Assembly (NCBI GenBank): GCA_964016885.1
Contig: OZ024763.1
Coordinates: 19,530,001-19,594,000 of the forward strand
Source: Eledone cirrhosa
Lineage: Eukaryota
Direction: 5' to 3'
DNA: 64,000 bases
Shown: piece by piece, positions 1 through 64,000 of the stretch
Position numbering within the stretch: the stretch's first letter is position 1
How the letters are laid out: each line of letters begins with the position of its first letter
Program-made: the position numbers and the translations under genes
The notes under the pieces: model-generated
What the model was told of the DNA's origin: nothing
Database searches by the model: none
What the model saw: the letters and a program-made list of their open reading frames with translations, nothing else

Positions 1-228
1 GCATGCATGCACACACGTACGCACACATATATACATATGTTTGTGTGTATGTGTGTGTGTGAGAGAAAAGGAGAATACACATATACACACACACACACAC
101 ACACAAACACCAACCTTGTAGGGGACTGTTCCACCCCTAGGCTACCTATCTATCTGGGTTATGGGTTGGGGGGAGCTATAGTCAAGCAGGGGTATGTCTA
201 GGTGGGGGTTGCATAATATATGTTACGT

Positions 229-1010
229 CTATGTGCTAGGTTTAAAATAGAAGAAGGAACTCAGGATTTTGTGTTGGCAAGAGGAGAAAATTTCCGATTT
301 CCTGTTAAGCAGGTTCAGTTTAGAGTGTATTATGGCATGGCATTCCAGTAAACACAGGTCAGAACTTCCGCTCTGCGGTCGGTATGGCGTGGATCTAGTA
401 AGCTTCCTCCAAAAAAGTTTGTATGGGGTACTATTATTTTTTAAAAAGGAGATGTATCCCGCCAGTGAGGTGGCATTCTTATGTCTATCGTGTCTAAATG
501 TGCCCATATACGCGTTATATCTAGTTTTAAATGTATTGGACGTTGATCCTATATATGTTTTGGTAGAGTTGTGTGTGGTTACGTCACATGCATATACGAT
601 GTTTTTTATGAGGCAATCCCCCCTTAGGGGACAATTACTACTCCGCCTACAATTGCAACAGCGGGTTCGATCAGTTAGTGTACCTCCCGAACTTTGGTTA
701 CTAGCATTATCACTAAGTGCCTCTATATCATTAGATGGCTCAGTGATGCTATTATGTTGCCATTTTCCAGTGTAGTCGGTTGCTGGTGGTTAACTGCCAT
801 TTTAATTGCTTCGAATCCCTCCTTAGTTTTCCTAATGTTCGTGCGTGCTTGGTGTGATGCGAGGTTATGTGTGGTCGAATAGGATAATTTAATCACGTTT
901 TTGTTAATTATGTTGCGATATCTATTGCCTGGTGGGAAGTTTTTTTCTAATAATGAGAAGAACACTCTGGGGTGGTTAGTGCGGACCTCAGAGTTAAAAG
1001 GTGGGTTAAA

Positions 1011-1016
<6 letters not shown>
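229..1016 (-). mobile_element. Penelope-like element (Naiad-type) 3' fragment, GIY-YIG region, frameshifted
   Basis: ORFs 723..1016 (YFNPPF...KNVIKLSYSTT) and 229..507 (KNATSLA...LCLLECH...LNRKSEIFSSCQH) match the C-terminus of the 22958..24670 PLE ORF. Confidence 0.85.
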
Positions 1017-1078
<62 letters not shown>

Positions 1079-1361
1079 TATATATATATATATATATATA
1101 AATTATATATATATATATATAAATTATATATATATATATATAAATTATATATATATATATAAATTATATATATATATATATAAATCATAAATATATATAT
1201 ATAAATCATAAATATATATATATATATATATAAATTATATATATATATATATAAATTATATATATATATATATAAATTATATATATATATATAAATTATA
1301 TATATATATATATAAATCATAAATATATATATATAAATCATAAATATATATATATATATAT

Positions 1362-1424
<63 letters not shown>

Positions 1425-1512
1425 TATATATATATATATATATATAAATTATATATATATATATAAATTATATATATATATATATAAATCATAAATATAT
1501 ATATATATATAT

Positions 1513-1594
<82 letters not shown>

Positions 1595-1612
1595 AATTAT
1601 ATATATATATAT

Positions 1613-1660
<48 letters not shown>

Positions 1661-1681
1661 TAAATTATATATATATATATT
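1012..1681. repeat. (TA)n compound microsatellite with AATT/AATCAT interruptions
   Basis: Seen directly. The YIYI ORFs here are artefacts. Confidence 0.95.
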
Positions 1682-1977
1682 GTTATACTTGGGGAGGGTC
1701 ATATTTGTGTAATATTGCCAGAATTAATAACAGAACACACTCACTGTTTGGTTGGTTTTCGCTTCTCGCTTCTGTGTCTTTTATATCGGTAATCTAACTT
1801 ACTCGGTCTGCAATGTTGCCATTGACTGATCGACGGTCAAAAATAATACAGATACAATATAGACACATATATATAGTTTATCATAAATCTTTCGTTGCAC
1901 ATCTGCAACATCGTCAGTGGTGTTATCGTTTCCTCCTGTTGTATTATATGTCTACGCCATTTTTATTCAGTCTGTCT

Positions 1978-2048
<71 letters not shown>

Positions 2049-2270
2049 TATATATATATATATATATAAAAGAGAAAACACAGGTAAGCATTAAGAAAAG
2101 GATTTTATCCAGGTATTTGCGACCGTTTCATTGGTAAGTGCAACCTTATATTGCTATACTGCAAACAGCAGCCACTCAATGATAATTGTTGTTCATGTCC
2201 AAATTTTCAAAATAGTGAGTAAGTTATTCTTACAAAAGTTCTTAGAAACCGTGTATGGAACTGGCTTTCT

Positions 2271-2400
2271 TAACGTAGTCAACACTTGTGATAAACCCCA
2301 TCACTGAAATGTGAAACACACAAATATACAGACACACTCTGGAAAGAAAATAAAATGTGAAGCTTGAGAAATCCTTCTCTTATACATCTCAACATATATA
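2271..2400 (+). pseudogene. Orphan 3' end and 3' UTR of a ZNF paralog
   Basis: aacgtagtcaacac...ataaaccccatcac...gacacactctggaaagaa...gcttgagaaatcc matches the terminal-finger tail and 3' flank of the genes at 32580, 35978 and 41774. Confidence 0.75.
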
Positions 2401-2544
2401 TTTGTCTGTGTGTATATATATATATGTCTAACACATCCTCGAAATGGAAGATGGATTTTAAACGATGATGATGATATATATATGTGTGTTTTTTTTATAT
2501 ATATATATATTACTCACTCAAACAGAAGAAATATACTCCCATAT

Positions 2545-2790
2545 ATCGAAGATTACCACAATAATTAGGGAATGGAGGACAAAATATGCTGGACATTGCT
2601 ACTGAAGGTAGGATGACCTGATGAGCTGGCTCCTGTGGTGGATACCTAAACATAGTAAGACCCTAGTGGGATGACTGAGATTGACCTACATAGATCAAAT
2701 GTCTCTGGAGATTAATGATCTCAGGAATGTCATAGAAGATCATGACATCTAAAAGACAAGAATAGAATTATTCTGGCCAAATAAATAATA
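2545..2790 (+). mobile_element. Old LINE (RTE-X-like) 3' remnant carried in the ZNF duplication unit
   Basis: Translates to YAGHCY..DDLMSWLLWWIPKH..LTYIDQ..DLRNAMEDR-like sequence ending in (AAT)n. Copies near 30400, 35380, 36810, 43605, 48460 and 59180. Confidence 0.65.
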
Positions 2791-2828
2791 ATAATATTAA
2801 TATATATTGATGAACAATGTATATAGCA

Positions 2829-2867
<39 letters not shown>

Positions 2868-4139
2868 CATATATTTTGTGTATCATCCTCATTACATCTG
2901 TTTTCTCATGCTTGCATAGGTTGTACAGGTCCTTCTCAGCATGGCATCTCTCCACTAGATGTGTTCCTTCATCATCTTCGCTTCCAGTCTTAGTGATTTG
3001 AGTTCAGCTCTCAACATTTGCCTGTGACTTTCTTGGTCGTCCTTTACCACGGCTTCCTTCCACTGGAATTTGCTGGCATTTCGTCACCCATCGGTCATTG
3101 TCCATATACATCACATATCCATACCACTGCAGTCATGTCTTCAATCTTATCTGTATTTAAGCCACTATACTCTTGGCCCACCTCCTCTGTTGCTAATAAG
3201 GTCCCCTAGATAGCAGAAGCTATCAAACCATATCTATAGATCCTTCCTGTGACTGGAAACATTAGCACTCTTCCACTCAATTTCTGCTGTGCCACGTCTA
3301 CATACAAAGATCTCTCTTCCTGTTAGACTACTCATTATCCCATATTTTGTGTACTATATATATATACCGTATATATATATGCATATGTGTAGCAAATCTG
3401 TCCACACGTTGACCCCTGGATGACATTTAACGGTAATTTTCTGGGTTATCTCCTATTGAGCGTCAACAGGTCTGAGATTGGGCAACCTAAAAAGATCAGG
3501 ACTTGGAGACAGAGGAAGTGACATAGATAAATAGTCTTAGACCAGGCCAAGCATTTTGGAGCATTTCTTGGAGTAAACATGTAAACTATTGCTTTCCACA
3601 GACTGTTTTGTTTCACTAACTCTTACTTTCTCTCTTTCACTCAATCTCTATCCCTTGGTTTCTCTCTCAACCCAGCCAGTGAAGTTCATGAAGCTTTCTT
3701 AATAAATACGAATTCAACTGTACTTTTACAAACAAACAAATAACGTCCATAATTCCTGTGTATTTTTCATATAGCTTCGGTGTAAGCTATTTTCAATAAA
3801 TTAATAATATAGCGGTTTTGTGTTATTGTGGTTCATTTATATATATTCCTTTTCTGCATGATCAAGGAACTATCATATCATCATCATCATGAACACTTAC
3901 TCACTTACCTTCACACATGCAACCTGTGGTCACACTATCACACAACAGTGACCACATCACACAGCAACAAATGAACCAACACTAAAACACAATCAACTAC
4001 CCTCAAATTATTGCTATATATGTTCACAGGCACATATATAAGCATATGTATGCTCACACACACATAAATGTCTATACACACACATATATGCCTATACACA
4101 CATATATGCATAAGTACACACACACGCACACATATTATC

Positions 4140-4695
4140 ACCATTTTACGTCCATTCGTTCACGCAAGCATGGGTTAGATGGGTTGTCCTGAAGTGAGCA
4201 ATGTTAGGTCGGGTGACCTTGTCTTGCTCATATGGGAACTGATTTTGGCTTGATTTCTACAGCAGGATGCCCTTATCTCCAACCTCATACAGTGAGTACT
4301 GGGTGCTTTTTTTCCGTGGCGCCTATACAACCATTTTACAATGTGGTTTGGGTGTTTTTTTTGTCAAGACACCTCAACGACGATTTTGCAGTGGATGGGG
4401 TTGGGAGCCTACTGTATATATGCTTCAGCTTTAACGTGTTTCCATGGGAAGTCGGGTCTTCTGTATTACTGCGTGATGCCAGAGGTCATGATCCTGTGTC
4501 ATCGCAGTTGAGAGGTGCAATTGCGCAAGATCTGCTTTTATCACCTCATCCCAGGTCTTCTTGTTTCTCCGCACTCCATGGCTTCAATAAAATTTTAGTG
4601 CTCTGCACTTTTTTATGCAGTTATCGTCCTTCATACGCATCACTTGTCCATACCAATGCATCCTCCTCTCCTGCACACAGCATTTGATTCCTCTC
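4140..4695 (-). mobile_element. RTE LINE 3' fragment
   Basis: Reverse complement of the RTE C-terminus and 3' UTR at 9250-9870 (RRMHWYGQVMRM...KTWDEVI; GGCATCC...CCATGCTTG tail). Confidence 0.8.
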
Positions 4696-5199
4696 TCTCT
4701 ATATATATATATATATTCATACATCCTATTATGTGTTCAATTCTCAACCAGGGAGATACATTGTGTCCTTAAGCAAGACACATCATTCCACGTGTCTCTA
4801 ATATCCAAAGCTGAAAAAGATAAGTAGCGGAATTAGTTGTAGGTTTAGCATGGGTTGGATCATTCTCTGCCTCCAACCTTTTCACTGCGGCCACAAACCC
4901 AGGTTTTATTACCGCAATAGAGAGAAGAGGAAGATAGTTAAATACCAGGGCCTGACTAGCCACTTCCTCTTTGTCCCCACACTGCTTATTTCTTCCTCAA
5001 CATTAGAAAGACAACAGTCCACTTGAGGAAGGAGTTCCATGAGGTGGAGTGGATGTGGCAGTGCGTTTCAGGCTATTCTCCGTGGTAACACCTTTGCCAT
5101 TTTGTCTGTAGGGTGGGGCTGAGTCATAGCTCAGACAGGAGTATATTGTCTGTCCCTCTCCCCCTCTCATTATTTTACATGCTTCATTCTTTTTCATTT

Positions 5200-6370
5200 T
5201 TCGTTCTTTACATTTCTAGTTTATTACCTCTAATAATGTGTTTTGTTGTAATATAAACAGCAATGTAAAATTAATGTTATTTATACAAATCTAAATAAAT
5301 TGTGCGCATATTGATAGAACGTGTGAATTGATATAATTGTTTCTACTTTTGGTACAAGTGAATTGATATAATTGTTTCTACTTTTGGCACAAGGCCAGCA
5401 ATCACCCAGTGCATTACTGGTACTTTATTTTATCGACCCCGTAAGGATGAAAAGCAAAGTTAACCTCGGCGGGATTTGAACACAGACCGTAAAGGGACGT
5501 AACTATGCTGGAAAGCATGGCTTCCGACTCTCTACTGATACTGCGATATAATGGAAGTTGTTTCTGAATGTATTAAATTATGTAAGGGACTTTTAAGTCA
5601 TGACACCGGCTTCAAGTAGCCAATAGAAAATTATCTACATCTGCTCCATTGTTACAAATTATACCTAATCTAATTTTATCTTTTATGGTGATTATTTCAT
5701 ATTAAGGTGGACGTTAATGTTTGTAAACAACATAAGGTGACTTATTTACCATATATTTGTTGTTTTATCACCTGTATTATTAAATATTTCATTTCATCAC
5801 AAACAACGCACTGCACCGTGAAGTGGTTATTCAACATTTTACAGGACATGCAAAATGTTTTTTTAATCAGAAATCACTGAACAATTAGTTCTTATTTTTC
5901 TTCACTTTATATTTGGTCGTGAAAACTAAAGTACGTATTATTTCGTTTTCCATCACAGCACAAACATTGTGAACTTTTCTACTATCTGAAATGAAAAGTC
6001 TTGATTTATTACAACACGTACATACATATTTCTACTCACACACACACACGCCTATTTATCTCACTCTCCCTCTGGCACATGTACACACTATAAAAGATAT
6101 ATGCATATATCTTGTAATTTGAATGATAAATATATATAATACACGCTTCAACTTTCTTCGTCGAAAATTAGTCTTACGCTGTCATATCTCTTATTACTGG
6201 TACCAACTGAATGGTACATTACAACTTTCTAGAAGAAGAAAGCCGAGTTTTGCAGTCTTTTATAGACACTGTATTGTGGAATACAAATCATCTATTTACG
6301 ATATGTCCATTTCTTAATATATGAGTATAAGTGGTGAGAATCCTTTATGTAAAGATCAATAGCTAAAAAT
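5200..6370 (+). promoter_or_regulatory. Conserved upstream block shared by all ZNF paralogs (putative promoter and 5' UTR exon)
   Basis: Same block lies before every ATG (about 13350, 27220, 31460, 35425 partial, 40735, 44640, 54790 partial, 60110). Contains a GCCAATAG motif in some copies, acceptor-like TTTTACAG|GACA and donor-like A(A/T)|GTACGT about 90 bp apart. Confidence 0.55.
5370..5544 (-). mobile_element. tRNA-derived SINE, family A (Nin/Deu-like core)
   Basis: Reverse complement has B-box GTTCAAATCC and core TTCATCCTTACGGGGTCGATAAAATAAAGTACCAG. Flanked by a gatataat direct repeat. Confidence 0.85.
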
Positions 6371-7468
6371 ATGTCTGCTTATAGCTTTGAGATTTGCAAG
6401 GAAACATTCTCTTCAAAACTGAAACTATCCTCACATGGGAAAATACACAGTAGAAAAAAAGCCTTCCACTGTGAAATATGTGGGAAATTGTTTTATCGTG
6501 GTTCTCATCTTGTACGTCACAAAAGAATACACACAGGAGAAAAACCTTATTCGTGTGAAATATGTGGGAAATCTTTTTCTCAAAGTTCTGCTCTTGTACA
6601 ACACAAAAGAATACACACAGGAGAAAAACCTTATTCATGTGAAATATGTGGGAAATCTTTTTCCTATGGCTCTGACATTGTAAAACACAAAAGAATACAC
6701 ACAGGAGAAAAACCTTATTCATGTGAAATATGTGGAAAATCTTTTTCTCGTGATTCTCATCTTGTAGATCACATAAGAATACACACAGGAGAAAAACCTT
6801 ATTCATGTGAAATATGTGGGAAATCGTTTTCTCATGGGTCTACACTTGTAGATCACAAAAGAATACACACAGGAGAAAAACCCTTTCATTGTGAAATATG
6901 TGGGAAATCTTTTTCTAGTAATTCTACACTTGTATATCACAAAAGAATACACACTGGTGAAAGACCGTTCCATTGTGAAATATGTGGGAAATCTTTTTCT
7001 CATGGTTCTCATCTAGTAAAACACAAAAGAATACACACTGGTGAAAAACCCTTCCATTGTGAAATATGTAGGAAATCATTTGCCTGCAACAGTGACTTGA
7101 AAAGACATAGAACAAAACACACTGGAGAAAAGCCCTTCCATTGTGAAACATGTGGTAAATCTTTCTACAATAATGCTACTCTTGTCATCCACATACAAAG
7201 TCACACTAGAGAAAAACCTTATTCATGTGAAATATGTGGAAAATCTTTTGTCTGGAGCAGTGGCTTGAAAAGGCATATAAGAACACACACAGGAGAAAAA
7301 CCTTATTCATGTGAAATATGTGGGACATCTTTTTCTGATAGTTCTCATCTTGTAGTTCACAAGAGAATACACACAAGAGAAAAACCCTATTCATGTGAAA
7401 TTTGTGGGAAATTTTACATTCAGAATTCTTCACTGGTTGTTCACAAACGTAGTCAACCCAAGTGTTAA
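6371..7468 (+). CDS. Tandem C2H2 zinc-finger protein (ZNF-1), 13 finger units, 11 canonical
   Basis: CxxC-x12-HxxxH repeats with TGEKP linkers. Finger 1 lacks its first Cys and the last finger lacks its second His. Confidence 0.9.
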   Translation: MSAYSFEICKETFSSKLKLSSHGKIHSRKKAFHCEICGKLFYRGSHLVRHKRIHTGEKPYSCEICGKSFSQSSALVQHKRIHTGEKPYSCEICGKSFSYGSDIVKHKRIHTGEKPYSCEICGKSFSRDSHLVDHIRIHTGEKPYSCEICGKSFSHGSTLVDHKRIHTGEKPFHCEICGKSFSSNSTLVYHKRIHTGERPFHCEICGKSFSHGSHLVKHKRIHTGEKPFHCEICRKSFACNSDLKRHRTKHTGEKPFHCETCGKSFYNNATLVIHIQSHTREKPYSCEICGKSFVWSSGLKRHIRTHTGEKPYSCEICGTSFSDSSHLVVHKRIHTREKPYSCEICGKFYIQNSSLVVHKRSQPKC

Positions 7469-7586
7469 ACCCCATCACTGGGAAATATGAAATACGCATA
7501 CACACATTGAAAGGAAGAGTATAAAATGTGAAATGTGATAAATCTTACTCTTACACATTGAAGCATATATACACTGAGGAATCTTG

Positions 7587-8450
7587 GTTCACAAACCTAT
7601 AGAAAGACCAGGTACCTCCGTAAAAACACTTATTAGCAAGACATACCCGTTCCAAAGACCCTCATGTATAGATAAGAAATGTATAACCTGTAAAATAAGC
7701 CCCCATATTAACTGTAAAACTAGAAATGTAGTGTATAGCATAAGATGTACTGAAGGACAATGTAGAGACAAAAATATAGTGTACATAGGTGAGACAGCTC
7801 GTAGTGTAGGGGAACGGATAAATGAACACTGGCGAGACCTTCAAGATAGTAAAGAATCATCTGTACTCTACCAACATGCTAAAATAGAACACAAGGGTAA
7901 ATTAGAGAACATAGAAATAAAAATAGAATCTACACACAGAAAAGACGCAATGTTTAGACAAATTACAGAGGCAATAAACATAAAAGAATTACAACCAAAA
8001 TTAAATAGAAAATATGAGTGGAACAGCAACATCACAACTTACAATTAAGGACAAAATGAAAACACACACACACATAGAACAAACAACCAACCAGTAACAT
8101 GTAAATAAACAAATAAATAAATGAACATAAACACACACAGACACCCGGATGTGGCGCATGCGCAGACTGAGCACACAACACACACACAGAAACAAAATGG
8201 CGTAGGACAGAACAAAGGAGAGGCACAGAAACAAAGAAAGGAATCCCCAGTCACTGAAGAGGTCACAGAGTGTGTGACAAAAGAACTATGACAATATATA
8301 AACAACTATCTGGTTGTGGAACCAACCAACCAACCAGAAATTTATAATAATAAATTGAAGTGAAAGCAACTGGTGCGTCTGTTTCTTATTGGCAACATGA
8401 CCCTCCCAAAGTATAACAATATCGGTTTCAACACACGATTTCAGATAGAG
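7587..8450 (+). mobile_element. 5'-truncated Penelope-like element (GIY-YIG endonuclease plus 3' region)
   Basis: ORF 7584..8048: C..C..C...NVVYSIRC...VYIGET.RS..ERINEH...EAINI...LNRK. Interrupts gaggaatcttg|actcac, which is intact at 47870. Confidence 0.85.
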
Positions 8451-8546
8451 AATCTTGCTAAACAAATTCAGAAACGAAATATATATCTATATATATATAT
8501 ATGTATAGAAATTATAAATATATATATATATGTATAGAAATTATAT

Positions 8547-8624
<78 letters not shown>

Positions 8625-8629
8625 TATAT

Positions 8630-9870
8630 TAACTGGCTAAAAATTAGCCTGGCTAAGACCAAAGTTCTAGTTTGTAGGAAAGAAAACAAGGCGGCGGTCC
8701 CTTCTGGGAAATGGTCGTGCTCGGTGTGTAGGAAAGGCGTAGGTAGAAACTCCATTTTATGTCCTAAATGCGAAGTATGGGTGCATAAAAGATGTAGTGG
8801 GATCACAGGTAAGCTAACTAAGAACATAGATTTTACATGTGGCCGGTGTTCTGGTGTAATAAGTAGCAGCAAGTGCCCACAAAATACTAGCTCTTTCAAT
8901 TGCGCAGAGGGTTCTATAGAAATAGTGGACAGCTTCCGTTACCTGGGCGATAAAATCAGCAGTGGGGGAGGGTGCTCTGAAAGTACTGTAGCTAGAGTCA
9001 GAACTGGTTGGAAAAAGTTCAGAGAGCTTATACCACTATTAGCTGCTAAAGGGTTCTCCCTAAAAATGAAAGGCAGGTTGTACGATGCCTGCATACGAAC
9101 AGCAATGTTGCATGGTAGTGAGACCTGGGCATTGTGTGCAGAGGATATACGCAGACTAGAGAGGAACGAAGCTTGCATGCTCCGCTGGATGTGTAACAGT
9201 AATATACGTGAACGGCAAAGCATAAACGAACTAAGGAAAAAATTAGAGATAAGAGGGATCAGATGTTGTTTACTCGAGAGAAGGCTGCGTTGGTATGGAC
9301 ACGTGATGCGCATGAAAGTCGATAGCTGTATAACAAAGTGCAGGGCAATAAAGATAGACGGTAGCCACGGAATAGGCAGACCTAGAAAAACATGGGATGA
9401 GCTGATAAACTCCGACCTCACACACTTACACCTCTCCAAGACAATGTCACTGGACCGAGACCTTTGGCGGTACTCAGTAACAGAGAAGACCCGCCTTGCC
9501 AGTAGGCATCTCTAACAAAATACACCCCCGTCCCGCCACCACCCCCACCCCATCCACACCACCCCGTTCTATGTAAAGTTATGTTGGTGCCGCGCCATCC
9601 AGGCCGAAACAAATGAGATCGTGTAGGTGTCACGACAAAAAAACACACAGTCCACGCTGTAATGTGGCCGTGTAGGCAACACGGTAAAAACCTCCCAGAC
9701 CCACACTGTAAATGTGGTTGGTGTTAGGAAGGGCATCCAACTGTAGAAAACCTGCCAGACAGTCCTATGCGAGCAAGACAATCACTCTTGCCTCAAGTGG
9801 GACTACCCCCGTCCAAACCCATGCAAGCGTGGAACACGGACTTTAAACATTGATGATGATGATGATGATG
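8630..9870 (+). mobile_element. RTE (BovB-like) LINE, 5'-truncated, with intact C-terminal ORF and (GAT)n tail
   Basis: ORF 8724..9515 with FRYLGD, HGSETW, RLRWYGHVMR and GRPRKTW motifs. Confidence 0.9.
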
Positions 9871-10274
9871 ATATATATATATATATATATATATATGTAT
9901 AGAAATTATAAATATATATATATATGTATAGAAATTATAAATATATATATATATATTTGTATAGAATTTATAAATATATATATGTATAGAAATTATAAAT
10001 ATATATATATGTATATATATAAATTTATATATATGTACGTGTGTTATATAGTTATAAAGGTATTTATTTACGCTTTAATTTATATTTTTAATTATCGTGT
10101 CTATAGTCTGCCTTTCATAGGTTATAGATTCCATACACTGGTGGTTTTTTCCCTGTATTATTGATAACGCACTATATATCTCTCTCTGGTGTGTTACCTT
10201 CTCAACATATTATATATATATATATATGTATAGAAATTATAAATATATATATATATATATATATGTATAGAAAT

Positions 10275-10349
<75 letters not shown>

Positions 10350-11410
10350 AGAAATTATATATATATATATGTATAGAAATTATAAATATATATATATATA
10401 TGTATAGAAATTATATATATATATATATGTATAGAAATTATATATATATATATATATATATGTATAGAAATTATATATATATATGTATAAAAATTATATA
10501 TATATATGTATAGAAATTATATATATATATATATGTATAGAAATTATATATATATATATATATGTATAGAAATTATATATATATGTATAGAAATTATATA
10601 TATATATATATATATGTATAGAAATTATAAATATATATATATATATATATATGTATAGAAATTATAAATATATATATATATATATATATGTAAAGAAATT
10701 ATAAATATATATATATATATATCGAGAGAGAGAGAGAGATAAATATAAACGGGTGTGTATGATTGTGTATAGAAGGAAGATTATATTAATAAAAGGAATT
10801 CCAACTTTGTCTGATTTACTCGTTTTATTTACAATCCTTTAACATTTATAATGGTATTGGAATGAAATAGTATGATAGAATATTAAATGTTCAGTGTTAA
10901 TTGAACAAGTACTTTCATGCTTTCATGCTTTTTGTGTGGTGTCAGTCAAGTTTGCAATTTTCAACTATATATATATATGTATAGAAATTATAATTATATA
11001 TATATATATATATATGTATAGAAATTATAATTATATATATATATATATATGTATAGAAATTATAATTATATATAAATATATATATATATGTATAGAAATT
11101 ATAAATATATATATATGTATAGGAATTATAAATATATATATATATATATGTATAGAAATTATAAATATATATAATATATATATATATATGTATGTATAGA
11201 AATTATAAATATATATAATATATATATATATATATGTATATAAATTATAAATATATATAATATATATATATATATGTATATAAATTATAAATATATATAA
11301 TATATATATATGTATAGAAATTATAAATATATATAATACATAAACATATATATGTATAGAAATTATAAATATATATAATACATAAACATATATATGTATA
11401 GAAATTATAA

Positions 11411-11471
<61 letters not shown>

Positions 11472-11560
11472 TATACATATATATATGTATAGAAATTATA
11501 AATGAATAAATATATATATAGAAATTATAAATCAATAAATATATATACATATAGAAATTA
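9870..11560. repeat. (TA)n-GTATAGAAATTATAAA minisatellite
   Basis: Unit repeated dozens of times, with short unique interruptions. The same unit lies left of the RTE at 8477-8630. Confidence 0.9.
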
Positions 11561-11846
11561 TATAATATAATTGAATATAAAAGAGAGATAAACCCAGATA
11601 TAAACATATATGTGCTGAAATCATAAGAGACCAGAGTCTGTTAAACCCTATTGTTCATAGTATTTTCTTCACCCTAGTGAATCTGCTCCCTTACGATTTG
11701 AACACATATGTTTATATATGTGTTTAACTCTCTTTTATAGTCAATTATATTACATGGCTCAGAAAAACCTCTTTCTTTGAGCTATTTAATTGAAAGAGAC
11801 TATTTTGAGTTTCTAACTCAATATATTCTTTTGATATATATAATAT

Positions 11847-11894
<48 letters not shown>

Positions 11895-12635
11895 ATTATT
11901 ATTATATAGTGTATACAATAGTTGTAATGTCACTGGTGCCGATCTATATCAGCCTTTCCCTTGGACAACATGATATATAATCTATATATATAGGAAAATA
12001 CTATATATAGTGTATATATGGTGTATATAGTAGTTGTGACAATATTCTATATACATATGTACACACGCACACTGACAAACATGTATATACATATAGAAGG
12101 GTCGGATGAGGAGTTCATAGGCTGACCAAGTTACTCTCATGGAATATGACAATATATACTGACAAATATATACTTATACATATGTATATAAACACATATT
12201 TTATAGTAAAGTCATACAGCATATTGTAATATCATGTTTTCAGCTTTGGAGGTACATTGTGTCCTTAAGCAAGACACATCATTCCACATGTCTCTAATCT
12301 CCGCTGCTGAAAAGACTAGTAACATTATTAGTTGGAGGTTTAGCATGGGCTGGAATATTCTCTGCAGCCACAAACCCAGGTTTTACTACCTGAAATAGAG
12401 AGAAGAGGAAGATAGTTAAATACCGGGGTCCGACTAACTACTTCCTAATTGTCTCCACACTACTGATTTCCTTCTCAAAATTAGAAAGACAACAGCCCAC
12501 TTGAGGAAGGATGTTGCAGTGGGTGTCTCTGGCTATTCTTTGTGGTAACACCTTTGTCACTTTGTCTGTTGGGTGGGGTTGAATCACATCTCAGACTGAA
12601 ATATAATGTCTGTCCCTTTCCACCTCCCATTATTA

Positions 12636-13346
12636 GGTGCGGTGGAATGGCAGCATTGGTAGAGAGTCGGACGCCATGCTTTCCAGCGTAGTTACGTCCC
12701 TTTACGGTCTGAGTTCAAATCCCGCCGAGGTTGACTTTGCCTTTCATCCTTACGGGGTCGATAAAATAAAGTACCAGTAATGCACTGGGTAATTGCTGGC
12801 CTTGTGCCTAAAGTAGAAACAATTATTAGGGCGTATCGGTAGAGAGTTGGACGCCATGCTTTCTAGCATAGTTACGTCCCTTTACAGTCTGAGTTCAAAT
12901 CCCGCCGAGGTTAACTTTGCCTTTCATCCTTATGGGGTTGATAAAATAAAGTACCAGTAATGTACTGGTTAATTGCTGGCCTTGTGCCTAAAGTAGAAAC
13001 AATTATTTTAGTGGTGGATTGGCAGTATCGGTAGAGGGTCAGATGCCATGCTTTCTAGCATAGTTACGTCCCTTAACGATCTGAGTTCAAATCCCGCTGG
13101 ATAATTGCTGGCCTTGTGCCAAAAAGTAGAAACAATTATTTTAGTTACGGTAGGGCGGTGTATTGACAGTATCGGTAGAGGGTCGGGCGCCATGCTTTGA
13201 AGCATAGAGTTACCTCCCTTTATGATCTGAGTTCAAATCCCGCCGAGGTTAACTTTGCCTTTCATCCTTACGGGATCGATAAAATAAAGTACCAGTAATG
13301 TACTGGATTAATTGCTGGCCTTGTGCCAATAGTAGAAACAATTATT
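12636..13346 (+). mobile_element. Four tandem copies of SINE family A
   Basis: A-box TGGCAG(C/T)AT(T/C)GG, B-box GAGTTCAAATCC and shared tail GCTGGCCTTGTGCC(T/A)AAAGTAGAAACAATTATT. Confidence 0.9.
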
Positions 13347-14260
13347 TTCGTTGCTTGGTTCGTTTTCGTTTTTCTTCTCTACATTTCCATTTCTTAAATA
13401 TTTTATTACCTTTAATAATATGTATTGTTTTAATATGAACAGTTATGGAAAATTAATATTATTTATACAAATCTGAATAAAGAACTAGCCTATTGATTAA
13501 ACGTGTGAATTAATATGACTTAAGGTGTTTCTGAATGTATTAAATTATGTAAGGGATTTTTAAGTCAAGACACCGTTTTCAAGTAACCGATAGAAAATTA
13601 TTATCTACATCGGCCCCATTGTTACATTTAAACTTCATCGAATTTTATCTTTTATGGAGATTATTTCATATTCAGGTGAACGTTAATGTTTATAAATAAT
13701 ATAAGTATTATTTAATATTTCATTTCATCACAAACAACTAATTACAGGACAGGAAAATGTATTTTTAATCAGTAATCAGTGAACATTTAGTTTTTACCAA
13801 ATTTTCTTGACTTTATATTTGATCTTGAAAACTAAAGTACGTATTATTTCATTTTCCATCACAGCACAAACATTGTGAACTTTTCTACTATCTGAAGTGA
13901 AATATATTGATTTATAACAACACGTACACACATTTCTACACACGCACACGTCTATTTATCTCTCTATCCCACATGTAAAAGATGTATGCATATATCTTGT
14001 AATTTGAATTATAAATATATATATATATATAATATACTCTTCAACTTTCTTCGTGGAAATGAGTCTTACGCTGTCATATCTCTTATTTCTTGTACCAACT
14101 GAGTACTACACTACAACTTTGTAGAAGAAGAAAGCCGAGTTCTGCAGTCTTTTATGGACACTATTTTAGAATACAAATAATCTTTTAACGACATCTACAT
14201 ATCTTAATATATAAGTAAAAGTGATGAGAATCCTTTATGTAAAGATCACAAGCTAGAAAT

Positions 14261-15103
14261 ATGTCTGAATATAGCTGTGAGATTTGCAGGAAAACTTTCT
14301 CTTCAAAACTGAAACTATCCTCACATGGGAAAATACACAGTGGAGAAAAACCCTTCCAATGTGAAATATGTAGTAAATCTTTTGTCTTCAACAGTGACTT
14401 GAAAAGTCATATAAGAATACACACAGGAGAAAAACCCTTCCACTGTGAAATATGTGGGAAATCTTTCACTAATAATTCTAATCTTGTCACCCACATACGG
14501 ACTCACACCGGTGAAAAACCCTTCCATTGTGAAATATGTGGGAAATCTTTCACTCATAATTCTAACCTTGTCATCCACATACGGAGTCACACTGGTGAAA
14601 AACCCTTCCATTGTGAAATATGTGGGAAATCATTTGCCTGCAACGGTGACTTGAGAAGACATACAACAACACACACTGGAGAAAAACCCTATTCATGTGA
14701 AATATGTGGGAAATCTTTTGCCTGGAGCAGTGTCTTGAAAGGACATACAACAACACACACAGGAGAAAAACCTTATTCATGTGGAATATGTGGGAAATCT
14801 TATCCTCGTAGTTCTCATCTTGTAGATCACAAAAGAATACACACGGGAGAAAAACCTTATTTATGTGAACTATGTGGGAAATCTTTTTCTCAAGTTTCTA
14901 CACTTGTAGATCACAAAAGAATACACACAGGAGAAAAACCTTATTCATGTGATATATGTGGGAAATCTTTTTCTCATAGTTCTCATCTTGTAGGTCATAA
15001 AAGAATACACACAGGAGAAAAACCTTATTCATGTGAAATATGTGGGAAATCTTTTTCTCGGGGTTCTCATCTTGTACGTCACAAAAGAATACACACTGGA
15101 TAA
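14261..15103 (+). CDS. Tandem C2H2 zinc-finger protein (ZNF-2), 10 fingers
   Basis: Intact ORF. Stop is a TAA replacing the linker Glu (ACTGGA TAA AAACCT). Finger relics continue to about 15291. Confidence 0.9.
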   Translation: MSEYSCEICRKTFSSKLKLSSHGKIHSGEKPFQCEICSKSFVFNSDLKSHIRIHTGEKPFHCEICGKSFTNNSNLVTHIRTHTGEKPFHCEICGKSFTHNSNLVIHIRSHTGEKPFHCEICGKSFACNGDLRRHTTTHTGEKPYSCEICGKSFAWSSVLKGHTTTHTGEKPYSCGICGKSYPRSSHLVDHKRIHTGEKPYLCELCGKSFSQVSTLVDHKRIHTGEKPYSCDICGKSFSHSSHLVGHKRIHTGEKPYSCEICGKSFSRGSHLVRHKRIHTG

Positions 15104-17625
<2,522 letters not shown>

Positions 17626-17662
17626 TATATATAGTTATGTAATAAACAACATAAGGCAATTA

Positions 17663-17723
17663 TTTCATTTACCAGTGGTTTCTTAAAAGCAAACAAATTT
17701 TGCTTTCAATCATCAGAATGAAA
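17663..17723 (-). ncRNA. Type I hammerhead ribozyme (3' pLTR copy)
   Basis: Minus strand: tttcatt-CTGATGA-ttgaaagcaaa/tttgcttttaa-GAAA-ccactgg-TA-aatgaaa. Confidence 0.85.
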
Positions 17724-17819
17724 AAATCCCGGTGTATTTATTGGCATTGGATTTTAAAAACAAAAATATAATCTATATGAAAGTGAGGCTGGAAAAGGAA
17801 GAAGGAAAGGAAAAATAAA

Positions 17820-18551
17820 CACACATGCAAACACACACACACACAATTATATACATACACATATATATATATATATATATACATACACACATACATATAC
17901 ACACACACACATATATATGTGTATATATATACATACACATACATATACACATACAGACATACACACATAATTATCAACATATCCATACATACACATACAT
18001 ACAAATACACAAACATTCATACACACACACATATACATGCATATATATATATATATACATAAACATATATATACATACATACACACACATACATATATAT
18101 ACACATATATATATATACACATACATATACATACATATATACATACACATACATACATACATACACACAATCATACGTATATACACACGTACATACATAC
18201 ACACATATACACGCATACATACGCATGCACAAATATAGAAATATGTACACACACCTACATACTCACACACAAATAAATATAAGAAAAAATATAATAATAA
18301 AAATACCGTCACATAATAATTATAGTGTTGACAGCGATACAGGCAACAAATAAATGAACAAACACACGTAAGCAATACACACAATTGCACGTACACATAC
18401 ATATGTAAAAATAAATACATACACATACATATGCATACACATACATACACACACACATATACATATATATTTATTTATATATATATATTTACACATACAT
18501 ATATATTTATATATACACATACATATATATTTATATATACACATACATATA

Positions 18552-18595
<44 letters not shown>

Positions 18596-19550
18596 CATAT
18601 TCATACATACATACACATACTTATACATACATATCACAAACACATACATACAAATGCAAACACACACATATGTATGTGTGTAAAGCTCATTCTTAGATAG
18701 ATTCATATGAACCTTGTTTAACTCTAAAATATATATATATACACACACATATATACATATACATATATATATATATATATATATACATACCTACATACAC
18801 ACACACACATATAATTATATATATATATAAGAAAGACCATAAATATTGTATATATAAAAAAAAAACTAAATATTGAATATATAAAAATAAAAATAAAAAT
18901 AAAAAGTTGGAATACGACCAATAATTAAAAAAAAATAATTAGAAAAGGGTATAAATGTTTATAGCTGATTTAGAGCACTCAACAAGTTCCTGGAGCAAAT
19001 GATCAAGGAAAAAAAGCATTAAATCACTATGTAATTATGCATATACATACATACATATACATTCAAATATATATACATACACACACAAACACAACCACAG
19101 AAATACACACACACACATACATATACGTATATATATACACACACATAGGAAAAAGTCTGACCCCACGGCAGAGCTCAAGCCGTTTCTGAGGCTATTATAA
19201 ATATACACACAAAACCATTATATAAAAATACATATGCACGCACAAATATACACATACCCACACACACACATTAAATCTCTATATACACACATACATATAC
19301 ACATATATATACATATATATATATATACATTATACATATATATATACATTATACATATATATATATATATATACATATATATACATATATATATATACAT
19401 ATATATATACACACACGCACAAATACAACAGAAGTATATAATATACAATTACATATACATACAGATAAATATAAACATACATACATACACATATATATAT
19501 ACACACATATATATATATACACATATACGCAACACACACAAAAATAAATA
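17820..19550. repeat. (CA/TA)n compound microsatellite region in the PLE 3' UTR
   Basis: Seen directly. Confidence 0.9.
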
Positions 19551-22096
19551 TCTAAAAATAAAAAAATTGGGTATGTGAAGAGTAAGGCAGAAAGTAGGGG
19601 GGAAAAAGGGGAAATAAATGACATAGGAAAAGGTTTAAATATAAGCGAAGATAAGGGAGAAAGAGAATACGTGAGTACAGAATGTGGATTCAGGAGGTAA
19701 AAAAAACCAAAAAAAAACCGTAGTGGAAGTAAAGAGCCGAGAAGGAGTTCAAGGTGGTTGAGTTATCGTAGGAATGTCAATCCAGTTACAGATCAGATGT
19801 GATTTCAGGTGAGGACAACATCTGAAGATCTCGGTCTTTGAGTTCAGGCAAGCAGAAGTGGCTTTCAAGTTTTGTAAATTCCTATATTTTTCCGTGGTAC
19901 ACAGAACAATTCTTTGTTCCCCTTTGGTACTCCCTCGAATGGTCTAAAATAGACCAATCGATAGAGTACGGGATGTTTTTATCCTTGAATTCCCACACCT
20001 TACTTGCGAGGGCCGTTGCTGTTCTTTTATCGGAGTGCTTAAAAGAAGCGACATGTGCATAAAACCTGGTTTTAAACCTCTCCTGGGTCATGCCAACATA
20101 TCGCTCACATCTGGCTGGCTGGTTGTTGATTAAAGGTGTCACTTTGGCCTCATAAACAACGGATTTGGTGTTACATTTGCCCTGCAATGGGCATTCATCC
20201 GGCTTCCTGCAACTCCATCCTGGATTTGTTCTCGTACGATTTGAATTAGTGATCTTAGACTTCATTGATGGGCAACAAGAGTAACTGATCTTAACTACAT
20301 TTCTATTAAATATCTTATAATATCTATGATTAGGAGGAAAATGTTTATCTAAGAGGTCAAGGAATTTCCTTCCTACATTAGTTTTGACAGTTAGAGAGAA
20401 GGGGGGTGTAAACCAAATAATTTTCCTTTTCCTATTATTGTGGTTAGTTTTAGGGGGTGGGGGGGAGTAGGTAAATAATTAATTTGTTCTGTAAATCCGC
20501 TGTTATTAAGGGCTTTATTATAATAAGGGGCGGCTTTATTAAAAATGTCTAGAGACGAAGATAAGGTAGAAATCCTACGGCTAATGTTGGGAATAAGATT
20601 TTTAAAAACTATAGGGGGATGGCAAGATTCTTTGTGTATATATCTAAGATTTTCGTAAGGTTTATGATAAGGTTTAAATGAGGCGGTAAGTAGATCAAGA
20701 TTAATGTCAAGAAAGTTAGCATTGGTAAGGTTCGTATCTAGTAATTTTAAGGTTAAGATTAGCAAAAGTATTGATTAAATCTTTACGGAATTTATCAAGG
20801 TTATGGTCGTTGGTGGTATGAGAAACTGCCAATCCGTCATCACGGTATAAACCGATATGATGGGAAGGAAATTTCTCTTTGACGGTGTGGAGAAGGATAA
20901 TCCTACTAAGTCACACACATCCGCACTGTCATATGAACCCATTGCAACATCAAAAGAGTTTTCAGGGTTTGACTTTTTAACCCAAATTCTTTCATTAGTA
21001 AAGAGTAAAGTTTTTCTAGTATGAAAGATAATGTCTTCTTGTAATTTAGAAATATTAATGAAGGGTCTTGCAAACTCTAGGGCATTAATTAGTTAATAAG
21101 GAAACAGTAATAGAGGGGTAAAAATCAACAATATCAAATTGGGTAAATCTACACTTATTTTTACCTTGTATATTATTAAACCAAGAAATAACAGAGGATG
21201 TATTTAACCATTGTGATAGGTCAGTCTTAGTTCTAATTTGGAGAATTATTTTTCTTAAGATTTTTTTTACTTGCAAGGCCAACTTCGGATTTAGCCGGGT
21301 TAATCAGTCTACAACTAGGTCGATTAGTAAAGTCTAATTTATGGTCTTTAAGGGTAATATATTCTTTACACTTAGCTAGGCTTTCAATCCGGTTGTCTAT
21401 TTTTAAAGAACTAGCTAGTTCTTTAGCTTCTTTATTAATAGTATTGTAGGTATTATTATTAGTTAATTGATATTTGTTGGTGATACTATTAGTTAAAAGT
21501 TGGTTATACAAAATACTATTAACTTCAAAGAGATTTTTAGTTTTATCAGAAAGAACAAAGGCGTTTGTAGAATTTTTAAAATTAGAAATATCATTAGACA
21601 GTTTAATTTGAAAGTTATTGTACTTACGAAATTTGATATCACTAATTAAATTAACAAGGTCTAATTCGAAGTTAGCCATGTCTTTAATTCTAGGTGGATA
21701 TTTACGGGATTTTATGTCAAAACAATCATTAATATCAGCACTGAATAGTCCATCGAAAACCATTGCCTTCCATCTCATTCTTTTAACGACTTGTTCGATT
21801 TTATCTATACGCATTTTGGTATAAGTTGTGTTGGAAGGAGTAGGTATATTTTTGATTGAATAATCCAATTCATAAAGGTCTATGGTGTATGTTGGTTAAA
21901 TTCCTGAAAACTGTAGAGTGCTCAACTAATCGGGCTGGAAAGTGCCAATCGTATATGTAATATAGAATATGCTTCAATCAATCCCTGTTGGATCTGTATA
22001 AATGAAGGAATTCCGTCGGAAAAGTCCAGGAAAAAAGAGTGCTCTATGTAGGTAACAGAGCTTAATAGTTATGTAATAAACAACATAAGGCAATTA

Positions 22097-22157
22097 TTTC
22101 ATTTACCAGTGGTTTCTTAAAAGCAAACAAATTTTGCTTTCAATCATCAGAATGAAA
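22097..22157 (-). ncRNA. Type I hammerhead ribozyme (5' pLTR copy)
   Basis: Same sequence as 17663..17723. Confidence 0.85.
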
Positions 22158-22757
22158 AAATCCCTGTGTATTTATTGGCATTGGATTTTAAAAACAAAAA
22201 TATAATCTATATGAAAGTGAGGCTAGAAAAGGAAGAAGGAAAGGAAAAATAAACACACACACACACGCACACAATTATATACATACATATATATATACAT
22301 ACACACATACACACACACACACACACATATGTGTATATATATACATACACATACATATACATACATACACACATAATTATCAACATATCCATATATATTA
22401 AAGTGTTAAACAATATTCAATGAGTATGTCAAAGAATGAGTTTTACAGTAGATCAATACCACCAATACCACTTTGATCAATACCACCATTTCTTTATTTC
22501 TTTATTTCTCTATCTATTTTCCTATCTATGCTTTAAAATTTAGTTTAATACCCAATCCTTACATCTTTACGGATTTTTACTAATATTGAATTTTTAATGA
22601 GTTTTTGATCTATTATTTATAGTATAATATAATATAGTATATGTATATATTTTTTAAAAATATATTTACTGCACTTTAAAATCTAAAATTTAAAACAGAT
22701 TCAAATTTATATATAAATGTAAATTTTTGCTGCGTTTTTGATCTCTTATTTATAATA

Positions 22758-22932
22758 TAATTGTTTCTACTTTAGGCACAAGGCCAGCAATTACCCAGTG
22801 CATTACTGGTACTTTATTTTATCGACCCCGTAAGGATGAAAGGCAAAGTCAACCTCGGCGGGATTTGAACTCAGATCGTAAAGGGACGTAACTATGCTGG
22901 AAAGCATGGCGTCCGACCCTCTACCGATACTA
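22758..22932 (-). mobile_element. SINE family A
   Basis: Same B-box, core and tail as 12636-13346. Confidence 0.85.
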
Positions 22933-22957
22933 CAAAAAAGATAAGGGAATGTAGCAG

Positions 22958-24955
22958 CTAATGGATACAATTTACACTACCAGAACTTTTAGGTTTATAA
23001 TAAAAGTAAGAATTAGAAATGGCGTGGGGGCAAGAAGAGAATATCTCAGACTTTCTATTAAGTAAGAGTTCCCTAGAGAAAATTATAGAGTGGGTCTCAA
23101 GGATACAGAGATTACAGAATTTAGTGTGTGTTGATAGGTTATTAGAGTGTGCTACTATTCGCCAATTAAGGCTATATGGTATATTAGTCCCCTTAAGATC
23201 CCAGATATGGTGTGCTAAAGAAGTAGAATTCTTAAACTTAACATGTTTAAAATTAGAGATATGAGAATTAAACCTAGTCTTAAAAGTGTTAGATGTTGAG
23301 TCTATATATGTGTTATTAGAGGAATTAGTTTTAACTATACAAGCATAAACGATGTTCTTAGAGAGGCAGTTAACACTCACTCTGCAGTTACACTTCCGGG
23401 TGCTATTAATCGGCTGAAGTAGTGATGCATCTCTCGTAGGGTTACTATGAGATAAGGTCTGCTCAGGTGGTAAGGCATTTATGGATCTATCCAGACTAGT
23501 AGTACGCAGAGAGGGGTAGTAGCCGTCCCTAATTTTCCCATTGTTAGTGCTAGCTAAAAGAGAACTAATATTAGGGGTGGTAGAGAATGATAGTTTAATT
23601 ACATTTTTATTAAAAATACCATGGTATTTATTAGTAGGATGGAAATTTTTCTCTAAGATAGAAAAGAAAGACCTAGGGATGTTAGTTAATACTTCCTGAT
23701 TATATGGCGGGTTAAAATAAGTATTTAGTCTCCTATTTCTATCCTTACCAACTCTACCGTTATCTAATATCCCATTATTATTAAGATCTGGGTTACTACG
23801 AGGACTAGTTAAAACCACATTATTAGAATCAGCCGAAACTACATTGAGTCTCTTTCTGTTTCTACTGCTATCTGGAATCATATCAAAAGGATTAGAGCTA
23901 ATAATATGATCAGTAGAAACAACACTATTAGAATTAGATTTAGCATAAGCATCACCACTGAGTGAGCGCTCAGAGCGCCCAACTTGATCCCTAGAACTAT
24001 TAGATTCACTATTACGAATCCGGTGGCTTAACTTATGGATGGGTTCGGATACACCTATGTGATTTCTACGATTCTTATGCTTTCTACTCCCATTCATGGC
24101 CATATTATGGGATATTATGTTATTATTATATGTAAGCGGAGACTTTCTAAGGTTACTATTATTATAATGTATTTTACCAGAGTAACCGGAGTTATCTAGG
24201 GCGTTATTATAGTACTCTGCATGTGCATTAAATATTCCTATGTCCTTAGAGAGTGTGGAAATTCTATTAGATACACCATTAATTATAGAGCTTATCATAG
24301 ATTTGGGGTGGTTAGAATTGGGACTAACATAAGAATGTATTTCATTAGGCTTATGGAAGGGTTTAAAACTATTAGTGACCAAGTCCAAAGTCACATCTAA
24401 AAAGTTGACCGCTCTATCATTTCTATCTCTCGTGATCGAAAGGTTAAAGCTTTTAAAAAACTTGTAAAGTTTCTTCTTATTATGCTCGATATTATTGGTG
24501 CTAGAGTTAATCACAAACAATGAGTCGTCACGATAGAGTCCGCCTTTAAGGTGCGGAAAGGTAACATACAGTTCATTTAGGAGGAACAACCCAACAAGAT
24601 CAGTTACCTGGGCCGAATCACTCGAACCCATTGTTGGGCGTGTTTTTACGGGTCCAAAATGTATCCTCAAAATTGATGATAGTTCTATAGGCTGCTAGTA
24701 TAATATCAATCTGTGATCGTGTAAGGCTGGACACTCTCATGGCCATCATTAAGGCTTTATTGAGGAGGATAGGTGAAATCGATGTGTAATAGGCATCAAT
24801 ATCAAACTGGATAAACCTACTAGATTCAAGTTTATTAATACCAGAGAACCAATCTATAACCTCCTTAGTGTTCCCCCATAGATTAAAATTAACCTTCTCC
24901 CTAACGGCTGGTATAATAAGGTCAAAGATTTTCTTACTAATTATGGCTATATCAG
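22958..24955 (-). mobile_element. Penelope-like (Naiad-type) element, 5'-truncated; RT plus GIY-YIG, 570-aa open segment
   Basis: QFDIDAYY (about 24800), MGSSDSAQVTDLVGL, GLYRDD, NFLDVTLDL, CNCR, IVY..YIDST..FKTRFNSH, CNLCILE, LNRKSEIFSSCPH. Confidence 0.92.
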
Positions 24956-25026
24956 ACTATATAATTATATGTATATATAAGTGTGTATGTGTGTGGATAT
25001 GTATGTGTATGTATGTATATGTGCAT

Positions 25027-25084
<58 letters not shown>

Positions 25085-25130
25085 ATGTGTGTATGTGTGT
25101 ATATATATGTACATATATATATATATGTAG

Positions 25131-25206
<76 letters not shown>

Positions 25207-26077
25207 ATATATATGTATATGTGTATATATATATGGGTATATATATATATTATTTTTATATTCTTTTAATTTCCCCTCATCTTTAACAGCACTTTTCAAC
25301 TGCATCTAACTCTTATTTATCATATCTATATGTATTAGTATAATTTTATCAATATAAATATACCCATCAATTAAATTAATTTTATATTCTTTTCATAGAT
25401 GTATTTTTTTCACTAACATTCTTATCTTAAAACTTTGGTCAACTTAGATATTTGTATTGGCATTACTATTTTATAACAGCAACTGCTTGTATACCTTTTA
25501 CTGACCACCTGACCTATTTTCACCCCTAAAATAAGCTTCAATTACTACTATTTTACCATTTGGCCAATTATTAACTTTCTATTGGTTAATTCTAAACCTC
25601 TTACCAAACAGACAGAATATATTAGATCTTTGTTGGTTTTATTCAATGAACAAATAAAATTATTTCTGAGGTCAGCATAAGACCTATTTCTTCCCTAAAA
25701 TAATCCTTCATTCATAATATTCTTTTCCATCCAAAACTGAAATCTACCTTCCTCTACCCATAATTTAAGGTTCTTCTACTACTATATTACTATCTTGACC
25801 CTCACTATCTCCTGATTGGTCAATTCAAAACCTGTTCCCAAACAGACCTATTGTATTGAATCTTTGTTTTTTTCAATAAACAAATATCATTATTTCTGAA
25901 GACAGCATATATATGTGTAGGTATGTATATTCCCTCTGATAGTTTGTATAAATATTGTACATAGATCTATAGAATATGCATACCAACTCTAACACATATA
26001 TATCCTAGAAACGATCGTAAAATAATGAATTTTTTAAATATAATGAACTGTCTCTTTGTTTATTCATTATTTTATTA

Positions 26078-26113
<36 letters not shown>

Positions 26114-26242
26114 TATATATCTCTCTCTCTCTATATATATATATAAAATTTATATATATATATATATATATATAAAATTTATATATATATATAAAAAATT
26201 TATATATATATATATATATAAAATTTATATATATATATATAG

Positions 26243-26460
26243 GAGTCGATCGACTTTCGTCAAATCGGACCGAGGGAACAATGTTTCCGTTGGTCTTTCC
26301 AATTGCTAATACTATCTATCGGTCGCAACTCCAGGTAGAAGGAGCAACGTGAAATAAAGTGTCTTGCCCAAGGACATAACGCATCGCCTGGTCCAGGAAT
26401 CGAACTCACAACCTTATGATTGTGAATCCAATTCTCTAACCACTCAGCCACACGCCTTCA
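26243..26460 (-). mobile_element. tRNA-derived SINE, family B
   Basis: Minus strand: TGGCTGAGTGG A-box, GAGTTCGATTCC B-box, GTCCTTGGGCAAGACACTTTATTTCACGTTGCTCC core. Related copies near 37500 and 49760. Confidence 0.8.
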
Positions 26461-26489
26461 CTATATAAAATTTATATATATATAAAATT

Positions 26490-26520
<31 letters not shown>

Positions 26521-28099
26521 TATATATATATATATATATAAAATTTATATATATATATAAAATTTATATATATATATATATAAAATTTATATATATATAT
26601 AAATTTTTTATATATATATATATATAAATATAGTTTATATGATAGTTGTAATGTCACAACTGCCGATTCATATCAGCCTTTCCCTGGACAACATGATATA
26701 TAGTCTATATATATTGGACAATATTATATAAAGTGTATATATGATGTATATAGTAGTTATGACAATATTCTATATACATATGTAGAGACAATGTATACAC
26801 ATAAATATATACAAACACATATATATTTTATAGTGAACTCATACAGCATATCGTAATATCATGTTCTCAGCCAGGGTGTCCTTAAGACACATCACTCCAC
26901 ATGTCTCTAATCTCCACAGCTGAAAAAGACAAGTAGCAGAATTAGTTGGAGGTTTGGCATGGGCTGGAATATTCTCTGCCTCCAATATTTTCACTTCGGC
27001 CACAAATCCCAGCTCAGACTGAAATATAACATCTCTCCCTCTCCCTCTTCGGTGGATTGGCAGTATCGGGAGGGTCGGACGCCATGCTTTGCAGCATAGC
27101 TACGGCCCTTCAAATCCTGCCGAGATTAACTTTGCTTTTCATCCTCACAGGGTTGATAAAATAAAGTATCAGTAATACACTGAGATAATTGCTGCCCTTG
27201 TCCCTATGGTAGAAATCATTATTTTCGTTGCTTGATTCGTTTTCGTTTTTCCTCTTTACATTTTCATTTATTAAATGTTTTCTTTTAACAGTTATGTAAA
27301 ATAATTTATACACATCAGAATAAAGAGCTAACATATTGAACGTATGAATTAATATAACTGAAGGTCTTTCTGAATGTATTAAATTATGTAGGGGACTTTT
27401 AAGTCATGACACCGGCTTCATGTAGCCAATAGAAAATTATCTGCGTCGGCTCCATTGTTTCATCTTATACCTAATCTAATTTTATCTTTTATGGTGATTA
27501 TTTCATATTAACGTGAACGTTAATGTTTGTAAGTAACATAAGGTGACCTTATAGTTGTTGTTTTATCACCTGTATTATTAAATATTTCATTTCATCACAA
27601 ACAACCCCCAACACCGTGAAGTGGTTGTTCAACATTTTACAGGACAGGAAAATATTATTTTAGTGAGAAATCAGTGAACATTTAGTTTTAACTAAATTTT
27701 CTTGACTTTATATTTGGTCTTGAAAACCAATGTACGTATTATTTCGTTTTCCATCACAACGAAAACATTCTACACTTTTCTACTATCGGAAGTGAAATAT
27801 CTTGATTTATTACAACGCGTACACACATATTTCTACACACTCACACCTAGTTATTTCTCTCTCATACGTACACACTATGTTTATATATATATATATTAAC
27901 TATCGTCTTTTGTAATCATGAATATTAATTCTCTTGTGACCTGAACTGTCCTCAATAACAAGAACCTTAACTTTCGAAGACATGGTCTGTTTTATGAGCT
28001 GAGGATTTTAGTGTGAATAGAGCTTCTTTCACCTTAACAAAAATAATAGTGGAATACTCCAGAATAATCTCTCTCTCTCTCTCTCTTCATCCTAGAAAT

Positions 28100-29089
28100 A
28101 TGTCTGAATATAGCTGTGAGATTTGCCGAAAAACTTTCCCTTCAAAACTGAAACTATCCTCACATTGGAAAATACACAGTGAAATATGTGGTGAATCTTT
28201 TGTCTTCAACAGTGAGTTGAAAAGGCATATAAGACCACACACTGGAGAGAAACCTTATTCATGTGAAATATGTGAGAAATCTTTTTCTCATGGTTCTATT
28301 CTTGTAGATCACAAAAGAATACACACAGGCGAAAAACCTTATTCATGTGAAATATGTGGGAAATCCTTTTCTCGTGGTTCTCATCTTGTAGTTCACAAAA
28401 GAATACACACAGGAGAAAAACCTTATTCATGTGAAATATGTGGGAAATCCTTTTCTCGTGGTTCTCATCTTGTAGTTCACAAAAGAATACACACAGGAGA
28501 AAAACCTTATTCATGTGAAATATGTGGGAAATCCTTTTCTCATGGTTCTGTTCTTGTAAAACACAAAAGAATACACACAGGAGAAAAACCTTATTCATGT
28601 GAAATATGTGGGAAATCTTTTTCTGATGGTTCTGACCTTATAAAACACAAAAGAATACACACAGGAGAAAAATCCGTTCATTGTGAAATATGTGGGAAAT
28701 CTTTTGTCTCCAACAGTGACTTGAAGGGGCATATAAGAACACACACTGGAGAAAAACCTTATTCATGTGAAATATGTGGGAAATGTTTTTCTCATGGCTC
28801 TCATCTTATAGTTCACAAAAGAATACACACAGGAGAAAAACCTTATTCATGTGAAATATGTGGGAAATCTTTTTCTCATGGTTCTATTCTTGTAAAACAC
28901 AAAAGAATACACACTGGAGAAAAACCCTTCCATTGTGAAATATGTGGGAAATCTTTTGTTTCCAACAGTGGCTTGAAAAGTCATACAACAACGCACACAG
29001 GAGAAAAACCTTATTCATGTGAAATATGTGGGAAGTCTTTTTCTCGTAGTTCTTCTCTTGTACGTCACAAAAGAATACATGCTGGATAA
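28100..29089 (+). CDS. Tandem C2H2 zinc-finger protein (ZNF-3), 12 units (finger 2 degenerate)
   Basis: Paralog-conserved ATG at 28100 (MSEYSCEIC). 21-bp deletion of the first linker. In-linker TAA stop. Confidence 0.88.
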   Translation: MSEYSCEICRKTFPSKLKLSSHWKIHSEICGESFVFNSELKRHIRPHTGEKPYSCEICEKSFSHGSILVDHKRIHTGEKPYSCEICGKSFSRGSHLVVHKRIHTGEKPYSCEICGKSFSRGSHLVVHKRIHTGEKPYSCEICGKSFSHGSVLVKHKRIHTGEKPYSCEICGKSFSDGSDLIKHKRIHTGEKSVHCEICGKSFVSNSDLKGHIRTHTGEKPYSCEICGKCFSHGSHLIVHKRIHTGEKPYSCEICGKSFSHGSILVKHKRIHTGEKPFHCEICGKSFVSNSGLKSHTTTHTGEKPYSCEICGKSFSRSSSLVRHKRIHAG

Positions 29090-29191
29090 AAACCTTAGTC
29101 ATGTGAAATATGTGGGAAATCTTTCACATGGAATTTTACACTGGTTGTTCACAAACACGTTATTGTTTGTAAATCTTTTATTTAATGACTG

Positions 29192-30396
29192 GGCGAAATC
29201 CAATTTTAGCGGCATTTAGGCCGCTTACTTGCTGCTTACTTCAATGTATGAGGCTATTCCAACAAATTTACATTCCCCCCTTTTTTTAGCCGTTAAAAGA
29301 AATATAGATTTATTAGAGAGGGGGGTGCTCCCTTCTTCTCTTACCTGTACAAGCCGATATAGAGAGATGGCCCACGTACACGGGCCATTATTGCTACTTT
29401 CACCCATCTTTCTTGGAATTGGCTGGGACTGAGTGCCTTTTTCTCCAAGAGGACTATTTGTTGGCCGGCGACATATCCCCACAGTTTCCTCGTTGCAAAC
29501 GCATCTGGGACATTTCTTTTCCAAGGGGTTTCTGTCCCGGAATCCGTGTCTGTAGAGCCTTTCCCCGAACGGGCAGGGCCCCTCGGTATAATAGTAAGTA
29601 TTAGTGGTTGTAATAAAAATGCAATCAAAATGTAATAAATACTTTCACTGATTTCTTTCCTTATATTATCAACAGAAGTTGGTATGTCACCCAAAGTTCG
29701 CTTTGTATGTTCCCGAATAGCAGTGAATTTTGATAAAATTGTTTCTAATTCCTTCTCCACAGTAAGACAAATATCCATGTGTAGTTGAAGAGGATAAGTA
29801 TGAAAGAACAGTCATTTAAATTTACAGATGGACAGATGTGGTGTTTGGCAGGGTTTGAGATATATAGAAAAATAATTATTTACAGAAAAAGAAAATAATA
29901 ATAAAGAATTATTATAATTTTTTTAAAAATTTATATCTTTTTGGACTTTTATTACAACCACTAATACTATTATACCGAGGGGCCCTGCCCGTTCGGGGAA
30001 AGGCTCTACAGACACGGATTCCAGGACGGAAACCCCTTGGAAAAGAAATGTCCCAGATGCGTTTGCAACGAGGAAACTGGGGGGATATGTCGCCGGCCAA
30101 CAAATGGTCCTCTTGGAGAAAAAGGCACTCAGTCGCAGCCAATTCCATGAAAGATGGGTGAAAGTAGCAATAATGGCCCGTGTACGTGGGCCATCTCTCT
30201 ATATCGGCTTGTACAGGTAAGAGAAGAAGGGCGCACCCCCGTCTAATAAATCGCCCCCAAAAAAAAAAAATCTATATTTCTTTTAACGGCTAAAAAAAGG
30301 GGGGAATGTAAATTTGTTGAAATAGCCTCATACATTGAAGTAAGCGGCAACTGCAGCAAGTAAGCGGTATTTAGGCCACTAAAATTGAATATCGCC
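29192..30396. mobile_element. Non-autonomous fold-back DNA transposon (Merlin-like), ~430-bp inverted arms, 8-bp TSD
   Basis: AATGACTG at 29184-29191 and 30397-30404. Ends GGCGAAATCC... and ...AATATCGCC. Arms about 29192-29618 and 29947-30396 are reverse complements. Confidence 0.9.
29643..29778 (-). pseudogene. RMND5: Captured first coding exon of an RMND5/GID2-like gene
   Basis: MDICLTVEKELETILSKF...RTLGDI...IRKEISE resembles the RMND5A N-terminus (MDQCVTVERELEKVLHKF..., recalled from memory) and is followed by a donor-like A|GTATTT. Confidence 0.75.
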
Positions 30397-30496
30397 AATG
30401 ACTGAGATTGACCTACATCTCATGAATGCCATGGAAGATCGTAGCGTCTAAAAGAGAAGAGTAGAATTGTTGAGGCCAATCCACCTGATCTAATAA

Positions 30497-30955
30497 ATAA
30501 TAATTGTTTCTACTTTAGGCACAAGGCCAGCAAAGAACAGTGCATTACTGGTACTTTATTTTATCGACCCCGTAAGGATGAAAGGCAAAGTCAACCTCGG
30601 CAGGATTTGAACTCAGATCGTAAAGGGACGTAACTATGCTGGAAAGCATGGCGTCCGACCCTCTACCGATACTGCTACTCCACCGCCCTTCTGATAAATA
30701 ATAATAATAATAATTGTTTCTACTTTAGGCACAAGGCCAGCAAATTGCAGTACATTACTGGTAGTTTATTTTATTGACCCCGTAAGGATGAAAGGCAAAG
30801 TCAACCGCGGCGGGATTTTCTACATTTTGCACAGTGCATTACTGGTACTTTATTTTATCGACCCTGTAAGCATGAAAGGCAAAGTTAATAATAATAGTAT
30901 ATATTAATTGTTTCTACTTTTGGCACAAGGCCAGCAATTACCCAGTGCATTATAA
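30497..30955 (-). mobile_element. Cluster of full and partial SINE family A copies
   Basis: Repeated aattgtttctacttt..gcacaaggccagc...ggatgaaaggcaaag. Confidence 0.85.
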
Positions 30956-32579
30956 TAGTATATATTAATGAAAGTTAATTACAGTGAAATGTGTTGGAAA
31001 TCATTCTCAGATACATCCTGTAGAAAGTTCCACTTTATATTATTTATCATTAAGGTTTCTTACAGAGACACAATCTCATTTCATTGCTGAGGGTGGTGGA
31101 TAGGCAGAATCAATACAGCATTCGACAACATACTTTCTGTAATATAGTTACATCCCTTTACATTCTGCTGATTTCCTCCTCAAAATTAGAAAGACAACAG
31201 CCCACTTGAGGAAGGAGTTCCACGAGGTGGAGTGGATGTTGCAGTAGGTGACAGGCGTATAACGTCTGTCCCTCGGCAGTACCGGTAGAGGGTCGGGCAC
31301 CATGCTTTGACGCATAGAGTTACGGCCCTTGCCATTCTGAGTTCAAATCCTTCCGAGGTTAACTTTGCCTTTCATCCTTACGGGGTCAGTAAAATAAAGT
31401 ACCAGTAATACACTGTTATATTTGATGGCCTTATGCCAAAAAGTAGAAACAATTATTTTCGCTGCTTGATTCGTTTTCGTTTTTCTTCTTTACATTTCCA
31501 TTTCTTAAATATTTTATGACCATTAACAATGTGTTTTGTTTTAATATGAACAGTCATGTAAAATTCGTAATGTTATTTATACAAATCTGAATAAAGAAAT
31601 AGCATATTGATAAAACGTATAAATTAATATAACTGAAGGTTTTTCTGAATATATTAAATTAAGTAGGGGACTTTTAAGTCATGACACCGACTTCAAGTAG
31701 ACAATAGAAAATTATCATCTACATCAGCTCCAACGTTGCCACTTGTACCTAATATAATTTTATCTTTTATGGTGATAATTTCATATTAAGGTGAACATTA
31801 TTGTTTGTAAATAATATAAAGTGACTTATTTACCTTATAGTTGTTGTTTTATCACCTGTTTTATTAAATATTTCATTTCATCAAAAACAACACCCAACAT
31901 CGTGAAGTGGTTGTTCAACATTTTACAGGACAGGAAAATATTATTTTAGTGAGAAATCAGTGAACATTTAGTTTTTACTAAATTTTCTTGACTTTATATT
32001 TGGTCTTGAAAACTGAAGTACGTATTATTTCGTTTTCCATCACAACAAAAACATTTTGAACTTTTTCTACTATCTGTAGTGAAATATCTTGATTTATTAC
32101 AACACGTACACACATATTTCTACACACGTCTATTTATTACTCTGTCTCATACGTACACACTGCATGTCTATATATATATATTAACTTTTGTCTTATGTAA
32201 TTATGAATATTAATTCTCTTGTGACCTGAATTGTCGTCAATAACAAGGACCTTTGTTTCGAAGACATATTCGTCTGTTTTATGAGCTGAAGATTTTAGTG
32301 TGCCTACTGCTTCTCCCACTACAACAAAAATAATAGTTGAATACTCCAGAATAATTTCTCTCTCTCTTCATCCAAGATCAATTTTACGCTGCCATGCGTC
32401 TTATTACTTATACCGAGTGCTACATTACAACTTTGTAGAAGAAGAAAGCCGTGTCCTGCAGTCTTTTATGGACACTGTTGTATATTAGACTACATAGTAT
32501 CTATTGACGATTTCTACATTTCTTAATATATGAGTAAAAGTGATGAGAATCCTTTATGTAAAGATCACTAGCTAGAAAT

Positions 32580-33674
32580 ATGTCTGAATATAGCTGTGAG
32601 ATTTGCAGGAAAACTTTCTCTTCAAAACTAAAACTATCCTCACACGAGAAAATACACAGTGGAGAAAAACCCTATAACTGTGAAATATGTGGGAAATCTT
32701 TCACTAGTAATTCTAATCTTGTCATTCACATACGGAGTCACACTGGAGAAAGACCCTTCCACTGTGAAATATGTGGGAAATCTTTCACTAATAATTATAA
32801 CCTTGTCGTCCACATACGGAGTCACACTGGAGAAAAGCCCTTCCACTGTGAAATATGTGGGAAATCTTTTGTCTGCAACACAGACTTGAAAAGGCATATA
32901 AGAACACACACAGGAGAAAAACCTTATTCATGTGAAATATGTGAGAAATCTTTTTCTCGAGGTTCTACACTTGTACATCATAAAAGAATACACACTGGTG
33001 AAAAACCTTATTCATGTGATATATGTGGGAAATCTTTTTCTCATAGTTCTCATCTTGTAGATCACAAAAGAATACACACAGGAGAAAAACCTTATTCATG
33101 TGAAATATGTGGGAAATCTTTTTCTCAGGGTTCTCCTCTTGTAAAACACAAAAGAGTACACACAGGAGAAAAACCTTATTCATGTGATATATGTGGGAAA
33201 TCTTTTTCTGAAGGTTCTTACATTGTAAAACACAAAAGAATACACACAAGAGAAAAACCGTTCCATTGTGAAATATGTGGGAAATCTTTTTTTCAAGGTT
33301 TTTCACTTGTAAATCACAAAAGAATACACACAGGAGTAAAACCTTATTCATGTGATATATGTGGGAAATCCTTTTCTTATAGTTCTCATCTTGTAGATCA
33401 CAGAAGAATGCACACCGGAGAAAAACCTTATTCATGTGATATATGTGGGAAATCCTTTTCTCATAATTCTGTTCTTGTAAAACATAAAAGAATACACGCT
33501 GGTGAAAAACCGTTCCATTGTGAAATATGTGGGAAATCTTTTTCTCAAGGTACTACACTTGTAAATCACAAAAGAATACACACAGGAGAAAAACCTTATT
33601 CATGTGAAATATGTGAGAAATCCTTTTCTTGTAGTTCTCATCTTGTAGATCACAAAAGAATACATGCTGGATAA
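32580..33674 (+). CDS. Tandem C2H2 zinc-finger protein (ZNF-4), 13 fingers
   Basis: Intact ORF with in-linker TAA stop (GCTGGA TAA AAGCCT). Confidence 0.92.
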   Translation: MSEYSCEICRKTFSSKLKLSSHEKIHSGEKPYNCEICGKSFTSNSNLVIHIRSHTGERPFHCEICGKSFTNNYNLVVHIRSHTGEKPFHCEICGKSFVCNTDLKRHIRTHTGEKPYSCEICEKSFSRGSTLVHHKRIHTGEKPYSCDICGKSFSHSSHLVDHKRIHTGEKPYSCEICGKSFSQGSPLVKHKRVHTGEKPYSCDICGKSFSEGSYIVKHKRIHTREKPFHCEICGKSFFQGFSLVNHKRIHTGVKPYSCDICGKSFSYSSHLVDHRRMHTGEKPYSCDICGKSFSHNSVLVKHKRIHAGEKPFHCEICGKSFSQGTTLVNHKRIHTGEKPYSCEICEKSFSCSSHLVDHKRIHAG

Positions 33675-33902
33675 AAGCCTTATTCATGTGAAATTTTTCA
33701 TATAGAATTCTACACTGGTTGTTCACAAACGTAGTCAACATTAGTGATAAACCCTGAAATGTGAAACGCACAAATATGCAGACACACTCTGGAAAGAAGA
33801 TAAAATGTGAAGCTTGAGAAATCCTCTTATACATCTCAACATATATGTGTGTGTGTGTGTATATATATATATATGTTTTTATTTAATATTTATATATATA
33901 TA

Positions 33903-35337
33903 CTAGCAGTGGTACCTGGCGTTGCACAGGATAAGGTATTTTGGAATGCGGGCCGCCAACAGACCTAATTGTGGAAAAACTGCATGCCTGGACAATATGT
34001 AAAGAAAATAAACCGAATACTCTGATGGCTGGATAATCTAAGATTTTCCTCGATGAAGCAGGAAAAGGCAGGTTTTCATCTAATGCAGCCCCTAGGGGAT
34101 CAAGAAAATAAATTTTTTTTATGTGCATAATATGCCTTGAAATTTCAAGATAATCGGCTAGATTTAACGCCACAAAAGAGCCCTAAAAAGATGAAAACAA
34201 TGAAGTATTTCACCTAATGCGGGCCATAGGCCATAAAAAAGTTGGATTTTCTTTGCTCACAGTATGAAGAAGAGACTAACTAATACATAGTTACAATTTC
34301 AAGGAGATCGGTCTCGCGTAACGCCTCAAAAAAACCCTACAATGCTGGAAAAAACGCAGTTTTTCACCTGATTCGGGGCCCTAGGATATCAGAAAGTTGA
34401 ATTTTTTTTTTTATTTGCATAACACTCCCTGAAATATACATGTGAAGTTTGAAAAAGATCGGTTGGGTATTTCTCAGGTTTCACATACATGCGCACACAT
34501 ACATACATCCTTCCTCAGTTTTATATATATACATATCATCATTTCATTTTACGTCCGCTTTTCCCTGCTTGCAAGGGTGGGACGGGAACTGATTCTGGCT
34601 TGATTTCTACAGCTGGATGCCCTTCCTAACACCAACCTCATTTACAGTGAGTGCTGGGTGCTTTTTTGCCGTGGCACCTCCACAACCACTTTGCATTGGA
34701 ATGATAGGTACCCCAGTCCCTATCATCTCATTTCTACATCTGCGTAAACTGGAGCAATGTGAAATAAAGTGGCTTGCTCAAGGAAACAACACATCACCCG
34801 GTCTGAGAATTGAACTCACAACCTTTCGATTGCAAGACCAATGTTCTAACCACTAAGCCATGTGCCTCCATATATATAGATTAAAATAACAGAATAAAGT
34901 TTAAGCAAACAATCGTTGCTTTCACCCTTAACAGGATCTTCTGAAGCTAAAAACATCAATCTGTGAACGCAGAAGTAAATATTTCGAAAAACTTTGCAAC
35001 CGAAGGAAAACAGGAAGACGATACTTTGGTTCGTGAAGACGTTCCCTGGCAATGAAGGGATCATAGCGAACATAATACGTCATCAATGTTCGTCAGAATG
35101 TTATAATGCAGACAACCAGGCATACAGACAGATATTATATGAGCACAACGGAGATGGATAACCGGCGCCTAACACCCCTTTAACAACAGAAATTTGAAAA
35201 ATAAAAGCTGCAGTTAATATCTTTAGACCGCAAGGAATATATAAATGCAGGTTTGAAGTCAATCAGAGTAGAAATGTGGATTTGTATAGACTTTGCAAAA
35301 ATGAGGACACAGACAACATCAGTTTTATATATAGAGA
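33903..35337 (-). mobile_element. Non-autonomous Helitron (composite)
   Basis: Minus strand begins TCTCTATATATAAAACTG and ends with hairpin CCTGTGCAACGCCAGG plus CTAG. Inserted in a TA run and absent from the paralogous flank near 2510. Confidence 0.75.
34535..34870 (-). mobile_element. Full-length SINE family B with RTE-like 3' tail, nested in the Helitron
   Basis: TGGCTTAGTGG A-box, GTTCAATTC B-box, and tail GTGTTAGGAAGGGCATCCAGC...GGACGTAAAATGAAATGATGAT. Absent from the Helitron copy at 43110. Confidence 0.85.
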
Positions 35338-35959
35338 TATTACTCCCTCAAACGGAAGAAATATACTCATATATCGAAGATTACCACAATAACTAGGGAG
35401 TGGAGGACAAGATATGCTGGACATATTATTTCGTTTTCCATCACAGCACAAACATTGTGAACTTTTCTACTATCTGAAGTGAAATATCTTGATTTATTAC
35501 AACACGTACTCACATATTTCTACACACATACGTCTATTTATTTCTCTCTCTCTCTCATACGTACACACTATGTCTGTATATATATTAACCTTTATCTTAT
35601 GTAATTATGAATATTAATTCTCTTGTGACCTGAATTGTGTTCAATAACAAGGACCTTAACTTTCGAAGACATATTCGTCTGTTTTATGAGCTGAAAATTT
35701 GAGTGTGCCTACTGCTTCTCTCACTATAACAAAAATAATAGTGGAATACTCCAGAATAATTTCTCTCTTCGTCCAAGATCAGTTTTATGCTGTCATGCGT
35801 CTTATTACTTGTACCGAGTGCTACATTACAACTTTCTATAAGAAGAAAGCCGTGTCCTGCAGTCTTTTATGGACACTGTTGTATATTAGACTACATGGTA
35901 TCTAACGATATCTACATATCTTAATATATGAGTAAAAGTGATGAGAATGCTTTATGTAA

Positions 35960-36631
<672 letters not shown>

Positions 36632-37799
36632 TAAACCCCATCACTGTGAAATGGGAAATTCAAATATACAGACACACTCTGGAAAGAAGATAATATATGA
36701 AACTTGTGAAATCCTTCTCTTATACATCTCAACATATATGTGTGTGTATATATATATATATTTATTTCGAATATATTAAACAATGGGAAGAAATATACTT
36801 CCATATATTGAAGATAACCATAATAACTAGGGAGTGGAAGACAATATATGCTGGACATTGCTACTGAAGATAGCATGACCTGATGAGCTGGCTACTGTGG
36901 TGGATACCTAAACGTGGGATGACTGAGATTGACTTACATAGATCAGATGTCTCTGGATGTCCAGCTGGAGATCTCAGAAATGCCATGGAAGATTGTGATA
37001 TCTAAAAAGAGAAGAGTAGAATTGCTCTTGCAAATCCACCTGACCTAATAAATAATATTAATATATAATAATGAAAAGTAATAAAATCCTGTTGAGGTTA
37101 GCTTTACTTTTGACTACACCATTTAAAAAAAAAGATCGATGTGTTTATTTTAAAAACCCTAACTGGTTTGTTCATATTAATGATAAAATATCCACAATTA
37201 TGTGTAAATAAAAACAATTTTATAACTTTAATATTTGTTGAATGGTACTTTCATGACAGTTCATGTGACTTTTTTAAAAATAATTAACATTTGAAAATAC
37301 TTTATAACTTTCTGCTCTTTATCTTCACTTATTCTTGAGAGCGTTGTAGTGGGTAGAGTCCTCACACACCTCTTCTAGGTCCTGTGTGTGTAAAATTTCC
37401 TCTATACCCTACACAACACCACACAATTCTGCACACACACACCACATCATTACACCATTGGTCTTTCCAATTGATGATATAATCTACAATCTACCAGTTG
37501 GAGCTCCTGGTAGGTAGAACAAGGTGAAATAAAGTGTCTTGCTGAAGGACTTAACACATCAGCTAGTCTAGGAATTGAACTCAGAAACTCATGATTGTCA
37601 ATCCAACTCTCTTACCACTAAGCCACATGTCTTCCTCAGTTTCAGTGATAGTGGACAGTAAATGATGATGATGGTCATTTATTTGATAGATTGACTAGTT
37701 TATCATCTCAGTGGTGTATTATTGCCTTTTTTTTCACAGGGTCTCTTGAAGTTGATGAGTAAAAGGTAATAGAGTATTGGTTAGGGTGTTGGACTCAAT

Positions 37800-38400
37800 A
37801 AGTTCAAGGAGCTACTGCCACTGCTGGCTACAGAAGGCTTCTCCCTCAGAATGAAAGGCAGACTGTATGATATGTGCATACATACAGCTATGCTACATGG
37901 TAGTGAGGCTTGTGCTCTGGGTGCAGAAGACTTGTGTAGAATGGATGTGTAATAGTAATATGCGAGAACGTCGAAGTATAATTGAACTGAGGTATCAAAT
38001 GCAGGAGAGGAGATTGCTTTGGTATGGACATGTGTTGTGTAAGAAGGAAGACAGCTGCATAAAAAAGGGCCGAGCGCTCAGAGTTGCTGGAAGCCTTGAC
38101 ACATGACCTGCATCTCTGGCGATGTGCAGTAATACAGAAGACCCGACTTCCCACGAGCACAAGCTGAAGCATATGTACAGCATGCCACGCCTGCAACACC
38201 CCCAGCTTACACGCTAGAGTGGACGTGTAAAAGACATGGCAGAAAGCACCCAGCCCACACTGTGAATGTGGTTGGCATTAGGAAGCCCGCCAGAAACACC
38301 CCTATATGTTTGGTCACGGTCACCCGACAAAATTTGCCTCAAAATAGGACCCGTCTAACCCATGCTAGCATCGAAGATGGATCTTAATCAATGATGATGA
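37800..38400 (+). mobile_element. RTE LINE 3' fragment, decayed
   Basis: RRLLWYGHVL motif and (GAT)n tail. Confidence 0.8.
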
Positions 38401-38542
38401 TATATATGTAGTGTACACAGTATGTATAGTGCATATATATATATATATATATGATAAATGCTGGGATCAAGCTGATTCAGCCATTCCTCTGGACAACATT
38501 ATATATAGTATATGTATGTAGTATATATATATATACATATAC

Positions 38543-40735
38543 CAGTTGCAACACTAACTTCAAGAAGCCTACCAACCACCTAATAACCTACCAATCAGGC
38601 GAGCACATAAGCCAGATTGACTTCTTGCTAGTTAGGCAATGAGACAGACAGATGGTGTCAAATACTAAGGCATACCTCGGGGAAGAATGTACCCAGTGAC
38701 ATCTCAATAAGCAAGAGACATACAGGAAGGTCTGGAAGCTAAAAGACCTTTCATAAAATATAAATTTAGGAAAGCCTTCAAGATGTGTATGACGAAAAAG
38801 AAGACGATTCAGAATCGTATGACATAGATGATAACTGGAATTTCTTACTTGACAACTTCCTGCAGGCTACTGAAGAAACATGTGGCTGGAGCAGAGAGTG
38901 ACCTGGTAGTGGAAAAGCATGGTAGATAGGGGCCATTAGAGACAAAAGACTAACATGGGATGCTTGGAAAAAATGGTGGGAGTAGAGACCGATACACAGC
39001 CGCTAAGAGAGGAGCTAAATGTCAGGTGTACTTAGCATGCAGGGAGGCTGAGAGTAGGAGGTTTGCCAATGTTCTGTGATGGGAAGATCAAAGATGTGCT
39101 GTGTGTGTCGGTGTAAATCTGGATGTTGTTGGAGATAAGTGTGTCCGAAATGATGCTGGTACTTAGTGTCATTAATGATCAGAAAAGAGAGGCCTGGAAA
39201 TGTCATTATAAGAGACTGATGAATGTGGAGAACGAATGGGAGAGAGAGAAACTACCCCCAGTTGACCCAACAGAGGGACCAGCTATTGAGATTGATGACT
39301 ATAGAGTCCAAGAGGCAATTAAGAAAATGAAAATTGGTAAGGCTGCTGGAACGTCTGGAATAGTTGCTGAGATGCTGAAGACATCAGGAGGAGTAGGAAC
39401 TAAATTGGTTACACACATCATCAATCAAGCTATATATGGCGGAGTCATACACAAAGATTGGTGCAGCAGTATTCTCATAAATTGCTACAAAGGTAAAGGG
39501 GATGCTCTGGAGAGGAACAATTGTAGCGGCATAAAACTGATGGATCAGGTTATGAAAGTGGCAGAAAGAATATTAGCCCAACTAATTAGAAAAAGTGTCA
39601 AATTAGATGAGATGCCTATTGGTTTTGTGCCTTGGAAAAGTACAACAGATGCCCTCTTCTTAGTGAGACAAGTACAAGAGAAGTTCTTAAAGAAGAATAA
39701 GCCACTATACTTAGCTTTTGTTGACCTAGAGAAGGTCTTTCATATGGTACCCTGATCTGTCATCCGGTGGCCCCTAAGGAAACTAGATGAACAGGAATGG
39801 CTTGTGAGGACAGTGCAAGCTATGTACAAGGGTGCTGTCAGTAAAGTGAGAGTAGGAATGGAGTTTAGTGAGGAATTCCAGATACAAGTAGGAGTACATC
39901 AGGGTTCGGTCCTCAGCCCGCTGTTGTTCATTATAGTCCTCCAAGCCATAACAGAGTAGTTTAAAACTGGCTGCCCATGGGAACTTCTCTATGCTGACAA
40001 TCTGGTAATTATAGCAGAATCAGTAGAGGAGCTAGAGAATAAATTCTGGCAATGGAAACAGCAGTTGGAATCAAGAGGTCTAAGAGTGACCCTAGTTAAG
40101 ACAAAAGTGTTGATAAGTAGAAAAGGAGACAAAACCATGATTCCATCTTAAATTCTATAAAATGTACACGATGCAGATCTTGGGAACACAAGAGATGTAG
40201 TGGGATAGGAGGCAAACTTACAGGTAGGGAAAACCATGTATGCAGTAGATGTACAGGTACATTTTTGACAGTAGAAGTCGAAGTGACAGATACATTTTTC
40301 AAATACAGGTGGGTTCTATAGAAGTGGTTCACAGCTTTCGGTACCTAGGTGATCAGATTAGCATGGGAGGAGGTGTTCCGAGGCCATAGTATCTAGAATA
40401 AGGACAGGTGAAGTTTAGGGAGCTGCTTACTCTGTTGACAAAGAAGGGTTTCTCCCTACGAACGAAAGTCCAGTTATATGATGCCTGTGTGAGATGCGCA
40501 ATGCTGCATGGTAGTGAGACATGGGCAGCAACTGCAGAGGATATGCGACGGCTGGAGAGGAATATAGCAAGCACGCTCTGTTGGATGTGCTATGTCAGTG
40601 TGCATGAACGACCAAGCATAGGTGAACAGAGGAGATGACAGAGGTCCGTGAGAAGTGAAGAAATGCTGTGCTGAATAGGACCCATCCCACCATTGCATGC
40701 AGAGAAGAGTGGATGTAAAATGATGATGATGATTA
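38543..40735 (+). mobile_element. RTE LINE, long decayed copy
   Basis: ITYQSG..SQIDFLL (endonuclease end), KMKIGKAAG, KGKGDAL, LAFVDLEK, GVHQGSVLSPLLF, LLYADNL, HGSETW. Confidence 0.9.
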
Positions 40736-41174
40736 TTTCATATTAAGGTGAACATTATTGTTTATAAATAACATAAGGTGACTTATTAACCGTATAGTTG
40801 TTGTTTTATCACCTGTATTATTAAATATTTAATTTCATCACACCCAATATCGTGAAGTGGTTCTTCAACATTTCACAGGACAGGAAAATGAACTTTTCTA
40901 CTATCTGAAGTGAAATAGTTTTATTTATTACGTGTACACACATATTTCTACACACACGTCTGTTTATTTCTCCCTCTCATACGTACACACTGTATGTCTG
41001 TATATATATATATATTAACTTTCTTCTTATGTAATTATGAATATTAATTCTCTTGTGACCTGAATTGTCCTCAATAACAAGGACCTTAACTTTCGAAAAT
41101 TTATTGGTCTGTTTTATGAGCTGAGGATTTTAGTGTGAATAGAGCTTCTCTCACTTTAACAAAAATAATCATAC

Positions 41175-41530
41175 GTATCATCATTTCATCATTTCATTTC
41201 ATTTTACGTCCGCTTTTCCCTGCTTGCAAGGGTGGGACGGGAACTGATTTTGGCTTGATTTCTACAGCTGGATGCCCTTCCTAACACCAACCTCATTTAC
41301 AGTGAGTGCTGGGTGCTTTTTTGCCGTGGCACCTCCACGACCACTTTGCAGTGGAATGAATGATAGGGACCCCAGTCCCTATCATCTCATTTCTACAGCT
41401 GAGTAAACTGGAGCAATGTGAAATAAAGTGTCTTGCTCAAGGAAACAACACATCACCCGGTCTGAGAATTGAACTCACAACCTTTCGATTGCAAGGCCAA
41501 TGCTCTAACCACTAAGCCATGTGCCTCCAT
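41175..41530 (-). mobile_element. Full-length SINE family B with RTE-like tail, inserted upstream of ZNF-6
   Basis: Near-identical to 34535..34870 but at a different site. Confidence 0.85.
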
Positions 41531-41773
41531 ATATATATATATTTAAGACTAGCTTTTTCTTCACCCAAGATAAATTTTACGCTCTCATACGTCTTATTAC
41601 TTGTACCAACTCATTGCTACATTACAACTTTGTAGAAGAAGAAAGCCGTGACCTGCAGTCTTTTATGGACACTGTATATTAGGCTACATGGTATCTATTA
41701 GCGTTATATTCATTTCTTAATATACGAGTAAAAGTGTTGAGAATCCGTTACGTAAAGATCACTAGTTAGAAAT

Positions 41774-42278
41774 ATGTCTGAATATAGCTGTGAGATTTGC
41801 AGAAAAACTTTCCCTTCAAAACTGAAACTATCCTCACATGGGGAAAATACACGGAGAAAAACACTTCCACTGTGAAACATGTGGTAAATCTTTTCCCTTC
41901 AACAGAGACTTGAAAAGGCATATAAGAACACACACTGGAGAGAAACCTTATTCATGTGAAATATGTGAGAAATCTTTTTCTCATAGCTCTCACCTTGTAA
42001 GACACAAAAGAATACACACCGGTGAAAAACCGTTCCATTGTGAAATATGTGGGAAATCTTCTTCACAAGGTTCTACACTTGTACATCACAAAAGAATAGA
42101 CACAGGAGAAAAACCTTATTCATGTGAAATATGTAGGAAATCATTTTCTAGTAATTCTACACATGTACATCACAAAAGAATACACACAGGAAAAAAAACT
42201 TATTCATGTGAAATATGTGGGAAATCCTTTTCTTGTAGTTCTCATCTTGTAGATCACAAAAGAATACACGCTGGATAA
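41774..42278 (+). pseudogene. ZNF-6: +1 frameshift after finger 1; 5 fingers open from ATG 41838
   Basis: CATGGGGAAAATA (4 G) versus CATGGGAAAATA in paralogs. One finger has H>D. In-linker TAA. Confidence 0.75.
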
Positions 42279-42507
42279 AAGCCTTATTCATGTGAAATTT
42301 TTCATATAGAATTCTACACTGCTTGTTCACAAACGTAGTCAACATTAGTGATAAACCCCATCACCCTGAAATGTGAAACACACAAATATGCAGACACACT
42401 CTGAAAAGAAGATAAAATGTGAAGCTTGAGAAATCCTTCTCTGATACATCTCAACATATAAGTGTGTGTATATATATATGTTTTTATTTAATATTTATAT
42501 ATATATA

Positions 42508-43579
42508 CTAGCAGTGGTACCCGGCGTTGCACGGGACAAGGTATTTTGGAATGCGGGCTGCCAGCAGACCTAATTGTGGAAAAACTGCATGCCTGGACAA
42601 TATGTAAAGAAAATAAACCGAATACTCTGATGGCTGGATAATCTAAGATTTTCCTCGATGAAGCAGGAAAAGGCAGGTTTTCAGCTAATGCGGGCCCTAG
42701 GGGCTCAAGAAAATGAATTTTGTTTATGTGCATAATATGCCTTGAAATTTCGGGATAATCGGCTAGACGTAACGCCTCAAAAGAGCCCTAAATAGCTGAA
42801 AACAATGAAGTTTTTCACCTAATGCGGGCCCTAGGCCATAAAAAAGTTGGATTATCTTTGCTCACAGTATGAAGAACAGACTGACTAATACATAGTTACA
42901 ATTTCAAGCAAATCGGTCTGACGTAACGCCTCAAAAAAACCCTACAAAGCTGGAAAAAACGCAGTTTTTCACCTAATGCTTTTTTTATGTCCATAACACT
43001 CCCTGAAATATAATACACACGTAAAATTTGAAAAAGATCGGTTGGGTATTTCTCGGGTTTCACACACACACACATACATACATAAATCCTTCCTCAGTTT
43101 TATATATATACATATAGAGATTAAAATAACAGAATAAAGTTTAAGCAAACAATCGTTGCTTTCACCCTTAACGGGATCTTCTGAAACTAAAAACATCAAT
43201 CTGGGAACGCAGAAGTAAATATTTCGAAAAACGTTGCAACCGAAGGAAAACAGGAAGACGATATTTTGGTTCGTGAAGACGTTCCCTGGCAATGAAGGGA
43301 TCATAGCGAACATAATACGTCATCAATGTTCGTCAGAATGTCGTAATGCAGACAGCCAGGCATACAGACATATTATAAGAGCACATCGGAGATGGATAAC
43401 CGGCGCCTAACACCCCTTTAACAACAGAAAATTGAAAAATAAAAGCTGCAGTTAATATCTTTAGACCGCAAGGAATATATAAATGCAAGTTTGAAGTCAA
43501 TCGGAGTAGAAATGTGAATTTGTATAGACCTTGCAAAAATGAGGACACACAGACAACATCAGTTTTATATATATAGAGA
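42508..43579 (-). mobile_element. Non-autonomous Helitron, paralog of 33903..35337
   Basis: CTAG with CCCGGCGTTGCACGGG hairpin at left. AGTTTTATATATATAGAGA at right. Confidence 0.78.
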
Positions 43580-44768
43580 TATTACTCCCTCAAACGGAAG
43601 AATATCGAAGATTACCACAATAACTAGGGAGTGGAGGACAAGATATGCTGGACATTGCTACTGAGGGTAGGATGACCTGATGAGCTGGCTCTTTTGGTGG
43701 ATTCCTAAACATAATAAGACCCTAGCTGGATGACTGAGATTGACCTACATAGATCAAACGTCTCTGGATGTCCAGCTGGAGATTAATGATCTCAGGAATG
43801 CCATGGAAGATCGTGACGTATAAAAGAGAAAAGTAGAATTGTTCTGGCCAATCCTCCTGATCTAATAAATAATAATTGTTTCTACTTTTTGGCACAAGGC
43901 CAGCAATTATCCCAGTGTATTACTGGTACTTTATTTTATCGACCGCGTAGGGATGAAAGGCAAAGTTAACCTCGGCGGGATTTGTACTCAGAATGGAAAG
44001 GGCCGTAACTCCATCCGTGAAAGCATGACGTCCGCCCCTCTACCGATACTGCCAAATAATAATTGTTTCTACTTTAGGCCAGCCAAACCCAGTGCATTAC
44101 TGGTACTTTATTTTATCGACCCCCGTAAGGATGAAAGATAATGATATATATATATTGATGAAAATTAATTATGGTGAAATATGTTGGAAATCATTCTCAG
44201 ATACATCCTGTAGAAAGTTCCACTTTATATTATTTGTCATTAAGGTTTCTTACAGAGACACAATCTCATTTCATTGTTGAGGGTGGTGGATAGGCAGAAT
44301 CAGTAGAGCATTCGACAACATACTTTCTGTCATATAGTTACATCCCTTTACATTCTGCTGATTTCCTCCTCAAAATTAGAAAGACAACAGCCCACTTGAG
44401 GAAGGAGTTCCACGAGGTGGAGTGGATGTTGCAGGAGGTGACAGGAGTATAACGTCTGTCCCTCTCCCGTTATTTTAGTTGCTTGGGCGGTGGATTGGCA
44501 GTATCGGTAGAGGGTCTGAGTTCAAATCCCGCCGAGGTTAACTTTGCCTTTCATCCTTACGGGGTCAATAAAATAAAGTTCCAGTAATACACTGGCATAA
44601 TTGCTGGCCTTGTGCCAAAAAGTAGAAACAATTATTTTAGTTGCTTGATTAGGTTTCGTTTTTCTTCTTTACATTTTCATTTCTTAAATATTTTATGACC
44701 TTTAACAGTGTGTTTTGTTTTAATATGAACAGTCATGTAAAATTCGTAATGTTATTTATACAAATCTG

Positions 44769-45440
44769 GGCGATACTTGGTTTTAGTGTCCTAAATTATC
44801 ATCATCGACATTCAATTATTAGCTCCACCCACTATACGAGACGTCACGACACGTGATCAGCTTTTGCCCATCTCATCCCTTATCGCCTTTCTGTTTGAAA
44901 TCAGTTAATAAACTGCAGAGAACAAAACGACAGGTAGTTTTCTGGGAAGTAAACAACAGGTGTTTCAATTGTCCACAACCAGTTATTACGATATAAAGAG
45001 ACTCAAAAGCCAAACAAAACAGTAGACATCAAAATTTGACTGCTGCCTAAATTAAACTAATTTATTTCCTAACATGAACTCGGACGTTTGTACATGTCAT
45101 ATGTATTACAATGAACTCTTAAATATCACATATTTTCTGTCAAAACATTGTTACGATTCGATGTAATTATATTTAATATTGAAGCATATAAATACCTATA
45201 ACTGTCTTTCCTGCTTTCCGTAACCCCCATCGAATGCACACACATTAACATGCGTGCCTGTATACACACACACTCAATACACTGATCCAATGATGGAAAG
45301 AAAAATGCTTCAAACAGAAAGGTGATAAGGGATGAGATCGGCCAAAGCTGATGACGTGTCGTGACGTAATCGTGTAGTGGATGGAGCTAATAATTGAATG
45401 TCGATGATGATAATTTAAGACACTAAAACCAAGTATCGCC
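44769..45440. mobile_element. MITE (Merlin-like), ~130-bp TIRs, 8-bp TSD CAAATCTG
   Basis: GGCGATACTTGGTTTTAGTGTC...GACACTAAAACCAAGTATCGCC. TSD at 44761-44768 and 45441-45448. Empty site ATACAAATCTGAATAAAG in paralogs. Confidence 0.92.
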
Positions 45441-46421
45441 CAAATCTGAATAAAGAAATAGCCTATTCATAGAACGTATAAATTAATGTAGCTGAAGGTT
45501 TTTCTAAATGTATTAAATTATGTAGGCGACTTTTAAATCATGTCACCGGCTTCAAGTAGCCAATAGAAAGTTATCATCTACATCGGCTCCGTTGTGTCAA
45601 CTTGTACCTAATCTAATTTTATCTTTTGTGGTGATTATTTCATATTAAGGTGAACGTTAATGTTTATAAATAATTAATTACCTTATAGTTGTTGTTTTAT
45701 CACCTGTATTATTAAATAGTTCATTTCATCACAAACAACACCCAACATCGTGAAGTGGTTGTTCAACATTTTACAGGACAGGAAAATATTATTTTAGTGA
45801 GAAATCAGTGAACATTTAGTTTTTACTAAATTTTCTTGACTTTATATTTGGTCTTGAAAACTAATGTACGTATTATTTCGTTTTCCATCACAGCACACAC
45901 ATTGTGAACTTTACTACTATCTGAAGTGAAATATCTTGATTTATTACCACACGAACAAACACTTCTACACACACACACGTCTATTTGTTTCTCTCTCTCA
46001 TACGTACACACTATGTCGATATATATTAACCTTCATCTTATGTAATTATGAATATTAATTCTCTTGTGACCTGAATTGTCCTCAATAACAAGGACCTTAA
46101 CTTTCGAAGACATATTCGTCTGTTTTATGAGCTGAAGATTTTAGTGTGCCTACTGCTTCTCTCACTATAACAAAAATAATAGTGGAATACTCCAAAATAA
46201 TTTCTCTCTTCATCCAAGATCAGTTTTACGCTGCCATGCGTCTTATTACTTGTACCGAGTGCTACATTACAACTTTGTAGAAGAAGAAAGCCGTGTCCTG
46301 CAGTCTTTTATGGACACTGTTGTATATTAGACTACATGGTATCTATTGACGATTTCTACATTTCTTAATATATGAGTAAAAGTGGTGAGAATCCTTTATG
46401 TAAAGATCACTAGCTAGAAAT

Positions 46422-47429
46422 ATGTCTGAATATAGCTGTGAGATTTGCAGGAAAACTTTCCCTTCAAAACTGAAACTATCCTCACATGGGAAAATACACG
46501 GAGAAAAACACTTCCACTGTGAAATATGTGGTAAATCTTTTGTCTGCAACAGAGACTTGAAAAGGCATATAAGAACACACACTGGAGAGAAACCATATTC
46601 ATGTGAAATATGTGAGAAATCTTTTTCTCGTGATTCTCATCTTGTAGATCACAAAAAAATACACACTGGAGAGAAACCTTATTCATGTGAAATATGTGGG
46701 AAATCTTTTTCTCAAGGTTCTCATCTTGTACGACACAAAAGAATACACACAGGCGAAAAACCTTATTCATGTGAAATATGTGAGAAATCTTTTTCTGATG
46801 GTTCTGACCTTGTAAAACACAAGAGAATACACACTGGAGAAAAACCCTTTCATTGTGAAATATGTGGGAAATCTTTTTCTGATGGTTCTGACCTTGTAAA
46901 ACACAAAAGAATACACACTGGAGAAAAACCCTTTCATTGTGAAATATGTGGGAAATCATTTTCTCGTGGTTCGTATCTTGTACGTCACAAAAGAATACAC
47001 ACAGGAGAAAAACCTTATTCATGTGAAATATGTGGGAAATCTTTTTCTCGTAATTCTACTCTTGTCATCCACATACGAAGTCACACTGGTGAAAAACTTC
47101 TTCACTGTGAAATATGTGGGAAATCTTTTGCCTGCAACAGTGGCTTGAAAAGACATAGAACAACACACGATGAAGAAAAGCCCTGCCACTGTGAAATATG
47201 TGGTAAATCTTTCTGCAATAGTTCTATTCTTGTAATCCACATACGAGGTCACACTGGAGAGAAACCCTTCCATTGTGAAATATGTGGGAAATCATTTGTC
47301 TCCAACAGTGACTTGAAAAGACATACCACAACACACACAGGAGAAAAATCTTATTCATGTGAAATATGTGGGAAATCTTTTTCTCAACGTTCTACACTTG
47401 TACGTCACAAAAGAATACACACTGCATAA
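46422..47429 (+). CDS. Tandem C2H2 zinc-finger protein (ZNF-7), 12 fingers
   Basis: Intact ORF. In-linker TAA is followed by two more in-frame fingers. Confidence 0.92.
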   Translation: MSEYSCEICRKTFPSKLKLSSHGKIHGEKHFHCEICGKSFVCNRDLKRHIRTHTGEKPYSCEICEKSFSRDSHLVDHKKIHTGEKPYSCEICGKSFSQGSHLVRHKRIHTGEKPYSCEICEKSFSDGSDLVKHKRIHTGEKPFHCEICGKSFSDGSDLVKHKRIHTGEKPFHCEICGKSFSRGSYLVRHKRIHTGEKPYSCEICGKSFSRNSTLVIHIRSHTGEKLLHCEICGKSFACNSGLKRHRTTHDEEKPCHCEICGKSFCNSSILVIHIRGHTGEKPFHCEICGKSFVSNSDLKRHTTTHTGEKSYSCEICGKSFSQRSTLVRHKRIHTA

Positions 47430-50400
47430 AAACCTTATTCATGTGACATATGTGGGAAACCTTTCACTAAGAGTTCTGATCTTGTAGTTCACAAAAGAAT
47501 ACACACTGGTCAAAAATCCTTGCAATGTGAAATATGTGGGAAATCCTTTGCCTCTAACAGTAAATGGAAAAGACATACAACAATACACACTGGAGAAAAA
47601 ACCTTATTCATGTGAAGTTTGTGGGAAATCTTTCCCTCAGAACTCTTCACGAGTTGTTCACAAACGTAGTCAACACTAGTGTTAAACCCCATTACTGGGA
47701 AATATGAAACACATTAATAAACACACAAACAGTTGGAGTAAGAATATGAAATAGGATAAATCTTACTCTTACACATTGAAGCATATATATATACACACAC
47801 ACACATATATATATATACATATCCATATATACACATACACATATATATATATATATATACACACACACTGAGGAATCTTGACTCACAAACGTAATTCATT
47901 CCTGAAGGCCGATCGTCAGCCAGATTGTTTGTAAACCGAAAACTATTTTTCCCATGTGAAATGTTAAGAAAGAAATACAGGGAGAGAGGGAGTGTAAAAG
48001 ACTGATAGATATCACCATAGTAACTAACTACGCAGCAAGTGACACTTTCCTGCTGATACTCCCAGCTTGTTGCTGGCTTGTATGTTCATTACTTGAGACA
48101 CCGTTCATCAATGAAGATGTTTTATGTACAGATTTGTTTTTAATGAGAGGAGTTTGTGATTTGAGGTTCCACTATATATATCAGTGTTGTAGTTTGATTG
48201 AAGCATTGTTGATAGGAAACACATTTAAATAATTTTGAAAACCTTACATTACGCTAGAAAATTAAAATTTCCAAAATATAGAATCTTTACCTTAGCAAAT
48301 TTACCAAATATTTTAGGGTTTTAAAACCTATTATTGATCCTTTAAGTCTCTCACAGGGATACTCGCTTGTATGGGTTTCAAAATTATTTAAATTTGTGCT
48401 TCATATATATATATATATATATATATGTACTTCTCTATCAATTGTAAGAAATAAACTGCCATATATCAAAGATTACCACAAAAACTAGGCAGTAGAGTAC
48501 AAGATATGCTGGACACTGCTACTGAAGCAAGGATGACCTGATGAGCTGGCTGCTGTTGTGGATACCTAAACATAGTAAGAACCTAGTGCGATGACCAAGA
48601 TTGACTTACATAGATCAGATGTCTCTGGATGTCCAGCTAGAGATTAATGATCTCAGAAATGCCAGACATCTAAAAGAGAAGAGTAGAGTTGTTCCGGCCA
48701 ATCCACCTGACCTAATAAATGATAATGATAATATATATTGATGAAAATTAATTATGGTGAAATATGTTGGAAATTATTCTCAGAGGTTTTGTATTGTAAT
48801 CCACAAATACACCGTGGAAAGTTCTACTTCATATTATTTGTCATTGCCATTCTGAGTTCAAATCCCGCCAAAGTTAACTTTGCTTTTCATCCTTATGGGG
48901 TCGATAAAATAAAGTACCAGTAATGCACTGGGTAACTGCTGGCATTGTGCCAAAAGTAGAAACAATTATTTGTCATGTTGAGGGTGGTGGATTTACAGAA
49001 TCTAGTGTCAGATGATATGCTGCTGAGGTTAGCTTTACTTTTCTTCCTCAGCGGTTCAGTAAAATAAAGTACCAGTAATCCACTGGAGTTGATTTAATCA
49101 GCTTTCTCCTTCCCTTCCAATAGCTGGCGTTGATAAAAAACAATACCAGTCTAATACTGGGGTCTGTTTTTCCTCTCTATTTCTTCCACTCTCTCATTCT
49201 CTTTCCTTCTCTGGAAGAAATCAACTGTTCAAACTTGGTGAGTGAAGGGCTCCACCAAGCTTCAAATATCCACAGTGGCACCATTATGACTACATCATTT
49301 ACAAAAACAAAACTAAAGATTTATTCTTTATTTTATAAATCTTACCTGGTTTATATTTATATTTATGACAAAATATCCATGTGATTTATGTGTAAATAAA
49401 ACCGATTTTATAACTAATATTTGTTGGATGGTACTTTCATGACAGTTCAAATTATTAACATTTGAAAATACTTTAAAACTCTCTCTTTTTCTTCACCCAT
49501 TTATTCCTGGGAGGGTTGTAGGAGGTAGAGTCCTCACCCGTTTATAGGTCCTATATGTGTAAAGTTTCCACAACAGATACACAACACATCCAAACCAGGT
49601 AGTTATACCTACCCAGTATTTTGATTTTAGTGATTTTTTTTGTAACAAATCTCAACATCCGAGACCTTACTAAGTGGAGTGCAACTCATCAGATTGGACC
49701 AAGGAAACAAAGTTTCCATTGGTCTTTCCAATTGATGATATAATCTATAATCTACCAGTTGTAACTCCGGTAAGTAGAACAAGGGGAAATAAAGTGTCCT
49801 GCTGAAGAACTTAACACATCACCTAGTCTAGGAATTGAACTCAGAACCTCATGATTGTCAATCCAACTCTCTTACTACTAAGTGACATATCTTCCTAAGT
49901 TTCAGTGATAGTGGACAGTAAATAACGTGATGGTGGTCATTTTATTTGATAGATTGACCAGTTGATCATCTCAATGGTGTATTATTGCCTTTTTTTCACA
50001 GCGTCTCTTGAAGTCGATGAGAAAAAGGTAATAGAGTATTGGTTAGGGTGTTGGACTCAATGATAAACTTGTGAGTTCAATTCCTGCGATTGGCAACATG
50101 TTCTGTCGTACCAGAAGACAATTTATTTCATGTTTCTTCAGTCCAATCAGCTGGAAAAAAATTAGTTGTGACAACTCTGGTTCCAAGCTATATCAGGCTG
50201 TGACTTTCCTTTGGACAACATCATATAGTCTATATATAGTGATAACATGGGATGTATAGCTCTTTAGTTCTTAGTCCAGATTGTTCCATCAGGAATATAT
50301 GTCAACTAATTGTCTCCAATGATTTCAGTTGGTGACAGATTGTTAACATCCATGGCAGCTGATGTTGACAGTTTGTGGGTCATTTTGGAATGTGTTCCAC

Positions 50401-50729
50401 CAGGTTATCTTCGGCTGGCCTCTTTTCCACATGGCTTCAGGGTGTATCCATGTCATCGCTGTTTTAGACAGGTGGTCTTTTGGAGGGTGCAGAATGTGAC
50501 ACACAAAATGGAACCAACATTCTATGATGATCTCCTGTAGTGTATGTGACCCTGCTCTCCACAGGATCTCACCAGCTGACCTTTAGAATCTTATGCAGGC
50601 ACCTTTGTTAGAAAATGTTTAGAGACCTATCCATCTTCACAGTGCGTTTCCATGTTTCACAGTCATAGATGGTCATGGGAAGCACAATGCTAGTGTACAA
50701 GCGGAGCTTGAGATACATGCTGAGGGCTC

Positions 50730-51715
50730 TATTTGACCAGAACCGAGATCCCCTCAGGGAAATAGCCTTCTCCAGTATATAGGAAAGGCATTGGTAGAAA
50801 TTCCATCCTCTGCTCCATATGCAAAATGTCGGTATGCAAGAGATGTGATGGGATCTCAGGAAGTTTAGCTCTGAATGTAGGCTCTATGTGTGGCAGTTGC
50901 ACTGGAACAGTAAACAGCAAATGAGGGCTACCAAATTCTCAGACGGGTCTGTAGAAACAGTAGATAGCTCCTGCTACTTAGGTGCCCGAAATAGCAGTGG
51001 TGCTGGGTATTCTGAAAGTACAGTAGCCAGAGTAAGAACGGGATGGAGGAAGTTCAGGGAACTACTGGCTACATAAGGCTTCTCAAAATGAAAGGCAGAT
51101 TATCTGATGCATGTGAACGTTCAGCAAGGCTACATGGTACTGAGACTTGGGCGCTGCATGCAGAAGTCTTGTGTAGATTGGAAAGAAATGAAGCATAAAT
51201 CAACTGAGAAAGAAACTAGGCATAAAAGGAATCAAATTCTGTATGCAGGAGAGGAGATTGCTTTGGTGTGGACATGTGTTGCGTATGAAGGAAGACAGCT
51301 GCATAAAAAGCGCTGAAAGTCTTTGGAATCCTTGGAGTGGGGTGACCCAGGAAAACCTGGGATGAGGTGATTAAAGCCTACCTTGCCCAATTTCACCTCT
51401 CAGAAGAGATGACACATGACCAAGATCTCTGGCGATGTGCAGTAATACAACAGTAATACGAACACAAGCTGAAGCATATGTACAGTATGCTCCGCTCCCA
51501 ACAGCCCGCCTAGCCCACACACTAAAGTGGACGTGTAAAAGACACGACAAGAAGCACCCAGCCCACACTGTGAATGTGGTTGGCATTAGGAAGGGCAACC
51601 AGCCAGAAACACCCCTATATGTGTGGTCACGGTCACCCGACACAACTTGCCTCAAAATAGGATCCATCCAACCCATGCTAGCATCGAAGATGGACATTAA
51701 TCAATGATGATGATA
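50730..51715 (+). mobile_element. RTE LINE 3' fragment (paralog of 37800-38400)
   Basis: VETVDSSCYLG...STVARVRTGWRKFRELL and (GAT)n tail. Confidence 0.82.
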
Positions 51716-51857
51716 TATATGTAGTGTACACATAGTATAGTATAGTGCATATATATATATATATATGATAAATGCTGGGGTCAAGCTGATTCAGCCATTC
51801 CTCTGGACAACATTATATATAGTGTATGTATGTAGTATATATATATATACATATACC

Positions 51858-53845
51858 AGTTGCAACACTAACTTCAAGAAGCCTACCAACCACCTAATAA
51901 CCTACTAATCAAGCGAGCACATAAGCCAGATTGACTTCTTGCTAGTTAGGCAATGAGACAGACAGATGGTGTCAAATACTAAGGCATACCCCGGGGAAGA
52001 ATGTATCCAGTGACATCTCAATAAACAAGAGACATACAGGAAGGTGTGGAAAAGGAACACCTGGAAGCTAAAAGACCTTTCACTAAAATATGAATTTAGG
52101 AAAGCCTTCAAGATGTGTATGACGCAAAAGAAGACGATTCAGAATCGTGTGACATAGATGATAACTGGAATTTCTTACTTGACAACTTACTGTAGGCTAC
52201 TGAAGACACTTATGGCTGGAGCAGAGCTCCGACCAGACAAAGAGTGACCTGGTGGTGGAACAGCATGGTAGATAGGGCCATTAGCGACGAAACGCTAGCA
52301 TGGGATGCTTGGAAAAAATGGTGGGAGTAGAGACCGATACACAGCCGCTAAGAGAGAAGCTAGACGTCAGGTGTACTTAGCAGGCAGGGAGGCTGAGAGT
52401 AAGAGGTTTGCCAATGTTCTGTGATGGGAAGATCAGAGACGTGCAGTATTTTGCATTTCAAGGCAGTGTGTCAGTGTAAATCAGGATGTTGTTGGAGATA
52501 AGTGTGAAATGATGCTGCTGTACTTAGTGTCACTAATGATCAGAAAAGGGGGGCCTAGAAATGTCATTATGACAGACTAATTGGAGAAAGTATCAAATTA
52601 GATGAGATGCAGTTTGGTTTTGTGCCTTGGAAAAGTACAACAGATGCCCTCTTCTTAGTAAGACAACTACAAGAGAGGTTCTTAAAGAAGAATAAGCCAC
52701 TATACTTAGCTTTTGTTGACCTAGAGAAGGTCTTTGATAGGGTACCCTGATCTGTCATCATAATGGAGTTTACTGAGGAATTCCAGATACAAGTAGGAGT
52801 ACATCAGGGTTCAGTCCTCAGCCCACTGTTGTTCATTATAGTCCTCCAAGCCATAACAGAGTAGTTTAAGACTGGCTGCTCATGGGAACTTCTCTATGCT
52901 GACAATCTGGTAATTATAGCAGAATCAGTAGAGGAGCTAGAGAATAAATTCTGGCAATGGAAACAGCAGTTGGAATCAAGAGGACTAAGAGTGAACCTAG
53001 CTAAGACAAAAGTGTTGATAAGTAGAAAAAGAGACAAAACCATGATTCCATCATAAATTCTATAAAATGTGCACAATGCAGATCTTGGATACACAAGAGA
53101 TGTAGTGGGATAGGAGGCAAACTTACAGGTAGGGAAAACCATGTATGCAGTAGATGTACAGGTAAATTTTTGACAGTAGAAGTCGAAGTGACAGATACAT
53201 TTTTCAAATGCAGGTGGGTTCTATAGAAGTGGTTCACAGCTTCCGGTACCTAGGTGATCAGATTAGCATGGGAGGAGATGTTCCGAGGCCATAGTATCTA
53301 GAATAAGGACAGGTTGGAAGAAGTTTAGGGAGCTGCTTACTCTGTTGACCTAGAAGGGTTTCTCCCTACGAACGAAAGGCCGGTTATATGATGCCTGTGT
53401 GAGATGCGCAATGCTGGATGGTAGTGAGACATGGGCAGCAACTGCAATGGATATGCGACGGCTGGAGAGGAATGAAGCAAGCATGCTCTGTTGGATGTGC
53501 TATGCCAGTGTGCGTGAACAACCAAGCATAGATGAGTTGAGAGAGAAACTGTGTAGAAGAGGGATAAGTTGTAGTGTGCGGGAGAGAAGACTTTAATCGT
53601 ATGGACGTGTGATGCGCATGGAGGATGACCACTGGGTAAATAAGTGCCAAGAAATGTCAGTAGAAGGAAGACGCAGTAGAGGAAGACCACAAAAACATGG
53701 ATGGAGGTGGTGAGAGCAGACCTCAGATCGCTGAAGCTCACAGAGGAGATGACAGAGGTCAGTGAGAAGTGAAGAAATGCTGAGCTGAATAGGACCCATC
53801 CCACCATTGCAAGCAGAGAAAAGTGGATGTAAAATAGTGATGATG
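51858..53845 (+). mobile_element. RTE LINE decayed copy (paralog of 38543-40735)
   Basis: Co-linear near-identity with shared stops and different deletions. Confidence 0.88.
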
Positions 53846-55078
53846 ATATATGTAGTGTATATAATAGTTGTAATGTCACCAGTGCCAATCTATATCAGCT
53901 TTTCTCTTGGTCAACATGATATATAGTCTATATATATTGGACAATATTATATATAGAGTATATGTGGTGTAAATAATAGTTGTTATGACGACATTCTATA
54001 TACATATGTACACACACACTGACAAACATGTATTTACATATCGAAGGATTTATGAGTATTTCATAGGCTAACCAAGTTACTCTCATGGAATGAAACGATG
54101 TATACACATATATACTTATACATATGTATACAAACACATATTTTATAGTAAAGACATACATCATATTGTAATATCATGTTTTCAATTCTTAGCGAGGTAG
54201 GTACATTGTGTCCTTAAGCAAGACACATCATTCCACATGTCTCTCATCTCCACAGCTGAAAAACACAAGTAGCAGAATTTGGAGGTTTAGCATGGGCTGG
54301 AATATTCTCTGCCTCCAACCTTTTCACTTCGGCCACAAACCCAGACTTTGCTACCTGCTGTAGAGAGAAGAAGAAGGAATTAGAATGACAACAGTCCACT
54401 TGAGGAAGGAGTCCCATGGGATGGAATGGATGTTGTAGTGGGTACCTCTGGCTATTCTCCATGGTAACACCTTTGCCATTTTTTCTGTAGGGTGGGGCTG
54501 AATCACAGCTCAGACTGAAATATAATGTCTGTCCCTTTGCCTCTCCCATTATTTTCGTTGCTTGGGCGGTGGATTGGTAGTATCGGTAGAGGGTCAGACG
54601 CCATATTTTGCCGCATAGAGTTACGGCCTTACCATTCTGCCTTCAAATCCCGCCGCAGTTAACTTTACCTTTCATCCTTACAGGGTCGATAAAATAAAGT
54701 GCCAGTCACGCACTGGGGTCGATTTAATGTACACCCCCCCCCCCCCCCCCCCAAAAAAATTACTGGCCTTGTGCCTAAATAAGAAACCATTATTTATACA
54801 AATCTGATTAAAGAACTAGCATATTGATTGAACGTGTGAATTAACATAACTGAAGGTCTTTCTGAATGTATTAAATTATGTAGGGGACTCTTAAGCCATG
54901 GCACCGACTTCAAGTAGCCATTAGAAAATTATCATCTACCTCGGCTCCATCGTTACCACTTGTTACCGTCGTTACCACATAAAATGTGAAGATTGAGAAA
55001 TCCTTCTCTTATACATCTCAACATATAAGCGTGTGTATATATATATATGTTTTTATTTAATATTTATATATATATATA

Positions 55079-55266
55079 CAGCGGTGGTACCCGGCGTTGC
55101 ACGGGATAAGGTATTTTGGAATGCGGGCTGCCAGCAGACCTAATCGTGGAAAAACTGCATGCCTGGACAATATGTAAAGAAAATAAACCGAATACTCTGA
55201 TGGCTGGATAATCTAAGATTAAACCTGCCTTTTCCTGAAGCAGGAAAAGGCAAGTTTTCACCTAAT
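55079..55266 (-). mobile_element. Truncated third copy of the Helitron 3' end
   Basis: GGTACCCGGCGTTGCACGGGATAAGG... matches 42515 onward. Confidence 0.75.
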
Positions 55267-55269
55267 TCG

Positions 55270-58200
55270 ATCTAAAGGGAACCCACCAATTCCATACACT
55301 CATTTCCATTGGCTGCAAGGAAATATGTTCACACACGCATATAGAATAGGTAATAATTTATGACAGAGTAGACAGCATCATAGATGACAGAGTTAGCATG
55401 TTCCGTGAAAACTTTATTAACTGCGAAGACGGTGGTCTATCTTCAGAAAAAAAAACAACATCCAATAAAACTAGTTTTGCAATCGATTATTCACCAACAA
55501 AAATTCGTATGTACAACAAATCGTCCATCTAAAACTTTACTTTCACATTCGAGCACATCACTTGTTCTACAGTTCTAATTTGCGATGTTTTAGTTTAGAA
55601 ATTTTTCAATCACGATGCTGAAGTCAATTTTTTCAGCCAGTTCTCGCTCTATGTACATCATTGCCAGAGCATTCAACCGCTCTTCACTCATGGTACTACG
55701 CAAATAATTCTTTCGAATACTCGTCGAAGATAGTGTCATTTTCGATGTCACCCTCGTAGAATTTCACAAGATTATCGATTCTCTCTCTATTGCATGTGTC
55801 GTCGTCGTCGAAGTGCGCCGGTATCAAGCACGAAAAATCCTTCACTAGATCGTGCAAGTCGGCAAAACGTTCGTTAAAGCTACTAATGATTCTATCTAAG
55901 ATAGTGAAATAAACGTCCCGTTTAAAATGCTGACTCATCGTCTCATGAGGTTCGTCATGAAAACGCTTCTTTTTTCTGTTGTAAACTCTGGTTCAACTTG
56001 ACATTGCCCGGCGAGAATTTTAGCGTTTGATAATGTTCGGTCAAAATATTCATTTGAGCGGATATCTTCAATTTCTTTTACTACATTTTTAATCATGACG
56101 TCCGCGGAATATAAGTCGATAGCCTCCTTCTGCAAATATTGTGAAACAGAATGCAGCTTTTTAAGTAAATTCTGAAAAAACTTCAACATGAAAATGAATT
56201 CAAACTTGCTCACATTTAGTAGCAAACCTCTGGCCTCGGCTAATACTTTTGGAGCAGTGTTGTGAACATCCCCACTTATTATCCTCTCTAGTGCACTTAT
56301 TACTGCCGGTAAGTTGTTAATGGTAGCCTCTACAGCCTGAATGTGACTAAACCAGCGCGTATCTGAGAGTCTTTTTAATGTTAATACCGTTGAAATCAAT
56401 AGTTTTTCTTGTTCTTCTTCGAGGATTTTCAGCGGTGGCAAGCTTGATGTTAAGAAAACATACAGGCTCTCCAATATACCAAAAAATAATTTACCATCCA
56501 CTGACGATTGGCTAGCATCGATTAACACCAGGTTCAGGTTATGAGCGCAACAATGGACGTAAACAGCTTTCGAAGAGCATCTCTCTTTAACTCTAGCCTG
56601 AAGCCCAGAAATATGGCCAGACATATTCGACACTCCGTCGTAAGCTTGTCCCCTAATATGTTGAGCATCCAAGGATAGATCCTGGAAAAGAACTTTCACA
56701 AGCGAATCGTAAAATGATTCAGTGGCTGCTGATTCTAGTTCACAAAACGACAGGAAATGCTCCTGTGCGTGGCCACTTTTCGATACATATTGCAGTGACA
56801 GAGCATTGATCCTGATGCGAAATATCTATTGTGGAATCGATGATGACTGAATAGTATTTTGCCGCTTTCACTTCCGTGATTATTTGTTGAGTACATTCGT
56901 TTGCCAGGCATTCTATGAATTCGTTTTGTAATTTTGGACTTAAGTACATAGGCTGTCTTTTAGAGCGCCCAGGCGAGAATAAATTGCTTTCCAAGATCGT
57001 ATCATACTTAGCCATCAATTTCAACAATTCAATAAAGTTTCTTTCATTTTCTGATTTGGCGCCAAGTCCAGCATATTCCCTGTGACCTCTGAAGGGGAGG
57101 CCTTGTTTTGCGAGAAATAACGTACAATCAAGCAATCGCCTCAATATCTGGCGATTTCGTTCAATTTGCTTCTTCTCTTCATGGATGAGGTTATCGATCA
57201 CTGTTTTATCTGCGTCCAAACGATATTTTGTCATGAAGTATTACTTTTGTGAATTGACGTGAATGGCACTTTTCTCATGCTTGGCAATTTTTTAGAATCC
57301 CCATTTTGAAGTTTGCCATCCCACACTCTGGATTACCCCAAGTCTTCGAGTAAGATTCGGCATTTTTATCAGCAAACAGCCAACAACAAAAGCAATATAG
57401 TCTGTTGGATTCAGGAGAGTATACTAACCAGTGTCGGTCAACTTTATGGATTCCAGCACACTTTCTCTTGTACCAACTGATATTGAATTTTCTGTGGTTC
57501 GAGTCGAGAGGGAAATCAGCAAAATTATCTTTCAATCCTGGCTGACAAGGACCAACGGCCATGAGGGCGCGAATTAGAGGTGTCGTCAATGGTCTGTCCT
57601 TGAAATGTTTTCGGTCGCCTGGATACTTCTCTTGTAAATTCAACATGCATTCTACTGGCTCATACTCTGGGATTTGTTTTGCCAGTGTAGTTTCCTCTGA
57701 ATCATTTTCATTTTCAGATTCCGATATAGCCATTTTTCCCTCTATTGAGTTCGGATCCCCAGTTGGAACTACATCTTCAGTGACTACGACGGTTGTTGAG
57801 ATAGTCGATGGACCTGAGGCATCTTCGACATCAGGTTCTCATGACCCTCCAGTGCTTTTCTGTTTCTCCAGTTCATCTGACCAGACTGACTCGCCAAATA
57901 TTCCGGCAGTTACGTTGCTTTGGGATGCGTCACTACTTGTTGACGAAGACTGTTGACTTTTCAGAAAACTTGTGATTAGATGACATTTTGCAGATTCTTC
58001 TGTGGCAGCTTGTCTAGCTTCTCTCCTCTTTGTTGCTCCAGTTTAGTAAGTTTTTTTTAGGCAGCATTGTTAATGAGCACTATATTGACACTGTTTTCCA
58101 GTGGCTTTGTCTTAAAAAAAAATTCTTCCATTTTCCTGTTTCTCTTTTTTTTTTCTATAAGTCTTTAAGTGCCGAAATAGCTTGTGATTAGAAAGCCACT

Positions 58201-59178
58201 TCACTTACCGCATTTCTCTGGTCGTGGCAAGTCGTTGGCTGGTTTTCCTCTCTTCCACGTGTGTACAATCCAACTCGCCGATCGCAGCCTCAAATCGCAC
58301 GTCTGTCTCAGTCCGATGACCGCCGTAGAAAAGAAGGGGCCTCTCAAGCTGACGTCACATCTGCTCGACTTTCCGGTCGAGCACGCTTCCGGTCAAGCAC
58401 GCCCAGCCTCCGGCCACTACACACCACACCATTCCCACAATGTGCATTATATTGACGCACTTGGAATAATGCAATTTGCTTGATTTGATATTCAACACCG
58501 AAGAATGTAAAACATGTCAAATAATCGACGAAAAGCAAATACCAAGTTGTTCTAAAATGTGACTATTGATAAAAAGTAACAACATAAATAAAAATATTAT
58601 ATATATATTTTCTATATAATCACACAATATATAGATATATATATTTGTGTGAATATACTCATGCATAATTATACTTTTAATTAAATATTAGGTTAAAAAC
58701 CTGAGTATAGAGAATAACATAAGCATGTATTACAACATTTCAAACAAATAAAATAATATACAATTTAGATATCAAATCATTTATTTATATTTACAAATCA
58801 AAGAATATAATAATCGGTTTTTAATGAGATCCCTGTGATTGATGCAAGGCTACTAGTTTGTCAATGTTTAGTGTGAAAGCCGTTAGAGAGAGTCCTAAAT
58901 CACATCTTCTTTCTATATCAAGGCGATTTTGACTTTTTGAAAGCAGATGCATCACCTGACTCAACTAAATAAGATGTGGGGAAAGCAAGTAAAAAAAAAT
59001 TTAGCGTTTTTATTTGACGGAATATTGTCTACACAGATTAAGCGTTTTCTTTACGTTGTTGTAGTTAAGGATTCGTAATTACATGTGTAATAAGTTATGT
59101 GTTTAGAATTATAGCCTAGACCGACAGAAAAGCCAGGTGGGCGGCAGCGGCCCCCCCCCCCTGTTAGTTACGCCACTG
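55270..59178 (-). mobile_element. hAT (Tip100/ZMYM1-like) DNA transposon, one terminus lost
   Basis: Right end reads CAGTGGCGTAACTAAC on the minus strand and interrupts the old LINE remnant. No matching left TIR seen. Confidence 0.8.
55567..58067 (-). pseudogene. hAT transposase pseudogene (TTF zinc finger, DUF4371, RNase H-like, dimerisation remnant)
   Basis: WLVYS...LYCFCCWLF; LAKQGLPFRGH..NFIELL; IIDSTIDISH; GQAYDG.SNMSG; YVHCCAHNLNL; TRW; NYLRSTMSEERLNALA. Several frameshifts, and the ERSFS segment is deleted. Confidence 0.92.
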
Positions 59179-59721
59179 GCTGAGAGTAGGATGACCTGAT
59201 GAGCTGGCTCCTGTGGTGGATACCTAAACATAGTAAGGCCCTAGCGGGATGACTGAGATTGACCTACATAGATCAAATGTCTCTGGATGTCCAGCTGGAG
59301 ATTAATGATCTCAGGAATGCCATGGAAGATCGTGATATCTAAAAGAGAAAAGTAGAATTGTTCTGGCCAATCCACCTGATCTAATTAATAATAATAATAA
59401 TATATATTGATGAAAATTAATTACAGTGAAATATGTTGGAAATCATTCTCAGATACATCCTGTAGAGAGTTCCACTTTATATTATTTGTCATTAAGGTTT
59501 CTTACAGAGACACAATCTCATTTCATTTTTGAGGGTGGTGGATAGGCAGAATCAGTAGAGCATTCGACAACATACTTTCTGTCATATAGTTACATCCCTT
59601 TACATTCTGCTGATTTCCTCCTCAAAATTAAAAAGACAACAGCCCACATGAGGAAGGAGTTCCACGAAGTGGAGTGGATGTTGCAGTAGGTGACAGGAGT
59701 ATAACGCCTGTCCCTCTCTCA

Positions 59722-60105
59722 TTGGTGGATTGGCAGTATTGGTAGAGGGTCAGACACTATGCTTTGACGCATAGATTTACGGCCCTTTCCATTCTGAGTT
59801 CAAATCCCGCCGAGGTCAACTTTGCCTTTCATCCTTACATGGTCGATAAAATAAAGTACCAGTAATGTACTGGGTAATTGCTGGCCTTGTGACAAAATTA
59901 AAAAAACAATTATTTTAGTTGCTTGGGCAGTGGATTGGAAGTATCGGTAGAGGGACGCCTTGCAGCAAAGAGTTACGGCCTTTTATGGTCTGAGTTCAAA
60001 TCCCGCCGAGGTTAACTTTGCCTTTCATCCTTACGAGGTCTATAAAATAAAGTACCAGTAATGGCATAATTGCTGGCCTTGTGCCAAAAGTAGAAAAAAT
60101 TATTT
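59722..60105 (+). mobile_element. Two tandem SINE family A copies
   Basis: Same boxes and core as above. Further copies near 27050, 31275, 43870, 44485, 48850 and 54565. Confidence 0.85.
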
Positions 60106-61208
60106 TAGTTGCTTGATTCGTTTTCGTTTTTCTTCTTTACATTTCAGTTTTTTTTTTATGAACTTTAATAATGTGTTTTGTTTTAATATGAACAGTGATG
60201 TAAAATTCGTGATATTATTTATACAAATCTGAATAAAGAACTAGCATATTGATAGAAAGTGTGAATTAATATAACTGAAGGTTTTTCTGAATTTATTAAA
60301 TTAAGTAGGGGACTTTTAAGTCATGACACCGACTTCAAGTAGCCATTAGAAAATTATCATCGACATCGGCTCCAACGTTACCACTTGTACTTAATCTAAT
60401 TTTATCTTTTGTGGTGATTATTTCATATTAAGGTAGACATTAATGTTTATATATAACATAAGGTGATTTATGTTCCTTATAGTTGTTGTTTTATCACCTG
60501 TATTATTAAATATTTCATTTCATCACAAACAACCCCCATCGTGAAGTTGGTTGTTCAACATTTTACAGAACAGGAAAATATTATTTTAGTCAGAAATCAG
60601 TGAACATTTAGTTTTTACTAAATTTTCTTGACATTATATTTGGTCTTCAAAACTGAAGTACGTATTATTTCGTTTTCCATCACAGCACAAACATTGTGAA
60701 CTTTTCTACTATCTGTAGTGAAATATCTTGATTTATTACAACACGTACACACACACGTCTATTTATTTCTCTTTCTCATACGTACACACTGTATGTCTGT
60801 ATATATATATTAACCTTCATCTTATGTAATTATGAATATTAATTCTCTTGTGACCTGAATTGTCGTCAATAACAAGGACCTTTGTTTCGAAGACATATTC
60901 GTCTGTTTTATGAGCTGAAGATTTTAGTGTGCCTACTGCTTCTCTCACTATAACAAAAATAATAGTGGAATACTCCAGAATAATTTCTCTCTCTCTTCAT
61001 CCAAGATCAGTTTTACGCTGCCATGCGTCTTATTACTTATACCGAGTGCTACATTACAACTTTGTAGAAGAAGAAAGCCGTGCCCTGCAGTCTTTTATGG
61101 ACACTGTTGTATATTAGACTACATAGTATCTATTAACGATTTCTACATTTCTTAATATATGAGTAAAAGTGATGAGAATCCTTTATGTAAAGATCACTAG
61201 CTAGAAAT

Positions 61209-61322
61209 ATGTCCGAATATAGCTGTGAGATTTGCAGGAAAACTTTCCCTTCAAAACTGAAATTATCCTCACACGAGAAAAACACTTCCACTGTGAAATA
61301 TCTGGGAAGTCTTTTGTCTTAA
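61209..61322 (+). other. Ancestral ATG and finger 1 of ZNF-8, now a short upstream ORF
   Basis: [38 protein letters not shown] deletion in the first linker shifts the frame. Confidence 0.8.
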
Positions 61323-61348
61323 GCTGTGACTTGAAAAGACATATAAGA

Positions 61349-63547
61349 ATGCACCCAGGAGAAAAACCTTATGCATGTGAAATATGTGGGAAATCTTTTT
61401 CTCTGGCTTCTCATCTTGTACCTCACAAAAGAATACACACAGGAGAAAAACCTTATTCATGTGAAATATGTGGGAAATCTTTTTCTCGAGGTTCTTATCT
61501 TGTATATCACAAAAGAATACACACAGGAGAAAAACCTTATTCATGTGAAATATGTGGGAAATCTTTTTCTCGAGGTTCTCATCTTGTACGTCACAAAAGA
61601 ATACACACAGGAGAAAAACCTTATTCATGTGAAATATGTGGGAAATCTTTTTCTGATGGTTCTGACCTTATAAAACACAAAAGACTACACACTGGTGAAA
61701 AACCGTTCCATTGTGAAATATGTGGGAAATCTTTTTCTCAGGGTTCTATACTTGTACATCACAAAAGAATACACACAGGAGAAAAACCTTATTCATGTGA
61801 AATATGTGGGAAACCTTTTTCTGAAAGTTCTCATCTTGTAGATCACAAAAGAATACACACAGGAGAAAAACCTTATTCATGTGAAATATGTGGGAAATCT
61901 TTTTCTCATAGTTCTGTTCTTGTAGGTCACAAAAGAATACACACAGGAGAAAACCCTTATTCATGTGAAATATGTGGGAAATCTTTTTCTCATAGTTCTC
62001 ATCTTGTACGTCACAAAAGAATACACACAGGAGAAAAACCTTATTCATGTGAAATATGTGAGAAATCTTTTTCTGATGGTTCTGACCTTGTAAAACACAA
62101 AAGAATACACACTGGAGAAAAACCCTTTCATTGTGAAATATGTGGGAAATCTTTTTCTTGTGGTTCTTATGTTGTACGTCACAAAAGAATACACACAGGA
62201 GAAAAACCTTATTCGTGTGAAATATGTGGGAAATCATTTGTCTCCAACAGTGACTTGAGAAGACATACCACAACACACACAGGAGAAAAACCTTATTCAT
62301 GTGAAATATGTGAGAAATCTTTTTCTAATGGTTCTGATCTTGTAAAACACAAAAGAATACACACTGGAGAAAAACCCTTTCATTGTGAAATATGTGGGAA
62401 ATCTTTTTCTTGTGGTTCTTATGTTGTACGTCACAAAAGAATACACACAGGAGAAAAACCTTATTCGTGTGAAATATGTGGGAAATCATTTGTCTCCAAC
62501 AGTGACTTGAGAAGACATACCACAACACACACAGGAGAAAAACCTTATTCATGTGAAATATGTGGGAAATCTTTTTCTCATAGTTCTGTTCTTGTAGGTC
62601 ACAAAAGAATACACACAGGAGAAAACCCTTATTCATGTGAAATATGTGGGAAATCTTTTTCTCATAGTTCTCATCTTGTACGTCACAAAAGAATACACAC
62701 AGGAGAAAAACCTTATTCATGTGAAATATGTGAGAAATCTTTTTCTGATGGTTCTGACCTTGTAAAACACAAAAGAATACACACTGGTGAAAAACCGTTC
62801 CATTGTGAAATATGTGGGAAATCTTTTTCTCAAGGTTCTATACTTGTACATCACAAAAGAATACACACAGGAGAAAAACCTTATTCATGTAAAATATGTG
62901 GGAAATCTATTTCACATGGTTCTACACTTGTACATCACAAAAGAATACACACAGGAAAAAAACCTTATTCATGTGAAATATGTGGGAAATCTTTTTCTCT
63001 GGCTTCTCATCTTGTAGATCACAAAAGAATACACACAGGAGAAAAACCTTATTCATGTGAAATATGTGGGAAATCTTTTTCTCGAGGTTCTTATCTTGTA
63101 TATCACAAAAGAATACACACAGGAGAAAACCCTTATTCATGTGAAATATGTGGGAAATCTTTTTCTCATAGTTCTCATCTTGTACGTCACAAAAGAATAC
63201 ACACAGGAGAAAAACCTTATTCATGTGAAATATGTGAGAAATCTTTTTCTGATGGTTCTGACCTTGTAAAACACAAAAGAATACATACAGGGGAAAAACC
63301 CTTTCATTGTGAAATATGTGGGAAATCTTTTTCTCAAGGTTCTTATGTTGTAAGTCACAAAAGAATACACACAGGAGAAAAGCCTTATTCGTGTGAAATA
63401 TGTGGGAAATCATTTGCCTACAACAGTGACTTGAAAAGACATACCACAACACACACAGGAGAAAAATCTTATTCATGTGAAATATGTGGGAAATCTTTTT
63501 CTCAACGTTCTACACTTGTACGTCACAAAAGAATACACACTGCATAA
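61349..63547 (+). CDS. ZNF-8: 26 intact tandem C2H2 fingers open from an internal ATG (may be a pseudogene)
   Basis: First in-frame ATG of the 61232..63547 ORF is at 61349. No stop over 2.2 kb. In-linker TAA. Confidence 0.7.
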
Positions 63548-64000
63548 AAACCTTATACATGTGACATATGTGGGAAACTTTTCACTAAGAGTTCTGATCT
63601 TGTAGTTCACAAAAGAATACACACTGGTCAAAAATCCTTGCAATGTGAAATATGTGGGAAATCCTTTGCCTCTAACAGTAAATGGAAAAGACATACAACA
63701 ATACACACTGGAGAAAAAACCTTATTCATGTGAAGTTTGTGGGAAATCTTTCCCTCAGAACTCTTCACGAGTTGTTCACAAACGTAGTCAACACTAGTGT
63801 TAAACCCCATTACTGGGAAATATGAAACATTAATAAACACACAAACAGTTGGAGTAAGAATATGAAATGTGATAAATGTTACTGTTACACATTGAAGCAT
63901 ATATATACACACATACACACACACACACACACACAATCTTGACTCACAAACGTAATTCATTCCTGAAGGCCGATCGTCAGCCAAATTGTTTGTAAAGCAA

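Follow-up and report, generated by a model that had tools for sequence, protein, structure and literature searches.

How does the first coding exon of RMND5, a subunit of the CTLH/GID E3 ligase, come to lie within a small DNA transposon, and has it retained any function there? These questions are raised by one element of the window, by which we mean the whole 64,000-bp stretch of Eledone cirrhosa DNA that was analysed. Our results suggest, with a probability that we put at roughly 85%, that the window copy is a non-autonomous Merlin fold-back carrying this exon, that the exon was likely captured once, at the DNA level, into a transposase-coding element, and that it has spread unselected.

The element in the window and its parts

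The element (29192-30396) is 1205 bp long, has the ends GGCGA.../...TCGCC and is framed by an exact 8-bp TSD, AATGACTG, leaving the borders and GG-starting termini of an earlier sequence-only reading as they were. It is non-autonomous, and transposase is absent from it. The arms, 29192-29624 and 29941-30396, are equal at 409 of 429 aligned bases (95.3%), in agreement with the ~430 bp proposed for them; the 316 bp between them are slightly fewer than the ~330 bp given for the spacer. The 45-codon frame followed by a donor-like site is also present: on the minus strand, an ATG at 29778 opens 45 codons, which are followed by one base and a GT at 29642-29641. That single base, the last of the exon, is A in the window copy and G in the RMND5 parent.

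What did not survive is the description of the arms as plain inverted repeats, since they consist instead of a Merlin terminus of ~120 bp, the 3' fragment of a LINE and RMND5 intron (Table 1). The ~275 bp of LINE origin have a GC content of 53%, against 27% in the spacer. A longer version of the LINE piece, in a progenitor-type copy (L098), matches zf-RVT (PF13966, E 3.8e-7), and the piece is 82-86% identical to free LINE copies with RVT_1 upstream. It extends to the natural 3' end of the LINE, as expected of a 5'-truncated insertion. Within the terminus, a short loop (29208-29225 and 30363-30380 in the window) occurs in either orientation depending on the copy, GGCATTTAGGCC or GGCCTAAATGCC, in what amounts to a micro-inversion between very small inverted repeats.

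Table 1. Parts of the window element and its nearest neighbour (positions in the window)
Feature	Position	Strand	Basis or remark
Left TSD AATGACTG	29184..29191	+	Sequence comparison of flanks
Merlin native 3' terminus and subterminal region, ~120 bp	29192..29314	-	Aligns with the 3' end of L098:3220-6113, a progenitor-type copy
Internally deleted LINE 3' fragment (ORF2 C-terminus, zf-RVT region, start of 3' UTR)	29315..29591	-	PF13966 match in L098; free LINE copies
RMND5 intron, first 48 bp, GT donor at 29642-29641	29595..29642	-	Matches L091:472-519
Coding part of RMND5 first coding exon, 136 nt	29643..29778	-	128/136 identical to parent; 7 replacement codons, 0 silent
RMND5 sequence before the ATG (5' UTR and/or intron)	29779..29932	-	Matches L091:166-335
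Remnant of Merlin sequence 3' of the transposase stop	29933..29950	-	Last 4 bases, TTTT (29947-29950), common to the fold-back copy
Inverted copy of the element's 3' end, replacing 5' end and transposase	29947..30396	+	22 bp of RMND5 intron, LINE fragment (29970-30240), terminus
Right TSD AATGACTG	30397..30404	+	Sequence comparison of flanks
C2H2 zinc-finger ORF, 363 aa, neighbour outside the element	27998..29089	+	Stop ~100 bp before the insertion

To judge from its sequence, the window copy is a dead passenger; it is in antisense orientation to a zinc-finger ORF that ends ~100 bp before it. Nine C2H2 zinc-finger ORFs form a tandem cluster on the plus strand of the window (6353-63544), with 4 to 26 fingers each, and no empty site for the insertion was found among the paralogous zinc-finger genes of the window. 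The segment 30398-30500, which starts within the TSD, is another dispersed repeat, also found near 2671, 36919, 43730 and 59249.

The RMND5 cargo and its Merlin family

The 45-aa cargo peptide matches residues 1-42 of human RMND5A weakly (E 0.047); it was not recognised in a Pfam scan and found no match in a word-index protein search. The host gene was found via the CTLH family: two exons on C5 match human RMND5A (E 3e-16 and 2e-21), and ~9 kb upstream of them lies the parent of the cargo (L091:166-519), identical in 314 of 354 columns (89%). The peptide of this parent exon matches residues 1-43 of RMND5A (E 5e-4), and downstream of the exon come an intron of 5703 bp with GT..AG borders and further exons. 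The proposed likeness of the cargo to the RMND5 N-terminus is thereby confirmed, and comparing the spacer with the host genome, as had been suggested, leads to a parental exon with matching intron and upstream flank. The intact gene is on C5 and the window on C24, so the window copy is not the RMND5 gene itself. Nor did we find signs of a functional RMND5 paralogue, as there is no other RMND5 exon at the element and no purifying selection (6-7 replacements, 0 silent).

The cargo retains sequence upstream of the ATG and part of the intron (48 bp in the window, ~85 bp in L098). Unspliced sequence was captured, most simply DNA, as the sequence-only reading had supposed. Shared breakpoints and six substitutions common to the cargo copies suggest that the piece was likely captured a single time; the tree of cargo segments is poorly resolved. 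An older repeat with another copy in the RMND5 intron is an unlikely source of the cargo, because the cargo is a coding exon. In the least changed copies, 6 of the 136 exon bases differ from the parent (95.6% identical), and all six are replacements. This comparison covers cargo segments with an ungapped exon, and both the borders and the count of six replacements are equal among the closest. Given 106 replacement and 29 silent sites, six replacements out of six are compatible with neutral drift. A full HMMER search with the peptide gave 62 matches, the best of them a protein from another source that is identical to the parent peptide, which indicates that the substitutions arose on the element side. 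The cargo peptide thus appears to be an unselected passenger with no sign of selection, and the uninterrupted 45-codon frame loses the importance first attached to it.

The window element has many relatives. Its spacer has near-full-length matches of 96-100% in all 40 candidates scored, out of 106, and a 17-base terminus occurs 444 times in the genome, against 0 for the reversed control; these figures show that the element is not a product of chance. The copy number is at least 40. TSDs were tabulated in 40 elements with both ends, chosen by similarity, not at random. Among them, 23 have an exact 8-bp TSD, nine have one with one mismatch (32 of 40 at no more than one mismatch, in the tabulation that had been proposed) and eight have none; exact 9-bp TSDs number zero. 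Copies with different TSDs show that the cargo moved after its capture. The termini of the window copy and of the family are GGCGATATCCAA, starting 5'-GG, and inside such termini, with a TSD, the locus L101 matches DDE_Tnp_IS1595 (PF12762, E 5.8e-12). Similar matches lie ~150 bp from cargo copies within the family termini, and in long copies the transposase is directly upstream of the cargo. The family transposase has an N-terminal CxxC..CxxC motif, with a Zn_ribbon_IS1595 match (E 0.0055) that stays under the cut-off.

Merlin elements (IS1016/IS1595-related) are defined by 5'-GG termini, 8- or 9-bp TSDs and DDE_Tnp_IS1595, according to the available part of PMC8101967, and our family has in common with them GG termini, 8-bp TSDs, this domain and imperfect TIRs. 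The superfamily call of the sequence-only reading is therefore upheld by a transposase between the same ends, and neither hAT nor MULE linkage was seen. A hAT identity for the window element was rejected: the transposase linked to its termini is PF12762, and the hAT described below is a separate host element. Among the molluscs analysed in PMC10294476, as far as its accessible text goes, Merlin is nearly restricted to cephalopods.

The progenitor-type layout is seen in L098:3220-6113, where a short imperfect TIR is followed by transposase, RMND5 piece, LINE piece and TIR. Transposase frames reach the cargo border in 11 of the 13 copies scanned, and in L108 and L131 they continue into the cargo by BLAST. 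As the transposase directly precedes the cargo in the longer copies, the capture likely took place in a transposase-coding element. The idea of host-exon capture thus holds, and the event belongs to this family rather than to the window copy. We found no ancestral, cargo-free copy of the cargo-bearing family; the ~58 bp of cargo left in L148 suggest a deletion rather than such an ancestor.

Fold-backs and the hAT-borne derivative

Mapped on L098, the right arm of the window element is an inverted 3' end; it has replaced the 5' end and transposase and meets the rest of the element at the TTTT of 29947-29950. This junction was found once in the genome, so the window fold-back may have formed at or after insertion. 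The family has at least 10 different fold-back centres, ranging from the 22 bp of cargo mirrored in the window to a full palindrome of 3828 bp. In the latter, a perfect palindrome (L096:1045-4872), two transposase genes lie back to back, and the TSD is exact. The commonest form, ~1.7 kb with the exon on both arms, accounts for ~23 of the 40 scored elements. Elements with two 3' ends have their own TSDs, which implies that they moved as such. Exon-free fold-backs with these termini are frequent as well, and a different Merlin family without RMND5 cargo includes a palindrome with two inverted transposase genes (L104:943-3988). Fold-back formation may be general for Merlins in this genome. From the junction homologies, which were examined closely for the window copy and L148 only, we infer that fold-backs would arise by template switching at short homologies. 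The same termini also bound cargo-free MITEs of 450-800 bp that derive from the LINE-derived arm (L195, L196, L131:6127-6913 and L097:165-624), several of them nested in family copies.

One Merlin fold-back lies inside another transposon. A hAT family of 13 copies, 97-100% alike, has ends CAGTGGCGG and an 883-aa transposase ORF with DUF4371 and Dimer_Tnp_hAT, and a Merlin fold-back of 1306 bp is nested in its 5' end, framed by a TSD of its own, GTAATTTG. Each arm of this fold-back, which is kept at least partly in all 13 copies, includes the cargo, shortened in frame by 45 nt, and Merlin 5' sequence lies at the centre. TSDs and frames were scored in 12 of the 13 copies, leaving out the copy at L266, which was mapped full length: seven have both ends (five exact 8-bp TSDs, one with one mismatch, one none), and the 883-aa frame is intact in two of the 12. 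The family is young, with an element of 4.4 kb, CAGTGGCGGATT ends and an 8-bp TSD; one of its 13 places is L234:2635-7073 (G000:C2:364151800-364161700).

The RMND5 donor lies 516-547 bp upstream of the hAT acceptor in nine of the 12 scored copies. The acceptor is 11 bases before the transposase ATG, its AG is preceded by a pyrimidine tract, and a native donor candidate stands ~65 bases before it. The predicted splice product has a 31-codon upstream frame that stops 6 bases before the transposase ATG. We placed contigs of two runs on the transposase-plus-cargo copy and decoded the splice from two contigs of run X4, which give a mixed consensus. A 1435-base X4 contig with parent alleles departs exactly at the donor, with one consensus for two loose ends (agreement 0.53). 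On the assumption that ties are broken alphabetically, one loose end is RMND5 exon 2, which makes it likely that X4 is RNA. The pattern for the other loose end has seven matches genome-wide, all at the hAT family acceptor, and none in the control. Together with exon 2, the hAT matches reproduce all 30 printed letters in each case, six of these at agreement 0.533, and among the 2.7 million 30-mers of the loci compared only the hAT family reproduced the consensus. An alternative RMND5 exon and unspliced intron were tried as the second loose end and did not reproduce it. Read in this indirect way, the contigs of this one run suggest that some hAT transposase transcripts, whatever their share, likely have the RMND5 exon joined, through its donor, to the hAT acceptor. 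In X4, the 5' half of the Merlin transposase (L095:3179-3725) is also covered, at low depth, by contigs that may reflect transcription or DNA carry-over.

These observations can be arranged into a history. A Merlin copy would have gained ~390 bp of RMND5 between the transposase stop and the 3' terminus, probably through a switch of template as a gap was repaired, and a 5'-truncated LINE would have landed beside the RMND5 piece, probably by retrotransposition. Repeatedly, the 3' end would then have been copied inverted over the 5' end by microhomology-guided template switching, while the transposase still moved the resulting elements with two 3' ends; the window copy, with its TTTT junction, would be one such product. 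One fold-back presumably inserted in the 5' end of a hAT, which then multiplied and whose acceptor before the ATG was likely joined to the RMND5 donor. The hAT-borne derivative is without the LINE body, so the arrival of the LINE may precede or follow the insertion into the hAT. A bolder scenario would have the housekeeping exon, once passed from Merlin to hAT, co-opted as the spliced 5' exon of a hAT mRNA transcribed from the promoter of the nested Merlin, thus helping to launch the burst of 13 copies, with dozens of perfect exon hairpins that could silence RMND5 in trans. We regard this scenario as tentative, and rather doubtful as a whole.

Alternative readings and known systems

Was the cargo-bearing element ever autonomous? 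The RMND5 piece could have entered a dead Merlin by gap filling and depended from then on upon a sister family acting in trans. None of the cargo-bearing copies scanned has an intact Merlin transposase, their longest frame being 283 aa, and a sister family (62% aa identity, no RMND5 match in any of nine loci) has a 316-aa frame (L161) and similar termini; many other Merlin frames of ~330 aa exist in the genome. Yet the sister termini, GGCGATACTTGG, differ from GGCGATATCCAA, and most of the disabling lesions are confined to single copies; across 11 copies, the majority columns are open for 328 aa with the D-D-E motifs. Because of the private lesions and this open majority frame, the cargo-bearing element appears likely to have been autonomous once, and we consider movement in trans from the outset unlikely.

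Two further alternatives concern what the exon does now. The hAT junction, decoded via a mixed consensus and not read directly, might stem from a copy deleted at the DNA level, from a chimeric assembly or from trans-splicing that starts at the genuine RMND5 exon, especially as the kind of run of X4 is not on record and its loose ends are visible in part. We find this distinctly improbable: the decoded partner starts exactly after an AG with a pyrimidine tract, at the distance from the RMND5 donor given above; its seven matches are hAT without exception; a precise deletion is present in none of 12 hAT copies; and X4 also carries the normal RMND5 exon junction across the 5703-bp intron. Less probable still is that the cargo works for the host, putative small RNAs from hairpins with the exon on both arms tuning RMND5 and thereby favouring spread. 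Such hairpins are the commonest form, 92% of the element is in inverted repeat, the exon remains close to its parent, X4 contigs carry element-type alleles over it, and the window copy, with a predicted fold of -823 kcal/mol, lies antisense just behind a zinc-finger ORF. But exon-free fold-backs are common under the same termini, the second Merlin family (L104) is palindromic without cargo, and the 40 elements that give these frequencies were picked by similarity. Spread of an unselected passenger, captured into a transposase-coding element, remains the reading that we prefer.

Exon capture by TIR transposons (Pack-TIRs) is known in animals, including Ssk-FB4 of Drosophila (Tan et al. 2021, PMC8277862). 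In the available parts of that study, no Merlin is among the 370 Pack-TIR cases, the name occurring only as a column head in supplement 8, and the sole mollusc had none. Here, too, a parent can be named (L091:166-519), the intron is retained, copies have different TSDs, and the window copy is non-autonomous, the family also having copies with a transposase that is now broken. The likeness to the animal cases, as that partial text describes them, extends to DNA-level capture of a few hundred bases from a distant parent, multiple copies and chimeric transcripts (PMC8277862). They differ in having a handful of copies, against at least 40 here plus 13 inside the hAT, and our cargo, which resides in an element coding for transposase, is incorporated into the inverted arms. 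Unlike Merlin as described in the accessible portion of PMC8101967, in our family the transposase is followed by a host exon and a LINE piece, and most copies have two 3' ends; few Merlin proteins are reported there with a CxxC..CxxC motif such as the one seen here.

As in plant Pack-MULEs with extended TIRs, the acquired sequence joins lengthened inverted repeats, but superfamily and kingdom are different, and in our family mirroring takes in entire 3' halves as far as the transposase (for Pack-MULEs, PMC3310237, in its available part). The bat HelibatN3, which carries a NUBPL fragment, resembles our case in having captured the 5' part of a gene together with its start codon and splice donor, in having multiplied, and in splicing into acceptors further downstream, to follow what is accessible of PMC4778049. 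It is a rolling-circle element whose cargo includes the NUBPL promoter (PMC4778049), whereas the RMND5 cargo has ~170 bp before the ATG (5' UTR and/or intron) and its likely acceptor belongs to the transposase of another transposon. Neither gene capture by a Merlin nor a captured exon spliced to another transposon's transposase was found in the literature searched, which excluded the repeat libraries Repbase and Dfam, subscription journals and bioRxiv supplements; a library consensus might hold the cargo unannotated. The sequence-only reading, which knew of no such description, was right about Merlin within this literature and overlooked that exon capture by TIR transposons in animals had already been described (PMC8277862).

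With these results, Merlin joins the superfamilies for which capture of gene fragments is known, and the copies clearly outnumber those of the multicopy cases published for animals. The interest lies in the history of the family and in the likely hAT splice rather than in the window copy itself. Since the parent gene, progenitor-type copies and many intermediates occur in one genome, one can put the steps by which the piece was captured and the fold-backs arose in order and test them, and these steps illustrate how elements with short TIRs become long fold-backs by mirroring their 3' end. The splice, if true, is a case of host sequence rewiring the expression of a transposon, and the exon-bearing hairpins offer a route to test trans-regulation of RMND5. 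Long and variable inverted arms on a cut-and-paste element are otherwise typical of the fold-back elements Galileo and FB, in lineages that are P or MULE, in contrast to the Merlin described here, whose arms are of host and LINE sequence.

Other sequences of interest accompany the family. ORFs that we take, from their look, to be Penelope-type retroelements occur at 22958-24694 of the window (minus strand), L095:5192-7000 and L103:5119-6325, with inverted pairs in the last two loci. An intronless ORF on the minus strand of L100 (6041-6907), presumably caspase-like by its motif, lies ~1 kb from a cargo-bearing Merlin copy.
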